DNA of 64,000 nt from a virus. The notes below the pieces were generated by a model. That model had not been told where the DNA came from. It worked only from the letters and a program-made list of their open reading frames with translations, and searched no databases. This document shows positions 1 to 64,000 of this stretch, in pieces; position 1 is the first letter of the stretch; every line of letters starts with the position of its first letter. Both the position numbers and the translations under genes were made by a program. The stretch is taken from positions 1 through 64,000 of IMG/VR virus record IMGVR_UViG_3300005573_000857, one strand, 5' to 3'.

Positions 1-2
1 AT

Positions 3-461
3 GGAAAGGTCAGATCGAGAGTCTATATTATAGACTCAAACTCGTGGTTATCGTTCTTTTTCTACAGAAACTGTCTATCTGGTTTTGTCAATATTCTTCC
101 CTATAGATTCTATACTCTCTCACCAGAAGCTCAGTTATTCTTCAGAATTCTAGTACTAAACAATCAAACAGGTAGAACTGTTTTGGTAGACTTACGAGAC
201 ATAACGAACCGCTTTGTTTTTAGACCAGGTGATCCTGAAGTTAAACATATAGTTAGGAAAGTACTACAAGAGTTGGCTGATGAGAAGTTTATAGAAGATC
301 CTAAAGAAATATACACCCCAAAGAAGGGTTTAATCTTTTCTTTCGAGAAACGAGATTTTCTCGAAGAACTACAAGACATAAGAAAAATACAAGAAGAAGA
401 CCAAGGTGAGTATGCACACGAAGAAGAGTTTGAGATGAAGAGTGAGTTCAAGATTGAGTAG
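3..461 (+). CDS. 5'-truncated protein, possible winged-helix replication-initiator-like C-terminus
   Basis: The frame of ORF 183..461 is open back to the window start (GKVRSRVYIIDS...YRFYTLSPEAQLFFRIL...VDLRDI...IVRKVLQELADEKFI). The pattern resembles Rep/TrfA-type wHTH C-terminal domains, and iteron-like repeats follow. Confidence 0.35.
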   Translation, partial: GKVRSRVYIIDSNSWLSFFFYRNCLSGFVNILPYRFYTLSPEAQLFFRILVLNNQTGRTVLVDLRDITNRFVFRPGDPEVKHIVRKVLQELADEKFIEDPKEIYTPKKGLIFSFEKRDFLEELQDIRKIQEEDQGEYAHEEEFEMKSEFKIE

Positions 462-578
462 AATCTACTTTTTCTTAGAGTAAGTCCAGTTTCCAGATTT
501 AGTCTCTACTCTCTTGTAGAAAATTTTCTATGCGAAATGAAAAGAGAAAAAATGGATTAGGCATGGCGGTTTTTTTGT

Positions 579-656
579 AGCGTATGTAAAATCACTCTTG
601 AAGAGTATGTTTTTTGTTTTATAGAGTGTATGTCTTTTGCATTATAGAGAGTATGT
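579..656 (+). repeat. Four AGnGTATGT direct repeats with exact 23-bp period (iteron-like)
   Basis: AGCGTATGT at 579, AGAGTATGT at 602, AGTGTATGT at 625, AGAGTATGT at 648, inside a ~500-bp non-coding gap and followed by an AT-rich tract at ~770-820. Confidence 0.75.
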
Positions 657-769
657 CAATTTTGTCGTAAAGCGAAAGGAAACTGGACTTTTTGCACTTT
701 TTGAAAGAATTTGCATTGTTGTAACTAGTTGAAATTATTGAAAACCGACTCAAGAATTTTTTAGTGCAG

Positions 770-783
770 CTATATATATAAAT
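770..783 (+). promoter_or_regulatory. CTATATATAT motif, putative phage promoter (copy 1)
   Basis: The same 10-mer recurs in the intergenic gaps at 21007 and 30107. Confidence 0.45.
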
Positions 784-969
784 AAAAGATAAAAGTAAAA
801 ATAAAAATAAAATATATAGGCGGCAAAACTCTGTTGACACAGAGTTTTTTGCCACCAGAAAAACATTTTAAAAAGACAAAGACAATCACTTTTAACTATC
901 TCTCAAGACAAAGCTCTCCAGCGTTTCATTACAATTGTTTCAAGTCACTCAAGAGGAGATTAAAAAAAT

Positions 970-1536
970 ATGACAAAGAAAGTGCTTATTGTAGCAATCT
1001 CAGTTTTGGTAGTCTCATTTGTCTCACTTTGCCAAACTTGCAATGCAGAGGTTTCGCTTCGTCATTTTAATGAAGCGATTGGTGTTTTGTCGAATTTCGA
1101 AGAAAATACTCTATTGCTTGTAAATAGAATAGCACATGCAATTAAGTCTAGTAATACTTCAGTTGGCGAAGAAGAGTCTTTAATCTACTCAACATTTATT
1201 GTTGAGAGTTCTTTAGAATACGACTTAGATCCCTTTCTTGTGACGGCTCTAGCATTTGTCGAATCCAAATTTAATCCTAGAGCTACGAACAAGAGAAAAA
1301 CTACTGTAGGTATTATGCAGATCCACCAGCCTACGTGGAAGTTAAAAGATCCACATAATATTCGTTTAAATATCAATTTTGGATGTAAAATACTAAAGGA
1401 ACTAATCCAGAAATATCCAGAGTCGTACTTGAGAAGGTACGCTGGCTTTGGTGATTCTAAAACTGAAAAGAGTATAAGTTATGTCAGAAAAGTCAGAAAA
1501 ATAGAGAAACAATTGAAAGCTCAATCTAGCTTTTAG
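970..1536 (+). CDS. Lytic transglycosylase (SLT domain) with N-terminal signal/anchor
   Basis: LDPFLVTALAFVESKFNPRA (catalytic ES), VGIMQI and NINFGCKIL motifs; hydrophobic N-terminus. Confidence 0.85.
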   Translation: MTKKVLIVAISVLVVSFVSLCQTCNAEVSLRHFNEAIGVLSNFEENTLLLVNRIAHAIKSSNTSVGEEESLIYSTFIVESSLEYDLDPFLVTALAFVESKFNPRATNKRKTTVGIMQIHQPTWKLKDPHNIRLNINFGCKILKELIQKYPESYLRRYAGFGDSKTEKSISYVRKVRKIEKQLKAQSSF

Positions 1537-1578
1537 CATATTAGAGAAACAAACAAAAAAAATGAAAAGGAGAAAGAA

Positions 1579-1776
1579 ATGACTACAGAAGAAGGAAAAG
1601 TAGTTTACGAGAACAAAAAGATCAGGATTTCGACTGAGTGGGACGAACGGTTATGTCCAGCTTGCAGACTTCCTTTGTCTGTTGGATTTAACGACAGGAC
1701 ATTCTGCAGAAATCCATGGTGCCCAAACTCTCCATCTGAAGAGCCCTTCATGAAAAATGGGACTAGAAGACTTTAA
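1579..1776 (+). CDS. Small Zn-ribbon protein
   Basis: CPAC...CRNPWC; AAGGAG SD. Confidence 0.6.
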   Translation: MTTEEGKVVYENKKIRISTEWDERLCPACRLPLSVGFNDRTFCRNPWCPNSPSEEPFMKNGTRRL

Positions 1777-1790
1777 GGTTTTTTCGAAAG

Positions 1791-1815
1791 AGCTCGCATT
1801 TAGCGAGCTTTTTTT
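1791..1815 (+). terminator. Rho-independent terminator
   Basis: AGCTCGC-attta-GCGAGCT followed by a T run. Confidence 0.8.
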
Positions 1816-1846
1816 CTTGTATTCTTTTTTATTGGAGGTGTGAAGT

Positions 1847-2098
1847 ATGTCTACTGTGGTTTGTCCTCAGTGTGGATTTATCCATCCACCAGTAACTGGC
1901 AAGTGTCCTATGGCTAAAGAAGTTAAAGAAGGAGAGACTTCCAAACAAGATATAGATTTCGACCCATTCTTGAGGAGTATCAAGTCTATTTTAATTTCGC
2001 AGTGTAGCAAGAAAAATATAAAGAAGTTTGAGAAGCTTTTAGCTGGTCTTACTGTAGAGATCACTAAGTTTCTCGAGAACTACAAAGAGGAGAGCTAA
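1847..2098 (+). CDS. Hypothetical protein with N-terminal CxxCxxxH..C Zn finger
   Basis: CPQCGFIHPPVTGKC; GGAGGT SD. Confidence 0.6.
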   Translation: MSTVVCPQCGFIHPPVTGKCPMAKEVKEGETSKQDIDFDPFLRSIKSILISQCSKKNIKKFEKLLAGLTVEITKFLENYKEES

Positions 2099-2527
2099 AT
2101 GTCTAGATTGTCGAATAAGGTTATGCTAGAATCCGAGTTTAAAGATTTTTTATTGTTTAGAGCTGCTTGTGCGTGCTTGCACCCTGACCACGATGTGAGG
2201 ATTTTAGTATCGTTCGAAGAGAATACAGGTGTAGAGATAGAATTCCACAAGAAGCTCTCGTTAACAGTCGTTAATGAAGGGTTTCCTTCTTCTCTCAGGG
2301 AAAGACTTAAAGTTATTTGGCAAAGATTAGTCGCTTGCTTCAAGATTCTTTTCACTGGGGAGCTTGAGTTAGAGTCCTCTTTTTTACTGACTGAAGTACA
2401 ACATCTTGACGACTTAATTTCCGCTTTGCAAACAGGGCGAGAAATGGTCGAACTACGGAGAACTGAAATTGGTAGTGGTGAACAAAAAGATGAAGTAAAA
2501 ACAAGAGGAGAGGTAAGAGCGTTGTGA
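2099..2527 (+). CDS. Hypothetical protein
   Basis: ORF abuts both neighbours in the operon. Confidence 0.6.
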   Translation: MSRLSNKVMLESEFKDFLLFRAACACLHPDHDVRILVSFEENTGVEIEFHKKLSLTVVNEGFPSSLRERLKVIWQRLVACFKILFTGELELESSFLLTEVQHLDDLISALQTGREMVELRRTEIGSGEQKDEVKTRGEVRAL

Positions 2528-2907
2528 CTCTTTTAGAAAAAGTCCTTAAAATTTTGAGAGACAACGAAATCAGAGTCTTGAGTCAAACTGAGACTGGCTC
2601 TGGTTGCTTGATTTGCACAAAGTCTCTAATAATCCATGTAAGCGATCCTACCGTCAGCATAGCATTTTGCGTAGATACTGCACCAGATGTAGCAGCTGTC
2701 GTTACACTTCTTTTTTCTAAAGCTTTTGGTCCAGAGAACTTAGCTATAGGCAAAGTCTTCTTTAGAGATGAAAATAATAATATTCTTTGTGGCGAAGATG
2801 CTGAGAAAAAGTTTAGAGAGAATGTCGAGAGTTACTTTTTAGAAAAGTTTACCAGAGAGCAAGCAGAAAATGCAGTTCTACTTTTTTCAGAACCATATAC
2901 TTGCTAG
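2524..2907 (+). CDS. Hypothetical protein
   Basis: GTGA overlap with the previous ORF. Confidence 0.6.
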   Translation: MTLLEKVLKILRDNEIRVLSQTETGSGCLICTKSLIIHVSDPTVSIAFCVDTAPDVAAVVTLLFSKAFGPENLAIGKVFFRDENNNILCGEDAEKKFRENVESYFLEKFTREQAENAVLLFSEPYTC

Positions 2908-2925
2908 AGAAATAGGAGGTTTCAT

Positions 2926-3909
2926 TTGGTAGAAGTAGTGAATAGCTTATGGACTGAAAAGTACAGACCAAAAACTGTAGCAGAGTTGGTCCTTCCAGAT
3001 AGCTACAGGAAAGATTTCGAAGGGTTTATTTCAAAGAAATCGATACCAAACTTGCTTTTTTACGGTCCACCGGGCTCAGGTAAGACTACACTTGCTAGAA
3101 TTATAGTTTCAAGAGAAGGAATTATGCAAAATACAGAAGAGAATCTCCTCGAGATAAATGGTTCTGCTAAAGAAACTCGTGGCATCTCTTTTGTGCAAGA
3201 CGTCATTGAGCCGTTCTTAAAAGTCCCTCCTTTAGCTGATCCTTACAGGATTGTTTTTATTGACGAAGCCGACTATCTAACGGAAGCGTCTTCTCATTCT
3301 TTAAGAGCGGTTATAGAAAAGTATTCTAGTCATGGAAGATTTATCTTCACTTGTAACTACTTGTCTAAGATTCCAGATCCAGTCCAGAGTCGTTGCACTT
3401 CTTATTCTTTTAAGCAAGTTTCTGTAGAGTATGTAGTAGAGTACTGTAAGAAGATCCTGACTCAAGAAGGAGTTGAATTTGACGAAAAAGACTTACTCTA
3501 CATTATAGAAACTTTCTATCCAGACATAAGAAAAGTTGTTAATTCTCTCCAAAAATGCTCAGCAACGAAGAAATTGCGAATAGATAAAGATTTAGTCCAG
3601 CAAGCAGAGAAAACTCTTAGCAGCTTGTTTTTGGAAGTTGTGGAGCTTACTGTCAGGGGAGAAAATGACAAAGTAAACTCATCTGTTTCTTCTATAATTG
3701 ACCTTCTTGCGTCTAGCCAAGAGAGCTTAGACTTTAGGTCAATTTACACTTCACTTTTTTACAGACAGGACGTTCCAGCATTAGTGAAAGTATTGGTAAA
3801 TAAGTACGCAAATTCTCATGGTGACTGTCTAGTTCCGTCAATGCATTTTGCTGCCTTAGTGTTTGAAGTAGTCAAATCTTTGCAAGAGTATAAAAGCTTA
3901 CGAAAGTAG
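2926..3909 (+). CDS. Clamp loader AAA+ subunit (RFC small / T4 gp44-like)
   Basis: WTEKYRP, GPPGSGKTT, FIDEAD and SRC motifs. Confidence 0.93.
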   Translation: MVEVVNSLWTEKYRPKTVAELVLPDSYRKDFEGFISKKSIPNLLFYGPPGSGKTTLARIIVSREGIMQNTEENLLEINGSAKETRGISFVQDVIEPFLKVPPLADPYRIVFIDEADYLTEASSHSLRAVIEKYSSHGRFIFTCNYLSKIPDPVQSRCTSYSFKQVSVEYVVEYCKKILTQEGVEFDEKDLLYIIETFYPDIRKVVNSLQKCSATKKLRIDKDLVQQAEKTLSSLFLEVVELTVRGENDKVNSSVSSIIDLLASSQESLDFRSIYTSLFYRQDVPALVKVLVNKYANSHGDCLVPSMHFAALVFEVVKSLQEYKSLRK

Positions 3910-3920
3910 GAGTTAGTCTC

Positions 3921-4901
3921 TTGATTTACAAGAAGGAGTTCTTGAGCTATCTAGAATCTAAACTTTCGCCAGTTAAAGTAACTCAGAAGAACATTGTAGT
4001 TAGATGCCCCTGGTGCGAGCTTAAAGTTAACAAGAGTCACTACCACTTGTATATCTCTTCTGAGGCTCCAATTTTCCATTGCTTCCACTGCGAAGAGAAG
4101 GGAGTTCTAGCAAAGTTACTAAAGTTTCTCGAAGGAAAAGATTTGTCAGAAAGCTTTGTCGACGAAAAGCACTTGTCTAAGGAAATGTCACTTAGACCTG
4201 ACATAAGGAGTGAAGTTTATCTTCCAGACTTGAGAGAGTTCGACTTTAAAGCTAAAGCCTCTTATGTGCAGCGGCGTTTGAGTCTTGACAGTGTTTCTGA
4301 CTTGAAGAATATAAAGGGGTTAGTGTTCGATGTAAATGCTTTTATTAACATGAACAAAATCGTGGATCCGTCTCTGGATAGGATAAGAGACTACTTGCAT
4401 TCTAACTTCGTCGGATTCCTCACTGAGCATAAGACTATGCTAGTTTTGAGAAATATAGACCAATCGTCTGACTTTAGATACTATAAAATCCAGTTGAGAG
4501 AGAACCCTTTTCTCGACTACTATAAGATCCCTGGCGGGTCGTATTCTAGTAGGAGAGTGGTTATTTCCGAAGGACTATTCGATATACTACTTGAACATAA
4601 CTTAGATAGACTTAAGCTTAAAGACAAAAGCAAACTGTATGTTGCATGTCTTTCTAAGTCGTTTACAAGTGTCTTGAAAAGTATCACTTTTTACGAACAG
4701 ATTTTTAAGTGGCATGTCACTATACTTTCGCATAAAGATGTTCTACCGCAAGAATACATGCAAGTGGTAGAAAAGAGTAAGCATTTCATTGACACTATGG
4801 AAGTTTACTACAATAAGATTGGTAAAGATTTTGGACAAATTAGCATAGTTCCGTACGTTTGTGGGGTTGGAGGATTAAAAGTATGGCCAAAAGGTTCTTA
4901 G
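3921..4901 (+). CDS. DNA primase (Zn finger + TOPRIM, T4 gp61/DnaG-like)
   Basis: RCPWC...FHCFHC Zn-binding domain; ISEGLFD TOPRIM motif; KDFG near the C-terminus. Confidence 0.75.
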   Translation: MIYKKEFLSYLESKLSPVKVTQKNIVVRCPWCELKVNKSHYHLYISSEAPIFHCFHCEEKGVLAKLLKFLEGKDLSESFVDEKHLSKEMSLRPDIRSEVYLPDLREFDFKAKASYVQRRLSLDSVSDLKNIKGLVFDVNAFINMNKIVDPSLDRIRDYLHSNFVGFLTEHKTMLVLRNIDQSSDFRYYKIQLRENPFLDYYKIPGGSYSSRRVVISEGLFDILLEHNLDRLKLKDKSKLYVACLSKSFTSVLKSITFYEQIFKWHVTILSHKDVLPQEYMQVVEKSKHFIDTMEVYYNKIGKDFGQISIVPYVCGVGGLKVWPKGS

Positions 4902-5284
4902 AGCAAGCTGAGAAGCTACTGAGTTTAGCTAGAAAAGCAGTTAAAGAAGGGCCAGATTTTACAGGAAGTATAGAAGATGTAGATTGCTACAACTTGCTCT
5001 GTAAAGCGGCTGAGAGTGACAAACTATACAGACTTCTCGGAGCTGACTTCTGTATTTTTAGAACGACTTACGAAGATAAGCCAGCTTTACTCTTAGTGTT
5101 TTCGTTGCCAGTGAGGATTTCCCACGACGATCCGTCAGACCCACAGCGTGGTAAGCACGTAAGTGAAAGAAGTATAAACATCCTCGAAATGGTTGAAGAA
5201 GCACTTGATTCAGTCGATAGAGTAATTACTAGGCAAGCGAACCAGTTCGTGTACTTAATAATGATTAGAACGAAAAAGAGCTAA
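4883..5284 (+). CDS. Hypothetical protein
   Basis: ATG after GGAGG; lies in the replication operon. Confidence 0.6.
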   Translation: MAKRFLEQAEKLLSLARKAVKEGPDFTGSIEDVDCYNLLCKAAESDKLYRLLGADFCIFRTTYEDKPALLLVFSLPVRISHDDPSDPQRGKHVSERSINILEMVEEALDSVDRVITRQANQFVYLIMIRTKKS

Positions 5285-5296
5285 GGAGGAGAATTG

Positions 5297-6040
5297 ATGG
5301 AAAGTTTAACATTAAGCGGTGACTCTTTTGTGAGTTTCTTGAAGGTTGCTGGAGTTTTGAAAGAATACTGTAATGACATGTGTGTGGTAGACGGGATTGT
5401 TAGACAGAGATCGAACGATAGGTCTTGCATTTTTGAGTTTGACTTAACTAGTGTATTTGGTAATAAGACAGTCTTAATATCCGCTCTAAAGAACGTTTGC
5501 CCAATGTTAGAAGTTCTACCTGAAGCTATGTCTGACATAGAAGTCAAGATAACCGAGAGAGAAATCTTTGTCGGCAAAAAAGGTATTGTCATTTTCCGGC
5601 GGATTATGCCAGACCCTAGTCTTCTAGACAATAAATTCATTCCAGAGGAAGAGCTTAGCAAACTCTTTGTCTTGTCTCAAGATGACATACTAGTGACATT
5701 TCAGATTACGCCAATGTTGTCTAAGATAATAAGAGTTAGTTCGCAACAGTATAATGTTAGCACAGTTAAAGTCAATTTTTTGGGTGAAGAAGCTACTCTT
5801 CAGTTGAATTCGCAAAGTAGAGATGGTGATGCAGAACTTAGTGCGCCTGCGGTAACGAATAAACCAGTAAAAGGGTCTACTAGCTTAGTTGTGTTTCCGT
5901 TTATTATAGAGTATGACGAAAGCATTACTTTGGAGATTTATAGAGTAGAGAAAACAATCTGCATGAATAAGTTTGTAACGAGTGTAGGAGACATACCGGC
6001 AATTATTTATTCGAGGTCTCCCTTTAAAGAAGAGGAATAG
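5297..6040 (+). CDS. Probable sliding clamp (gp45/PCNA-like)
   Basis: ~247 aa with a two-repeat beta-alpha-beta pattern typical of clamp subunits; near the clamp loader and primase. Confidence 0.55.
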   Translation: MESLTLSGDSFVSFLKVAGVLKEYCNDMCVVDGIVRQRSNDRSCIFEFDLTSVFGNKTVLISALKNVCPMLEVLPEAMSDIEVKITEREIFVGKKGIVIFRRIMPDPSLLDNKFIPEEELSKLFVLSQDDILVTFQITPMLSKIIRVSSQQYNVSTVKVNFLGEEATLQLNSQSRDGDAELSAPAVTNKPVKGSTSLVVFPFIIEYDESITLEIYRVEKTICMNKFVTSVGDIPAIIYSRSPFKEEE

Positions 6041-6043
6041 CTA

Positions 6044-6628
6044 GTGAGACTTGGCTCCGACATAGATGGAACGTTCGTTGATTTGAGAGAAGCTATGAAC
6101 TACTACTTAAGTCAGTACGGAGTGAGCATTGACTTCTCAACTTTGAGGACGTACTATATTGAGCGAGTTGTAAATCTTCCTAAAAGTATTGTAGAAGAGT
6201 GTGTAGATAAATCAGTGCAAGATTTAGACAGAATTTCCGCTTTCCCAGGAGCAGTTCACTTCTTTAGAAAGTACTTCGAAGAAACTGGTAGACCCATTAT
6301 CTTTATTACAAGTAGAGATATTAAGTCGAGGGAAAGCACATATAAAGTGATAGACAAATTTTTAGACGTTCCTTACGAAATTGTTTTTACTGCGTCTAAG
6401 GGGATAGCCGCAAGAGATCTCGAACTGGACTTATTTATTGAAGATGTTGCAGAAGTTGCTCTAGATGTTGCTACTTACGTTCCTCTAGTCTTGTTATTCG
6501 ATAGACCGTATAACTCTAAAGTGTTTTGCAGCAATATTCGTATTGTCCAGACTTGGCAGCAGGTTTCTGAAATTTTTGAGAGCGTGAAGGAGGTTTCTTA
6601 TGCAAGTAGTAATCTCTTGCCATCTTGA
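6044..6628 (+). CDS. HAD-family 5'(3')-deoxyribonucleotidase
   Basis: DIDGT, FITSR, K, FIED and DRPYN motifs. Confidence 0.85.
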   Translation: MRLGSDIDGTFVDLREAMNYYLSQYGVSIDFSTLRTYYIERVVNLPKSIVEECVDKSVQDLDRISAFPGAVHFFRKYFEETGRPIIFITSRDIKSRESTYKVIDKFLDVPYEIVFTASKGIAARDLELDLFIEDVAEVALDVATYVPLVLLFDRPYNSKVFCSNIRIVQTWQQVSEIFESVKEVSYASSNLLPS

Positions 6629-7208
6629 TACAGTATTTAAAGATCCTTTTAGTGAAGTGAAAGATGGAATACAGACTGGTTCGTGCGATAACGTTAGTGG
6701 AGTTTTAGCGTGTGCACAACTCATAAAGTTTCCTGAAATTAACATTCAGTTTACTCATTCCGAAGAAGATGGAATGGGTGGAGCTAGATGGGTTGCGGCT
6801 CACTTTTCACCCGAAACTACGTTTTTAGTTGTTGTAGATTGTATTGAGAGAGCTCCTAGATGGAAGAGTATTAATTTTACAGTAGAGAACTTTTCTAACG
6901 TAGATCCGGTGCACATAAAAAGAGCTCTCAAAAGTTTTGCTAGACATTACGTTTTAAGAGAGCGTGGAAGCGAAAGTGAAGCATGGCTATATAGAGAAAA
7001 GGGTTTTTCTTGTCTAGAAGTAGATATACCAGTTACTGGTGGTTTGCATAATCTCACTAACCGAGCTAGGGTTGGAGATATTTTAGCAGCTGCTGACGCT
7101 ATGAAAGCGATAGTCGATTACTTTTCTCAGAAGAGCCGTTCCGAAATTCTTCCGCCCGGGCATAGTGAGTGTTGTCTACAGTCTGGAGAAAAGGAGATTG
7201 GAGTATGA
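6600..7208 (+). CDS. M28/M20-family Zn metallopeptidase-like hydrolase
   Basis: CHLDTV, GSCDNVSG, SEEDG, VVD and GLH metal-ligand pattern. Confidence 0.7.
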   Translation: MQVVISCHLDTVFKDPFSEVKDGIQTGSCDNVSGVLACAQLIKFPEINIQFTHSEEDGMGGARWVAAHFSPETTFLVVVDCIERAPRWKSINFTVENFSNVDPVHIKRALKSFARHYVLRERGSESEAWLYREKGFSCLEVDIPVTGGLHNLTNRARVGDILAAADAMKAIVDYFSQKSRSEILPPGHSECCLQSGEKEIGV

Positions 7209-7531
7209 GTCCAGAAAAGGTTGACAAATTGCCAGATCGAGTAAAAGAGTGGGATGACTTCGCCAAAGAAGTACATGACTACATTTCGAAGTTTACAGTT
7301 CCTAAGTATAGTAGTAAAAATAAGTTTGACTTGATAAGTATAACTGAGCCAAGAGTTTGTGTCTGGAACATACTAAAGTATGCTTTAAGATTGTGGAATG
7401 GTAGAGGAAAGCAGTACGACTGGTTTAAGATTGCTCACTATTGTCAAATGGGTTGGACTGAAGGGAATCGTTCTGGGTCTACTGACTGGAAAGCTCTTGG
7501 TATTGAAGAGGACCAGACAAAGACTGGTTAG
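7205..7531 (+). CDS. DUF3310-like protein (T7 gp1.7-type nucleotide kinase-like)
   Basis: NILKYALRL...GKQYDWFKIAHY resembles the N.lKY..R...D..K...Y signature. Confidence 0.45.
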   Translation: MSPEKVDKLPDRVKEWDDFAKEVHDYISKFTVPKYSSKNKFDLISITEPRVCVWNILKYALRLWNGRGKQYDWFKIAHYCQMGWTEGNRSGSTDWKALGIEEDQTKTG

Positions 7532-7546
7532 GCAAAGGAGAAAAAA

Positions 7547-8701
7547 GTGCAACCGAGCTCGATTTTGTCTTATTACCCCACATACGCTATTTTAGATGAG
7601 GTTCTTTCTTATGGTGGAGGGTCCTACGAAACGCTGAATGTTTTTGTAGACTTAAAGAATGCTCTGCAGAGTTTGTATATGGAAGATACTGTAAAGAGCA
7701 TAGTAGAGTCTACTTTAAGAGCTAAGACAACAGATACTTCTATTTTTTCTTCTATTATATCATTTCTTTCTTTCCATAAGCTTTTTTCTATAAAGAGAAA
7801 TATTAAGCTTTTTGTTTACTTTTTCTTCGAAACTGGTAAATCGTACTACCATCTGAACTTGTGTCCAGACTATAAATCTAGTAGACGTATAGATGACTTG
7901 TTTGGTCTTGATTCGGAAAAGAGAGAAGTTTTTTTCGACGTTTTCCATAAGAATCTCGAGATGATAGAAGCGGTTGGAAATAAGCTTCCAAATACGAAAG
8001 TTCTCCACTTGCGCAATCTTGAAGCAGACTTCGTTCCATACTATCTTGTTCGCAATGGGATTGTACAGACCGGACCAAATGTAGCTAATATTGTATATTC
8101 TAATGATCACGATATGTTACAGTGTGCATTAGAAGATAACGTTTACGTCTATTTAAAGTCGGGTCGTACAAAGAGACTCGTCAAGAAGGGTGAAGTACTG
8201 TCTACGTTCTTACGTTCTCGTACGTCAGTTTCTGACGAACTTTTCCCTCTTGCTATGTCAATTGTTGGTGATTCTGGCGATAATATAAAAGGAGTTTCTG
8301 GTATAGGAGCAAAGCGACTGGAGCAACTCTTGCCGGAAATTGCTGCGGCTGTTGTGTGTGCAGACTCACTCTATAGTAAAATTGAGGCAGAAGAACCAAT
8401 TTTCAACTCAAATTTGCTTTCTTCAGAGAACAAATATATGCGTTCTGTCGTAGAGAGCGAGCTTACTCAAGGCCTAGTTTCTAGGAACATGAAGTTAATA
8501 AGCTTCGAGCTCCTGTCACGAGCTTTAGACTCTCCTTCCTCTACTGAAATGCTAAACAGAAAGAACTACATTAAGCAAATCTGCGAAAGTTCCGAAGTAG
8601 CACCTGCATCTTCTTTAAAGAAGGCTTTATCTTTAGCTAAAGTTTACTTAGAGGAAGACTCACTCGACATCATATACTTTGGAGTAAAAGAAAATGCTTA
8701 A
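7547..8701 (+). CDS. 5'-3' exonuclease / flap endonuclease (T4 RNase H-like)
   Basis: YKSSR, LEADF, SNDHDMLQ and GDSGDNIKGVSGIGAKR (H3TH) motifs. Confidence 0.88.
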   Translation: MQPSSILSYYPTYAILDEVLSYGGGSYETLNVFVDLKNALQSLYMEDTVKSIVESTLRAKTTDTSIFSSIISFLSFHKLFSIKRNIKLFVYFFFETGKSYYHLNLCPDYKSSRRIDDLFGLDSEKREVFFDVFHKNLEMIEAVGNKLPNTKVLHLRNLEADFVPYYLVRNGIVQTGPNVANIVYSNDHDMLQCALEDNVYVYLKSGRTKRLVKKGEVLSTFLRSRTSVSDELFPLAMSIVGDSGDNIKGVSGIGAKRLEQLLPEIAAAVVCADSLYSKIEAEEPIFNSNLLSSENKYMRSVVESELTQGLVSRNMKLISFELLSRALDSPSSTEMLNRKNYIKQICESSEVAPASSLKKALSLAKVYLEEDSLDIIYFGVKENA

Positions 8702-9413
8702 CGCAAACCGAGTCTTAAACTATATAAAAACTAATATTGGATTTCCTTTTCAATTTATTGAAAAGACTGATGAAGAGATCTTAGACTACGTAAAGACGTA
8801 CAGTTTAAGAGAATTTTCTCAGTATTTTCCGGACGTAGTGACTATTGGCTACAATCCGAATATAGAGTCAAATAAAGTTCCAGGACGATCTAACGAATAC
8901 TACATTGTCGATGAACAAGGACTAGAAATTCTTGGTGTTTCTAATGTTTACTTCCCCCAAGGAGACTATCTACTTCATGGGCACCCACCTCTAGGCCCCT
9001 TAAGTTTAGGCGAACTAGCTAGCTGGGTACTTTCAGTAGAAGTTTCTATGTGGGTTAAACAGTTTTCTTCTTACGACCGAACGTTCGAATTTAAGCCGCC
9101 TAATATTCTCAGAATTTCCTCTTCACCTACATCGACTGACTTTTTCGCTATCGAGTATGAAAGAGTGCATCCGCCAGACTTTAGTAAAGTTAGGTCTGAT
9201 TTAGAACACTATTTTCTTGATTTGGCTCTCGCTGACATAATGATAGTCATAGGAAGAGCTCGTAAGAGATATGCTGGTGGAAATTTGAGAACGCCCTTTG
9301 GTGAGATTCCCTTAGATGGCGATATTCTTGAAGAGGGAAAAGAGAAGAAAAGAGAAGTTCTCGAAAAACTTCAAGCTGGACCTCTATTGAACGTCCTTAT
9401 AGATATTGGTTGA
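8694..9413 (+). CDS. Neck / head-completion protein (T4 gp13-like)
   Basis: N-terminal YIKTNIGFP..IE.TDEEI and C-terminal PFGEIPLDG..LEEG.......L...IG match the gp13 pattern. Confidence 0.7.
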   Translation: MLNANRVLNYIKTNIGFPFQFIEKTDEEILDYVKTYSLREFSQYFPDVVTIGYNPNIESNKVPGRSNEYYIVDEQGLEILGVSNVYFPQGDYLLHGHPPLGPLSLGELASWVLSVEVSMWVKQFSSYDRTFEFKPPNILRISSSPTSTDFFAIEYERVHPPDFSKVRSDLEHYFLDLALADIMIVIGRARKRYAGGNLRTPFGEIPLDGDILEEGKEKKREVLEKLQAGPLLNVLIDIG

Positions 9414-9417
9414 TTTT

Positions 9418-9867
9418 ATGCAATTCGTAGGGATTGATTTGTCTTTGACTGCCACTGGGTTTTTAGTGTTAGATTCTAACGGAGGAGTAGTACATCAAGA
9501 AATTATTTCTACGAACAGTAAACAACTCATAGAAGACCGCATTTCTTACATCACGAACAAAATACTGTCTAGCTTGCGCCGAGAAGACAGAATTTTTATT
9601 GAAGGGTTAAGTTTCGGAAGTCAGGGTAACTCTTTAATGGAGCTAGCTGGGCTTCACTACTACCTCAGAACCCACCTAAAGCAGAAAGGCTTCACTTTTA
9701 AAGTCATTTCACCATCGTCTTTAAAAAAGTTTATGACTGGAAAAGGAAACTGTAAGAAAGACCTAGTTTTACTCAATGTTTACAAGAAGTTTGGTGTTGA
9801 GTTCTGCGATAGCAACTTGGCAGACGCATACGTCCTAGCGAGGATGGCATTGGAGGAGTTTAAATGA
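9418..9867 (+). CDS. RuvC-like Holliday junction resolvase
   Basis: GIDLSLTATG, FIEG, LKKF.TGKG..KK and NLADA motifs. Confidence 0.88.
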   Translation: MQFVGIDLSLTATGFLVLDSNGGVVHQEIISTNSKQLIEDRISYITNKILSSLRREDRIFIEGLSFGSQGNSLMELAGLHYYLRTHLKQKGFTFKVISPSSLKKFMTGKGNCKKDLVLLNVYKKFGVEFCDSNLADAYVLARMALEEFK

Positions 9868-10274
9868 ACAAGAAAACAAGGTTTATCGTAGTCCAGCATT
9901 TAGCTAAAAGAGCTGGTCCTCACTACGACTTGAGGTTTCGAATTCCTGGCTCTAAACTGTGGGCTTCGTTCGCTGTTAGAAAAGGAATTCCACTTGGACC
10001 AGGAGTTCGAGTTCTTGCTATGAGAACTCACGACCATACTGAGGAAGAAGCTTTGTTTTTGGGTACTATACCAGAAGGAGAATACGGTGCTGGTGAGCTA
10101 ACTGAGTGGGATTCTGGCCCGTGTGAAGTTATTAAGTATACGACCCCACACATTATAGTCGACTTTAAAGGGAAAAAAGTAAAAGGAATTTATCATTTAG
10201 TTAGTTTGTCAGTGCTAAGGAGAACTTCTGAACGTTCGTACATTCTTTTTAAAGGTAAAGTTTCGAAACAGTAG
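9864..10274 (+). CDS. Stand-alone LigD-type 3'-phosphoesterase
   Basis: RFIVVQH.A..GPHYDLR, SFAVRKG.P, LA..T.DH, GTIPEGEYGAG....WDSG. Confidence 0.88.
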   Translation: MNKKTRFIVVQHLAKRAGPHYDLRFRIPGSKLWASFAVRKGIPLGPGVRVLAMRTHDHTEEEALFLGTIPEGEYGAGELTEWDSGPCEVIKYTTPHIIVDFKGKKVKGIYHLVSLSVLRRTSERSYILFKGKVSKQ

Positions 10275-10284
10275 ACTTCTTGAT

Positions 10285-10389
10285 GTGTTAGAATCGGTGT
10301 TAGAAGGTGTTAGATGCATCTAACACCTAAGTAGAACCTAGCTATATTATTGGAGTTTGATTACGAAATGGTGTTAGGAGGGTGTTAGA
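10285..10389. repeat. GGTGTTAG repeat array with a 24-bp perfect palindrome upstream of nrdJ
   Basis: (G)GTGTTAG at 10285, 10296, 10306, 10370 and 10381; AGGTGTTAGATGCATCTAACACCT at 10305-10328. Confidence 0.8.
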
Positions 10390-10393
10390 AGAG

Positions 10394-12130
10394 ATGAGTA
10401 AGAAAGTGACTCTTTCTGAGAATGCTTTAGCAGTAGCTAGTGCAAGGTACTTCCATAATGGAGAAGATTGGGAAGCTTGTTGCAAAAGAGTTTCTTCTGC
10501 GATAGCTTCAGTAGAAAAAGACAGAGCATCTTTTAGTGAGCAGTTTTTTGAGATGATCTACAACATGGACTTTATGCCGGGTGGAAGAATTTTGAGAAAT
10601 GCTGGAAGACAGAGAGGATCTTTATTTAACTGCTACGTTCTACCAATTGGGGACAGTATTGAAGAGATCGGTCAATTTTTAAAAGAAGCTTTAATATTGT
10701 GGAGTGAGGGTGGGGGTGTAGGTTGTAATTTTTCTCCTCTAAGACCTCAGGGAGACCCAATCTTAAAGAAGGGTGGCTATTCTTCTGGAATGGTTAGTTT
10801 TATAGAAGCTGCTAATGAAGTTTCTAAAACGATCGAAAGTGGAGGACAAAGGCGTGCGGCTGCTTTAGCTTGTGTTGATGTTTCTCATCCAGAAGTTCTC
10901 AAGTTTATTGATGCGAAGCTTGTAGAAGGCAAGTTAAGTCACTTTAATATTTCTGTTGCTGTTAATGAAGATTTTCTTACGAAAGTAGCTTCTAACGGTG
11001 AGTGGGTTCTAAAGTTTAAGCAAAAAGAGTATGAGCGAATTCCGGCTAGACACATCTGGGAAAAGATAGTGACTAATATGGTCAGGTGTGCAGAACCGGG
11101 TCTTTTAAATTGGACTAATCTTTCGAAGAACAATTCTTATTACTATGACCCAATCCTTTCGACAAACCCATGTGGTGAAACTCCGTTGGAAGGTTATGGT
11201 GTGTGCGACTTAGGATCACTTGTCCTTCCAAATTTTATTACGGGAAATGTTAATACGAACTGGAACAAGCTAGAAAAAGTGATAAAGTTAGCCGTTCGTT
11301 TTTTAGATGACGTTATAGAATGCAACAATTATGTTCTACCAGAAAACAGTATAAAAGCTCATAACTCGAGACGCATTGGAATCGGAGTTATGGGTCTTGC
11401 TGAGTATCTCTTTGCAAAACAAGTTCGTTACGGATCTTCACGAGCTGTAGCAGAAGTAGAAAAGCTAATGAGATTCATTAGAGATTGTGCTTACCAAGCT
11501 AGTGTCGAAATTGCAGCAGAAAAAGGAGCGTTTCCGAAGTTTGATGCTGTTCTTTATGGAAATGCTTCTTTCGTCAGGAAACTGCCAGCACAACTGCGGT
11601 TAGACATAAAGAAGTTTGGAATACGAAATGTTACTCTTTTAGCTGTTGCACCAACTGGAACAGTAAGTCTTTTGCCAGAGGTTACGAGTGGTATAGAGCC
11701 GCTTTTCTCAAAAGCTTTCGTTAGGACAGACAGAGTTGGTGAACGAATTTATGTGCATCCTTTACTACAGAAAATGATTTTAACGGGAGAAGATGTTCCA
11801 GACTGGTTTGTAGATACTTCAGACTTGGAGCCAGAAGCACACTTCGAGATACAGGCTGTCACACAGAGGTACGTGGATGGAGCTGTTTCGAAGACGATAA
11901 ATCTTCCTGCTGGAACTACTGCCGAAAAGCTCGATTATTTGCTTCTCGAATATATACATGACTTAAAGGGAGTTACTGTTTATGTAGATGGAAGTCGTCG
12001 CGGTCAAGTCTTGAGAAGACTAGATTATGCCGAAACAGTGAACTATGTAGTTGGTAAGGCTATGGAGATTAGTGGTAGTATGTCCGAGCAGGATGCGGAC
12101 TGTAACTGTCCCCAAAAAGGAGATTCATGA
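10394..12130 (+). CDS. nrdJ: Class II (adenosylcobalamin-dependent) ribonucleotide reductase
   Basis: PGGRIL.NAG, NCYV, GGGVG, RRAA, TNPCGE, APTGT, SKTIN, KGVTVY..GSR; no NrdB beta subunit adjacent. Confidence 0.88.
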   Translation: MSKKVTLSENALAVASARYFHNGEDWEACCKRVSSAIASVEKDRASFSEQFFEMIYNMDFMPGGRILRNAGRQRGSLFNCYVLPIGDSIEEIGQFLKEALILWSEGGGVGCNFSPLRPQGDPILKKGGYSSGMVSFIEAANEVSKTIESGGQRRAAALACVDVSHPEVLKFIDAKLVEGKLSHFNISVAVNEDFLTKVASNGEWVLKFKQKEYERIPARHIWEKIVTNMVRCAEPGLLNWTNLSKNNSYYYDPILSTNPCGETPLEGYGVCDLGSLVLPNFITGNVNTNWNKLEKVIKLAVRFLDDVIECNNYVLPENSIKAHNSRRIGIGVMGLAEYLFAKQVRYGSSRAVAEVEKLMRFIRDCAYQASVEIAAEKGAFPKFDAVLYGNASFVRKLPAQLRLDIKKFGIRNVTLLAVAPTGTVSLLPEVTSGIEPLFSKAFVRTDRVGERIYVHPLLQKMILTGEDVPDWFVDTSDLEPEAHFEIQAVTQRYVDGAVSKTINLPAGTTAEKLDYLLLEYIHDLKGVTVYVDGSRRGQVLRRLDYAETVNYVVGKAMEISGSMSEQDADCNCPQKGDS

Positions 12131-12131
12131 A

Positions 12132-12377
12132 GTGGTTGTAGAGACTGAAAATGGAGGACTTGTTATTCTATCTGCAGAACAAGAAGAAAAGCTTGCGAGA
12201 GCAATTGCTAAACTTCTTCGTTATGAGAAGTACTCAGAGAAGACGTACGAAAAGATAAAAGAGATGATTTCTAAGGACTTAAAAGACTACATACTTCGAT
12301 TTGGGGAGCAGTTGTACTTAACGCAATGGACTAGCTTAACTTCGAAATATGTTTTTGAGCTATTACAGGAGGAATAA
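12132..12377 (+). CDS. Hypothetical protein
   Basis: GTG start after AAGGAG, within ORF 12051..12377. Confidence 0.5.
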   Translation: MVVETENGGLVILSAEQEEKLARAIAKLLRYEKYSEKTYEKIKEMISKDLKDYILRFGEQLYLTQWTSLTSKYVFELLQEE

Positions 12378-12380
12378 CTT

Positions 12381-12638
12381 GTGACTGCTTTAACTTTAAG
12401 AAGCAGAGCAAAAAGAGTGGTAGTATCGAAACGCAAACGAAGTAAGGAGAAAGGCGGTGTGGAGAAATGTAATCTTCAGTTGGATGGTGAGCAACTGAGG
12501 TCTAAACTTTTCAATAATGTAATGAGAGAGGACAAAAGTCTTGCGAATCTTTTTGGTAAGTCTTTTCTCGAAAAATCTGAGCCACCTTTTTTAGTGTTGA
12601 CTTCTTTTCGCGAAGATCAAGATTCGAGTTGTGGCTGA
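12381..12638 (+). CDS. Hypothetical protein
   Basis: GGAGG SD; operonic. Confidence 0.45.
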   Translation: MTALTLRSRAKRVVVSKRKRSKEKGGVEKCNLQLDGEQLRSKLFNNVMREDKSLANLFGKSFLEKSEPPFLVLTSFREDQDSSCG

Positions 12639-12655
12639 GAAAGGAGTAAGCTATA

Positions 12656-12904
12656 ATGATTACGTTAAAACCTAATGAAGTTTGCCCTTTTACAGATATT
12701 TGTATGTACTGGAAAGATTGTTGGGGTGCTAGGAAAGACAGGAAGAATACTTTTACTTGTTCCTTCGTTTCTGAGGACGGAACCATAGAAGAAGGACGAA
12801 CAAGAAACAAGTACGACTTAACCGGAAAGATGGAGGTAGTTTTAGAGACTCCTCCAATAGCTGGTATTTGTGCTCTAGAAGCGAAAGGCTCTTCTTGTGA
12901 GTGA
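12656..12904 (+). CDS. Small Cys-rich hypothetical protein
   Basis: CPF...C....C..A...R...F.C; AAGGAG SD. Confidence 0.6.
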   Translation: MITLKPNEVCPFTDICMYWKDCWGARKDRKNTFTCSFVSEDGTIEEGRTRNKYDLTGKMEVVLETPPIAGICALEAKGSSCE

Positions 12905-12915
12905 GGAGAAACATT

Positions 12916-13272
12916 ATGGACTCTTTCGAAGAAAAGTTTGAGCAATTAATGAGGGAATTTGCGGAGCAGAGAGAAGCTCTGAAAGCAATGATAGACGAGT
13001 TGGAGAAGGTTAAGAACAAAATCGAAAGATTATTTCCTGACTCATTAGACAACAGATACGTTCGCTTTTTCGAAGAGAAGGTAAAAGCTGCGACTGGTAT
13101 TTTCACTGCAATACTAGAAATCAGGAAAGAAGTCATTAAGAGCTTGAAAGACGAGACGGAGATGAGGAGAAAGTTTGCTCAAGAGGCCGGTGAGATGGAT
13201 AGCGACATTAGGAGACTAGCAAAGAGTTTAGAAGCCGCTTCACAAGTAGAAGGTGCACGAAGCTACTTATGA
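12916..13272 (+). CDS. Coiled-coil hypothetical protein
   Basis: GAGGAG SD; heptad-rich. Confidence 0.6.
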   Translation: MDSFEEKFEQLMREFAEQREALKAMIDELEKVKNKIERLFPDSLDNRYVRFFEEKVKAATGIFTAILEIRKEVIKSLKDETEMRRKFAQEAGEMDSDIRRLAKSLEAASQVEGARSYL

Positions 13273-13300
13273 GAAAAAAACTAATTTTGTGGAGGAGTTT

Positions 13301-14509
13301 ATGGAAGAAAACGTAGTACAAGAAGATACCGTTTTAGAAAGTGAAGTAGAAGAAGCTGTAAAGACACAGCCTAAAAAGAAAGTTACTACTAAGAAAGATC
13401 TTCCTACAGATAAAGAGTTGGAAAGTGCTTCTGAGTCTGATATTCTCAGTACTCTAGATTCTAAAACGAAAGAACTATACTTAGAGTTCAGTTCTTTTCT
13501 TAAGACAAAAGCATCGATTACACCAGACGAAGGAGTAAAGCAGACTCTCAGTACTGGTATTGATCTTTTAGATGCTGTAATGGGTGGTGGGTTCGCTATA
13601 GGAACTCTTGGAGTAGTTACGGGTGCTCCTGGCTCCGGAAAAAGTATGCTTGCAATTCAGACTCTAGCAGCTGCTCAAAAGAAGTTCCAGGGCAATATAC
13701 TAACTGCTTTTTTAGACTCAGAAGAAGCTACTACTACTGAAAGAATGGCTAACTTAGGTGTTCTCTATCCGAAGCTGAAGCCTTATACTGATCTGACTTT
13801 AGAGAAAGTGTTTAAGTTTTTAGAGAGTTTGTGTTTATTTAAAGAGAGTAAGAACTTAATAGAAGTGCCGTCAGTAGTAGTGTGGGATTCTGTAGCTAAT
13901 ACTCTAACTGAGAAAGAAAGAGAAGTAGAAGATATAAATTCTGTAATCGGTTATAAAGCTAAAGTCTTGTCGATTCTTATACCTAAGTACGTTGCAAAAG
14001 CTTCTCTATACAATATTTGTCTTATTGTAGTAAATCAGTTGCGAGACGTCTTACAAATTGGTCCTTTTGCTCCTGCGAAAGAACTAAAGTTTATGTCTAC
14101 TGGGAAAGACATGCCTGGCGGTACTACTCTTAAGTTTAATGCTTTTCATTTGTTAGAAATGAATATAAAGAGTGCTTTGCCCAAAGAGAAGTTCGGCTTT
14201 GACGGGATCTTAGTTAAAGCGAAGTGCGTAAAAAATAAGCTGTTTCCACCGAATATAGAAGTAGAATTAGTCGGTAATTTCGTTACTGGGTTTTCTAACT
14301 TTTGGACAAACTATAACTTTCTAATAAATACGAAAAGAATCGAGACTCCGGGCGGTTGGTGTCATTTAGTGTCAATGCCACAGAAAAAGTTTAGAGCAAA
14401 AGAAGTACTTTCACTCTATAATTCAGATCAAGAATTTAAGCAAGAGTTTGACAAAGTAACGGCAGAAGCTATTAAGGCTGAGATACTAGACAAGAGTCCA
14501 GCTTCGTAA
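13301..14509 (+). CDS. RecA/UvsX recombinase with acidic N-terminal extension
   Basis: STGIDLLD, GAPGSGKS, LDSE, WDSVA, NQLR, PGG..LKF, KNK..PP. Confidence 0.9.
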   Translation: MEENVVQEDTVLESEVEEAVKTQPKKKVTTKKDLPTDKELESASESDILSTLDSKTKELYLEFSSFLKTKASITPDEGVKQTLSTGIDLLDAVMGGGFAIGTLGVVTGAPGSGKSMLAIQTLAAAQKKFQGNILTAFLDSEEATTTERMANLGVLYPKLKPYTDLTLEKVFKFLESLCLFKESKNLIEVPSVVVWDSVANTLTEKEREVEDINSVIGYKAKVLSILIPKYVAKASLYNICLIVVNQLRDVLQIGPFAPAKELKFMSTGKDMPGGTTLKFNAFHLLEMNIKSALPKEKFGFDGILVKAKCVKNKLFPPNIEVELVGNFVTGFSNFWTNYNFLINTKRIETPGGWCHLVSMPQKKFRAKEVLSLYNSDQEFKQEFDKVTAEAIKAEILDKSPAS

Positions 14510-14564
14510 GGACGCACTATAGAATTCAAGAGTAACGTACGCTCTCTCTTTTATTTATTGTGAG

Positions 14565-14655
14565 ACTCGTTCTCGTTTTTCTCCAGAACAAATAAACGAA
14601 CTGGAAGTGAAAACTTCGTTTATCTTGTTTTTTTCTAGAAAGGAGAAGAACGAGT
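14565..14655 (+). promoter_or_regulatory. ~90-nt leader hairpin sequestering the RBS of the KH-domain gene
   Basis: ACTCGTTC/GAACGAGT, TTCTCC/GGAGAA and AACAAATAAACGAA/TTCGTTTATcTTGTT nested pairings ending at the ATG. Confidence 0.6.
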
Positions 14656-14988
14656 ATGGCTATGGTCGAGTATCTTAGTCAGTTTGTTGAATCAATCGTA
14701 AAACGACTAGTAGAAAAGCCAGAAGAAGTAAAAGTCTCAACTACTACTTCTACTAAGTCGGTAATTGTGCAGATTAAAAGTGAAAAAAGCGATACAGGAA
14801 AAATTATAGGGAAAAAAGGTAGAATCATTCACGCTCTTAGAGTTCTTGTCTCTGCGATTAAAAACACTCAATTTACTTCAGACCCAAGGCGTTTAGTGAT
14901 AGAAGTTTTAGAAGACGAGAACTCTCAGTTTGCTCGTAAACGAGACGTAAAAGACGGAGGTATTAAAAATGTTGCCCAAAGAGTCTAA
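14656..14988 (+). CDS. khpA: KhpA/YlqC-like single-KH RNA-binding protein
   Basis: LVEKPEEVKV...DTGKIIGKKGRIIHALR (GxxG loop). Confidence 0.85.
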   Translation: MAMVEYLSQFVESIVKRLVEKPEEVKVSTTTSTKSVIVQIKSEKSDTGKIIGKKGRIIHALRVLVSAIKNTQFTSDPRRLVIEVLEDENSQFARKRDVKDGGIKNVAQRV

Positions 14989-15529
14989 AATCAGGATTCT
15001 TGAAACGTTCTATGCTCTAGACTATACTTTCTTTGGCAAGCCTGTAGCTAAAGTAGAGACTTGTTGCCCGATTTTTGTGGAAGAGTACATCTCCGTAAAA
15101 GGGGCTTTGCTTTCGGTTGTAATAGAAATGTTGAGATTGCTCAGACACTCTCCTAAACCGATTGCTGAGAAAGTTTCTACAAAGAAGCTTTTGGAGATGG
15201 CGAAAGCTAGTGCTAAGATAGCTAGAGAGAACAGCAAGAAACTGGTTGTTACAGAGAAGGGGAAACAAGATGTAAAGGCTATGGTTCGAGAGACCATAGA
15301 AACAGCGGAAAAAGGGAAGAAAGTGGATCTTGAGAAGGTAGTACAAGAGAAAATTAGACAGAAAGCGTTCTCTCTTGCAGTAGATAACTTGATCGTAGGA
15401 AGATGCATTCCCGAGTGCAAGTCTGTAAAGAAATTGTCGACTTGGGAAGGCAAAATTATAGAAGACGCTTACAAAATCTTGAGAGATAATTTAGTAGAGT
15501 CAGCTCTAAGTATTCTGGAAGAGAAGTAA
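14969..15529 (+). CDS. Hypothetical protein
   Basis: GGAGG SD; overlaps the end of khpA. Confidence 0.65.
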   Translation: MLPKESKIRILETFYALDYTFFGKPVAKVETCCPIFVEEYISVKGALLSVVIEMLRLLRHSPKPIAEKVSTKKLLEMAKASAKIARENSKKLVVTEKGKQDVKAMVRETIETAEKGKKVDLEKVVQEKIRQKAFSLAVDNLIVGRCIPECKSVKKLSTWEGKIIEDAYKILRDNLVESALSILEEK

Positions 15530-15556
15530 ACTCTTTCCACAAAAAGAAAGTGCGAA

Positions 15557-16393
15557 GTGAGTATCGAAAAAAGCATATACACGAAAGTTCTAGACTATCT
15601 GGAACAGATAGAGCTAAAGCAGGTTCAATCTAGCAAAAAGGTTAGTACAACAGGAAAGCTTCCAGCTGAAACTACGAAAATTGAGACTTCTGCCAAATCT
15701 ACTGGTTTTGACGTTCAGAAACTTGAAACTTTAATGAGAGACAGGTTAATAGCTGGCTACAAGAAGTCTCAAAGCTATGTGCGTCCTTATGTGTCCGTAG
15801 GTGAACTTCTTTCGTGTATGCGGAAGAACTACTTCTACAGAATGGGTTATGCAGTAGACTTTACTTCTCTCTTTAGTTTCGCGTACTTAGACTTAATAAA
15901 TGAAGTGTCGAGAAAAATTCATACTTACATACAAGAGATATACGATTTTTCAGAAGTCGAGAAGAGAATTACTAGTGAACGGTATAAAGTTAGAGGTAGG
16001 GTAGACGCGTGTAAAGAAAACTTCTTGTATGAAATAAAGACTCTGGATGAAGAAAAGTTTTCTGGTCTTGTAGAATCCCACTACCACCAAGGAGTCATCT
16101 ACGCCTACATCTTGAATAGCGAGTACGGTAGTAGAATAAATACAATTACTGTAATATATGTAATGAGAGACAACTTGCGTAAAATTGTCTCTTTTGACTG
16201 TCCGACTAACGATAGTTTGGCAATCTCGTTTTTAGAAAGAGCTCCCAAGTTTTTACAATGTCTTGAAAAGAAGGTCGTGCCAGACCCAATTGGGTTTAGT
16301 GAAGACCAATGCTTTTTTTGCGAATATAAGCAGCATTGCCAACAGAAACCAGCAAAGCAAGAGACAGAGTCTAAGCCTGTTTTCTTGATTTGA
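15557..16393 (+). CDS. Cas4/RecB-like PD-(D/E)XK exonuclease with Fe-S cysteines
   Basis: SCMRK, GRVD, YEIKT, QGVIY and CFFCEYKQHC. Confidence 0.8.
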   Translation: MSIEKSIYTKVLDYLEQIELKQVQSSKKVSTTGKLPAETTKIETSAKSTGFDVQKLETLMRDRLIAGYKKSQSYVRPYVSVGELLSCMRKNYFYRMGYAVDFTSLFSFAYLDLINEVSRKIHTYIQEIYDFSEVEKRITSERYKVRGRVDACKENFLYEIKTLDEEKFSGLVESHYHQGVIYAYILNSEYGSRINTITVIYVMRDNLRKIVSFDCPTNDSLAISFLERAPKFLQCLEKKVVPDPIGFSEDQCFFCEYKQHCQQKPAKQETESKPVFLI

Positions 16394-16409
16394 GAGTGGA
16401 GGACTAGAC

Positions 16410-17405
16410 ATGATTGTTGTTTATCCAGCGCTTGCGTCAAGCACTGTTTCGAACTCTATTTTGCCAGGAATATGTAAGGTGCTCGAAAAGTATGTAATCA
16501 TTTACAAAATGGACGAAATCGCTAAGCAAGTTTCTCATCTAAATAAAGTGTTGACTGCTGTAACGACCGCTGGTTCTCTTGTACCAACTTCTTTGCTTGG
16601 TAGATATGCTAGAGTAGAAGAGCAGGAAGCTCCAAAAGCGAAGGTAGATATGCCACCTCCTATTACACGACGTAAGGCTCGAATAAACGTAAGTGTAGAA
16701 CCGCCTGGTGGTGCTGGTGAAGTAAGAGTTTCTACACCAAAGCTAGAAGCAAGTATTTCTGTGGAACCAACGTGGATTATGGTAACGACTGCTCACCATG
16801 GACCTCAAGTGGTGGGAGTAAAGGTTATTCCATTTCCAGTTAAGTCAGACCAAAATTTAGCAAAGATGCTTTTAAACGATAGAGTTCGCTATGGTTTGTC
16901 AAAAGCAGCAGTAGCTCTTGGAAGGGGGACTGTAAGAACTTTAGCCAAAATTGCAAAAACATTTCATATTCCCTTTATAGCTAAGACCACTGTCGTTGGT
17001 GACCCGAGAAGAGACATTCTTTATGGTCTTTCGAAGCATACAGACGAAATATTTGTGGTTATAAACTACTTAGACTTGTCGGAAGAAGATTTCTTTAGAA
17101 GCACTGTCGGGGTAAAGAAGCTTTTCAAGTTGGGATGGAGTTCTCTTGTTATTACTGACGAAGTAGAGAAAAGAGCTATCTTCTGCATGAAAGAGTTCGA
17201 CGGTCTTTGTTCGTCTGTTCCCTACGGCTTTATCTATAGTAGTCTTGGAAAAGAGCAACACGAAGTTTTTAGGAAGTTAGAAGATGTGAAAGCAGCTGCT
17301 AGTCCGTTCTTTAAGTTGTCGACGTCTCTTGGTAGTGTAACTTCGAAAGCTGTTTCTGAAGCTGTAGTGAGCTCTAGAATACAGCATTACATTGAGTTGC
17401 TGTAA
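16410..17405 (+). CDS. Hypothetical protein (possibly virion)
   Basis: 331-aa ORF with SD, upstream of the baseplate genes. Confidence 0.6.
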   Translation: MIVVYPALASSTVSNSILPGICKVLEKYVIIYKMDEIAKQVSHLNKVLTAVTTAGSLVPTSLLGRYARVEEQEAPKAKVDMPPPITRRKARINVSVEPPGGAGEVRVSTPKLEASISVEPTWIMVTTAHHGPQVVGVKVIPFPVKSDQNLAKMLLNDRVRYGLSKAAVALGRGTVRTLAKIAKTFHIPFIAKTTVVGDPRRDILYGLSKHTDEIFVVINYLDLSEEDFFRSTVGVKKLFKLGWSSLVITDEVEKRAIFCMKEFDGLCSSVPYGFIYSSLGKEQHEVFRKLEDVKAAASPFFKLSTSLGSVTSKAVSEAVVSSRIQHYIELL

Positions 17406-17419
17406 GAGAGGACCCCGCA

Positions 17420-18064
17420 GTGATAGAGGACTTGCAAAAGCTTGTAGAAATAGAGTGTGACGAAGAGAAGCTTAAACTTTCTTCCAAAGATTATCCTTTT
17501 AGTTTGTCTCTCAGAGTGTCTTCGTTCGAAAATGAAACCGAATATACGAGATTTGCTAGAAATTGTGAGAAGCTAGTTCGGTCTAGTTTAGAGTACAAAC
17601 AGTGGAAAGACTATATTAGAGATGTCTTGCAGCAGAACGCATGCGATGTAACTCACGAGACAGTTGGTGAAGTGGAAGTACAGATCCATCACCATATTCC
17701 AACTTTATTCCAAATTGTCAAAGCTATTATAAACAAGAAAGTTGCTTCTGAGCAGTCTTTTTCTACTTTCGACATTTGTTTGGAAGTTATAGAAGTTCAC
17801 TATAAGAACTGGGTTGGATATTCTTGCTTAGTTACTACGATACATGAAAAAATTACGAATGGATATTTGTCATTGCCAGTAGAGCTTGTGCACGGTAACT
17901 ATAGAGCTTTTCTCGAGCAGTACGGTCAGTACTTAGACACGAGTGATTTAGAGGAGATTAACGAAAAGCTTTCTGTCTCTCTCAAAACAATGCCTCGTGA
18001 GCAAATTGTCGAGTGGTCTAAAGACAACTATCCTGGATTTAAGTTTAGAGAAGCCACAATATAA
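17420..18064 (+). CDS. Hypothetical protein with HNH-like His pattern
   Basis: C...QIHHHIP...HY...L..TIHEK. Confidence 0.45.
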   Translation: MIEDLQKLVEIECDEEKLKLSSKDYPFSLSLRVSSFENETEYTRFARNCEKLVRSSLEYKQWKDYIRDVLQQNACDVTHETVGEVEVQIHHHIPTLFQIVKAIINKKVASEQSFSTFDICLEVIEVHYKNWVGYSCLVTTIHEKITNGYLSLPVELVHGNYRAFLEQYGQYLDTSDLEEINEKLSVSLKTMPREQIVEWSKDNYPGFKFREATI

Positions 18065-18081
18065 GGAGTTAGAGTTATAGC

Positions 18082-18471
18082 ATGATAACTATTGATCAAG
18101 AAGCCCGTCAACAAGCGAACCAGCCATTTGACTTAGATAACTTCTGTGAGCGATACAGGACAGCAAACGGCCTCTTCACTTTTTCTAGCCCTTCTTTATG
18201 GACACTTGACAAGCACTTTTTCTTCTTACTGAAGAACTCCAGGGAAGAGCCGTTTAACATGAAGTACTCTATGAGACCTGACTATCTCTCGTTCGATGAG
18301 TACGGAACAGTTATTCTAGCTCCAGTTCTTATGTACGTAAACGGAGTTTTCTGTTACGAAGACTTTATTCTAGATACTGTAATAATTCCATCTTTTTCAG
18401 CTATTATGGAAACTTTACAAGACAGGTTTCCACCGAAGAGTTTCACTGAACTGGAGGGAGTTGTGTGGTAG
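18082..18471 (+). CDS. Baseplate wedge protein (T4 gp53/LysM-like)
   Basis: RPDYLSFDEYGT......LMYVNG signature. Confidence 0.7.
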   Translation: MITIDQEARQQANQPFDLDNFCERYRTANGLFTFSSPSLWTLDKHFFFLLKNSREEPFNMKYSMRPDYLSFDEYGTVILAPVLMYVNGVFCYEDFILDTVIIPSFSAIMETLQDRFPPKSFTELEGVVW

Positions 18472-19346
18472 TAAAAGAAACATTTTCTTTACTGAAAGGT
18501 GTTCCAAACGTTTTTAGCCTGTCTGAAAAAGAGCTTTCTTCGCTCGAAGTTAAGGGTGGTGTAAAGAAAGTTTCTAGTGTCCTCACGATGATACAAGATC
18601 GTATAGACCATTTTGCGAAAAGAAGAGTCTACAAGGAAATTTCTAGTTCGTCTCCAAAGCTATCGGTAGTGAAGATGGACTACTTGCTACCAGTGACGTA
18701 TAACATTCCTACGAATTCTATGATTTTAAACATTTCGTACTTTGGTGTAGACGATATACTTCCAACGAAACCTGATCCAAGAAACCTTTATGCATGTTTG
18801 GTTTATGCAATAGCTTTAAAGAGCCTCGTTAGCGGTAAGACAAAACTTCCTTTATCTTTCTTTCCATCAATCTCTACTTTCCTGTTAAGTGTTTTTATAA
18901 GATTATTCGGCAAAGAGTTTGGGTTTCTCGGTGTTTATGTTAGAGAAATCCCGAAGTTGCACTTCTTGTTAACTTGTTATGTATTGTCCGCGTTCTTTGG
19001 AGTGAGTGGTGTAGAAGCATTTAAGAAGGCTAGCGTAGTTTCTTCGTTCGATTATACTACATTATCCGACCTCGATTCTCTACAGTTTAATGAGATAGAT
19101 GGTTTTGTTGAATCCCTATCCAAGACTGTCATGCCAGGTATAACTCGCTATACGTTTGCCAGCAGAGTCCTCAAAATATTGACATCTGACTTCCTTCCAG
19201 CACTTGAAGATCTCTCTAGATTTATTTCAGTATGTCTTACTTGTACCGTTACTGGCACAACAATTGTTCCTACTTTTCTTGCTACAAAATATAATAAGAG
19301 TGAATTTGCGAAGATTTTAGAAGCTTCGAAGCTGATCTTCAAGTAG
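18465..19346 (+). CDS. Hypothetical protein
   Basis: 293-aa ORF between baseplate genes. Confidence 0.65.
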   Translation: MVVKETFSLLKGVPNVFSLSEKELSSLEVKGGVKKVSSVLTMIQDRIDHFAKRRVYKEISSSSPKLSVVKMDYLLPVTYNIPTNSMILNISYFGVDDILPTKPDPRNLYACLVYAIALKSLVSGKTKLPLSFFPSISTFLLSVFIRLFGKEFGFLGVYVREIPKLHFLLTCYVLSAFFGVSGVEAFKKASVVSSFDYTTLSDLDSLQFNEIDGFVESLSKTVMPGITRYTFASRVLKILTSDFLPALEDLSRFISVCLTCTVTGTTIVPTFLATKYNKSEFAKILEASKLIFK

Positions 19347-19356
19347 GAGAAAACTA

Positions 19357-20229
19357 ATGCCAGAATCTTTCTTTGGGATGTACCGTGCGAAAGTCGTCGA
19401 TAATAAAGATCCAGAAAAGAAGGGTCGCGTTATGGTATGGATCCCCGACTTGATGCCAGAAGTCCCTGAAGAAAAAGGTATTTGGGCTAGACCTGCAAAC
19501 AATCCAGTTGGTGGTAGAAATATGGAAGGAGAAGACGGCCATTTTTCTGGCACATGCTACATACCGCCCAAAGGAAGTTGGATGTGGATTTTTTTCGAGA
19601 ACGGAAATCCCAATCGACCCTACTATTTTGGGGCACTCGATTTAGAGAACGCTCCTACTCTTCCAGAGAACCAGCTTGGATCAAACTACCAAAACAAGTG
19701 GACAATCTTTAAGTCTCACGACGGAAGATGCATTGTAGTTTCAGACGACCCTGACGACGCCAGAATAGAAATAACTGGAAAGAAGAGACTCTTGAAAAAC
19801 CCACCATCTGGTGACACAGACTCGGTTTACACCATCGATGGAAACCAGACTACGATACTCTTGGACGAACGAGACGGTAAAGAGAAGATCTTAGTTCGAA
19901 CGCATACTGGAGACTTTATAAAATTGGACATACAAAATCGAGAGATCCACTTGTTTGTAAACTCAAAAGTACAGATAAAAAACGCTTCGGACATAATAAT
20001 ACAGGCTGGTGAAAATTTACATTTAGTAGCTGGCGATAAATTGTACATACAGGGTGGCAATGGAATTGAAGTAAATTCGATTCGAGACCTAAATATTCAG
20101 TCAGCATCAACACTAAACGAACTAGCTGGAGGTTCGGTTCGAATTCATGGAACGTCTACTTCGATACAGTCTGGTGCTGGTCCAGCTAGTGCTGCAAAAA
20201 CAGCAAACCCAACTGGAGATCGAGACTGA
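19357..20229 (+). CDS. Baseplate hub / spike protein (gp5/VgrG OB-fold + beta-helix)
   Basis: YRAKVVDNKDPEKKGRVMVWIP, PPKGS..WIFFENGNPNRP; 8-residue beta-helix repeats at the C-terminus; no lysozyme domain. Confidence 0.88.
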   Translation: MPESFFGMYRAKVVDNKDPEKKGRVMVWIPDLMPEVPEEKGIWARPANNPVGGRNMEGEDGHFSGTCYIPPKGSWMWIFFENGNPNRPYYFGALDLENAPTLPENQLGSNYQNKWTIFKSHDGRCIVVSDDPDDARIEITGKKRLLKNPPSGDTDSVYTIDGNQTTILLDERDGKEKILVRTHTGDFIKLDIQNREIHLFVNSKVQIKNASDIIIQAGENLHLVAGDKLYIQGGNGIEVNSIRDLNIQSASTLNELAGGSVRIHGTSTSIQSGAGPASAAKTANPTGDRD

Positions 20230-20242
20230 AGGAGATTGAGAA

Positions 20243-20980
20243 ATGGGTGATTTAGCTGAAGTACGAGCACAGTTATGCAATAGACTGAATGAGGAGTTCG
20301 ATAAGACTTTAAGAACGTTACTTGGAGCTAAGTCAGTTATTAGTCCAGAGCTTAATGCTTTAAAAAGGTTATTAAGAGCTACTACTTTTTCACCACCAGA
20401 AGCTTTAGCAGAAGCTGTCCGACAAGTTAGTCAAATTGCTGTCCCGCCTTTTGACAAGAGTGACGCTACAGTAATAAAAGATTTTATCTCTCAGTGTGCA
20501 TTCTTGAAAACTCACGACTTTTTGAGCAAGCCAATTAATATCTTACGACAACTTGAAGATACAATTCGAGAAAGTGCTATGCTAAGTTTGCAGAGCATTT
20601 CAGACATTCTAGGTGTTCCAGAGATTGGTCTAGCGGCAAAAATACAGAAACTAATAGACATTGTAAAAAAGTTTGGTTTTGACAAGCTCTTACCTGAAAC
20701 GAGTATGGTAATAGATTGTATCCGATCCTTGTGTCCTGGGCTCGACATTAGCCATAAGCTAGCTAGGTACAGTATGCTCCAGAAGCTACTAGACCTGACA
20801 GCTGGTGGTGAGCTAGACTTAGACAAAATCTACGAACAATCCGGGTTAGTAGACCAAGCAATCCGCAACATGAACGACTCAGTCCAAGCTGTAGCACGAC
20901 TCTTTAATAAGATTGGTGAATCTATCGCCAATGGGGTTAAAGTAATTAAAGAGTCTGGTCAAGAAATGGACTGGCCGTAG
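20243..20980 (+). CDS. Alpha-helical hypothetical protein (likely tail/baseplate-associated)
   Basis: Follows the gp5-like gene, with SD. Confidence 0.6.
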   Translation: MGDLAEVRAQLCNRLNEEFDKTLRTLLGAKSVISPELNALKRLLRATTFSPPEALAEAVRQVSQIAVPPFDKSDATVIKDFISQCAFLKTHDFLSKPINILRQLEDTIRESAMLSLQSISDILGVPEIGLAAKIQKLIDIVKKFGFDKLLPETSMVIDCIRSLCPGLDISHKLARYSMLQKLLDLTAGGELDLDKIYEQSGLVDQAIRNMNDSVQAVARLFNKIGESIANGVKVIKESGQEMDWP

Positions 20981-21006
20981 TCCTTCCTTTATTTACCCCA
21001 CTACAA

Positions 21007-21020
21007 CTATATATATTTCT
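21007..21020 (+). promoter_or_regulatory. CTATATATATTTCT putative phage promoter (copy 2)
   Basis: Identical 14-mer at 30107; 35 bp upstream of an ATG. Confidence 0.6.
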
Positions 21021-21054
21021 CCTAAAGAGAACAGGTCTAAGAAAAGGAGGAAGA

Positions 21055-22557
21055 ATGATAACCTTCGTACAAAAGGGAGAAAGAAGTTGGGATGTTTTTG
21101 TTGATGAAGAAAAAGTTGCGTCTTTGAGTTTCTCGAACCAGTTCGCAAGGAAGTTTGCAATTATAATGAACTATGTCCAAAAACTTTCTTCAATGTTTGG
21201 TGAGGAATTCGACAATTGGTTAGCAAGGTTCTTAAGAGAGTGCTCCCAAGCTCACTCGGAAGCTGAAAGAGTTAAGGTTGTAGAAAAAAATATTAAGCAA
21301 ATAGAGTGGTTCGTCACCGAAGCAATGGAAAAGTCGTCAATCGACTTTAATAAATTTGTAGACAAAGACAAAGCTAAGAAAGGAAGTATTCTTTTTCTAG
21401 CCGACGAGATGAGAGCAATTTTGCAGTTATCGAACTGCCTGAAGTTGTTTTCTCTTGTCTCTAACGATATGCAGATGCGTTTGAGTCGGTCAAGCCATAG
21501 AAAGATCTATACAGAATTTGCTGCTCCAGTTATTAAAACAAGTTTAGTTAATAAAATTTACGATGTAGTTAAGACTCGAACGTTTCGTTATAATCTTACA
21601 GATCGGTACATGTGGGATTACATTAAGTCAGTGCAATGCAAGAGTATAGAAGAGCACGTGATAGAAATCTTTAACTTTGTCATGAACCATATCTTGATTC
21701 TCTGTGAAGAAGATAAGAATCCGATAACGTACTTTGTCGGTACTATAGAAGAATCAGTAAAGTGGTTCTTGCGTTCTGTCTATAAAGGGAGTATAGTTTA
21801 TGCAGACACCGTTTCTACTGAAGAAATCCATAGCTCTAGCAGTGACAATGTTCGTTCGTTCTGCTATAACGATACTTTAGGACGCTTGAAGAAGTTGGCG
21901 TACGAAAAAGTCTTCGAGTATGTAGAAAATCTCTCTAGTGATAAGCTTATTTCCGATGCAGCAAGAGATGAAAATTTGACTTCGTTCCAAAACAGGATCT
22001 CGTCTGTAAAATTCGTTTCTCCAGTGGCTGAGTTCTTAACATATCCAATTTTTTCTAGAGTGGTTTCCGTTCCTTACAGTTACTTCAGGTCGATTTCTCC
22101 AGAAAGTTCTCTAGTTTTGTCTCTATACTTACAACAACTTATGCAACTAGTTTTTGGTCAGAGATTTTCTGAGTTGACAAAACTTTTGCAGTATTATCCA
22201 TCTCAACTTAGTGCTGTTGCTACCACATATCGAATAAAAACGGTTCTTTACTTTAATGTTGTGCAGGAAGTTGAGTTGCGAGAAGGAACTGTGCTTCCGT
22301 TTCTTTCTCTCATGAAAGATGAGAGTGTTCCTCTGGGTGATCGCTGTGTTGCATTATACTATATTGTAAGCACGTTCGTTGGAAGAATCTCGTCGGGCCA
22401 CTCTGGATTTTTCTGCTCGTACACTGGCAACAAAGTTTCTGGTTTACCTGTCTCTCAAATCGAGAAAGAAATGATCGAGTTCTTCTTGCTATTTTTTGCT
22501 GGAAAGCTTGAAGACAAGTTCGCTCAGATCAAATACAGAGTCGAAATGGACTTATAG
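21055..22557 (+). CDS. 500-aa helical protein; candidate RNAP promoter-specificity (sigma-like) subunit
   Basis: The ORF itself is certain. The function is inferred only from size and position before the RNAP genes. Confidence 0.35.
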   Translation: MITFVQKGERSWDVFVDEEKVASLSFSNQFARKFAIIMNYVQKLSSMFGEEFDNWLARFLRECSQAHSEAERVKVVEKNIKQIEWFVTEAMEKSSIDFNKFVDKDKAKKGSILFLADEMRAILQLSNCLKLFSLVSNDMQMRLSRSSHRKIYTEFAAPVIKTSLVNKIYDVVKTRTFRYNLTDRYMWDYIKSVQCKSIEEHVIEIFNFVMNHILILCEEDKNPITYFVGTIEESVKWFLRSVYKGSIVYADTVSTEEIHSSSSDNVRSFCYNDTLGRLKKLAYEKVFEYVENLSSDKLISDAARDENLTSFQNRISSVKFVSPVAEFLTYPIFSRVVSVPYSYFRSISPESSLVLSLYLQQLMQLVFGQRFSELTKLLQYYPSQLSAVATTYRIKTVLYFNVVQEVELREGTVLPFLSLMKDESVPLGDRCVALYYIVSTFVGRISSGHSGFFCSYTGNKVSGLPVSQIEKEMIEFFLLFFAGKLEDKFAQIKYRVEMDL

Positions 22558-22601
22558 CTAGGAGAACAAACTATTAATAAAGAGACTCGGAGGTTTTTGT
22601 C

Positions 22602-22988
22602 ATGGACTCAGTAAAAAAGTTAGAAAAAGTTTTAGCTAAGTTAATAAAAGAGATTAAAAATACGAAAGTTCAGGGTGGCAAGCCGCTTCGCGAAACTTTC
22701 GAGAAATTTGAGTATGACGATAGGTTAACGTGGTTGCTAAATAGAGATATGAGAACTGCTCTGTTCGAGAGAAAACCAGAATGTTTTATTCCTTTAGCTC
22801 GGTATGGGACACGCATGCCAGTCTTCTGCGTTTGCAATAGAGAGGGGTTCGCTGACAAAAAGATGGTCGAGTTTTCCTTATTGCTGGCGAAAAAACTAGC
22901 CGGCAATAAGGAGGCCGACCCATCTGAAGTAAAAGTTGCTATCGAAAAACTTGAGACAATATACAATAAGCTGACTCGAAAGAAATAA
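22602..22988 (+). CDS. Basic hypothetical protein directly upstream of RNAP beta' 1
   Basis: GGAGG SD; 6-bp gap to beta'. Confidence 0.65.
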   Translation: MDSVKKLEKVLAKLIKEIKNTKVQGGKPLRETFEKFEYDDRLTWLLNRDMRTALFERKPECFIPLARYGTRMPVFCVCNREGFADKKMVEFSLLLAKKLAGNKEADPSEVKVAIEKLETIYNKLTRKK

Positions 22989-22994
22989 AAAGCT

Positions 22995-25900
22995 ATGATT
23001 AAGCTCTTGGATGTTGACGACTTTGCAAAAGGGCTAGTTCCTGTCACTTCTACTGAGTACTTCTCACGAGCGGGTGAGTTTCATCCGGACGGGCTTTTTT
23101 CTGAGCAGATATTTGGTCCAGTTGGAACTTCAGACCGTAGAGAGAAGTACTCATTTATCGAGCTCCACACGAAAGTTGTCCACCCTACGGCGTATAGAAT
23201 AATTGTTGACCATCTTGACGGAAGAGTCGAAAAGTTTATCTCAACCGAAAAAGCGTATAATATTGTAAATGGAGCTCTTGTAGAAGATCCTGACGGTATT
23301 TCTGGTCTTGCATCCTTCATTAAAGTATTCCCTGAGATAAAGTGGAGAGGAGGAACTGCTAAAAGAGACTCTTTTATTCGCTTCTTGAAGCAGTCATATG
23401 AAGAAGGAACTCTTTTCATTAATAAAATTCCAGTCATTCCGCCAGCTTTTCGAGACGCAGTAAAGACAGAAGATAACCAGTGGGAGTTCGACCCTCTTAA
23501 TGACGAGTACTTGCTAGTTATGAGAAGAGCTTTTCAAGTAAGAGCTACGAAAGCTGGTCCTCTCTTTGACTTGTTGTGCTGTAGTCTCCAGGATGCAGTT
23601 ATCAAGTACGACAGTTTTGTAAGAGCTAAAATTGGAAAGAAGCATGGAGTTATTAGAGGGAATCTCCTTGGTAAAAGAGTCGATTTCTCCGGAAGAGCAG
23701 TAATTACTGTCAACCCTAATTTAAAGATTAACGAAGTCGGTATTCCAATAAGAATGGCGGTTCTTCTTTTTGAGCCATTTATAATTCACCATCTATTGTA
23801 CGTTAGAAAAGACCCTAGAGTGGCCGAACTCATAAAAAAGTTCACGGGTTCGGAGATGTCAGTAGACTCAGTAAAGAGAGTGCTAAGAGCTATACGGGCT
23901 GGAGATACTATTCCACAAGAGTTGTATGACATCATATTCGAAGTTACGAGTACTGTGGCGGAAAAAAGAGTAGTTCTTTGCAAGAGAGATCCAGTCCTGC
24001 ATCCAGAATCAGTACGTGCGTTTCAAGCTATTGTAGTGCCAGGAAGTACTTTGCAAATATGTTCTCTCCAAGTTGGTGGTTTTAATGCAGATTTCGATGG
24101 AGACCAGATGGCTGTTTACCATCCACTTACCGATGAGGCACAAGAAGAAGCAAGAACAAGAATGATGGGAGCGTTTACTGGAAGAACCTTTACGGATGTG
24201 AGCTTCGATATTACTAAAGAAGCTTGTGTCGGTTTATACATGCTTTCGTTAAATGTTCCCCTTGAGAAGAAGGCTGCACCCCACGCTACAGCGGAAGCAC
24301 TTGAAAATGCAGTTGATCCGTATACTCCTGTTCACTTTAAAGGACGAACTACTAGCGTAGGTAAAGCAATAATTAATGCTTGCTTTCCAGCAGAGTTCAG
24401 GTTCGTAGATGAAGTAATGACAAAGTCTGTAGTGAAGAAGCTCGTTTACGAAGTAGCTGAAAAGTTTGGTGAAGATGCTGCAAGACAAACTGCGTTTAAC
24501 CTTCAGAAGCAAGGGTTTAAGTGGGCTACACTTTTAGCACCAAGTATATCGCTAGATTCTCTCGAAGTTCCAAAAGAGATTTACGTCTTGAAGCAGAGAT
24601 TGGCAAAAGCAACGCCAGAAGAAGCTACTGAAATTCTAAAGAAAATGAAACAAATTATAACTGACCATTTGCAAGGCTCTCCTCTTTACAATATAGTCGA
24701 GTCTGGAGGTTCTAAGGGGTGGGACCAACCACTTCAGATTTTAGCTGCTAAAGGTGTTATAGCTGATCCTAAAGGTAATATTTTAGCTCCGATAAAGTCT
24801 TCATTTACAGACGGACTAACACCGTCTGAATTCTTCTACTCTGCTAGCGGTTCTAGAAAAGGAATAATTGATAGAGTTATAAATACAGCGGATACTGGGT
24901 ACATTTCTAGACAGTTGGTAATGTTACTAAATCCAGTTGAGATTCATCCGTCTCTAGCTGACTGCAAGACTACCACTTACTTAAACTTGAAGCTTGACAG
25001 CTCTTCTATAAACAGGTTAGAAGGCCGTTTTGTCGTTCGTAGGGGTAAAATAGTACTTTTCGATAAGAACGACTACAAACCAGGAGATGTCATCCAACTT
25101 CGGTCACCGGTTTATTGTCAGTCTTGGAAGATATGCCACACTTGCTATGGTAGATTGCTACTAAAACATAGAAGTCCCTTTATTGGAGTTATTGCTGCAC
25201 AGAGAATTGGCGAGAGAGGGACTCAGCTAATTATGAGGACCTTCCATACTGGAGGAGCAGTCTCTCTTGAGAAAAAAGATATCCTTAATGATATAGTGTC
25301 TAACAACGACTTGCTAACTAAAAGTGACATCAGTAAGTATTTGAAACAAGAAGGAAATACTCTAATAGCTTCTAAAGACTGTTCTCTTACAATTGATTTA
25401 GAGTACTACGAGGATGGTAATACTCTAAAGCTTGACGAAGATTCTGCTACGTTATGGGTAAAGAGTTTGGTTAGCACTTTAACTATCGGTGATATTAAAA
25501 TAGAAGTTATTCTTGATTACGAAGCTACTATCTTTGCTAGAGAATTTTCTAGAACTGACAGATTTATTGTTCTTACCTTTAAAGAAGGCGAGTCTATTTT
25601 AGAAGTTTCTACAGAAGCTCAAGACATTAAAAAGCAAGTTCTCTACTTACGAAGACTTCTTGCTGGAAAAGAAGTCTTCAAAGATGTAGACCACCTCTTT
25701 TATAGGTTGCTCAAAATTTATAGTCCACCAGTAGCAGACATAGATATCGTTCATTTGGAAGTGTTGCTATCTCAGTGTCTTAGAGACAGTTCTAATCCAT
25801 CTATTCCAGCTAGACTTATGCTTGCTAAGGGTAAGTATAGTCCAGCTCTGGCCGATATAAAGAAGAACATTTTTGCATCCGGTTTTCTACAGGGTATTGC

Positions 25901-26009
25901 TTTCGAAAATGTTGGTGAAGCTATTGAGAGTGGTATAACTGCTCCCAAAATCCTGCAGCCGTCTATTATAGAAAGGATTATGACCGGAGAGATTACCCCA
26001 AAAGATTAG
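22995..26009 (+). CDS. Phage RNA polymerase beta'-like subunit, copy 1 (no N-terminal Zn-binding domain)
   Basis: GLFSEQIFG, LLGKRVDFSGRAVI, R.PVLH, NADFDGD, RKG..D....TA..GY..R, CHTCYG, GE..TQL.MRTFH. Confidence 0.95.
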   Translation: MIKLLDVDDFAKGLVPVTSTEYFSRAGEFHPDGLFSEQIFGPVGTSDRREKYSFIELHTKVVHPTAYRIIVDHLDGRVEKFISTEKAYNIVNGALVEDPDGISGLASFIKVFPEIKWRGGTAKRDSFIRFLKQSYEEGTLFINKIPVIPPAFRDAVKTEDNQWEFDPLNDEYLLVMRRAFQVRATKAGPLFDLLCCSLQDAVIKYDSFVRAKIGKKHGVIRGNLLGKRVDFSGRAVITVNPNLKINEVGIPIRMAVLLFEPFIIHHLLYVRKDPRVAELIKKFTGSEMSVDSVKRVLRAIRAGDTIPQELYDIIFEVTSTVAEKRVVLCKRDPVLHPESVRAFQAIVVPGSTLQICSLQVGGFNADFDGDQMAVYHPLTDEAQEEARTRMMGAFTGRTFTDVSFDITKEACVGLYMLSLNVPLEKKAAPHATAEALENAVDPYTPVHFKGRTTSVGKAIINACFPAEFRFVDEVMTKSVVKKLVYEVAEKFGEDAARQTAFNLQKQGFKWATLLAPSISLDSLEVPKEIYVLKQRLAKATPEEATEILKKMKQIITDHLQGSPLYNIVESGGSKGWDQPLQILAAKGVIADPKGNILAPIKSSFTDGLTPSEFFYSASGSRKGIIDRVINTADTGYISRQLVMLLNPVEIHPSLADCKTTTYLNLKLDSSSINRLEGRFVVRRGKIVLFDKNDYKPGDVIQLRSPVYCQSWKICHTCYGRLLLKHRSPFIGVIAAQRIGERGTQLIMRTFHTGGAVSLEKKDILNDIVSNNDLLTKSDISKYLKQEGNTLIASKDCSLTIDLEYYEDGNTLKLDEDSATLWVKSLVSTLTIGDIKIEVILDYEATIFAREFSRTDRFIVLTFKEGESILEVSTEAQDIKKQVLYLRRLLAGKEVFKDVDHLFYRLLKIYSPPVADIDIVHLEVLLSQCLRDSSNPSIPARLMLAKGKYSPALADIKKNIFASGFLQGIAFENVGEAIESGITAPKILQPSIIERIMTGEITPKD

Positions 26010-26019
26010 AGGACGAAAA

Positions 26020-29000
26020 ATGATTGTCTTCGATAGATTACGATTGTATACAATGGTTACTGACGGGCCAAAATACTATCCACTTGATAAAGCCCACCCA
26101 TTTCTACTTGTTTACTTTTCAGAAAATTCTACTTTTTCTGAAGACTACCACAAGTTAAATATTCGCTATATGGACGTCCGTTCTGTAGTTATACCGGTTA
26201 CTCGTTATCCGAGAACTAGACTTATGCCTGACTATAGGAAGTTGCTCCGGTCGTATAAGTTATTTCCGTACCCAGTTGGTAGTCAACCACCTAAGCAAAA
26301 CCTTATATACGATACTTCGCTTTACGTAACTTCGGTCGATGCTGCACTAAAACCGGTTAACTACCGCCAGAGAGCTGGACGATACATTCTAAGCATTTTA
26401 GACTCTGCCTTTGCTCAGTTTCCAGATTATAGAAAGACTTTACTTTATGTAGTAGACATTACGAAGCCTTTTCCGAAGTACATCAATAGGAAGATTTTCC
26501 CAGTCTTGATGCAAATTAGAGATGGTAACTTCTTATTCGACAACTTCTTGCTCTGTACGATTGGACCTAAGGGCCCGCGATACCGTTTGTTGATGAAAGA
26601 CAAACAGTACAACTTCCAGAGATTATACATGTACGTGAAAGCTACTACTTACACAGAAGTAGAGGAAGAAGAAACTGAAGAAAAAGCAGAAGCAGCTGCC
26701 ACTCTTGTAGTGTCTTCCATTCCGAAAGAAGTACTTCCTGAAGAGAAGAAGGATAAAGTAAAACAAGCTACTAAAGACTTCTTGAAGACTGACAAAAGTC
26801 ATATGGAAAAAGTGCTTTCTAAAGAAGTTTCAGATGAGTACATGTCGAATTTAGCTATTGCTTCCGTCTTGCAGAAAGTCTCTGGAAATTTCGATCGCAC
26901 TAAAAACTTATGGAAGATAATGTCTGTAAAGAAAGTAGATCCCTCAAAAGTGCTAAAGAAAGTAGCTAAAGATGTTGTTGACCAGATTCTTGTAAAGAAG
27001 CCTCCAGTCAATACTGCTACTGATCCAGTTACTAAACATATGGATGTAGTAGATGTTACGAACAGAAAGTCACCGGAACACTTGTTCCAGAAAAGGCAAA
27101 TAGATTTCCAGACGAACTTGAAGAAAGACGTTACTAACTCGTTTAAAGTTTTGGAGAAGAAAGAGACTCCGCTCTACGTAAAAGAAGTTTCTATTGAAGA
27201 CAAAGAAAAGAAGCCCGGTAGCTTAGAGCCGTCAGACATTAGCGTAGTAAAAGTAAGTCTGCAAGATGCTTCTGGAAGAAAGCACGACGTTTCTATAGAA
27301 ATTCCTAAGATTGACAAGTTTGGTACGTTTAGAGTTAATGGGCAGCGGAAGTGCTTAGTAAACCAAGTAGTTACTTGTCCAATAAGTTTCCCAAAGAAGT
27401 ACGATTCACGTTTTGAGAGTTCGTATTCGAGTTTTCATATCTACAGTAAACGGGGAAGGATAAATTACTTAGAAGCTTTTATCGCTTCATATAAGATTCC
27501 TCTTTTAGTTTTATTGTCGTACGTTTTTGGCTTTGAAGAAACTTTAAAAGCGTACGGTATTAAGTACAAAGTCCAACCCAAACAAGAAGGAGAATTTTCG
27601 GTAAAGATAGCTCCAAAAACGTTTGTCGTTTTCGAAAACGTAGACTCGGAGCTAAAAAGAGAGCTAGTAAATTCGTTTTCCAAAGCTGGCTTATGGAAGT
27701 TAGACATTTCGGCGGCTTTCCCGACAAAAGAGTTTTTTACGGAAGCTTTGCACAAAATTACTGGTAGAATAAATTCTTCTTACCTTGTAAATGAAGTAAC
27801 TGCTAATGTGGTTGATCCAGTAGCACGACAGATACTTATAAATATGCAACTTCCTTCTGACCTGTTTAGTATTATTTTCTACATGTCTTCGAAAGTTGTA
27901 GAGGGTTACGTTCAAGAGAGGACGGATCTATCTAACTTAAGAGTAAGAGGATCCGAAGTTCTTACTCACTTGATCCAGAAGCAAGTTTTAGCAGCTTTTA
28001 CTGCATACAGAGAGCAAGTTTTATCTGGAAATAAGAATCCGCAGTTCACTATAAGTCCGACAAAAGTTTTGCATGATTTCGTAAATTCCGATATTGTGAC
28101 GCTTATGGAATTTGCGAACCCAGTAGAAGAAATGTCTAGCATAACGAGGACCACACCAATTGGTAGAGGTGTTGGCGGAATAGCTGACAGAGAAGCTATA
28201 CAGATAGAGGCAAGAAACGTCCATCCATCTTTCTTTGGCAATATAGATCCTCTCGATACTCCTGAAGGACCCAACGTTGGCGTCACACAACAGTTAGCTA
28301 TCGATGCTACTGTCACATCTGCTAGAGGACTATTTCAAGTTAAGCCAATCGATGACAGAGAAGGTGCAGGAATTCTTTCTACTAGCACTTGCTTAATTCC
28401 GTTTGTAGAGAATAACGATGGTGTTAGAATAATGATGGCTGCTAACCAAGCTCGTCAAGCTCAACCTTTAAAAGATCCAGAGCCTCCAATAGTTAGAAGT
28501 GGTTTTGAGTCTCTTCTAACTAACGTTTTGTCTGACAACTTTGTAAAGAGATCGCCATGTAATGGGGTGGTCCGAAAAGTAACAAGAGATTCTATTGTAA
28601 TTGCTTGTAGAACTGGAAAACAAGTAGTTGACATAACTCCAGTCCACTTACGGTCTGGCTCTGGGAAGAATACTCTTAGTGTTTTTATTCCGAAGGTTGT
28701 AGAAGGCCAGTCAGTTAAGCAGGGTTCTATAATAGCGGAAGGGTCTTGTATTTCAGATGGAACTATAGCCTTAGGCAGGACGTTATGTGTCTGCTTAATG
28801 CCATACAAGGGTTATAACTTCGAAGACGCAATAGTAATAAACGAAAAGCTAGTGGAAAATGACAAACTAACTTCTCTCCATGGTATAACGATCGATGTAG
28901 ATGTTAGCGAAAAAGATAGACTACTATACATAGCTTCTATAGGACAAAGAACTGAAAAGGGACAAATATTGCTAAAAAAGTCTATTGGCGAAGTAGAAGA

Positions 29001-30102
29001 ACTAATTGGTTATGAGGAAGAGAGAGACGATATTGATGTGGCAGAAGGATACTTTGTCCAGAAAAGTCCGGGTGGTGTTGTAGTAGATATAGAAGTTTTC
29101 TGCAATACAAATCCAGCTAAGTTCCCGGCTTTGCGTGACTTAATTGAAAGAACGAACAAGAAGCATGGAGTATCAAGTGGTAACTACTACACGAGGGAAG
29201 GAAGATTTAAGGGAATAAAAGTTAGATTTAAAGTAGAGCAAGAGCTGAAAATTCAGCTTGGGGACAAGCTTTGCAACCGATACGGAAATAAGGGAATTAT
29301 CTCTCTTATTGAAAAAGACGACTTAATGCCAAGAACACCCTGGGGTGAAACAGTAGACGTCATACTAAATCCCATAGGTGTTTTAAGCAGAATGAACGTT
29401 GGCCAGTTATTTGAGATGTATACTGGCTTAATTTCTAGAGCGTTAGCTTTTAAGTTCTTGGTTTTGTCTAGGACACAAGCAATTGACTTAGCTCGAAAAG
29501 TCCTGCAAGTGTTAGACACATCTAAGAACCAGCAGTTTAGTTCTTCATTTATTAGAGCTCTTAGTAATTTGTCGGAACGAGCATACAAAGAGTTTCTTGA
29601 GAAGTTAAAGAAGAGTACTTTTTTACCGATTGTTATTCCTCCTTTTGCTGCACCAAAGCAAGACAAAATTCGAGCTGCCCTTAGACTGCTGGGCTTAGAA
29701 CCAGCGTATCATTTGTACTTGCCAGAATTTGGGACTAAAACTCATTACAAAGTTCCAGTTGGATACATGTACATCTTAAAGTTGGAGCATTTGGGCGAAA
29801 TGAAGCTCCATGCTAGGTCAACTGGTCCAACTATTTCGAGAACATTGCAGCCAACTGCTGGTAAGAGGAGAGAAGGAGGACAGAGAGTTGGTGAAGCCGA
29901 CACTTATGCCCTTATATCTCAAAACTGCTTAAAAGTTTTAGACGAACTATTTGGTCCTTTAAGCGACGATGTAGTTACTAAAGAAGAGATTATTTCAGAT
30001 ATCGTTAGGACTGGATCAGCTAAGTGGAGGCCATCGAAGACGTCTCCAATACGAGAGTTAGTAAACAGCTACTTTATAGCGTTAATGTTAGAGAGGCAGT
30101 AA
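26020..30102 (+). CDS. Phage RNA polymerase beta-like subunit, copy 1, with long N-terminal extension
   Basis: RNVHPS.FG.I.P..TPEG.NVG, ENND..R.MM..NQ.RQ, GYNFEDA, GDK...RYGNKG, KLEH, GGQRVGE. Confidence 0.95.
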   Translation: MIVFDRLRLYTMVTDGPKYYPLDKAHPFLLVYFSENSTFSEDYHKLNIRYMDVRSVVIPVTRYPRTRLMPDYRKLLRSYKLFPYPVGSQPPKQNLIYDTSLYVTSVDAALKPVNYRQRAGRYILSILDSAFAQFPDYRKTLLYVVDITKPFPKYINRKIFPVLMQIRDGNFLFDNFLLCTIGPKGPRYRLLMKDKQYNFQRLYMYVKATTYTEVEEEETEEKAEAAATLVVSSIPKEVLPEEKKDKVKQATKDFLKTDKSHMEKVLSKEVSDEYMSNLAIASVLQKVSGNFDRTKNLWKIMSVKKVDPSKVLKKVAKDVVDQILVKKPPVNTATDPVTKHMDVVDVTNRKSPEHLFQKRQIDFQTNLKKDVTNSFKVLEKKETPLYVKEVSIEDKEKKPGSLEPSDISVVKVSLQDASGRKHDVSIEIPKIDKFGTFRVNGQRKCLVNQVVTCPISFPKKYDSRFESSYSSFHIYSKRGRINYLEAFIASYKIPLLVLLSYVFGFEETLKAYGIKYKVQPKQEGEFSVKIAPKTFVVFENVDSELKRELVNSFSKAGLWKLDISAAFPTKEFFTEALHKITGRINSSYLVNEVTANVVDPVARQILINMQLPSDLFSIIFYMSSKVVEGYVQERTDLSNLRVRGSEVLTHLIQKQVLAAFTAYREQVLSGNKNPQFTISPTKVLHDFVNSDIVTLMEFANPVEEMSSITRTTPIGRGVGGIADREAIQIEARNVHPSFFGNIDPLDTPEGPNVGVTQQLAIDATVTSARGLFQVKPIDDREGAGILSTSTCLIPFVENNDGVRIMMAANQARQAQPLKDPEPPIVRSGFESLLTNVLSDNFVKRSPCNGVVRKVTRDSIVIACRTGKQVVDITPVHLRSGSGKNTLSVFIPKVVEGQSVKQGSIIAEGSCISDGTIALGRTLCVCLMPYKGYNFEDAIVINEKLVENDKLTSLHGITIDVDVSEKDRLLYIASIGQRTEKGQILLKKSIGEVEELIGYEEERDDIDVAEGYFVQKSPGGVVVDIEVFCNTNPAKFPALRDLIERTNKKHGVSSGNYYTREGRFKGIKVRFKVEQELKIQLGDKLCNRYGNKGIISLIEKDDLMPRTPWGETVDVILNPIGVLSRMNVGQLFEMYTGLISRALAFKFLVLSRTQAIDLARKVLQVLDTSKNQQFSSSFIRALSNLSERAYKEFLEKLKKSTFLPIVIPPFAAPKQDKIRAALRLLGLEPAYHLYLPEFGTKTHYKVPVGYMYILKLEHLGEMKLHARSTGPTISRTLQPTAGKRREGGQRVGEADTYALISQNCLKVLDELFGPLSDDVVTKEEIISDIVRTGSAKWRPSKTSPIRELVNSYFIALMLERQ

Positions 30103-30106
30103 ACTG

Positions 30107-30120
30107 CTATATATATTTCT
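30107..30120 (+). promoter_or_regulatory. CTATATATATTTCT putative phage promoter (copy 3)
   Basis: Identical to 21007-21020; intergenic. Confidence 0.6.
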
Positions 30121-30168
30121 TAGTGAAAGAAGTAACCAAGTCTTGTTTTTTTATGGAGGTTAAAGTGT

Positions 30169-30732
30169 GTGACGAAAGTTCTTAGTTCAATGCAAATCTT
30201 AGAGTTCGAAGAGCATGACGATGTAGATATTGCAGAAGAATCTAGTAAAGAGCATATGATGCAAGAAATAATATCTTCGCTTTCTACACCGTTATTTGAG
30301 TCTACATACAAGTTATTTATGCCAGAAGTACGTAAGCTTGACTTTGCCACTCAGCAACAGTTTTGTTCTTCTATTTTGGAGAGAGTCGGACAAGTTTATT
30401 CTTTTTCACCTATTGACGTTTCTCTAGAGAGCAAAGATGACATAGAAGATGTTTATAAGCTAGTGGAATTTCTTGAATTTGACAACTTGGACTTCTTTGC
30501 TAAACTTTTCAGAAAACTTAGGGCTAACCCACTTTTGGTCGACATACGTGAATTTCTTCAAGAGAAGAAGACAGAAGTAGACTCTTTTATATCCACATTT
30601 AGAAGTGGTTCGAGATTAATTGACCAGTTTCTTATGTCATATCAGTGGGAAAATATGCTGCATTTTTTGTCAGAACGAGCGTTTCGACAGAAGGTCGAAA
30701 TAGCGGTTACACTAGAAGGAGGAGAGATATGA
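30169..30732 (+). CDS. Acidic hypothetical protein
   Basis: GGAGG SD. Confidence 0.65.
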   Translation: MTKVLSSMQILEFEEHDDVDIAEESSKEHMMQEIISSLSTPLFESTYKLFMPEVRKLDFATQQQFCSSILERVGQVYSFSPIDVSLESKDDIEDVYKLVEFLEFDNLDFFAKLFRKLRANPLLVDIREFLQEKKTEVDSFISTFRSGSRLIDQFLMSYQWENMLHFLSERAFRQKVEIAVTLEGGEI

Positions 30733-30977
30733 AGATTAGAATTAAGAAAGGAAGTATTGTTTTTGAGGCCCCCAAAGCCGACTTGATGTCAGTTAATTCT
30801 ACGTGGGACGGTATCGTTTTTTCGTTTAGGGGTGGTATTGATTTAGTTTATACTAACGCGGATTTTCCTAATACGTCAAAAGACTTGATCGTGAATAGCT
30901 GCAACTCTTTTCAGAAAGCTGAGCTTACAGTAGACCTTGACAACCCATTGCATCCTGTAAAAGCTTCTATTTCGTGA
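30729..30977 (+). CDS. Hypothetical protein
   Basis: ATGA overlap and GGAGGAG SD (MKIRIKKG...). Confidence 0.6.
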   Translation: MKIRIKKGSIVFEAPKADLMSVNSTWDGIVFSFRGGIDLVYTNADFPNTSKDLIVNSCNSFQKAELTVDLDNPLHPVKASIS

Positions 30978-31052
30978 CAGAAAAAAAGCACCAAAAAAAG
31001 TTAGTAATGCATATTTTACGTTGAAAAAAAATAAGAAGGAGGAAGATAGAAT

Positions 31053-31928
31053 ATGTTTGAAGAATTTAAAGGCTTAACAGGTTTTGCTGCAAGAGAAATC
31101 GAAAAACCAGAAGAAGCATTCTTCCATAGTGTTTATATTAGTGGAATGCCCAGACAGAATCATCTTGGAATTGTAGAACAGCCTGGCAAACTTCAGATTC
31201 GAGGAGTTGAGTACAATTTAGATAGAGTTTCTCTAATTATAACGAATGTAAAAAATGTCCTAGTGAAGATGAAGACAGTTGGTGATAGAGAAGTGTTGGA
31301 TTGCTTCTCATATCAAGAGGGGCCACCTCCTTGGAAGGGCACATCTGGAAGAGTGTGTGGAAAAAATTCGGCGGAGCGTGCAGCAGTCGAGTTTTGCTCT
31401 GCATGCAGAAGCCACTTAATCGTAGCTGGCCTTTATACTGACGCAAACGGTGTTATTATAAGAGACCGTGAGACTGACAAACCGTTCTTTATTTTCATTA
31501 GAGCTAGGGGTTCTAAGTACGGCAAAGTTGCGGACTATTTGTCCGAACTAAGCAGGTTAGACTTGCCTCCAATTTTCGAGCCAGTGACTGAAGAATCTCG
31601 AGAATTCGAGAAACGAGTAGCTAATTTGTCTCGTTTCGTTACTAATGTAACTGTCGGTAAAGTGACTTTACAACGAGGAATCCATTCGGCTTTTGACTTA
31701 TCGAGAGGCACTGAACTTCCAAAAGCAGCAGTTATAGAAGTTCTTAAAATAGCTAAGAAAATTCTGCCAAAGTTTAAAGAAAAGTTCGATTGGTCTTTGA
31801 CGAAAGCTACTTCTGACTATAGCCAACTTGACGAAAGCCATAAGTTTGAAGAAAAAGCTGAGAAAGAGGTGAAGCCGGAGGAGAAGAAAGCTTCCTTTGA
31901 AGATATAATAAAAGGAATTGACTTCTAG
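31053..31928 (+). CDS. Possible ssDNA-binding protein
   Basis: Beta-rich core with a Cys cluster and a charged tail ending ..GIDF, as in phage SSBs. Confidence 0.4.
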   Translation: MFEEFKGLTGFAAREIEKPEEAFFHSVYISGMPRQNHLGIVEQPGKLQIRGVEYNLDRVSLIITNVKNVLVKMKTVGDREVLDCFSYQEGPPPWKGTSGRVCGKNSAERAAVEFCSACRSHLIVAGLYTDANGVIIRDRETDKPFFIFIRARGSKYGKVADYLSELSRLDLPPIFEPVTEESREFEKRVANLSRFVTNVTVGKVTLQRGIHSAFDLSRGTELPKAAVIEVLKIAKKILPKFKEKFDWSLTKATSDYSQLDESHKFEEKAEKEVKPEEKKASFEDIIKGIDF

Positions 31929-31942
31929 AAAAAGGAGGCTAA

Positions 31943-33166
31943 ATGAAAGAGGAAAGGGAAAAGAAGTACTACGAGCGATTAGACATCCCAATTCTGTCCA
32001 TCGATAGAATAAAGAAGCTCATAAAGGACGTGATATTAGAGACACTGGAGTGTTGGAAGCAAGGAAGGGAAGTCCAGAAAACAACTTTTCACATTATAGG
32101 ACCAGCTGGCGTTGGCAAGACTGACATATGTCGACCACACCAACTTCCGGCAGAACTTAGAAAAGAGACTGGCCAAGATTGGCAGTCTCTTATTATTAAA
32201 TGTCCAGTCTTGTCAAGAGACGACTTCTTGATTCCTTTTCCAGTAAAGGATAATGGTGAAACGAAGTTCAAGATGCTGTACTCAGACTTCGTTCCACTTG
32301 ACGAGAAGTCGTTCGGGTTGTTTGTTATCGACGAGTTTGGAAGAGGAGACCATAATCTACAGCAACTTATGTGGCAAGTCCAGAACGAATGCAAGATCCA
32401 TTTAAAGGACTTACCGCGGGGTTGGTTCGTTATAGCATGCGACAATCCAGCAGACAGAGAGTACTCAATGGACTTTCTTGAAGATGCTGCTGGTCTCCGG
32501 AGGATGTTGCATGTTTATGTAGAAGTGTCAGCCCCAGCATTCTTAGAGTATGCAAAACAAAGAGATTTTCATCCTTTGGTAATCCAGTATATCCAAGCAC
32601 ATCCGGACCACCTGTACGATTTCGCTGCACAAAGAGCTGGAGCAGTATACGCTAACCCAGCTAGCTGGGAACGAGTTTCGGACATACTGTGGATGTTTGA
32701 CCGAAGGGGAATAGTTAGTAACCTCTTCGACATTTCGAATCTGTTGTCTGGCTATCTTAATGTTTCGATGACTAGGCAGTTTATTGACTTCGTTAAAAAG
32801 GGTGAAGATATTCTTCCGAAAGATATTTTCATGAACTATGGAAAGGTTCGTAAGAGAGTCTTGAACCTAGTGCAATCGAAGGACAATGCTGCTCTTGGTA
32901 ATGTTATGAGAGCATTCTTAACTTACTTGAGTAGCGAGAGGCCGGACTTCAAGACAAAAGAGAAGAACATTTCCCAATTCGTAACAGACGTTCCAGCAGA
33001 TACCGCCGCCCTTATTGTGACCTTTGCCGATAGCTTACCAAAAGACTCGGAAGCGTTCAAGTATTTGAATGCGCTAAATGCGTACATGTGTAAGAGAGAT
33101 GAGAATTACAGAAAGAACTTTTACCAAACTATGGTAGACTACGGCAAAGCAGCAAGTGGAGTATAG
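31943..33166 (+). CDS. MoxR-like AAA+ ATPase
   Basis: GPAGVGKT, VIDEFGR, DAAGLRR, NPASWERVS. Confidence 0.85.
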   Translation: MKEEREKKYYERLDIPILSIDRIKKLIKDVILETLECWKQGREVQKTTFHIIGPAGVGKTDICRPHQLPAELRKETGQDWQSLIIKCPVLSRDDFLIPFPVKDNGETKFKMLYSDFVPLDEKSFGLFVIDEFGRGDHNLQQLMWQVQNECKIHLKDLPRGWFVIACDNPADREYSMDFLEDAAGLRRMLHVYVEVSAPAFLEYAKQRDFHPLVIQYIQAHPDHLYDFAAQRAGAVYANPASWERVSDILWMFDRRGIVSNLFDISNLLSGYLNVSMTRQFIDFVKKGEDILPKDIFMNYGKVRKRVLNLVQSKDNAALGNVMRAFLTYLSSERPDFKTKEKNISQFVTDVPADTAALIVTFADSLPKDSEAFKYLNALNAYMCKRDENYRKNFYQTMVDYGKAASGV

Positions 33167-33168
33167 GT

Positions 33169-34440
33169 ATGCTAGATGAAAAGTTGAGAGAATGCATCGT
33201 AAAATTAATGTTTAGCAAGGACAACTCATTTTGGGGCTACATCTTTTCTAGAGTGTCACGAGTTCCAGACTCTAATTTGCCGACTGTAATGGGTGTGACA
33301 ACGGTTGATTGTGAGTCATTCCAACTCATGTACAATCCGGAGCTTCTTCGTGACGCGGAAGACAACCAGATTATGCTTGTTCTCCAGCATGAGGGTGTGC
33401 ATCTGCTAAACATGCATCTTCCTCGTTTGCTTCGAATCTTCGGCAAAGAAACGAACTTAGCTAAAGAGAAGCAGAATATAGCATCTGATTGGAACATAGC
33501 TTGCGATATTTCAGCAAACGAGCTCATCGGACTGGAGCAACCATTTAAGTTTGGGCACTGCGAGATACGTCCACTAACTGCTAGTATGTTTGGTCTTCCA
33601 GAAGGAAAGACAGCGGAGTGGTACTACGAGTATATCCGCAAGAACGGAAAAAAAGTGAGTGCAGTAATGTCCTCAAGTGGTTCTGCTTCTAGGCTTGACG
33701 ACCACTCTGGTTGGTGGAAGTGTACTGAAAAAGTCCCAGATGTACTAGCTGCTTCCAGGAAGCTAGAATCGTTTTCCAAACAGCTGATTGCTGAAGCAGC
33801 GAATGAGTGTAGAGGCAACTTACCGATGGGTATAAAAGAAATTATAGACGAATTGTTGTCTGTGGGGGAACTTCAATATTACGAGCTAATTCGAAAACTT
33901 GTAAAAGGGAGTCTTCTGACAAAATGGCAGAAGTGCCTCACACGGATAAATCGGAAGCGAGTCTATACGTTCGTTACAAGTAAGGAAGACTTTATACCAG
34001 AAATTCCTCCCTTCCCTGGCAGGAAGAGAGATTTTAGCTATTATATAGGCTTGCTTCTAGATACGTCAGGGAGTATGAGTGCATCGGATATTCGCAGAGG
34101 GTTGTCTAGTATTAGAGACATTCTGGAGAACGACAGATCGTGCAAGATCACCGTTATCGAAGTTGACGCTCAAGTGCAGAAAGTCTATGACGTAAAGAAG
34201 ATAGCCGACATTCAGTACGATGTAAGAGGGCGGGGTGGAACGTACCTTAGCCCAGCCCTGTGGAAGTTCAAAGAGCTGGGTGTAGATGTAGTCTTGGCGT
34301 TTACTGATGGTTATTGCGAAGACTTAAGTAACACTCCAAGAAGTGTTCTGCCGAAAAAAATTATATGGATTATCAGTAGTAACGGAAGCTGCAGAGAGAT
34401 AAGTAATACAGGATTTATCTTGAGGTTGCCAGATAAGTGA
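33169..34440 (+). CDS. DUF2201-type metallopeptidase + VWA domain protein
   Basis: QHEGVH (HExxH), WNIACD..AN, LDDH, DTSGSMS (MIDAS), GRGGT, FTDG. Confidence 0.85.
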   Translation: MLDEKLRECIVKLMFSKDNSFWGYIFSRVSRVPDSNLPTVMGVTTVDCESFQLMYNPELLRDAEDNQIMLVLQHEGVHLLNMHLPRLLRIFGKETNLAKEKQNIASDWNIACDISANELIGLEQPFKFGHCEIRPLTASMFGLPEGKTAEWYYEYIRKNGKKVSAVMSSSGSASRLDDHSGWWKCTEKVPDVLAASRKLESFSKQLIAEAANECRGNLPMGIKEIIDELLSVGELQYYELIRKLVKGSLLTKWQKCLTRINRKRVYTFVTSKEDFIPEIPPFPGRKRDFSYYIGLLLDTSGSMSASDIRRGLSSIRDILENDRSCKITVIEVDAQVQKVYDVKKIADIQYDVRGRGGTYLSPALWKFKELGVDVVLAFTDGYCEDLSNTPRSVLPKKIIWIISSNGSCREISNTGFILRLPDK

Positions 34441-34445
34441 CATAG

Positions 34446-34496
34446 AGAGAAGACTAACCACTCTAAGAGCGGTGATTAGTCTTCTCTTTCTTTTTT
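34446..34496 (+). terminator. Rho-independent terminator
   Basis: AGAGAAGACTAA...TTAGTCTTCTCT stem followed by a T-rich run. Confidence 0.75.
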
Positions 34497-34511
34497 CGGA
34501 AAAGGGGGACC

Positions 34512-36308
34512 ATGAAAAAGTACGACGAGAAGGCTATAAAAGTTCTCGATCCAATATCTCACATTCGTCTAAATGCTGGAATGTATATTGGGGAGACTTC
34601 TAATCCAGTTCATTTAATTGAAGAGGCGCTAGATAATAGTTTAGACGAATGTCTAGCTGGCTATGCTAAGAAAGTAGCTGTCAATATTGATACGAAAGAA
34701 AATGTATATACAGTAATGGACGATGGGAGAGGAATTCCAATCCATAACAATGTTCCGGAAATTGTATCTACAGAACTTTTTTCCGGAGCTAAGTTTAAAG
34801 ATTCTAAAGATGCATATACGATATGTTCGGGTTTGCATGGAGTTGGCTTAGTAGCGATTAACGCTCTAAGTGAACAATATACTGTAGAAATTTATAGAGA
34901 CCAAAAACATGCTATCTTCGAATTTGAGAATTCTAAACTAAAAAACAGAAAGATTGAAGACTATAATGGAAGACAACCTTTTTCTACTAAAATTGCTTTC
35001 AAGCCAGACAGAACGATCTTTGAAAAGCTCATGCCAGATGTGGACCGAATTCGAAGACGGCTACTCGTAGCTTCTGTTGAGTTGAGTGAAGTTACTTTCG
35101 TACTAGCAGTAGACAATAAAAAAGAAGTTATAAAGCTTTCTCTCGAAGACTTCTTTAAGAATTATTGTATGTCTGAGAACGACCAGCTTATAGTTCCACT
35201 TGTTTCTTTGTCCGCTAAAAAGGGAATTGAAAGTCTAAGAGTTTCTTTTTCCTACTCTAGTACTGGTCCATCCCCAAAGATTCTCTCTTCTGTAAACTTG
35301 CTACCAGTAGAAGGAGGCGGAACTCATGTAACTTGCTTCTTAGACGTCTTGAAGACAGCTTTTTCTTCGAGAGGCAAGAAACTTAACCTGAAGTTCCAGC
35401 CGAATGACTGTGTAGCTGGACTAAGGTGTTATATAAGTTTAGAGTTAGAGAAACCTGAGTTCGTTGGGCAAACGAAAGACCGGCTAGTTAATAGTCCGAC
35501 CCATTTAGAAGACCTTTTTAAGAAGATTTCTCAAGAGCTAGAAAACTACCTTTCCGAACACCAAGATCAAGTTGAAGCTTTGCTAAATTTCTTCGAGGAC
35601 TATAGGTCACGGCTGGATCTAAGGAAGCTCAAGATTAGTGGTAGGACGACGTCAAGAGCTGCTACTAAATTGACGAAGTTAAGAGACTGTTCTTCAAGAA
35701 ACGGAGAACTCTTTATTGTAGAAGGAGATTCCGCCGAGAGTACTTTACTCCAGTGTAGAGATCCGAAAAGACACGCGATTTTGCCTCTTAGAGGCAAGAT
35801 AGCTTCTGCAGTAAACGTGAAAGACATTTTGGAAAACACTGAAGTTAAAGAGATAATTACTGCTTTGGGAATCGGTGTTTACCCTAATATAAACATGTCT
35901 AATTTGCGTTACGATAAAGTCATTATTATGACTGACGCTGACCCTGACGGAGGACATATCGCGTGTTTGGTTATAATGAATCTGGCAATACTAGTCCCAG
36001 ACTTAGTGAAGGCTGGCAAAGTTTATGTTTGTCAGACTCCACTTTATGCGATAAGTGACCCGAAAAAGAAGATTTTCATTCCGCTTTGGAGTGAGGAAGA
36101 ACTGAAGAAAGCTGTTCAAGAAGGGAAACCAATTTTAAGGGCTAAGGGACTTGGTGAATTAAATCCTGACCAGCTCGAAGAGTGTGCAATTGGTCCGAGG
36201 AGAAGACTTATAAAAGTTTCTTACACGAAAGATATCAACAAGCTAATTAAGCTCTTTTCCACTGCTATTGCTAAACGGGAGCTACTGGAAGGCAAGTTCG
36301 ACATCTAG
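34512..36308 (+). CDS. Type IIA topoisomerase ATPase subunit (GyrB/ParE-like)
   Basis: E..DNSLDE, DDGRGIP, GLHGVG, GGTH, VEGDSA, PLRGK, DADPDG, KGLGE. Confidence 0.93.
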   Translation: MKKYDEKAIKVLDPISHIRLNAGMYIGETSNPVHLIEEALDNSLDECLAGYAKKVAVNIDTKENVYTVMDDGRGIPIHNNVPEIVSTELFSGAKFKDSKDAYTICSGLHGVGLVAINALSEQYTVEIYRDQKHAIFEFENSKLKNRKIEDYNGRQPFSTKIAFKPDRTIFEKLMPDVDRIRRRLLVASVELSEVTFVLAVDNKKEVIKLSLEDFFKNYCMSENDQLIVPLVSLSAKKGIESLRVSFSYSSTGPSPKILSSVNLLPVEGGGTHVTCFLDVLKTAFSSRGKKLNLKFQPNDCVAGLRCYISLELEKPEFVGQTKDRLVNSPTHLEDLFKKISQELENYLSEHQDQVEALLNFFEDYRSRLDLRKLKISGRTTSRAATKLTKLRDCSSRNGELFIVEGDSAESTLLQCRDPKRHAILPLRGKIASAVNVKDILENTEVKEIITALGIGVYPNINMSNLRYDKVIIMTDADPDGGHIACLVIMNLAILVPDLVKAGKVYVCQTPLYAISDPKKKIFIPLWSEEELKKAVQEGKPILRAKGLGELNPDQLEECAIGPRRRLIKVSYTKDINKLIKLFSTAIAKRELLEGKFDI

Positions 36309-36318
36309 AAAGGAGCGA

Positions 36319-37647
36319 ATGGTGGATAAAATAATTAAGGAACTTTACTCCAACTACGGAGACCATGTAAATAAGTATAGAATGTTTCCACTTAGCTTAG
36401 ATGGATTAAGGCCGGTGGAACGTAGGGTGTTGCTTGTAGCTTACCAAGTCGCTAGAGAAAAGTTCCAAAAAGCTACAAAAGTTGACGGAACTACTCTAGC
36501 GAACTACCATCCACATGGTTCAGTTTTTGGAACTATGTGTAGACTAGTTCACAATGGTTTTCTAGACTCCCAGGGTTCCTGGGGGTCGAACGTTGGTATT
36601 AGCCCAGCACCTCCGGCAGCTCCAAGGTATGTAGAGTGTAAGCTTTCCCAGTTAACGCAAAAGTTGTGCTTTACTTTAATAGACCACGTACCTTGGGTAG
36701 AAGCAGAAGCGGACAAAAGTTTGCAAGAACCAGTTTTTCTACCTGCTATGTTTCCTCTCTGCTTGCTAGGTAACGAGCCTGTACAAGGAATAGGCTTTGG
36801 CTATAGAACATTCATTCCTTGCTATAGGCTTCGTGATCTTTACGATCGATTAATGTATCTACTTGGTGAGAAAAAAGAAAAGCCAGTTATAAAACCAGTT
36901 AGTGACTGTAAAGTTGTAGCTCCAACTAGTGAGTTAGAAAAGCTCTTGACTACTGGCAAAGCTACTATAGAACTGGAAGGAAAAATCGAAGTAGACAACG
37001 CCCACCATAAAGTGGTCTTAAGATCTTGGCCAAATAAGTCGTTCGAAAGTCTCATCTCTAAATTTAGGACAGAAATCAACGCCCAAGAAATCGGTTGGAT
37101 TGACCTCTCTACAGACGAGACAAAAATCGTATTTGAAGTTCTAAAGCAGAGGAATAGGGAGTCTACTTTCAAGAGCTTCGTGGAGAAGCTTAAGAAAGCA
37201 ATCCAAGGGCGTATTTCTTACGAAGTAATAGTAGTCGATTTTGCTAGTAACAAGCTTGTTGAAGTTGGAGTTGACGACCTTCTTTTAGCAAGTTTTACTA
37301 ACTATAGCGAAATAACTAAGGTGATGCTTGAAGCACAGAAAAAGAAAGTGCAGAGCATGATTACTGAATACAAAATGTTGCAAGAGATTCGACCCCACCT
37401 GCATAAGTACTTGAATATAACTGATGTAGATACAGTGGCTTCTAAACTTTCTCAAGACACTAGTATTCCAGTTGAGACAGTAAAGGACATGCTTTCTAGA
37501 TACCGGATATCTCGCCTGTTTTCAGTTTCTCTCGATATAAAAGAACTTGACGAGAGGCTGGCCGAAATTGACAACTCCCTTTCTAACCTTAAACAGTATG
37601 TACTGAAAGAGTACAAAGAACTTGCAGAGTTTTCTGCTACTTTGTGA
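36319..37647 (+). CDS. Type IIA topoisomerase breakage-reunion subunit (GyrA/ParC-like, no CTD pinwheel)
   Basis: DGLRPVERR, YHPHG, AAPRY (catalytic Tyr), GIGFG; only ~442 aa. Confidence 0.9.
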   Translation: MVDKIIKELYSNYGDHVNKYRMFPLSLDGLRPVERRVLLVAYQVAREKFQKATKVDGTTLANYHPHGSVFGTMCRLVHNGFLDSQGSWGSNVGISPAPPAAPRYVECKLSQLTQKLCFTLIDHVPWVEAEADKSLQEPVFLPAMFPLCLLGNEPVQGIGFGYRTFIPCYRLRDLYDRLMYLLGEKKEKPVIKPVSDCKVVAPTSELEKLLTTGKATIELEGKIEVDNAHHKVVLRSWPNKSFESLISKFRTEINAQEIGWIDLSTDETKIVFEVLKQRNRESTFKSFVEKLKKAIQGRISYEVIVVDFASNKLVEVGVDDLLLASFTNYSEITKVMLEAQKKKVQSMITEYKMLQEIRPHLHKYLNITDVDTVASKLSQDTSIPVETVKDMLSRYRISRLFSVSLDIKELDERLAEIDNSLSNLKQYVLKEYKELAEFSATL

Positions 37648-37967
37648 GAAAAATGAAGAAAGACGCAAAGCACGCAGTAAAGAAGTTCGGTCCTGGATAT
37701 GTTGTATGCCCAAAGTGCAATGGAAATGGAGAAGTAGTAGAAGAAGCTTACTTTCCTAATAATGTTATAGCCGAACACTCAGAAACTTCGAGACAAGAAA
37801 GGATGCGAACTTTAGAATGTAGAGAATACACAATGCACTTTGACATAAGAGAGAACCTTAAGTTTCCGATTCTTCGTATTTGTCAGGTGTGCTCCGGTAG
37901 AGGAAGCATATCTTTGTTTGAGTGCATAAAGATGGGTTTCGACCCGTTTCAGGCAAAGAACAGTTAG
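37644..37967 (+). CDS. Protein with DnaJ-type CxxCxGxG Zn repeats
   Basis: CPKCNGNG and CQVCSGRG. Confidence 0.6.
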   Translation: MRKMKKDAKHAVKKFGPGYVVCPKCNGNGEVVEEAYFPNNVIAEHSETSRQERMRTLECREYTMHFDIRENLKFPILRICQVCSGRGSISLFECIKMGFDPFQAKNS

Positions 37968-38045
37968 AAAAGAATGGATGGTAAAAAACCGACCTGACTT
38001 GGATGATCGTTGCAAGGTTGCTAGAAAAACTTCATGAGGTGCAAC

Positions 38046-38249
38046 ATGGATGCTTTTTTGACAGCATTAGAAATAGTCGTATTAACTGCAATGGCATTAC
38101 CGCTTGCGTACATCGGTGTAAGAATACTAATAGCTGGTTTATTCGACAACGAATACGATTGGATAGATGCAATTTTTGGCTTGACATTAACAGCAGTAAG
38201 CAGCCTGGGAGGCGGTGTTCTATTGATGCTATTGTCTAAAGGATGGTAA
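38046..38249 (+). CDS. Small two-TM membrane protein, paralog 1
   Basis: GAGGTG SD; two hydrophobic segments. Confidence 0.7.
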   Translation: MDAFLTALEIVVLTAMALPLAYIGVRILIAGLFDNEYDWIDAIFGLTLTAVSSLGGGVLLMLLSKGW

Positions 38250-38260
38250 AGAGGTGCAAC

Positions 38261-38461
38261 ATGGATGCTTTTTCGACGGCATTGGCAATAGCTATAATGG
38301 CTTGGATAGCACTACCACTTGCATATGTCGGTGTAAGAACATTAATAGATGGTTTATCTGGTAAGGATGGTTGGATAGATGTGATTTGTGGCTTGGCATT
38401 AATAGTAGTAAGTAGCCTAGCGAGCGGTGTCCTATTGCTGCTATTGTCTAAAAGATGGTAA
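38261..38461 (+). CDS. Small two-TM membrane protein, paralog 2
   Basis: Shares GAGGTGCAACATGGATGCTTTTT and ALPLAY.GVR.LI.GL with paralog 1. Confidence 0.7.
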   Translation: MDAFSTALAIAIMAWIALPLAYVGVRTLIDGLSGKDGWIDVICGLALIVVSSLASGVLLLLLSKRW

Positions 38462-38471
38462 GGAGTATAAC

Positions 38472-38654
38472 ATGTATACCTTCTTAATGTGGATGGGAAT
38501 AGTTGCAATAATTGGAGTAGTATTGCTTAAAATATTTACAACTTGTCTGTTCGATGACAGGAATTTAGAAGGGCGTGGTTTTGGTTTGACAATAATAATA
38601 AGTAGCTTGGCTATAGGCTGTTCCCTATTGCTATTGCTACTTGAAGGAGAGTAA
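38472..38654 (+). CDS. Small two-TM membrane protein, paralog 3
   Basis: AGGAG SD; LFDD...GLT..ISSLA.G..LLLL resembles paralogs 1 and 2. Confidence 0.6.
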   Translation: MYTFLMWMGIVAIIGVVLLKIFTTCLFDDRNLEGRGFGLTIIISSLAIGCSLLLLLLEGE

Positions 38655-39019
38655 ACTCACCCACACTTGAGGGGAAAAGAAAGGAGAAAAAATGGAAACA
38701 TCGACGAACAAAGTTAATATGGCAGACTTAGAATGGTTAACTGATTTATTGGAAATCTACGACCATATTGTTAAAGTTATAATGGAACATGATAACAGTT
38801 ATGAGGTTAATTATGAAACCTACGATATCCCTGGCCGAGTAATGTTAAAAGAAGTTCTGCAAGGATTACATAAGGGATTTATAAGGGAAATTCTTTATAA
38901 ATTTCCCCAATTGGAATTGGAGAATAATATGGATATTCGAAGATTGCCATTCCGTGACAGGTCAAAGCCACTTCACTATAAACTCTCCAACACTTGAGGG
39001 CAAAGAAAGGAGAAAAATG
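38652..39019 (+). repeat. ~42-bp imperfect direct repeats flanking ORF 38692..38997
   Basis: TAAACTCACCCACACTTGAGGGGAAAAGAAAGGAGAAAAAATG (38652-38694) vs TAAACTCTCCAACACTTGAGGGCAAAGAAAGGAGAAAAATG (38979-39019). Confidence 0.85.
38692..38997 (+). CDS. Hypothetical protein
   Basis: SD present; AT-rich codon usage. Confidence 0.65.
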   Translation: METSTNKVNMADLEWLTDLLEIYDHIVKVIMEHDNSYEVNYETYDIPGRVMLKEVLQGLHKGFIREILYKFPQLELENNMDIRRLPFRDRSKPLHYKLSNT

Positions 39020-39253
39020 AGTAAAGCTAGAGAATTAAAGAATTTAATTGAACAATCGAAAGATGTCCAATTTAAAGTAGGTGACAAAGTTAGGCTTGTT
39101 AGGAAAGTAGCTTCTATTCCCGCAGGTGCAAAAGGAGTGGTTACTGGGAATGATGTAACTAATCCTGATAGAGTTTCAGTAAGCTTCTTTCGCAGTGATG
39201 ACCCAGTCCCTTATAACACTTACATTTACAAGTCTGACCTTGAAAAATACTAG
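39017..39253 (+). CDS. Small SH3/KOW-like protein
   Basis: FKVGDKVRL.....PAGAKGVV.......VSF. Confidence 0.6.
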   Translation: MSKARELKNLIEQSKDVQFKVGDKVRLVRKVASIPAGAKGVVTGNDVTNPDRVSVSFFRSDDPVPYNTYIYKSDLEKY

Positions 39254-39321
39254 GAAAAGATAATCCTGGGGATGCGTGTAGGGAAAACAAGCATAAGATC
39301 AAATACAGGAGGATATTAGAA

Positions 39322-39573
39322 ATGAGTATTAGAGCAGAAATGAGAGACGCTCAAACCATGAAAATGAAATGGAATGAGCTAAGTGATTCCGAAAAGATCG
39401 AACGTATGCGTGAAGTAGTTAAAGGCATCGAACGAGAAATTTTACGTTTGAGACGTAAAATAGATTTAATGAAAAACCACATTCACTTAGACAATAACTT
39501 AGTAATTAGGTTTAGTGATATAGATTCGTCGGATTGTGCATATGGTGAGTGTGAAAAAGATGTATATTTTTAA
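39322..39573 (+). CDS. Hypothetical coiled-coil protein
   Basis: GGAGG SD. Confidence 0.6.
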   Translation: MSIRAEMRDAQTMKMKWNELSDSEKIERMREVVKGIEREILRLRRKIDLMKNHIHLDNNLVIRFSDIDSSDCAYGECEKDVYF

Positions 39574-39630
39574 CTTGCTACTAGCTTGAGAGACAAAAAA
39601 AAAGTTAAAAAATGAAAGGAAAGTAAATCT

Positions 39631-40056
39631 ATGAGAAGTAGAGAAGAAGTTTTGAGAGCAGTAGAAGAGGGACTATGCAAGTGTTTCGATGGGAGAGACC
39701 GTAAAAGGTTGTTGCTTTTCTTTGAGCCAAAATTATGGGAACATTTTGGATATAAAAAGAAGGAGAACGTTAATGATGCTGAAATAGAAATTTTGCCCTG
39801 GAAAGAAGAGACGATTCTGAATGAATTGAAAAGAGATCTGGCTTTTGCTTTTAAAAAAGCCCTTGGCAAGAGGTTTATGTCAGCATCGCTCATGTACCAG
39901 GTTATAAAGATGTGGTTGTGGATTCTTGAAGATCCTTTGTATCAGTTTAATGAGTATGCAATGTATGGTTTACCACTTTTTAAAAGAGTAGCAGTCAAAT
40001 ATGGTTTCGATAATCCTATTGGTGATGATGAGGGGAACGAGGATAAGTACGTTTAA
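39631..40056 (+). CDS. Hypothetical protein
   Basis: 141-aa ORF with SD. Confidence 0.65.
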   Translation: MRSREEVLRAVEEGLCKCFDGRDRKRLLLFFEPKLWEHFGYKKKENVNDAEIEILPWKEETILNELKRDLAFAFKKALGKRFMSASLMYQVIKMWLWILEDPLYQFNEYAMYGLPLFKRVAVKYGFDNPIGDDEGNEDKYV

Positions 40057-40070
40057 TAAGATGAATAAGT

Positions 40071-40466
40071 ATGCTAGAAAATAAGAGAAAAAGAAGGGGA
40101 AATACAATGGCAACTTGCAATCATGATAGGTGGTTGTATATACCACCAAGCCTGGGAATTGGAGATGGTTACTTTCATATTGACGACAAATGTTTTCTAT
40201 GTGCAGATTGCGGTCAATGGATCCAGTTTGGGTCCATTGACGTAGAGAAAATAGTCAATATAAAGCATCTTCCTCCAGAAAGCTGCCCACACGACATAGA
40301 TTACTTTACCATAGGTCGTTACTACCTTTGTCTAAGGTGCGGCTATAGGTGGATTAGAGAACTGCCGAAGCTCGATATAAAAACGGATTCCTTTAACTGG
40401 GAAGAGTGGGATAAGCAAAGGAGACAAGAAGCTCTAGAAAGATACAAAAATGGAGAGATACTTTAA
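40071..40466 (+). CDS. Double Zn-ribbon hypothetical protein
   Basis: CNH...CADCG and CPH...CLRCG. Confidence 0.6.
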   Translation: MLENKRKRRGNTMATCNHDRWLYIPPSLGIGDGYFHIDDKCFLCADCGQWIQFGSIDVEKIVNIKHLPPESCPHDIDYFTIGRYYLCLRCGYRWIRELPKLDIKTDSFNWEEWDKQRRQEALERYKNGEIL

Positions 40467-40489
40467 AGGAGGCGGAGGTTTAGAGAGAT

Positions 40490-40804
40490 ATGGTAGCAAC
40501 TATGAGAGAAATATCGATGAGCAAAAGATTACTTAACTTTCTTAGTGAGAAAGAATCAGTTGACGAGCAGAGCAGGATTCCATCTGATAGTGAGATAGCT
40601 GCAGACGTTAGTAATATTCTGAAAATGCATAAAGATCCAGCAACAGCTACTGGTAAGTTAATGAACCACTTCGTCACGAAGTACAAATTAAGTCTAGATC
40701 AGTTAAAATCAATAGTTCCTAAGATTAACTTAGCTGCTAAGACTTATGGAATAATGACTAAGACTGAAGAATATGCTTACGACATAGGATCTAGAGAGGT
40801 TTAG
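40490..40804 (+). CDS. Hypothetical protein flanked by GAGGTTTAGA..ATATGGTAGCAACT repeats
   Basis: Repeat copies at ~40475-40501 and ~40796-40827. Confidence 0.6.
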   Translation: MVATMREISMSKRLLNFLSEKESVDEQSRIPSDSEIAADVSNILKMHKDPATATGKLMNHFVTKYKLSLDQLKSIVPKINLAAKTYGIMTKTEEYAYDIGSREV

Positions 40805-40844
40805 AAGTAGAAAATATGGTAGCAACTTTACTGGAGGTGCAAAG

Positions 40845-41096
40845 ATGGATTACGCCCACGACCACGGGCTATTTACTTTCTGCCCTAAGTGTAATGAGAC
40901 TGTATCGTTTTTAGTCTGTCATATAAGAGGATGTGTTTCACTTCGTGAAGAAGACGGAAAGTTGTACTGTAAAATAGAGCGTGCTTTAGAAGAAGCGAAG
41001 CGAGGCAAAACAATTAGTCTTATAGACAATGTTGCGGTCGAGATTAAGGGTGCTCGCAGAAAGAAGGCAACTAAAAAGTTGGAGGATAGTGAATGA
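40845..41096 (+). CDS. Small Zn-binding hypothetical protein
   Basis: CPKC motif; GGAGG SD. Confidence 0.55.
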   Translation: MDYAHDHGLFTFCPKCNETVSFLVCHIRGCVSLREEDGKLYCKIERALEEAKRGKTISLIDNVAVEIKGARRKKATKKLEDSE

Positions 41097-41314
41097 AAAA
41101 TCTAAAGAGAATTGCAGAAAGACAGTTAGTCCAAATTGGCTCATCGTGGTATGACGTCTGCCACATTGGCAGGAAACATGTAACGATAGGTGACAAGTCC
41201 AAACCACTAAACATTCCGAAAACTATGGTCAAGAAGTACAAGACTGAGCTGATAGATTTAGAAGAGAGTGAACGAAAGGGAGGAAGCGTATGCCAAGAAC
41301 TTCAGAAAACTTGA
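41093..41314 (+). CDS. Hypothetical protein
   Basis: ATGA overlap; GGAGG SD. Confidence 0.5.
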   Translation: MKNLKRIAERQLVQIGSSWYDVCHIGRKHVTIGDKSKPLNIPKTMVKKYKTELIDLEESERKGGSVCQELQKT

Positions 41315-41937
41315 AGTTTATGGATGACGACAATCTGCTCGACAATCTTAAACCAATTGTTGTAGAACTATACAGTAGAGTAGAAGACCTCGAAGATATA
41401 GCAGAGACGGCGGACAATAAAATAAAAGAACTTGGTAGTGAGTTGACAAATACAGTTGGAAAATTGCAAGAGCTTAAGTTCTCGCAACTAGAGAAAAGCA
41501 CTCCTAAGAAAAAGATATGGACTATTAGCAGGACTTTTGCTATTCCAGTTGGCCATAGGCTTATGACTCATAAGGGAAAATGCCAGAATCTCCACGGCCA
41601 TAATCTAAAAGTGCGTGTTTGCTTAAGAGCTGAGCAGCTTAACCAGAACTGCATGGTAGTCGATTTTTCTGACTTGAAAAGAATAGCTCTAGAATCGATA
41701 CTAGATAAGCTAGATCACTCACTTCTGCTAAATAGAGAAGATCCGCTACTGCAAGAAAAGAATACTTTAAGTGAAAAGTTTAACATCGTAAAGATAGAAG
41801 GAGAACCTACCGCCGAAACTTTGGCTGAGTTTATATATACTTTACTTAGCCAGAAACTGCCTGCAGGCATACAGATGGATTCGGTTACGGTATGGGAAAA
41901 TGACGAATCCGAAGCAACGTACAAGGAGGTCGTATGA
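41290..41937 (+). CDS. queD: 6-carboxy-tetrahydropterin synthase with N-terminal coiled coil
   Basis: GHRL..H.GKC.NLHGHN, MVVDFSDLK, LDH..L, PTAE.LA, VWE. Confidence 0.9.
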   Translation: MPRTSENLKFMDDDNLLDNLKPIVVELYSRVEDLEDIAETADNKIKELGSELTNTVGKLQELKFSQLEKSTPKKKIWTISRTFAIPVGHRLMTHKGKCQNLHGHNLKVRVCLRAEQLNQNCMVVDFSDLKRIALESILDKLDHSLLLNREDPLLQEKNTLSEKFNIVKIEGEPTAETLAEFIYTLLSQKLPAGIQMDSVTVWENDESEATYKEVV

Positions 41938-42347
41938 AAAATCTTAATTTAGACCAAAAAATGAGAGACAAAATTATTGGTGAACACGACGAAAAATTTA
42001 GAACTTCGAGTTATTTTGGAGGTATAAAACATTTCAAGAATCTCCCAGCTACAGCTGTGAGGTATCTGCTGGTAGTTGGATTAGCGCACCCAGACGAAAG
42101 ACAAAATCTATATGGTCCATCTATTGAGGAATTCGTTGATTTTATGGAGAAGTATCCAGAAGTTCCTTTAACGGCTCATGGTTATGTGGTTTCGAAAGAG
42201 CGCGAAGACTACCGAGTTTCGATAGAAGGACTTCATGCAAAGAGTGAAAACATTCCAGAAGAAGTACAAAAAGAGTTTGCTTTAGCTTTTCGCAAAGCAG
42301 ACGAACTAAAGGTTAGCTCTTCTGAACTATACTGCTGGTACGATTAA
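41934..42347 (+). CDS. Hypothetical protein
   Basis: ATGA overlap with queD. Confidence 0.65.
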   Translation: MKNLNLDQKMRDKIIGEHDEKFRTSSYFGGIKHFKNLPATAVRYLLVVGLAHPDERQNLYGPSIEEFVDFMEKYPEVPLTAHGYVVSKEREDYRVSIEGLHAKSENIPEEVQKEFALAFRKADELKVSSSELYCWYD

Positions 42348-42360
42348 GAAAGGAGCAGTA

Positions 42361-43818
42361 ATGCTAACTTTTAAGAGAACTTCTGGAATAGAGATTCCGA
42401 GGACTTACTTGAAGGAAGATTTTTATACTAAAATTAAGGACTTTCTGAGAAGGAGAGTCAAGTCTTACCAGACCTCAGATTTTTCTGTCTATAATTTCTT
42501 TGTAGAAAACAAAGAAAGTCTTATTGTGCCGAGATTCTTCCCTATGGAAATGTTCCTACCAGACTGTGAAGTACAGGATAGTTTAAGTGATGGCCAAGAT
42601 ATTGACATACAGCACAGTATTCTCTTAAGAGATACTGTGCAGCACGATATGGTTGACTACTTACTGAAAAATGACAGAGGTATAATCCAAGCACCTCCAG
42701 GGTCTGGTAAGACTGTTGTCTGTATTTATGCGATTGCAGAGAGAAAAAAGAAAGCTTTTATTTTAGTCCATAGAAGTTCTTTATGTGACCAGTGGAAGGG
42801 TCCTGGTATTGAAGCTAAGCAAGGGTTCTTGTCATTTACGTCTCTGAGTGAGAAAGACGTAGCAATACTCGACTCTTCGTCTTTCGTTGAAGACTTGAAG
42901 AAACCGATAATCATTTCTACAAACCAAACGTTTGTCTCTCTACTTAAGAGGGAGCCGAGCTTTCCTGACGAATTACGAAAAGCAAACATAGGCATTTTCG
43001 TTGCTGACGAAGTCCACACATCAGTTGGTGCTCCTATCTTTTCGTTGTGCTCTATACATGTCCCAGCAAAAGTTGTTTTTGGATTTAGTGCTACTCCGTA
43101 TCGATGGGATGGAAATGAAGACATTATTCGCTACCACCTTGGTGAAGTCTTCATTCCAAGTGGTACTCGAGAAACAGTAGAAGGAAAAGTTACGTTCTTG
43201 ATGTTCGACTTTGGTATAAGGAAAACTAGCTTACCCTACATATACTGGGGCTGCGAATTTCAGAAAAGTCGATACTTAAACTTGCTGAGGAAAGCTGGAA
43301 GGTTCGTAAGTGTATGTAAGTCGTTACTGAAAAAGTTTTCGGAAGATGGAAGACAAGTTATTTTCGTTGCTGAGAGGATTAAGCTCTTGACTGAGCTCTA
43401 TGACTGGTTAGACCATCCTAATAAGTCGGAGTTCTTTGGTAAAGAAGGGAACGAACGTCTAGAATACCAAGTGACGTTTGCTACGCCCGGCAAAATTAGA
43501 GATGGTGTTGACGCTCCTAAAAAAGATTGCTTGATTCTAACCTCGCCGATAGGGAACATCGAGCAAATGTGTGGTAGAATTGAGCGAGTAGTTGAAGGGA
43601 AGAGGAATGTCATAGTAGTCGATATGGTTGACTTAGGTTTTCAAGAAATTTCAAGGACTATGGTTTACAGGCTAAAGTACTACGAAAAGAAAAAATGGTC
43701 TGTACGCTTCGTTAAATTGTCCGAAAACGGTTATGAGGAAATAACAAAGAAGCAAGCTTTAGAACTCGCTAAAATAGCGACAGAAAGGAGAAAGAATGAA
43801 GTTCATCTTTATAGCTGA
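42361..43818 (+). CDS. SF2 helicase (UvsW-like)
   Basis: APPGSGKT, DEVH, SATP.R.DG, GVD, QMCGRIER. Confidence 0.9.
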   Translation: MLTFKRTSGIEIPRTYLKEDFYTKIKDFLRRRVKSYQTSDFSVYNFFVENKESLIVPRFFPMEMFLPDCEVQDSLSDGQDIDIQHSILLRDTVQHDMVDYLLKNDRGIIQAPPGSGKTVVCIYAIAERKKKAFILVHRSSLCDQWKGPGIEAKQGFLSFTSLSEKDVAILDSSSFVEDLKKPIIISTNQTFVSLLKREPSFPDELRKANIGIFVADEVHTSVGAPIFSLCSIHVPAKVVFGFSATPYRWDGNEDIIRYHLGEVFIPSGTRETVEGKVTFLMFDFGIRKTSLPYIYWGCEFQKSRYLNLLRKAGRFVSVCKSLLKKFSEDGRQVIFVAERIKLLTELYDWLDHPNKSEFFGKEGNERLEYQVTFATPGKIRDGVDAPKKDCLILTSPIGNIEQMCGRIERVVEGKRNVIVVDMVDLGFQEISRTMVYRLKYYEKKKWSVRFVKLSENGYEEITKKQALELAKIATERRKNEVHLYS

Positions 43819-44821
43819 TCTTCATTTGGCGCAGTACGGACCTGTTGTGGAGAATGATTTCCCGGAAAAGTTATACTACATCTTGCAAAGTATGCAGGAA
43901 GTTGTTGATTTCGCTAAAGCCAAGAAAATCCAGACTATTGTAGTTGGTGGAGACATTTTCCACACTAAGAGTATAATTCATTCGTTAGCCCAATCCGCTT
44001 TGCTAGACTTTATTAGAAACAACCGTAGTATAGATTTCGTGGTATTAGATGGAAACCACGACATGTCTTCGAAGTCTGCTAAAGCTAGTGTTTCCAGTTT
44101 GAAGTGTTTAGACTCAGAACCTAATGTACATACTATCCACGAACCGGAGCAAAGTGCAGATATTTACTTTCTTCCTTGGATCCATGTCTCGAAAGAGTTA
44201 CTTTCAAATGTGCAGTCGAAGTTTCTTATCTCACACTTTGGGGTGAACGAAGCAAAATTGTCTTCTGGTATTTCTATAGTTTCCGACGTCGGGTTAAAAG
44301 ACTTGGCAAATTTCCGTTATGTACTTCTGGGTCATTACCATAAACCGCAGGAGATCATGTCTAGCAGTTTGTCTCTATACTACGTTGGTTCTCTAATCCA
44401 GTTAGATTGGTCTGAGAAGCATGAAGAAAAACGTTTTCTAGTTGTAGATACTGAGCTAGAGAGTATCGAGAGTTTCCCGACCACTCGGTATAGGAAGTAC
44501 GTAGAGTTACTAGTAACTAAAGAGACTAAACGAGAAGTAATCGAAAGAGCTAAGGCTCTTCTTGAAGAAGGACACCACGTTCGGATAATGACTGATGATT
44601 CGACACTAATGCCAGAAGTAAGTGAGGAAGTCGGTCAAGAGGCTAGTGTTATCCTGAGAGACGAGTCAGATTCGAAGATAACTAATAGAGGAATCTCGTC
44701 TTCTATGAGTATGAAAGATAAACTAAATCGCTACCTTGACTTAAAGAACATTACTCAAGATCGAGAGTTCTATGTAAGAAAAGCAATTGAGATAATAGAG
44801 AAGTCAGGAGGAGAAAAGTGA
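43796..44821 (+). CDS. Mre11/SbcD-like nuclease (T4 gp47-like)
   Basis: ADLH, GGDIFH, GNHD, SH, LGHYH. Confidence 0.92.
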   Translation: MKFIFIADLHLAQYGPVVENDFPEKLYYILQSMQEVVDFAKAKKIQTIVVGGDIFHTKSIIHSLAQSALLDFIRNNRSIDFVVLDGNHDMSSKSAKASVSSLKCLDSEPNVHTIHEPEQSADIYFLPWIHVSKELLSNVQSKFLISHFGVNEAKLSSGISIVSDVGLKDLANFRYVLLGHYHKPQEIMSSSLSLYYVGSLIQLDWSEKHEEKRFLVVDTELESIESFPTTRYRKYVELLVTKETKREVIERAKALLEEGHHVRIMTDDSTLMPEVSEEVGQEASVILRDESDSKITNRGISSSMSMKDKLNRYLDLKNITQDREFYVRKAIEIIEKSGGEK

Positions 44822-47001
44822 AAAGTGTAAGCTTTAAGAGCGTTGGGATGAAGAACTTCTGCTGCTTTAAGGACGAGATATCGCTCGAGTTTAGTGGTGA
44901 AAAGTTAGTTCTAATTACTGGCCCAAATGGCTCTGGAAAAACAACTCTTTTCGATTGCATACCTTTCACGCTTTATGGTTCTACTAGCAAAGGATTAAGA
45001 AGTGACGATGTAGTAAATGTCGAAGTTGGGAAAAACTGCCATACTTGGCTAGAGTTTTCTGTTGACGGTTCTAACTTCCGTATTGATAGGTACTGCAAAC
45101 ATTCGAAAATGGGTAATACTGTTACAGTTGCGAAAGATGGTAGTATTATAAAGAAAGGTCAGACTGAGGTTCTTCCGTTTGTGGAAGAACTGCTTGTTCC
45201 ACAGAAACTTTTCATGAATACTTTACTGTTTTCTCAGAAAGTCAGGACATTCTTTACAGACTTACCAGATTCGGAGCAGAAAGAAATCTTTAGAAAAGTC
45301 TTGCAGCTCGACAACTTCTTGCTTTATTACAATACGTGCAATGCAGAACTGAAACGTATAGAAAATGACCTTCGAACGGTAGAGAAAGATATTGAAGTGA
45401 AAATATCGCTCTTCGAGGAAGCCGTAGGAAATATTACAAGAACTAAGCATGAGAAAGAACAGTTCTACTTGAAGAAAAAAGAGCTCTTAGCTCAGCTTAG
45501 CCAGAAGTTGGTAGAAAAGAAAGCAGAACTTGAGAGTGCGAAAGCTACTTTGGAATCTTTCGAACTAGAGAAGTTGCAAAAAGATCTCGAAGTTTCTACA
45601 GCGAAGATGGCTTCTCTTTCTGCCACTCTTTCGCAACTCAAAACGGAACTCGAAAAAGAGCAGCAAAAGATTATTTACGACAAAAATGAAGCAATGAGTG
45701 AAGTGCGACGAAAGGCGGAGTCAACTCTAAAAAAGAACTTAGAAATAAAGACAGAGAAAGTAAAAGAACTTAGTAAAAAGGCAACAGATAGCGTTAAACC
45801 TCTTACTGAAAGATTTTCTACTTTAGACAAGGAACTCTCTTCTCTTCGGACAGAGATGTCGGTTTCTGGAAGACAAGTACAAGAGTTAGAAGAAAAGATT
45901 GCCGTCTTCGAAGAAGGACTAAAAGGTGACATTCCAGTTTGTGCTGCTTGTAAGCAACCACTAAAGGATGCGACATCTCTTAAAGCTTTTTTGGACAACT
46001 TGAAAAGAGACTACGAACAACTGAAAGCGAAAACGAACTACTTGCCAGAACTGTTTGCACAAAAGAGCAAAGAAAAACAAGAAGTACAAACCGCAATAAG
46101 TGACTTAGAGCGAGCTTATAATGAAGAGTTAGAAGCTCTAGAGAAAGATTACAAGGAGAAAGAAGAAGAAGTTGAATCTAAGCTAAGGAAGACGCTAGAT
46201 GAGTTAGAGGAAGTTGCTAGGCAGAAGCTTGAAACTCTTAGCGAAAGTTTCTCGGAGAAAGAAAGTGAAGTTCTTCGTAACATACAAAACCAAGAGTCAG
46301 AGGAGAAACGACTCCGTAGTGTTCTGCAAGAAGCGAAAATTGTACAGCAGAAAGTTGTGCTACTTGAAAAAGAAGTAGCGATAGCAGAAGAACAGCTTAG
46401 GCAAAAGGAGCAAGAAGAGTTTGACGAAGAGAAGATAACGTATTGGGTAGATATGAAGAAGAATCTAGAAAACTCAATTTGTTCTTTAGAGCAGCGTAAA
46501 GCGGAAGTAGAGAAAGAAAAGAACTGCATAGAGTTTTGGAAAGAAGGGTTCTCTTCCTCTGGTATACCCAGTATGCTAATAGACGAAGCGATACCGTTCA
46601 TGAATAGTAGAATTTCTCAATATTTAGAGAAGATTGGTGGAAGGTACATTGTTTCCTTCGACACCATTGGCGAAACGAAAGCTGGAGAGTTTAGGGATAA
46701 GATTACTGTTAGAGTGCTAGATGTAAAAACGAAAGCAGACTCTAGAAAGAAGTTGTCTGGCGGGCAAACTCGAATTGTAGATATTGCTACTATTTTAACT
46801 CTTAGTGATTTGCAAAGCAAAGTACAAGACATGAAGTTCAACATCATGCTCTTCGACGAAATATTCGATTCCCTAGACGACGAAAATATTTCGTACGTTT
46901 CAAGTTTGCTTAGAACTCTTCTGGAAGGTAAGTCAATCTACATTATTTCGCATAGACATATAGACCAGATAGAGGCAGACGAAGTTCTGCGGTTCTACTA
47001 A
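44818..47001 (+). CDS. Rad50/SbcC-like ATPase (T4 gp46-like)
   Basis: GPNGSGKTT, coiled coil with CAAC Zn hook, LSGGQ, FDEIFDSLD, ISH. Confidence 0.93.
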   Translation: MKSVSFKSVGMKNFCCFKDEISLEFSGEKLVLITGPNGSGKTTLFDCIPFTLYGSTSKGLRSDDVVNVEVGKNCHTWLEFSVDGSNFRIDRYCKHSKMGNTVTVAKDGSIIKKGQTEVLPFVEELLVPQKLFMNTLLFSQKVRTFFTDLPDSEQKEIFRKVLQLDNFLLYYNTCNAELKRIENDLRTVEKDIEVKISLFEEAVGNITRTKHEKEQFYLKKKELLAQLSQKLVEKKAELESAKATLESFELEKLQKDLEVSTAKMASLSATLSQLKTELEKEQQKIIYDKNEAMSEVRRKAESTLKKNLEIKTEKVKELSKKATDSVKPLTERFSTLDKELSSLRTEMSVSGRQVQELEEKIAVFEEGLKGDIPVCAACKQPLKDATSLKAFLDNLKRDYEQLKAKTNYLPELFAQKSKEKQEVQTAISDLERAYNEELEALEKDYKEKEEEVESKLRKTLDELEEVARQKLETLSESFSEKESEVLRNIQNQESEEKRLRSVLQEAKIVQQKVVLLEKEVAIAEEQLRQKEQEEFDEEKITYWVDMKKNLENSICSLEQRKAEVEKEKNCIEFWKEGFSSSGIPSMLIDEAIPFMNSRISQYLEKIGGRYIVSFDTIGETKAGEFRDKITVRVLDVKTKADSRKKLSGGQTRIVDIATILTLSDLQSKVQDMKFNIMLFDEIFDSLDDENISYVSSLLRTLLEGKSIYIISHRHIDQIEADEVLRFY

Positions 47002-47016
47002 GGGAGGTTGGAATAG

Positions 47017-47352
47017 ATGAAACTTAGGAGAGGTTTTGTAACCAATAGCAGTAGTACTTCGTATGTTGTCTTTGGCTTTAAGTTGCCGAAAGAGATCTGG
47101 TTTGAAGACAATGGTCCTTACTTACTTGATAACGAAGAAAAGAAGTCTCTTGGAATTCCTGAGGAACTGCAAGCTTTTTATGACAGCGGTAGGGTTTTAG
47201 TTGGTTCGTGTTTCAAAGAATATGATTCAGAAATAGAAGTTAGTGCAAAAGATCTCTTAGCGAAGACAGAAACAATAAAAGAGTGTGCTGCTAAGTTTGG
47301 TGTAGACCTAAAAGAAGTTCTCTTGTTTGCTAAATTCCACTACGACGGTTGA
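47017..47352 (+). CDS. 'MKxRxGFVxNSSS' motif protein
   Basis: N-terminus MKLRRGFVTNSSSTSYVV; ends ..HYDG. Confidence 0.7.
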   Translation: MKLRRGFVTNSSSTSYVVFGFKLPKEIWFEDNGPYLLDNEEKKSLGIPEELQAFYDSGRVLVGSCFKEYDSEIEVSAKDLLAKTETIKECAAKFGVDLKEVLLFAKFHYDG

Positions 47353-47366
47353 AGAGGAAGAAACTA

Positions 47367-48392
47367 ATGGTTAGAATTGTTAATTGGCTAGTCACTAGAA
47401 AGTGTAATCTTCAATGCTCTTACTGCAGAATTGCTAGGAGCTACGAGTCTCCGAAAGAGTATCCGAAGATAATAGACTTCTACAAGAATGAAGTTAGCCT
47501 TGACTTTATTGTAGAAGCTCTTAGACGATTTAAAAATCATAACCCAGAATGCTTCCATATCTTCTATGGTGGCGAGCCTCTATTGAGGTTAGATTTAAAA
47601 GATATTGTTGCTTTCTGCAATAAAGAAAGCATTAACTATACCGTTATTACGAACGGGACAGAGGAGTTAGAACCATACTTGGAAGAGCTCTTATCCACGA
47701 CGAAGTTAGCTGGTCTCACAACGTCAGTCGATCCAGTAATCTTTTCACGAGAAGAAAGTGAAGACATTCTTAAGAAAAGTTTAGCTGGGTTAGAGCGTCT
47801 CTCTAAGTATAAAGAGCAAGTTGGTGATTTGGTAGCAGAGGTTACTGTTGGCAAAGACAACTTAAAGTTTCTTCATGATCTCACGAGAGAACTTACGTCT
47901 AGAAGAATCACTAGTTCGATTACTTTTATAGACATAGCGAAAAGCCCGTACTACGATTTTTCGAACATAACGGATACTTCTGTCCTTGTCTCTAAAGAAG
48001 AAGCTCTTCCTGTCTTGAACGCTATAGATGATGACGATGATGTAGACGTCCACATGAAGCATACACTTTTACCCAAGCTATACCAAGCTCTTCCGTCTAA
48101 CTTAGATTGTAAGATAGAGGAAAGCGTACATAACCTGACTATTGACAGTGACGGAACAGTGAGACTTTGCTTAAGAATTCGTGGGGTAAAGACACCAGAG
48201 AAGACGATTCTACAATACTTAAATAGTGACGGGTCAATTGGTGACGAACTAAAAGAAAGATTGGCAGAAGACAAGAGAAGCTACTGTAAGCTTTGCAATT
48301 GGACTTGCCCGATCATGAGTTCTCTTGTCGAATGTGGAAGTAGTGATGTAAAATATCTTATCCATTCTGAAAGGAGAGACCAATGGGTATAA
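47367..48392 (+). CDS. Radical SAM enzyme with C-terminal Cys cluster (SPASM/Twitch-like)
   Basis: CNLQCSYC, GGEPL, ITNG; C...IDSDG.V.LC...CKLCNWTC. Confidence 0.85.
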   Translation: MVRIVNWLVTRKCNLQCSYCRIARSYESPKEYPKIIDFYKNEVSLDFIVEALRRFKNHNPECFHIFYGGEPLLRLDLKDIVAFCNKESINYTVITNGTEELEPYLEELLSTTKLAGLTTSVDPVIFSREESEDILKKSLAGLERLSKYKEQVGDLVAEVTVGKDNLKFLHDLTRELTSRRITSSITFIDIAKSPYYDFSNITDTSVLVSKEEALPVLNAIDDDDDVDVHMKHTLLPKLYQALPSNLDCKIEESVHNLTIDSDGTVRLCLRIRGVKTPEKTILQYLNSDGSIGDELKERLAEDKRSYCKLCNWTCPIMSSLVECGSSDVKYLIHSERRDQWV

Positions 48393-48670
48393 TGGAAAAG
48401 GCTTTAACGTTCTTAAGTGCAGCAACCGAAAAAGAGGTGAAAGTTGAGTTTATAAAGAAGGATGGATCAAGAAGAGTAATGAAGTGTACTCTCGATTTTT
48501 CTAAGATTCCAGAAAAGGATAGACCAAAGTCATTTGAGCTGAAGAAGGCTCTTGAGCAGCTTAAGAAAAATAAGATTCTGCACGTCTACGACGTAGAAAA
48601 CCAGGGATGGAGAAGCGTTCCTTTAGACAGAGTCACATCGTTCGTTGTCGATGGCAAAGAATCTTTGTAG
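48383..48670 (+). CDS. WYL-like Sm/SH3 barrel protein
   Basis: VEF.KKDGS.R.M.CTL....VYDVE..GWRS...DRV. Confidence 0.75.
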   Translation: MGIMEKALTFLSAATEKEVKVEFIKKDGSRRVMKCTLDFSKIPEKDRPKSFELKKALEQLKKNKILHVYDVENQGWRSVPLDRVTSFVVDGKESL

Positions 48671-48679
48671 TAAGGAGGA

Positions 48680-49039
48680 ATGATGTTGACAAAGTTTATT
48701 GTTGGAACTCTTAATGTAGACCAGAGCGGAAAGACTATAACTCTTTGTAGAATTGCAAGTGAGAAGCCTGTTCTTACTATTACTAGCGATAGTTTCGAGC
48801 AAGGATCTGACAAATTTACTAGTATAAGAGTTAAAGCTAAGGAAGTAAATGTTGAGACCGAAACTGATAACGATTCGAATGCAGATGACCTTGAAAGCTT
48901 TGTTTTTGAGCTACTTACGAAAGTAGCAGTAGCGAGTAGCACTGTCGCAGATAAGAAGGAGTTCTATACTAATGTACTCGCTACTATAGAAGATTTTCTT
49001 TCCAAGGGGGTTTGTCGTGAGAAAGGAAAAGTCGTTTGA
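48680..49039 (+). CDS. Hypothetical protein
   Basis: AGGAGG SD. Confidence 0.6.
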   Translation: MMLTKFIVGTLNVDQSGKTITLCRIASEKPVLTITSDSFEQGSDKFTSIRVKAKEVNVETETDNDSNADDLESFVFELLTKVAVASSTVADKKEFYTNVLATIEDFLSKGVCREKGKVV

Positions 49040-49412
49040 CAAAATACTTAAGAAGTATGGTCAAGTAAAGACAATATTTTACTATCTTAAAGATGATAGA
49101 ACGAAAAGGCCACATACTACAGTGTGCCTACTTGTTTCGCCAGACGGGCGAATATTGTCTAGAGGAATCTCTATATGCTCTCCGCTAGATTCTTTCCGAA
49201 AGAAGACTGGAAAAGACAAAGCTCTTGGAAGAGCTATAAAGGCCCTTGTACGGAAGATATCTAGCGAACCAATTCAACCTTTCTCTCATTCATTCTCCGG
49301 ATCTGAGGAGAGAATTCGCTATCTCAAAGAAGTAGAGAAAGAATTTGGGTTCAAGTCTACGTATTTGCCAACTGCTAGATATTTTGAGGTAGGACTGCTT
49401 CGAACTGCCTAA
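49017..49412 (+). CDS. Phage Gp49-like protein (possible nucleotide-signal sponge)
   Basis: TVCLL....G....GISIC...DSF....G...AL.RA. Confidence 0.4.
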   Translation: MRKEKSFDKILKKYGQVKTIFYYLKDDRTKRPHTTVCLLVSPDGRILSRGISICSPLDSFRKKTGKDKALGRAIKALVRKISSEPIQPFSHSFSGSEERIRYLKEVEKEFGFKSTYLPTARYFEVGLLRTA

Positions 49413-49420
49413 AACAAACT

Positions 49421-49450
49421 GGGAACTCACTAATTCGTTAGTGAGTTCCC
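49421..49450. promoter_or_regulatory. Perfect 13-bp hairpin with TTCG loop
   Basis: GGGAACTCACTAA-TTCG-TTAGTGAGTTCCC; no + strand U-tract; an A-rich run precedes it. Confidence 0.7.
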
Positions 49451-49492
49451 GTAGATCTAGTCTGGAAGGCAGAGAATAAAAATAATGGAGAG

Positions 49493-50359
49493 GTGTTCAT
49501 GCAGATAGAGAAGTTAGTTCTCGTCGGCTTGGGATCTCTTGGAAGTTTTCTGTGTGAGAAATTATGCAAACTGAGAAAACTTAGGGAAATTACTCTCATT
49601 GACTACGATATCGTAGAACGAAAAAACTTGGAGACAAGTAACTTTAAACAAAGTGACGTTGGTCTACTAAAAGTAGATGCAATGGCCAAGCTTGTAAAAG
49701 CAACTAGCAAAGAGATAAGAGTAAGAAAAATCCCAGAAAAGTTTGTCGAAGGACAAACAAAGATCCCAAAAGCCGATCTTGTATTAGACACTCGAGACTT
49801 TAACTACGATAGAGGAAAGTTAATCGATGCTCGTCTATTCCTTTCCCTACCGTATCTTGTAGTTGACTGCAGGAAAAATGTAACTTACCACAGAAAGTAC
49901 GAAGGAAAGTATCCGTTGAGTATAACGAGAGAAGACATTGTCGATGCCAGTAACCATGCTTACTCTCTTATAGCTAGAGGATACTTAGACCATCTTTTGA
50001 GAAGACAATCAGTCTATACGATAGAGATTGACAAGATTACGAAAGACTTCTTAGAAAGTTCGCATACTTCGTACGATTTTGCTTGCGATATTGACGAAAG
50101 CAGGATTTCAAACATAGTTGCGAATATTCCAGCTGTTCTCGAAATGAACAACCAGGCAGAAGTCGTCGTTTATCTTGGAAGTAAAAAAGATCCAGTCATT
50201 TCAAGAAAGCTTCCGCAAAACTTCTTAAGAACGCCGGATGATGTTTCCTCTTGTTTTCTTTCTATGCTAAAAGGTCTTCCAGACTTTAGGAACTACTTTG
50301 TTGTAGTTTCTAAGAAGGACTTTTGCATAGAACTCATTCCAGAAACTGCTTCCGCATAG
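49493..50359 (+). CDS. ThiF/E1-like adenylyltransferase with possible C-terminal beta-grasp domain
   Basis: LVGLGSLGS, LIDYDIVE.KNL, DVG..KVD, DLVLDTRD. Confidence 0.8.
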   Translation: MFMQIEKLVLVGLGSLGSFLCEKLCKLRKLREITLIDYDIVERKNLETSNFKQSDVGLLKVDAMAKLVKATSKEIRVRKIPEKFVEGQTKIPKADLVLDTRDFNYDRGKLIDARLFLSLPYLVVDCRKNVTYHRKYEGKYPLSITREDIVDASNHAYSLIARGYLDHLLRRQSVYTIEIDKITKDFLESSHTSYDFACDIDESRISNIVANIPAVLEMNNQAEVVVYLGSKKDPVISRKLPQNFLRTPDDVSSCFLSMLKGLPDFRNYFVVVSKKDFCIELIPETASA

Positions 50360-50367
50360 AGGCGAAA

Positions 50368-50751
50368 ATGAACGTAGTCAGAAAAGAAGTAAACATTTAC
50401 CCAAGTAAAGTAAGAATTTACGGCAAGCTCTACAGTGTCGAACCGCGCAGTGAAGAAGTAAAGATAAAGAAAATTACTTTGTACCTAGATAGAGCTAACC
50501 GCTTGACGAAGGTAGTAGTGGACACCAAAGTTCACCCAAACTGCGACCCACGAACGAAAGAGTTTTGTCTTCCAGAAGAAGTTAAGAAATTAGAGTACAA
50601 TGAAACTTTAGTAAAGTTGGTCGGTTCTCTTCTTTCCGTCTGGAATCTAGACAATTGTTTTGCGAAACTCCATTTCTTGAACTATTTTAACTTATGTGAA
50701 GAGGAGGTAGTAGGTAAATGGCACTCAGAGAAGAATTTAAAGCCAAAATAA
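50368..50751 (+). CDS. E2/UBC-like conjugating-enzyme fold protein
   Basis: VHPNCDPRTKEFCL followed by LVGSLLSVWNLDN, matching HPN-x7-C and the LL..xN.d helix of E2s. Confidence 0.6.
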   Translation: MNVVRKEVNIYPSKVRIYGKLYSVEPRSEEVKIKKITLYLDRANRLTKVVVDTKVHPNCDPRTKEFCLPEEVKKLEYNETLVKLVGSLLSVWNLDNCFAKLHFLNYFNLCEEEVVGKWHSEKNLKPK

Positions 50752-50885
50752 GAAACACTGTTTACGAAACAACACACCAGTTTTTCTCTAGTATTAAGCA
50801 GGCAATTAATAATTGTATCGACATGATTGAAGAATATGTAAAAGAAAAGACCGATGAACTCTTCGGTAAGGAGGAGGAAAAATGA
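50718..50885 (+). CDS. 55-aa helical protein (not in ORF track)
   Basis: ATG after GAGGAGG/AGGT: MALREEFKAKIRN...GKEEEK; ATGA overlap with the next gene. Confidence 0.55.
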   Translation: MALREEFKAKIRNTVYETTHQFFSSIKQAINNCIDMIEEYVKEKTDELFGKEEEK

Positions 50886-51097
50886 GTGTTTTCGGTCAAG
50901 AAGCAGTAGAGGAAATTAAGTCTATCGTTAAATCTTGTTTCGACGAAGTGACAAAGAGTGAGAAACAAGAAGCTATTAAGTTAATAGAAGAAAAACTTAG
51001 CAAACTTGTCGCAGACGAGGTGAGTAACTACTTTAGAAAAATTTCTACATATGTTCTATATGGGGAGATTGTCAATAAATTGGAGGAAAAAAAGTAA
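50882..51097 (+). CDS. 71-aa helical protein translationally coupled to RNAP beta' 2
   Basis: GGAGGAGG SD; TAATG overlap. Confidence 0.65.
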   Translation: MSVFGQEAVEEIKSIVKSCFDEVTKSEKQEAIKLIEEKLSKLVADEVSNYFRKISTYVLYGEIVNKLEEKK

Positions 51098-53796
51098 TGC
51101 CAGAACTCTTTAACATTGACGAGTTTTGCAAAGACCTACCAGAAGTGACGAGTTCGAAAATTAAAGAAAAGGGAAAGTTTAGTCCTCACGGGCTTTTTTC
51201 TGAGCAGATATTCGGTCCAGTTACTAACTACACTTGTCAGTGCGGTAAGTACTCTGGACCTTCTTCTCCAGTTGAGAAATGCGACATTTGCGGTGTCGAA
51301 ATAACCTCGTCAATTGAAAGGAGAAGAAGATTCGCCAAAATAGTTCTTCCATTAAAAGTAGTAAATCCGACATTCTACAACTTAATTGCAGTTACAGCTG
51401 GAAGAGTGAAGAGTCTATTAGACACACTAATGAAGGACGAGAAAAGCGTATTGTACAAAGAAGGAGACGAATATGTAGTAGCTCAAACTGCACCTCCGAA
51501 TGTAAAAGTATGGGAAAGATACGAAGCTATGGAAGAACTTATTAGAGGTCTGGCTACTTACACTGTAGAGAACAGTGACCCAGACGTCCCAATCGTTAAG
51601 TCTTGGAAATTCATAAAAGACAACATTGACAAGATGTTTATTAAGAACATTATCGTCCTTCCACCAGACTTGCGACCAATCTCGAAAGCTGGTAATGACG
51701 TGCAGAAAGCTGATCGTATAAACTGGTTTTACAACTTTATTCTGGTTAAGAAAGAGAAAATGAGAGATACTATGTTCGATGTTAACCAGAATAAAGCTCT
51801 CTTTTACGCGTACTTTAAGCAGCTACAGAAGGCTGTAAACGAGCTCTTCGACCACATAATAGAGAAGTTGTCCAAGAAAGAAGGACTAGTTAGAGGGAAC
51901 ATCTTGGGGAAGAGGGTAGATTTCTCTGGAAGAGCAGTGATAGTTCCAAAAGTAACTCTTAACATCGACGAGTGTGGTCTTCCGTACTTTATGCTTTTGG
52001 AAATCTACAAGATGCAGATTGCCAAGCGGCTCGTTGGAACTACCGTAAAAACTCTTAATGAAGCCATAGAGTATGTAGACGAGTGTATTCGAATGAAGAG
52101 CAAAGACCTGCTTGACGTATGTGAAGAGGTTACTAAGCATGAAGTATGTCTGCTAAATCGTCAACCTTCTTTGCACAGACTGAGTTTAGTTGGATTTAAA
52201 ATCAAAGTCTGTCTTGGTGACGTTATTTACCTCCATCCGCTAGTCTGCTCCGGTTTTAATGCAGATTTCGATGGAGACCAGATGGCTGTTTACATTCCCC
52301 TTTCTCCAGAAGCAAAGCAAGAGGTTCGAGAAAAGCTGATGATTACTAAGAACTTCTCGAATCCAGCAAATGCTTCTTTGTCAACTCTTCCAAACCAGGA
52401 CGTAGTCCTTGGTATCTACGCCTTAACTACAAACTCGTTCCCGAATTTAAGAAACTTGGTAGAGTGTAAGGGCAGCTTAGTTACTGAAAGCATGGCTATC
52501 TTTAATAAGTGCTTGCCTGATGACTACCCTTTAGTAAACAAAGTCGTAACGAAGAAAGAGTTAATCGAGATACTAACAGACATAAAAGAGAAGTACGACC
52601 CGGAAACAGTGAGAGTTGTTCTTGACGAAGTAAAGGAGAAAGGGTTCAGGTACTCTACACTTTTCGGAGCTTCATTGTCGCTTCAGTCCTGTTATGTGCC
52701 GGACCATGAAAAAGTAAGAGACGATCTTTACTCACCAAGTGATGTAAAAGAACAGATTGCGAAAGTTTCTGGAAAAGAATCTGAAACTATCTTACGTGAG
52801 AAATTTCCCTATGCCTACATGGTTGAGTCTGGGGCTCGTGGTAGCTGGGACCAAGTTCGTCAGATCGTCTTAACAAGAGGTTTTATTTCGAACTTCAAAG
52901 GACAAATCTTGAAGACTCCAGTAAAGAGAAGTCTTTTGGACGGACTTACTAGAGAAGAGTTCTTCTTGTCTACTTTTGGTTGCAGAAAAGGTCTTCTTGA
53001 TGTTGCACTAAACACTGGAGCATCTGGCTATTTGTCAAGGAAACTAGTGTTTACTGCTGCGAACGCTCTAGTAAGTGAAACAGTTGAAGATTGTGGTACT
53101 ACTGATTTACTTGAAGTTTATGTGGACTCGACTAAGAAAGCTAAGATGCTAATTGGTCGGTACTACAAAGATGCGTCTGGTAAACTCGACAAAATTACGA
53201 AGAAAAACTACGCACAGTTTTTGGGGAAGACTATATTTATAAGGAGCCCAATTTTCTGTCGTAGTCTAGAATTCTGCCACACTTGCTACGGAGATCTGTA
53301 TAAGACTCTGCATAGCCGCTTCGTTGGTGTTATAGCTGCACAAAGCTTAGGAGAGACGAATACTCAGCTAATATTGAGAACGTTCCATACTTCAGGAGTC
53401 GCTGTAGTAAAAGGCGAAGCCTCTCTGAAGCAGAAAGATATAGTAGCAGACTTGAGTGCAGCTTCGAAACTATTACACCAGTTAGAAGGAGTTAACTATA
53501 AAGATTTAGTGCACGATTTGTTCGAAGTCTACAATACTTCTAGAGAAATTTTCTCAGTCCACATTGAAGTTATTGTCTCTGAAATGATGTGGGCTGGAAA
53601 CGTTCTTTGGAGAATGGCGAAAAATAGAGACAAGATAACTCCAACGTACCATAGTGTCCAAAGCGTTCCTGCTAGACAAAGCTGGTTACTTGGTTTCGCT
53701 TTTTCTCATCCGAAGTGGAATTTGCTTAGAGGTGTGCAGTATTCTGGTGAGTACGTTGGTCCAATTGATAAGATGCTAAGAGGCGAGAGAATCTAA
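51097..53796 (+). CDS. Phage RNA polymerase beta'-like subunit, copy 2 (with Zn-binding domain)
   Basis: CQCGKY...CDICGVE, VLPPDLRP, LGKRVDFSGRAVI, NRQPSLHR, NADFDGD, SGARG, RTFH. Confidence 0.95.
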   Translation: MPELFNIDEFCKDLPEVTSSKIKEKGKFSPHGLFSEQIFGPVTNYTCQCGKYSGPSSPVEKCDICGVEITSSIERRRRFAKIVLPLKVVNPTFYNLIAVTAGRVKSLLDTLMKDEKSVLYKEGDEYVVAQTAPPNVKVWERYEAMEELIRGLATYTVENSDPDVPIVKSWKFIKDNIDKMFIKNIIVLPPDLRPISKAGNDVQKADRINWFYNFILVKKEKMRDTMFDVNQNKALFYAYFKQLQKAVNELFDHIIEKLSKKEGLVRGNILGKRVDFSGRAVIVPKVTLNIDECGLPYFMLLEIYKMQIAKRLVGTTVKTLNEAIEYVDECIRMKSKDLLDVCEEVTKHEVCLLNRQPSLHRLSLVGFKIKVCLGDVIYLHPLVCSGFNADFDGDQMAVYIPLSPEAKQEVREKLMITKNFSNPANASLSTLPNQDVVLGIYALTTNSFPNLRNLVECKGSLVTESMAIFNKCLPDDYPLVNKVVTKKELIEILTDIKEKYDPETVRVVLDEVKEKGFRYSTLFGASLSLQSCYVPDHEKVRDDLYSPSDVKEQIAKVSGKESETILREKFPYAYMVESGARGSWDQVRQIVLTRGFISNFKGQILKTPVKRSLLDGLTREEFFLSTFGCRKGLLDVALNTGASGYLSRKLVFTAANALVSETVEDCGTTDLLEVYVDSTKKAKMLIGRYYKDASGKLDKITKKNYAQFLGKTIFIRSPIFCRSLEFCHTCYGDLYKTLHSRFVGVIAAQSLGETNTQLILRTFHTSGVAVVKGEASLKQKDIVADLSAASKLLHQLEGVNYKDLVHDLFEVYNTSREIFSVHIEVIVSEMMWAGNVLWRMAKNRDKITPTYHSVQSVPARQSWLLGFAFSHPKWNLLRGVQYSGEYVGPIDKMLRGERI

Positions 53797-53819
53797 TAAC
53801 TAGAAAGGAGGTCTCTGGA

Positions 53820-56800
53820 TTGAGGATAGTAAATCCGTTTTTTCATCTTAGTGATGGGGGTATCTTCGAACTTAGAGAGAAAGACTATGCGTCAATTGAG
53901 CAGACAGTGAGAGAAATGCTAAAGCCAGCTGAAGAAGCTGGTTTCGTTATAAAAGAGTTTGAGTTGAGAGACCAGAGACCGTCTGTACGAGAACTGATGC
54001 CAACTCTAAAGAAGAATCTGGTAATAGTACTAGAAAAGAACAACTCTGTAGTGAATTTAACTACGCAAATTCCAAAGCTTGTTGACGGAAACTATATTGT
54101 AATTTCTGGAAGGAAGAAGGTACCCCTCTTCCAGTTGTTCGATTTGCCGATTGTTACAAGAGGTAAATCAATAAAGCTACGAACAAATGTTGCAACGTTG
54201 AGTCTAACTGTAAAGGACAAAAAAGGAGAGTCTGACCCCTTTTACGTATCTCTAAATTTCATGAACAAAGACGTTCCCTTTTCTCTCGTCCTGTTTTGCT
54301 GCTACGGATTCGATAGAGTAGTGGACATGTTTGGACTAGATAAACTCACTGAACTTCCAAGTAACTCGGGTCTTCTTGGTAAGTTGGAATGCGATTTCTT
54401 TTCGTACTACAGTGAATCGAAAGAATACACTCAAGAAGACTTTGTGCGAGAGCTTGGAAGATACTACACTTCTTACGATGCGAAAAAGAAAGGTGAAGAA
54501 GTAGTTTACGCGCTCGATCTCATTGCGAAAGTAGACGTTCCATCCTCTAGGTTCTTTACAACGGAGTCTGCTGTCAGTGAGTTATTGCAAGCTCTAAGAA
54601 TTGGTCACATTGACGATACTGACTTCAGAAATAAAAGAATACGCTGTTTCGAGTACATAGTGCTGGCTAAGCTGGCAAGAGACATTTACAACCTCTGTAT
54701 CGCTAGTCGTAACGCTTTGCGCCCAAAGTTTAGTACGAACTCTAAACAAGTTATCTCAGAATGTAAGACTTCGTCAATTATCCAGTACGATCAGTCACTG
54801 AATCCGATAGATGAACTGACAAAACTTAGCAGAGTTAGCTTAGCTGGTCCAGGAGCTTTTACTAAAGAAAATGTCCCAGAGTACTTAAGAGACGTTCATC
54901 CGTCAATGTTTGGTCGGGTGTGTTCTGTGGACACACCAGAAAGAGAGAACTGTGGTGTATTGCAAAGTCTGTTGCCAAAAGTAAAGCTAACTGAGCACAT
55001 GCGGTTCGACGAAGAAGTAGAAGATAAAGCCACAGTTTCGATAGCAGTCTCGATGGTTCCATTTTTAGAGCATGACGACCAAACTAGGTTGCAGATGGCT
55101 TCATCGCAAATGAGACAGGCTGTTACTCTTCTAAAAGTAGAGAAGCCCTACATTCGTTCTGGGTGCGAAGGACTGTACACAGATTATTCGTCTTTCATAA
55201 AAAGAGCTAGAAAGAATGGAGAGATCGTATATCGCGATGAGTCGTTCTGTGTGGTAGTATATGACGACAAAGATTTCGACATCTTTAAGGTCGGATTCAG
55301 GAAAACTCAGACAGAAAATATAGACTTCCTAGTTTGTAAGCATAAAGTTGGAGATAAAGTAAAAGCTGGCGATATAGTAGTTGAAAGCTTCTTCTGCACA
55401 AACGGAGAAATAAAGATAGGAAAGAATTTGTTAACGGTTTTAGCTACATGGCATGGCTTGAATTACGAAGATGCTATTCTAATTTCAGAAGAAGTTAGAG
55501 ACCGAGGTGATTTTACTTCTTTACACTTTATAGACTTATCCTTCGTCCTTCCGCCGAACAAGATACTTCTGGATTTGTCAGATGATAGCAAAGGAAAAAC
55601 TTATAGACCACTTCCGACTCCTTATAGCAAGATCGTTGTAAAGAGGAAGGATAAGGTCTTTGACATGCAAAGCGATAACGAAGTGCAAGAGGAAGTAATA
55701 GAAGACTATTCAGTTGTTGCTTTAGAGAAGGGTCAGAAGTATGCGGTAGTAAAGGAGATGTATGTAGATAATGATGTAGAAAAAGTTTTCGAAGAAGAAC
55801 AAGTTTATAGGACTGAGAGAGACGTAAAAATCTACTCTGTAAATATCTACGCTAACAAATGGTACGATAAAGTTCGCCCATTTGACGAGTGGGTGCAAGA
55901 AACGATAAGAATGCAACAGAAAAGAGAAAGAGATTTTCACGAAAGTCTATACAAGTTTATTCCAAGGGAAAAAGTGCAGGAGTTCATTCGAGATAATGGA
56001 TTAAACAAGTTCACTTCTCAAGGAAGCTACAGAATAAACGGAGAGCTTGTTAATGGAATGTACATAGAGATTCTTGGAGTATATGAAAAGCCGATAAACG
56101 TAGGCGACAAAATTGGAAATCGGCATGGTAATAAGGGAGTTGTAAATATTCTCCCAAAAGAAAAAATGCCGTTACTAGAAAATGGACGGCATGCCGAAGT
56201 ATGTGTAAGTCCGATGTCTACTATCTCGAGAATGAACGTAGGCCAGATCTTCGAGATGCATCTAGCGATGTCTTTACAAGACCTTAAGGCTAAGCTACTG
56301 AAAATGATAGAAGATGGAAAAAGTCAAGAAGAAATGAGAAAGTATCTTCTCGACTACATAAAGATAGTAGATGCTACGAAAGATAACTGGTTCTACAATC
56401 AGTTTGAGAGTCAGTTAGGTGTAATCGACAAGAAGTTTGTAGATGACCTTACTCTAGTGCAACCCCCGTTTGAGTCCTGTTCAAGAGAACAAGTTCTAGA
56501 AGCTTGCAAGTATACGAATACTCCACTTGAGTGTTCGATTTACGATCCAATAACGGGAGAGAAAGTTCTCAACAAAGTTGGATTTGGGTACATGTACTTC
56601 TTCAAGATGGTCCATATTGCCGAAGACAGGTTAGCTGCTAGAGGCATCGGAACGTATTCGAAAAGAACTCTACAACCTCTTGGAGGGAGAAGGAACAGAG
56701 GTGGACAAAGAGTTGGAGAAATGGAAATGTGTTGCTTTATAGCTCACGATGCTACAGAAAACTTGTACGAAACTCTCACTACAAAGTCCGATTCTATCGA

Positions 56801-56957
56801 CCTCAAGAACGAATACTTAAGAACCATTCTCGGATCGGACTTCGTTAGGAGACCCGATAAGATCGACGATGTCCCAGAGGCTGTAAAACTGCTAGACTCT
56901 TATTGCTTAGTAGTCGGTGTAAAGACGAAAAGCGATAAAAAGGAGGGTAGTGAATGA
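53820..56957 (+). CDS. Phage RNA polymerase beta-like subunit, copy 2
   Basis: RDVHPS.FGR.C...TPE..NCG, PFLEHDD..R..M...MRQA, NYEDA, GDKIGNRHGNKG, KMVH, GGQRVGEME, T.KSD. Confidence 0.95.
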   Translation: MRIVNPFFHLSDGGIFELREKDYASIEQTVREMLKPAEEAGFVIKEFELRDQRPSVRELMPTLKKNLVIVLEKNNSVVNLTTQIPKLVDGNYIVISGRKKVPLFQLFDLPIVTRGKSIKLRTNVATLSLTVKDKKGESDPFYVSLNFMNKDVPFSLVLFCCYGFDRVVDMFGLDKLTELPSNSGLLGKLECDFFSYYSESKEYTQEDFVRELGRYYTSYDAKKKGEEVVYALDLIAKVDVPSSRFFTTESAVSELLQALRIGHIDDTDFRNKRIRCFEYIVLAKLARDIYNLCIASRNALRPKFSTNSKQVISECKTSSIIQYDQSLNPIDELTKLSRVSLAGPGAFTKENVPEYLRDVHPSMFGRVCSVDTPERENCGVLQSLLPKVKLTEHMRFDEEVEDKATVSIAVSMVPFLEHDDQTRLQMASSQMRQAVTLLKVEKPYIRSGCEGLYTDYSSFIKRARKNGEIVYRDESFCVVVYDDKDFDIFKVGFRKTQTENIDFLVCKHKVGDKVKAGDIVVESFFCTNGEIKIGKNLLTVLATWHGLNYEDAILISEEVRDRGDFTSLHFIDLSFVLPPNKILLDLSDDSKGKTYRPLPTPYSKIVVKRKDKVFDMQSDNEVQEEVIEDYSVVALEKGQKYAVVKEMYVDNDVEKVFEEEQVYRTERDVKIYSVNIYANKWYDKVRPFDEWVQETIRMQQKRERDFHESLYKFIPREKVQEFIRDNGLNKFTSQGSYRINGELVNGMYIEILGVYEKPINVGDKIGNRHGNKGVVNILPKEKMPLLENGRHAEVCVSPMSTISRMNVGQIFEMHLAMSLQDLKAKLLKMIEDGKSQEEMRKYLLDYIKIVDATKDNWFYNQFESQLGVIDKKFVDDLTLVQPPFESCSREQVLEACKYTNTPLECSIYDPITGEKVLNKVGFGYMYFFKMVHIAEDRLAARGIGTYSKRTLQPLGGRRNRGGQRVGEMEMCCFIAHDATENLYETLTTKSDSIDLKNEYLRTILGSDFVRRPDKIDDVPEAVKLLDSYCLVVGVKTKSDKKEGSE

Positions 56958-57805
56958 CAGAATTGCCAGATATACAGCATAATCAAGAACCAGAGCACAA
57001 GTTTTACATAAATAAGGTTGGAGTGCAAAGTGTACGCTCTCCGTTTATTCTTCAGACACGATACGGTAGTTTCCACGAATTAGTGGCAAAGATTACAATG
57101 ACTACTGATTTGGCACCTAGCATAAAGGGAATAAGTATGTCCAAACTAATAAGGACATTAAAACCTTACTTAGAGAAGCCACTTAAGCATCCTCTTATAA
57201 GAGAGATTCTACAGCGCCTCCGAGTTGAAGTTGAAACTGATTCTGCAAATAGTTCTATTAGGTTTGAGTTCCAACTCCCTGTTATAAAAGTTTCACCGAT
57301 AAGCAAACACACATTTCCAGAATACTACGATTGTGCTTTCGAAGGTTCTCTTGTCGGAGAAAAGTTCCGCTTCTTCCAGAAAGTAATTGTGCAGTATGCT
57401 TCTTATTGCCCGTGCTCTGCTTCGCTATGTGAACACTTAAAGCAAAATTCGAAGCTTGGTTTTCCGCACGCACAGAGGTCGTTCGCAGAAGTTCTTGTAG
57501 AAGTCATACCGCCAGAACTCCTTTGGCTAGAGGATATTATTGACCTTGTTGAAGATGCAGTTAAAACTATACCGTACCCGATTCTTCAAAGGGTCGATGA
57601 GCAAGAGTTAGCAAGGATTGCAGCCCAGAATGCGATGTTTGTAGAGGATGCTATAAGAAGAATTATCGCCAACTTAAATTCCTGTAGCAAAATTTACGAC
57701 TGGATTGTAAAATGTTGTCACGAAGAGTCAATCCATAAGCATGAGGCGATAGCAGTGGCTTGGAAAGGAATCAATGGGGGATTCGATGACAAGAAGTTTC
57801 TTTAA
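56954..57805 (+). CDS. folE2: GTP cyclohydrolase IB
   Basis: LPDIQ, KVGV, KGISMS, CPCS, HAQRS, R.DE, FVED..R, EESIH.H. Confidence 0.92.
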   Translation: MTELPDIQHNQEPEHKFYINKVGVQSVRSPFILQTRYGSFHELVAKITMTTDLAPSIKGISMSKLIRTLKPYLEKPLKHPLIREILQRLRVEVETDSANSSIRFEFQLPVIKVSPISKHTFPEYYDCAFEGSLVGEKFRFFQKVIVQYASYCPCSASLCEHLKQNSKLGFPHAQRSFAEVLVEVIPPELLWLEDIIDLVEDAVKTIPYPILQRVDEQELARIAAQNAMFVEDAIRRIIANLNSCSKIYDWIVKCCHEESIHKHEAIAVAWKGINGGFDDKKFL

Positions 57806-57824
57806 GAAAAAGGAGAAATAAAAT

Positions 57825-58169
57825 ATGGAAAGAAAAAAGCTACTACAACTTTACGAAAAAGAAAGAAGGTACCAAGACAGCGTCTTTGGTGACCCTAAAA
57901 AGAATCCCAATTTAAATGTAGCTAGTTTTCTGCTTTTTATTAAAACGTATGTCGACAGAGCAGCAAGCGAATACTTAAATAAATGGGATTCAGAAGTTCC
58001 TGAGTGGTTCAATGGAAGTATAGAATATTCGACACAAGAAACAGCTCCAGTGAAAACGTATGAAGATCTGGTTAAGATTATGGCCTTGGCCGGAGCGGCT
58101 TTAGAAGCGTTTGTAGAAATTGAACCAGAGTATTGGAGAACGGAAGGAGTAAAAAAGAAATGGCTATAG
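57825..58169 (+). CDS. MazG-like all-alpha NTP pyrophosphohydrolase-like protein
   Basis: ERRYQD..FG ... EDLVKIMALAGAALE; the acidic EExxE motif looks degenerate. Confidence 0.5.
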   Translation: MERKKLLQLYEKERRYQDSVFGDPKKNPNLNVASFLLFIKTYVDRAASEYLNKWDSEVPEWFNGSIEYSTQETAPVKTYEDLVKIMALAGAALEAFVEIEPEYWRTEGVKKKWL

Positions 58170-58330
58170 AAAAAAAGACTGACGAACTAGAAGTGCAAAA
58201 AGTACAAGAAACGCAAGAGCAAGACTTGCTGAAAGTTGGCGACACTTTCATGTTCCGTGGTATAGAGTACGTAGTTACATACTACAACAGTGGCAAGAAA
58301 AGATGGACAGTACAAGTTTACAAATCGTAG
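58160..58330 (+). CDS. Small hypothetical protein
   Basis: ATG after AAGGAG; LKVGD.F beta-barrel-like. Confidence 0.5.
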   Translation: MAIEKKTDELEVQKVQETQEQDLLKVGDTFMFRGIEYVVTYYNSGKKRWTVQVYKS

Positions 58331-58344
58331 AGGGAGGGACGAAG

Positions 58345-59097
58345 ATGGAGGAGAACTTGTTGGACTATTTGCCAAAGACAAAGTCATTTGACGAACCTGC
58401 GCCTGAGGAACCAAAGAAAGTTAGAGAAGTACAGTGTAGGAATATAGAGCCGATACCAGATATACAGACTATCTCTTTGTTCGACTGGTTCGAAGAACAT
58501 AAGAGCGAGTTTGGTAATATTGTTAAGAGCGGCAAGATGAGTCTTACTGGAGTAGAGCGGGGAGAGCATCTCCTTGTAACAATTCCGGATTCTCGGGGAG
58601 GTTTTGCGTCAGATGGATTTCCAAGGAGATTTCCAGTACTCATTCACTGGGTCTCGAAGATAAGAGTTCTAAACTTGAAACCAATCGAGTTTGAGTTCTT
58701 CCAGAACTCTTTATTTAGAGTTCTGTACGATGTCAATGAGGCAATTAAAATAAGAGCGTACTACACGAAGACTGGGCTCATCGTAACATTCTGCTACGTA
58801 ACAGTATCCGACAGGATTGTTCCGTATAATAAAACGAAGATTCGTAACAACGAGAAGTCTGTAAAAGTTCCTTTGCCAGACGCGGTCTTTATCGAAAGAG
58901 CGATGTTTGAGAAAGCGGATACGGAAATGGCGTCGGTTCTTTATAGCAAGTTATCTAAGGAAGAGAAGTACAAGATAAAGACGTTTAAAGACCTCATTGA
59001 CTGGTTTACCCAGCGTGGCAAAGGTGTCACTGACGTAAACCACCTAGCCCAGATTGACGACGTGTGCATCTATGTTCTTAACAAGATAAGAGTGTAG
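58345..59097 (+). CDS. Hypothetical protein
   Basis: GGAGG SD; 250 aa. Confidence 0.65.
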   Translation: MEENLLDYLPKTKSFDEPAPEEPKKVREVQCRNIEPIPDIQTISLFDWFEEHKSEFGNIVKSGKMSLTGVERGEHLLVTIPDSRGGFASDGFPRRFPVLIHWVSKIRVLNLKPIEFEFFQNSLFRVLYDVNEAIKIRAYYTKTGLIVTFCYVTVSDRIVPYNKTKIRNNEKSVKVPLPDAVFIERAMFEKADTEMASVLYSKLSKEEKYKIKTFKDLIDWFTQRGKGVTDVNHLAQIDDVCIYVLNKIRV

Positions 59098-59102
59098 AGT
59101 AA

Positions 59103-59137
59103 AGAAAGAGAGGTTTTCAAGAACCTCTCTTTCTCTT
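59103..59137 (+). terminator. Hairpin terminator (possibly bidirectional)
   Basis: AGAAAGAGAGGTT-ttcaag-AACCTCTCTTTCT. Confidence 0.65.
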
Positions 59138-59147
59138 AAGGAAGCAA

Positions 59148-59870
59148 ATGAAAATTCTGTCTAAAAAACTTTACTTAACTGACGTCTATTCCTACGACAT
59201 TTCAGCTTGCCATTATACTATTCTAAAGAAACTGGGTTACGATATGTCCCAAATTCCAGAGCACGATAAAGCCGCAAGAAACATAGAAATCGGTCTTAGG
59301 ATGAGAGACAACCCAAGCTTAACTACTATCTTGCGAAGTGTTACTGAATCTTTAATTTCGGAGTACATTGTTAGGAACTCAATTAGCGAAGAAGACTTAG
59401 TCTTAAGACAGTACGACGGAATTTTAACTACGAAAAAACTAGTCGAAACTGACTCTTTTCTACCGTTAGAACTACGCGGAATCTTTGATGTTTTTCTGGC
59501 CTCTTCTGACCGTACAAAGTTCGTTGGTAAATACAAGAACGGCGAATTTGTGGCAAAAGGCGTTCCCTATCTATATGAAAACATTGAAAAATTTTTAGAG
59601 AAAATTCTAACTGCGGATGCTTGCAGCAAAAGTGCGTTATTTAGCCGACTGCAAAGAATACGAGACGAGTTTTTCGCAGTGAATGACCCTCTTGTATTTT
59701 GCATTCCAACTGACGACGAAAAGTTTCTAGTGACGCTAAAAGGCTACGGTCAGGTAAGAGTCTCAAAAAGTGCTACGAAAATGATATCTTGCTTGGACAT
59801 CGATAAGCAGTCGTACTGGAATTTCTATTTGCGACCTTTCTGTGAGTCTTTAGTGATTGAGTTTGGATAA
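59148..59870 (+). CDS. Minimal family-B DNA polymerase-like palm protein
   Basis: YSYDISACHY (motif A-like), RQYDGIL (motif C-like), AKG; no exonuclease domain. Confidence 0.5.
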   Translation: MKILSKKLYLTDVYSYDISACHYTILKKLGYDMSQIPEHDKAARNIEIGLRMRDNPSLTTILRSVTESLISEYIVRNSISEEDLVLRQYDGILTTKKLVETDSFLPLELRGIFDVFLASSDRTKFVGKYKNGEFVAKGVPYLYENIEKFLEKILTADACSKSALFSRLQRIRDEFFAVNDPLVFCIPTDDEKFLVTLKGYGQVRVSKSATKMISCLDIDKQSYWNFYLRPFCESLVIEFG

Positions 59871-59875
59871 GGGAG

Positions 59876-60301
59876 GTGTTTTACGTTATGACTAAACAAG
59901 TGAAATCAATAAGGATCTGGAGTTTAGAACAAGCTCCAGACAACTACAAGAGGAAGTTCTCGAAAGATATACGAGCAAAGACCAGAGGGTGGCTTGTTGT
60001 AGTACCACAGCACCTGGCAACAAGCTACCCGAAGGAGTTGGAAGAACTAAGTAGTGGGGAAGTAAATTATGCAGTCTGCGAGAACGGAGATATTTGTTTT
60101 ATCGAGCTCGAGGAGGAAGAAGTTCCAGATCACTTAGAGAATGACGAACTCGATGAAGCAGACTGGCCGTTCGTGGTCGAAGTTCTAGACAGGGAAATGG
60201 AATACCAACTCAGGAGTTGGATTCCAGAGCACGTTGAAGACCTTGTGGGCTTTATAGATCGTATAGAAGAAGTTAGGGAGAAAAAACATGCTCGCAAATG
60301 A
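59876..60301 (+). CDS. Acidic hypothetical protein
   Basis: GGAGG SD. Confidence 0.55.
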   Translation: MFYVMTKQVKSIRIWSLEQAPDNYKRKFSKDIRAKTRGWLVVVPQHLATSYPKELEELSSGEVNYAVCENGDICFIELEEEEVPDHLENDELDEADWPFVVEVLDREMEYQLRSWIPEHVEDLVGFIDRIEEVREKKHARK

Positions 60302-60884
60302 AGCAGTTCTTAACTTAGGCTCTGGAAAAATTCTTCCAGGAGAGTTTCAAAACTGTTTTTTGGTAAACCTGGATACATGCTATTATGGGGGGTCTAAAGC
60401 AAAAGTTATCGAAAGAGCTTACGAGAGAAAGTGGCTATCTAAGAAAGAGCCAGCTACTTTTTTCTGTACTGAAGATGCTTTCACTTTTCTTGAGAGGACG
60501 AGAATCATTTTCGATACTATTGTAGCTTACAGGTTTCTAGAGCACATCCATCCAAGTAAGCTGCTTTATCTTATCCACTTAATGTATGAGTGCTTACGGC
60601 CAAAGGGAAGAGTTATTGGGCTAACACCAGACTACGAAATTCTGGCGAAAAGAATTCTGAGAGAAGATCCGTTTTCTCCAGATTTTGAGAAAGAAAATAT
60701 TGTAACTACTACTGAACTACTCAATGAGCCGAATTCCCCCCACTGTAGTATATGGACTCAAAAAAGAGCTTTCTACTACTTTACTTACGAAGGTAAGTTT
60801 AAACTAACTTCAATAGAATCTCCGTTTTCTTACGATGGACGGAACATCTACATGAAATTCATTGCAGAAAGGAGTACTCTATGA
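60288..60884 (+). CDS. Class I SAM-dependent methyltransferase-like protein
   Basis: LNLGSG, NLD, DAF, FLEHI, LRPKG......PD. Confidence 0.75.
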   Translation: MLANEAVLNLGSGKILPGEFQNCFLVNLDTCYYGGSKAKVIERAYERKWLSKKEPATFFCTEDAFTFLERTRIIFDTIVAYRFLEHIHPSKLLYLIHLMYECLRPKGRVIGLTPDYEILAKRILREDPFSPDFEKENIVTTTELLNEPNSPHCSIWTQKRAFYYFTYEGKFKLTSIESPFSYDGRNIYMKFIAERSTL

Positions 60885-61111
60885 GACAGCTTACAAAAGA
60901 AGAAATAAAGAAGTTAGCAAGTGTTCCTGGAGTTAGGAGAATAGCAGTAGAGAACTTCTTGTTTACTCTGACGAATAATAGAACCCCAGGTGAAGCCCTC
61001 CGAAATCTAGAGTACGACGCAAAGTTGTACAAGTGGGATGCCAAAACTGTTGGCGTTATAAAGAAGGGTATTAGGATGGCGATGAGAGAGGACATAAATG
61101 CAACAACTTAA
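60881..61111 (+). CDS. Hypothetical protein
   Basis: ATGA overlap; SD. Confidence 0.6.
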   Translation: MRQLTKEEIKKLASVPGVRRIAVENFLFTLTNNRTPGEALRNLEYDAKLYKWDAKTVGVIKKGIRMAMREDINATT

Positions 61112-61511
61112 GGACGTCATATTGAAGACACCTTTTAAGAGAATCGAAAAAGACCTGTCTAAGTTCTTTAAAAAGGGCAGAAAAACTAAGTCTCTACGAG
61201 CTTACAGAATCCTGTACTCTAACCTAAAAAGGAAAAGAGCAAAACCGTCTGACGTAATCGTTTGCTTTAAGAAGAGGGGTAAAGAGTGTTGGGAAGTTTA
61301 TGGCAAAAGTGCCACAACTGGACAAGAGTTTGCTCTTGATTATAGTACTTTTTCTGACTGGTTAGGCTTTAACTTGCAAAGAGTTCCACTTTCTTTAGAG
61401 CAAGCTCTTTCTGCTATTCTATGGGAAATGACCTTCTACGGTTTGACTGATTCTAAGGTCTACAAGGAGCGTCGGACTTTGAGGCGCCTGCTAAAAGAAA
61501 GGAGACGTTAG
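61098..61511 (+). CDS. Basic hypothetical protein
   Basis: LWEMTFYG motif; operonic. Confidence 0.6.
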   Translation: MQQLKDVILKTPFKRIEKDLSKFFKKGRKTKSLRAYRILYSNLKRKRAKPSDVIVCFKKRGKECWEVYGKSATTGQEFALDYSTFSDWLGFNLQRVPLSLEQALSAILWEMTFYGLTDSKVYKERRTLRRLLKERRR

Positions 61512-61694
61512 GTGTTAAGTGAGTCCTGTATAAAAATAGAAGAGCCCAATTTGGAAGTTAAGATAGCGAATCTGAATATATTTCTTGTCGAAAAGAGAAC
61601 ACTACTAAATCGAGTGAAGTGGAAACTTTTTTCCAAGCTATTTCCAATTAAGTACCGCTGGATAAAAAAGGAGAAAAAGCATGGCGAACTTTAG
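61512..61694 (+). CDS. Small hypothetical protein
   Basis: Abuts both neighbours. Confidence 0.4.
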   Translation: MLSESCIKIEEPNLEVKIANLNIFLVEKRTLLNRVKWKLFSKLFPIKYRWIKKEKKHGEL

Positions 61695-62526
61695 TGAAAG
61701 AATGGCAGCTGCTGGTGTCGAAGAGTACAAAAGTGGCTGCTTTAAGTATGTAGATGACATTAGCGTTGTCTGCTATAAGAAAGTAACAACTTCAGATCAA
61801 GACAACATCCCATTCTACGCCGTTTTTACTGCTTGTAAACCGCACGAACCACTTCGTTTTGCTGGATTTGTTTCTGAGTACTACAACTTTATTGGTAATC
61901 GAGTTCTTATTAACAAGATAAAAGAGTCTGTACAAGAAACAGGAACTGTGGTTCTTAAAGAAGCTACAGCTTTTAACTCTCGAAAGACGAGCATGATACA
62001 CGAAATTGTAGTAAGTAGTGGTTCTGCACAGGAAGGAGACATTCTTCCAGAAATTGCAGTCCAGAATTCGTACGACGGAACTTGGCAAGCTAAAGTCTTG
62101 TTTGGTTTGTGTGTTGCTGGTACTAAGCTAGTTTTTAGAACGAAGCTTGGATCTTTCTCTCAAGTGCATTCTGTTGCTTCCAAAAGTCGCTTAACAGGAG
62201 CAATTGCCTCTTATTTCGTCACTTTTAAGGAAAACATTACTGAGTTAGTGTCTCTAAATTTTAAGAACAAACTAACCGAAGACGACGTTCTAAGAACTCT
62301 CGAGTTAGTCGAAAGGATCGGTAAGAAAAAGAGACAAGTAGTGTCAGAGTACCTCGCAGAAATGTCAGGACCAGTAACTGCGTGGAATATGTTTCTGGCG
62401 ATTACAAAGTTTTCTTCCACAGAGAAGAACATAAATACTAGAATTCTACTTGAGAATATAGCGGAAAGGGTTCTTGTTTTACCCCAGAAAATGCTTAACT
62501 TATGTGAGGAGGAAGAAACACAATGA
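61681..62526 (+). CDS. DUF932-like protein
   Basis: VSEYY..I.N, NSYDG...A...FGL, H, T.WNMF.AIT. Confidence 0.65.
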   Translation: MANFSERMAAAGVEEYKSGCFKYVDDISVVCYKKVTTSDQDNIPFYAVFTACKPHEPLRFAGFVSEYYNFIGNRVLINKIKESVQETGTVVLKEATAFNSRKTSMIHEIVVSSGSAQEGDILPEIAVQNSYDGTWQAKVLFGLCVAGTKLVFRTKLGSFSQVHSVASKSRLTGAIASYFVTFKENITELVSLNFKNKLTEDDVLRTLELVERIGKKKRQVVSEYLAEMSGPVTAWNMFLAITKFSSTEKNINTRILLENIAERVLVLPQKMLNLCEEEETQ

Positions 62527-62813
62527 CAATAAACGAGCTTTTGAGTCTGACGAAGATTATTAGAGAAAGAATTAACGACTTGCAGGAGCTGAAGAAGCAG
62601 GTTAGTATTAGAGAAAGATTCTACTCTCCAACTGAGAAAGTTGTTGAGCCAAGGTATGACGTTGTGGCAGTAGACAAAAAGATCCAAGAACTTCGCCTGT
62701 TCCTCTTTAGAGCAGATGCTCTCGTAAAAGCGGCAAACGCTAGAACTGAAATTTCTATCGACGTAAATATAGAAAAACTCCTAGAACCTTTGCCGGAAGC
62801 AGGAACTAGATAA
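62523..62813 (+). CDS. Small coiled-coil protein (DIP1984/DUF6847-like)
   Basis: MTINELL...I.ERI..L..L......E........P.YD...VD..I..L......D..VK.ANA.T. Confidence 0.5.
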   Translation: MTINELLSLTKIIRERINDLQELKKQVSIRERFYSPTEKVVEPRYDVVAVDKKIQELRLFLFRADALVKAANARTEISIDVNIEKLLEPLPEAGTR

Positions 62814-62819
62814 ACAGGT

Positions 62820-63019
62820 AAGCGAGCAAAAGAGATAGAAACGCAAGTTAGAAACTTCCTTGTCACTGGTATACACCAGAGTGGGTATTGTAAGTGGGCT
62901 TAAAACAATTTTACTATGTTGTTGATTTTAAAAGCCCACGACAGACCCACACTTTTAGTTGGTTGTTGTAACGGTTTGGAAACCACTAACTTGCTTTCTC
63001 TCTTTGCTCGCTTTTTTTT
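62820..63019 (+). ncRNA. Putative ~195-nt multi-branched structured RNA
   Basis: The 5' arm 62820-62851 pairs with the 3' arm 62986-63013; three internal stems; terminal U-tract. Confidence 0.65.
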
Positions 63020-63022
63020 CGC

Positions 63023-64000
63023 TTAGTAACAGGCTGACAAAGAGCTTTCTAATTTCTCGATTGCTTCGTCTACTTCTTGTTCTTTTAAAATAAGTGGCGG
63101 GCAAAACCTGATTGAAGATTGGCCGCAGGGGAGAGCTAATAAGCCGTTTCGGAAGCACTTTTCGATAATAAGACTTCTTTCCGCTCCAGCTGGCTCTTTT
63201 CGAGTGCGGTCTCTTACAATTTCAATTGCAACCATTAAACCTTTTCCTCTAACATCACCAATCACTTCAAACTTCTCAGCTAGTTGCTTTAGCTTTGCAA
63301 TTAGATAATTCCCAACTCTTTCGACGTTTTCGAGTAATTCTTGTACAACTTCTATTGTGGCAAGAGCAGCAGCACACGAAACTGGGTTACCACCGAACGT
63401 GCTACCGTGAGAACCAGCACTCCAGTCAGTTACTAGCGAGTCTTTTGCTACCATAGCTCCTAGTGGAAGACCAGACGCTATTCCTTTTGCTAGTGTGAAG
63501 ATATCTGGATCTACGTGGAAATGTTCACACGCAAACATTTTACCTGTTCTTCCAAACCCAGTTTGGACTTCGTCAGCTATAAATAAGATGTCATTCTCTT
63601 TGCATAAGTTGTAGAGCTTTGGCAGATAGTCGTCAGGAGGAACTACATATCCTCCTTCTCCAAGAATTGGCTCTATAAAAACGGCTGCTACTTCTTCTGC
63701 AGGAACTGCTTTTTCTAGTACTTCTCTAATGAAAGAAAGGCATTGCATACCGCAAGAGGGGTACTCTAACTTAAAGAAACATCTATAACAATAAGGATAA
63801 GGAACGAATACTGTTGGTAAGAGACTACCATAACCTTTTTTGTTCGAGCTTTTATTTGACGTAATAGATAGAGAACCGAATGTTCGACCATGAAAAGAAC
63901 CTATAAAAGAGATGAAGAAGTTCTTTCTTGTAGAAAAGCGGGCTAGCTTCATTGCTGCTTCGTTTGCTTCTGCGCCAGAATTACAAAGAAAAGCTTTTCT
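63023..64000 (-). CDS. Class III PLP aminotransferase (4-aminobutyrate/acetylornithine type), 5'-truncated
   Basis: Open to the window end (RKAFLCNSGAEANEAA); SFHGRT, IEPI.GEGG, DEVQTGFGRTG, AKG, HGSTFGGNP. Confidence 0.92.
   Translation of the reverse strand, partial: RKAFLCNSGAEANEAAMKLARFSTRKNFFISFIGSFHGRTFGSLSITSNKSSNKKGYGSLLPTVFVPYPYCYRCFFKLEYPSCGMQCLSFIREVLEKAVPAEEVAAVFIEPILGEGGYVVPPDDYLPKLYNLCKENDILFIADEVQTGFGRTGKMFACEHFHVDPDIFTLAKGIASGLPLGAMVAKDSLVTDWSAGSHGSTFGGNPVSCAAALATIEVVQELLENVERVGNYLIAKLKQLAEKFEVIGDVRGKGLMVAIEIVRDRTRKEPAGAERSLIIEKCFRNGLLALPCGQSSIRFCPPLILKEQEVDEAIEKLESSLSACY

What the first reader, a model, noticed from the sequence alone, without database searches (positions are those of the whole stretch)
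62523..63019. Large structured RNA directly downstream of a small coiled-coil gene
Seen: AAGCGAGCAAAAGAGATAGAAACGCAAGTTAG (62820-62851) pairs, with bulges, with CTAACTTGCTTTCTCTCTTTGCTCGCTT (62986-63013), followed by a U-tract. Enclosed are CTGGT/ACCAG, a long arm GTGGGT..TGT..GTGGGCTT-AAAA-CAA / TTG-TTTT-AAGCCCAC..ACA..ACCCAC (62881-62950) and GGTTT/AAACC. This is far more elaborate than a terminator needs. Inference: an ncRNA with paired 5'/3' ends that partners with the adjacent DIP1984/DUF6847-like protein as a ribonucleoprotein, or an RNA decoy/antitoxin.
Basis: partly seen in the sequence, partly recalled or inferred. Interest (0 to 1): 0.7.

Follow-up and report, generated by a model that had tools for sequence, protein, structure and literature searches.

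The report
Phage folded RNA with partner protein
Right behind a small helical-protein gene, this large uncultivated hot-spring/sediment phage encodes a real, evolutionarily conserved folded RNA of about 195 bases that matches no catalogued RNA family; gene and RNA travel together in many phages and probably form an undescribed protein-RNA particle whose job is unknown.

Summary
Window 62820-63013 folds into a long end-to-end stem enclosing a hairpin and a long central arm (-74.6 kcal/mol, z -6.35), followed by U8. It is not just a terminator. In 21 of 22 distinct metagenome loci that encode a homologue (41-58% identity) of the 96-aa protein, the 140-250 nt right after the stop codon adopt the same architecture. 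Neighbouring genes differ, and the next gene is usually co-directional. Cognate stem arms pair far better than arms swapped between loci. The + strand is the more stable in 22/22 loci and is rich in G-U pairs. A strain variant turns a G-C pair into G-U. Rfam 15 has no match (RAGATH-27, Y RNA and 6S included).

The protein belongs to a family of at least 386 clusters of about 91-100 aa. It scores just below threshold against the C-terminal half of DUF6847/DIP1984.

Best reading (about 0.5): a co-transcribed scaffold RNA displays UUGUUR units that several copies of the protein bind. In this phage its closing stem plus U8 also ends the 63-kb rightward gene block. Binding and function are untested.

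This scan has found the same kind of gene-plus-RNA pair on other DNA before. Earlier notes link that class to phage T5 and RAGATH-27; neither link was reproduced here.

The parts
62523..62813 (+). Gene for a 96-aa protein predicted as helix, beta-hairpin, helix (partner protein). Its ATG overlaps the stop of the upstream DUF932 gene (ATGA).
   Evidence: ORF. 24 metagenome homologue loci. Profile search: 270 clusters at 50% identity with E<=1e-3; 386 clusters at 90% identity. AF2 pLDDT 78: H3-25, E30-42, H47-70. Sub-threshold DUF6847/DIP1984 hits. ESM Atlas structural neighbour named 'DIP1984 family protein', TM 0.74.
62820..62851 (+). 5' strand of the long closing stem P1 (P1a 62820-62835, P1b 62838-62851). 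It starts 7 nt after the stop codon.
   Evidence: MFE helices. Cognate against swapped arm test across 21 loci.
62866..62879 (+). Small hairpin CUGGU-AUAC-ACCAG, an insertion specific to this copy.
   Evidence: Not present in most homologue loci.
62881..62950 (+). Central arm: P2 (62881-62891/62941-62950), P3 (62894-62901/62932-62939), P4 (62904-62909/62918-62923). The apical 3' strand carries the near-invariant UUGUUG (U/G tract 62915-62930).
   Evidence: The same arm is in all loci and its cognate halves pair best. UUGU is invariant in 20 aligned copies. Strain variant 62936 C>U keeps the P3 pair as G-U, and indels fall in the apical loop.
62951..62972 (+). Joining tract ACUUUUAGUUGGUUGUUGUAAC: the second U/G-rich (UUG/UUGUUR) tract, predicted mostly unpaired.
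   Evidence: An equivalent 20-35-nt tract lies between the arm and the P1 3' strand in nearly all loci.
62986..63013 (+). 3' strand of closing stem P1 (P1b 62986-62998, P1a 62999-63013).
   Evidence: (I9, I10).
63012..63019 (+). U8 tract directly after the closing stem: a terminator-type 3' end, 3 nt from the stop codon of the convergent aminotransferase gene (63023-64306, - strand).
   Evidence: Sequence. ORFs. Aminotran_3. Most homologue loci lack the U tract and carry UCCAC(A/G)U instead.

Best explanation
A two-part module: the 96-aa helical protein and a ~195-nt non-coding RNA transcribed with it on the + strand. The RNA is a scaffold. A long closing stem (P1) and a long central arm hold two U/G-rich tracts of UUG/UUGUUR units. 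One tract lies on the apical 3' strand of the arm; the other lies between the arm and the P1 3' strand. I infer that several copies of the protein, probably as coiled-coil oligomers, bind these repeated units. I also infer that the particle forms preferentially in cis, because the RNA begins a median of about 10 nt after the stop codon. What the particle does in infection is unknown. In this phage the closing stem plus U8 additionally ends the 63-kb rightward gene block where it meets the leftward block. Shown: the structure, its conservation and covariation, its strand, and its linkage to the gene. Inferred: co-transcription, protein binding, cis assembly, and terminator use.
For: Fold z -6.35. 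In 21 of 22 distinct homologue loci the 140-250 nt after the stop codon show the same architecture: outer stem, central arm, UUGUUG motifs. No other neighbour gene is conserved, and the next gene is mostly co-directional. The + strand fold is lower in 22/22 loci (mean -57.4 against -43.3 kcal/mol) with many more G-U pairs. Cognate P1 arms give -24.3 against -15.7 kcal/mol for swapped arms, and the cognate arm is the best of 21 in 13 loci. The central arm gives -21.6 against -14.0 and is best in 11 loci. On the 8-sequence model alignment, 89% of cells pair against 40-53% when slid, 34 of 48 pairs change on both sides, and 0 of 500 shuffles reach that. L010 and L012 are 95% identical, and their differences sit in P1 as compensatory changes. 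Strain variant 62936 C>U gives G-U in P3, and indels fall in loops. No frame stays open across the element, and there is no synonymous-site conservation at the gene's 3' end that would suggest an internal promoter. UURUU cores are spaced 3, 7 and 10 nt apart; identity within the tracts is 0.55 at lag 3, with secondary peaks at 6, 7 and 10. The protein family is large, uniform in size, and nearest to viral clusters.
Against: There is no direct evidence of binding or of a discrete transcript: no RNA sequencing run holds the stretch. The protein is near neutral (pI 4.9-8.2, median 6.4), which is unlike most RNA-binding proteins, and its fold search returns only generic helical hairpins. One homologue (L019) and a tandem paralogue (L023 2226-2501) lack an RNA of their own. 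The covariance model built from relatives does not reach the window's own copy, so its homology rests on position, architecture and shared motifs. The 7-nt register is weak here: 2-4 units per tract, with the 3-nt period dominant.
Confidence: 0.5

Rival explanations
1. A purely cis-acting 3' UTR element of the small gene's mRNA. It would serve as a stabiliser, processing site (for example an RNase III target) or terminator, perhaps bound by the protein for autoregulation, with no function as a free RNA.
For: It always lies directly 3' of the stop codon on the same strand. The window copy ends in U8 at a convergence point. The 13-30-bp closing stems would suit RNase III. No internal promoter signal was found.
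Against: It is far more elaborate and sequence-conserved (invariant UUGU, two U/G tracts, a conserved internal loop 5' of P3) than stabilisers or terminators need. Most copies lack a U tract and are followed by a co-directional gene. A subgroup keeps a 9-bp long-range leader pairing through compensatory changes.
Confidence: 0.2
2. A toxin-antitoxin-like or counter-defence pair. The RNA would neutralise the protein (type III TA logic), or act as a decoy or sponge for a host factor that recognises U-G-U/UUG-containing loops, such as anticodon-directed enzymes.
For: The self-contained two-part cassette moves between unrelated phage contexts. It carries repeated short single-stranded motifs. tRNA genes lie next to or near the module in L025 and L026. 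A Ro60-like gene lies nearby in L009.
Against: Type III antitoxins are tandem repeats upstream of an endoribonuclease toxin. Here the RNA is a single unit lying downstream, and the protein is a 91-aa helical hairpin with no nuclease-like fold. The Pfam, PHROGs and NCBIfam searches gave no above-threshold family for it; the PADLOC defence library was not searched.
Confidence: 0.15
3. A conformational switch (riboregulator). In the subgroup that has the GGUAACAG leader, leader:UUGUUACC pairing competes with P3/P4, so the RNA would toggle between two folds in response to the protein or a ligand.
For: The 9-bp leader pairing is 94% paired against 36-68% when slid, with 3 compensatory pairs, on an alignment not fitted to structure. 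It overlaps the 3' strands of P3 and P4.
Against: The leader is absent from the window copy and from about 13 of 21 loci. The same pairing could coexist with P1 as a pseudoknot rather than an alternative fold.
Confidence: 0.08
4. A DNA-level feature (MITE, recombination or packaging site, prophage boundary) or a chance palindrome.
For: Both strands of the window copy fold well (z -6.35 and -6.82).
Against: It is a single copy in the 92-kb record. Both flanks are phage genes (TerL and others). Across loci the + strand is always more stable and G-U rich, which DNA symmetry does not predict. The arms covary.
Confidence: 0.03

Closest known systems
Ro60 (Rsr) with bacterial and phage Y RNAs (Yrn1, YrlA)
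   Same: An RNA of about 100-200 nt whose 5' and 3' ends pair in a long stem, encoded next to its protein partner, also found in phages. One homologue locus (L009) even has a TROVE gene 1.1 kb upstream.
   Different: There is no TROVE protein in this 92-kb record. No Rfam Y-RNA family matches. The linked protein is a 91-96-aa helical hairpin, not a 500-aa ring.
TRAP with the trp leader, and HutP with the hut leader (Bacillus): oligomeric proteins reading spaced triplet repeats
   Same: Short repeated units (here UUG/UUR triplets, often arranged as UUGUUGN) sit in mostly single-stranded tracts, which suggests one protein subunit per unit.
   Different: Those RNAs are 5' leaders that control attenuation, and their proteins are beta-rich rings. 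Here the RNA is 3' of its gene, the tracts sit in a large scaffold, and the protein is helical. No TRAP or HutP family hit was found.
CsrB/RsmZ-type sponge RNAs binding CsrA
   Same: A structured scaffold presents multiple copies of a short motif to a small dimeric protein.
   Different: The motif is GGA in hairpin loops and the RNA is not encoded with the protein. There is no sequence or Rfam match.
DIP1984 family / Pfam DUF6847 (PF20935, NCBIfam NF038048): function unknown
   Same: The window protein and many relatives align to positions ~62-140 of the 141-position model. An ESM Atlas structural neighbour is a bacterial 170-aa 'DIP1984 family protein' cluster (TM 0.74 by query).
   Different: All scores are below the curated cut-off: 14.9 bits for the window protein, and 25.2 bits for the best of the ten relatives scanned, against 27. 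The phage protein is only half the length.
RAGATH-27 RNA motif (Rfam RF03100), named as closest by earlier notes of this scan for related modules
   Same: An orphan candidate RNA of unknown function, said there to be the 5' part of related RNAs.
   Different: It does not match this element or its relatives. The only hit in the record is a 14.5-bit chance match at 6074-6134.
Type III toxin-antitoxin systems (ToxIN-like)
   Same: A protein plus a structured RNA as a mobile two-part cassette in phage-related DNA.
   Different: Their antitoxin RNA is a tandem repeat array upstream of an endoribonuclease. Here a single non-repeated RNA lies downstream of a helical protein.

Membership tests
Pfam DUF6847 / NCBIfam DIP1984 family | Match to the family HMM at or above the curated cut-off (27 bits for Pfam, 70 bits for NCBIfam) | tested here: not met
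   The window protein scores 14.9 bits (PF20935) and 15.2 bits (NF038048). 3 of 5 and then 7 of 10 relatives give sub-threshold hits to positions ~62-140/141, the best being 25.2 bits, E 1.7e-5.
Pfam DUF6847 / NCBIfam DIP1984 family | Shared fold with family members | tested here: inconclusive
   ESM Atlas: TM 0.74 (by query) to a 170-aa 'DIP1984 family protein' cluster, and one feature neighbour cluster has 20% DUF6847. Foldseek and VIA searches of the PDB give only generic helical hairpins with Z<=7.2. PDB sequence profile searches found no family member.
Ro60-Y RNA | TROVE-domain protein encoded with the RNA | tested here: not met
   No PF05731 match at E<=1 in the 92-kb record, though the record is only about 29% complete. 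Only 1 of the homologue loci (L009) has a TROVE gene nearby.
Ro60-Y RNA | Match to an Rfam Y RNA / YrlA model | tested here: not met
   cmscan at E<=10 on the window region and at E<=1 on 17 loci found no such family.
Retron (msr-msd RNA with paired ends) | Adjacent reverse transcriptase | tested here: not met
   No RVT_1 match in the record. Neighbour genes are not conserved across loci.
Type III toxin-antitoxin | Tandem-repeat antitoxin RNA upstream of an endoribonuclease toxin | tested here: not met
   No tandem direct repeats were found in 62500-63100, only chance two-copy matches. The RNA lies downstream. The protein is a helix-hairpin-helix.
Intrinsic (rho-independent) terminator | Stable stem immediately followed by a U tract | tested here: met
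   In the window copy, the 11-bp perfect base of P1 (AAGCGAGCAAA/UUUGCUCGCUU) is followed by U8. This feature is absent from most homologous copies, which have UCCACRU and a co-directional next gene, so it is an add-on and not the family's identity. The simple scanner does not call it, because the 'loop' is 172 nt.
RAGATH-27 (RF03100) | Covariance-model match at or above the gathering score (76.1 bits) | tested here: not met
   No match on the element. The best hit in the record is 14.5 bits elsewhere. Nothing was found.
6S RNA | Match to Rfam 6S models; closing stem, central bubble, terminal stem | tested here: not met
   No Rfam hit. The gross topology (closing stem, asymmetric open region, terminal arm) resembles 6S only loosely.
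Scan-internal class: DUF6847-like gene plus end-paired 'heptad-repeat' RNA (earlier notes, unpublished) | RNA starts within a few nt of the gene's stop codon and is closed by a long 5'/3' stem | tested here: met
   P1 starts 7 nt after the stop codon in the window, and a median of about 10 nt after it in the loci.
Scan-internal class: DUF6847-like gene plus end-paired 'heptad-repeat' RNA (earlier notes, unpublished) | Row of evenly spaced 7-nt units | tested here: inconclusive
   UURUU cores are spaced 7 nt apart in 17 pairs and 10 nt in 16. The 3-nt period dominates (identity 0.55 at lag 3 against 0.46 at lags 6 and 7), and each tract holds only 2-4 units.

The most novel reading that the evidence does not exclude
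The module is one branch of a widespread, uncatalogued class of ribonucleoprotein. In this class a small coiled-coil protein (a DUF6847/DIP1984 relative) polymerises on short U/G-rich units displayed by an end-paired scaffold RNA. It would be a particle comparable in standing to Ro60-Y RNA, carried by many phages and acting on host or phage RNA metabolism. The UGU/UUG-rich units, the neighbouring tRNA genes and a neighbouring Ro60 gene in some loci hint at tRNA or RNA-quality-control targets.
Probability: 0.35. Interest if true: 0.85.

Novelty: categorically new. Interest (0 to 1): 0.7.

Why it matters
Structured non-coding RNAs with a dedicated protein partner are rare, and most that are known (SRP, RNase P, tmRNA-SmpB, Ro-Y RNA, CRISPR RNPs) do fundamental jobs. 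This is a compact, two-part, well-delimited cassette: a ~91-aa protein and a ~150-250-nt RNA. It is conserved across hundreds of protein clusters from uncultivated phages, matches no Rfam entry, and matches only a 'domain of unknown function'. Because it is small and self-contained, it can be tested directly by co-expression, pull-down, structure probing and cryo-EM. A function in infection, such as host takeover, RNA protection or counter-defence, would define a new class of RNP. If it proves to be only a cis-acting mRNA element, it would still be an unusually ornate one.

Tried and rejected
- Rfam 15 at permissive thresholds, on the window region and on 17 loci: no family matches the element.
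- tRNA/tmRNA scan: nothing in the window or the rest of the record.
- Second copy or MITE: none in the 92-kb record.
- Protein homologues were not found in several collections:
  - IMG/VR by back-translated patterns;
  - GTDB species genomes;
  - GenBank phages by tblastn with the window protein or with P0121;
  - blastn of the locus against phages.
The RNA sample is therefore limited to 24 JGI loci.
- A 17-mer RNA motif scan of IMG/VR gave 33 hits. All are chance: none has the RNA by model R2, and none has the protein.
- MAFFT-only alignments of the whole RNA or of the central arm are too poor for RNAalifold, which predicted 0 pairs. Covariance models R1 and R2 recover 13 loci but not the window copy, and they misalign the outer stem of copies with insertions.
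- Earlier notes' links to phage T5 and RAGATH-27 were not reproduced. T5 (AY543070) has no PF20935, A6-profile or RF03100 match.
- Foldseek (PDB, BFVD) and the VIA wide search gave only generic coiled-coil and helical-hairpin matches.
- No RNA holder is listed among public runs. Contigs of DNA runs gave only strain variants.
- Literature searches for DIP1984/DUF6847, RAGATH-27 and jumbo-phage ncRNA found nothing relevant.
- Ideas considered and dropped for lack of support:
  - a purine-pyrimidine triplex between the U/G tract and P1 (P1 is not polypurine in many loci);
  - P1 as an SD:anti-SD mimic;
  - a hidden small ORF (no frame stays open).

Full report
**Setting.** The window is the first 64 kb of a 91,893-base IMG/VR virus record that CheckV rates about 29% complete, so it is a fragment of a large phage. 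Essentially all genes from 1 to 62813 lie on the + strand. From 63023 to about 91,500 nearly all lie on the - strand. That leftward block includes a class-III aminotransferase (63023-64306), a large terminase subunit, a TnpB-like gene and a VanY-domain giant protein. The finding therefore sits at the single convergence point of two long phage gene blocks, not at a prophage-host border. DNA runs that hold the stretch come from hot-spring and sediment metagenomes.

**The observation.**
- a bipartite closing stem P1 (62820-62835/62999-63013 and 62838-62851/62986-62998);
- a small hairpin (62866-62879);
- a three-helix central arm (62881-62950);
- a mostly unpaired U/G-rich joining tract (62951-62972);
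- U8 (63012-63019).

The energy is -74.6 kcal/mol against -46.7 +/- 4.4 for shuffles (z -6.35). Only GGTTT/AAACC is untenable, because it leaves a 2-nt loop. The reverse strand of this copy folds almost as well (z -6.82), so the window alone cannot tell RNA from a DNA palindrome.

**Conservation.** The 96-aa protein has no Pfam or PHROG family above threshold. It does have homologues:
- 4 by word search;
- 24 loci in JGI metagenomes at 41-58% identity;
- 270 clusters at 50% identity in an exhaustive profile search;
- 386 clusters at 90% identity, nearly all 90-100 aa.

L012/L013 and L023/L024 are duplicates, which leaves 22 distinct loci. In 21 of them the 140-250 nt directly after the stop codon fold into the same architecture:
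- a 13-24-bp outer stem starting a median of about 10 nt after the stop codon;
- a long central arm whose apical 3' strand carries a near-invariant UUGUUG (UUGU is invariant in 20 aligned copies);
- a conserved UUGUUGA-like internal loop 5' of the GGGG/CCCC helix;
- a second U/G-rich tract of 20-35 nt before the 3' strand of the outer stem.

Most copies end in UCCAC(A/G)U, which is often paired with a 5' GU(A)GG, rather than in a U tract. The next gene is usually on the same strand. No other neighbour gene is conserved. The neighbours are typical phage genes such as terminase, tail, primase and exonuclease. The conserved unit is thus gene plus RNA, and the element is not simply a convergent terminator.

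**RNA or DNA, and which strand.** In 22 of 22 copies the + strand fold is the more stable (mean -57.4 against -43.3 kcal/mol), and it contains several times more G-U pairs. This fits selection on an RNA of the gene's strand and does not fit a DNA-level palindrome.

**Covariation.** Stem sequences differ almost completely between loci, so I used an alignment-free test. The first 40 nt of each element were duplexed with the last 40 nt of every element.
- Cognate pairs average -24.3 kcal/mol against -15.7 for swapped pairs. The cognate partner is the best of 21 in 13 loci; about one would be expected by chance.
- The failures are copies with long 5' leaders that push the P1 arm outside the 40-nt window.
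- The two halves of the central arm give -21.6 against -14.0, and the cognate half is best in 11 loci.

Covariance models built from L010+L012 and then from 8 sequences find the RNA in 13 loci, always on the + strand right behind the gene. On the 8-sequence alignment 89% of cells pair against 40-53% in slid controls, 34 of 48 pairs change on both sides, and no shuffle reaches this. That alignment is fitted to the model, and inspection shows the outer stem of L014 and L022 is misplaced, so I give more weight to the alignment-free test. Three other lines of evidence do not depend on model fitting:
- L010 and L012 are 95% identical, and their differences cluster in P1 as A-U to G-C and G-C to A-U exchanges.
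- L006, L009 and L017 share a 16-bp P1 with compensatory changes.
- Strain variants of this very phage carry 62936 C>U, which converts a G-C pair of P3 into G-U and would be a C-A mismatch on the other strand. They also carry a change in a bulge (62940) and indels in the apical loop.

The models do not reach the window copy. Its membership rests on position, architecture and shared motifs.

**A long-range pairing in a subgroup.** Eight loci carry a leader GGUAACAG 5' of P1 that pairs with UUGUUACC on the 3' strands of P4 and P3. On a plain MAFFT alignment this 9-bp helix is 94% paired against 36-68% when slid, with three compensatory pairs. It crosses P1 and overlaps P3, so it is either a pseudoknot or an alternative fold. 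The window copy lacks it.

**Repeat units.** Within the U/G-rich tracts the strongest periodicity is 3 nt (identity 0.55), with secondary peaks at 6, 7, 10 and 13. UURUU cores lie 3 nt apart in 21 pairs, 7 nt in 17 and 10 nt in 16. The unit is best described as a UUG/UUR triplet, often arranged as UUGUUGN, with 2-4 such heptads per tract. That is weaker than the long heptad rows that earlier notes of this scan report for related modules.

**The protein.** AlphaFold2 with the 22-sequence alignment gives helix 3-25, beta-hairpin 30-42 and helix 47-70 (pLDDT 78). Structure searches return only generic coiled coils. The window protein and many relatives hit the C-terminal half (positions ~62-140 of 141) of Pfam DUF6847 and NCBIfam DIP1984, always below the cut-off; the best is 25.2 bits against 27. 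ESM Atlas places it among viral clusters, one of them 20% DUF6847, and finds a bacterial 170-aa 'DIP1984 family protein' cluster at TM 0.74. It is therefore a probable half-size distant relative of that family and not a demonstrable member. The family is near neutral in charge.

**Other explanations tested.**
- Rfam has no match, including Y RNA, 6S and RAGATH-27.
- The record holds no TROVE protein and no reverse transcriptase.
- There are no tandem repeats, no second copy and no conserved open frame.
- There is no synonymous-site conservation at the end of the gene that would suggest an internal promoter, which favours co-transcription with the gene.

**Mechanism.** I commit, at about 0.5, to a ribonucleoprotein. 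The RNA is made as the 3' part of the gene's transcript. Its stems hold two tracts of UUGUUR units, and several copies of the helical protein bind them. Because the stop codon lies next to the base of P1, assembly would favour the RNA made in cis. In this phage, P1 plus U8 also terminates the rightward block; in L025 a tRNA gene abuts the RNA's 3' end, so RNase P could define that end there. The steps shown are structure, conservation, strand and linkage. Binding, stoichiometry, a free RNA species and biological role are inferred. Rivals are a purely cis-acting mRNA element (0.2), a toxin-antitoxin-like or decoy pair (0.15), a conformational switch (0.08) and a DNA-level feature (0.03).

**Relation to earlier notes of this scan.** The same kind of pair, a DIP1984/DUF6847-like gene followed by an end-paired RNA with short periodic units, has been reported on many other genomes. 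My results agree with the core of those notes: a real, conserved, uncatalogued RNA linked to the gene. Two specific claims were not reproduced for this subfamily. RAGATH-27 does not match it, and phage T5 (AY543070) shows no match to PF20935, to my protein profile or to RF03100.

**Verdict.** This is a genuine, conserved, uncatalogued structured RNA linked to a small protein of unknown function. It belongs to no known family by any test I could run. Interest is 0.7.

Noticed in passing
L009:378-1895 (+), 1.1 kb upstream of the module at L009:2983-3425: A 505-aa TROVE-domain (Ro60-like) protein (Pfam 7.4e-31; phrog_850 'RNA-binding protein') is encoded in the same phage gene cluster as the small protein and its RNA. 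The 243-nt gap after it (1896-2138) was not examined for a Y RNA, and Rfam found none at E<=1.
   Followed up: partly
L025:2047-2120 (+): A tRNA gene (59.7 bits) abuts the 3' end of the module's RNA (L025:1819-2047), so RNase P processing could set the RNA's 3' end there. L026 also has a tRNA gene 1.3 kb upstream of the module.
   Followed up: no
L023:2226-2501 (+) (same in L024): A tandem second paralogue of the small protein (77% identical to the first) is followed only by a remnant of the RNA's 5' arm (AGUAAGGAAACGGUAAAGG). The sequence after that looks like a small hydrophobic ORF. So there are two proteins and one RNA.
   Followed up: partly
L019:102-392 (+): This is the one homologue locus with no recognisable RNA after the stop codon. 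The downstream sequence looks coding.
   Followed up: no
window 61681-62526 (+): The DUF932-family gene (23.3 bits, just at the cut-off) has a stop that overlaps the small gene's start (ATGA at 62523-62526), which suggests translational coupling in this phage. This neighbour is not conserved in other loci.
   Followed up: partly
window 63023-64000 and on to 64306 (-): A phage-encoded class-III aminotransferase (Aminotran_3, E 2.8e-128 for the full 427 aa) ends 3 nt from the U8 tract. The element may serve as a shared, bidirectional transcription stop.
   Followed up: no
window 62913-62916 and 62888 (strain variants in run X3): Two co-existing variants of the apical region of the RNA differ by small insertions (TG after 62888, C after 62913, T after 62916). 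This is an indel hot spot in loops, while the stems are kept.
   Followed up: partly
L004:10830-11915 (-) = record 72830-73915: A TnpB-like gene (Cas12f1-like TNB domain, 4.9e-22) lies next to the large terminase gene in the leftward block.
   Followed up: no
window 61098-61511 (+): A DUF6557-family protein (58 bits) lies two genes upstream of the module. Its function is unknown.
   Followed up: no
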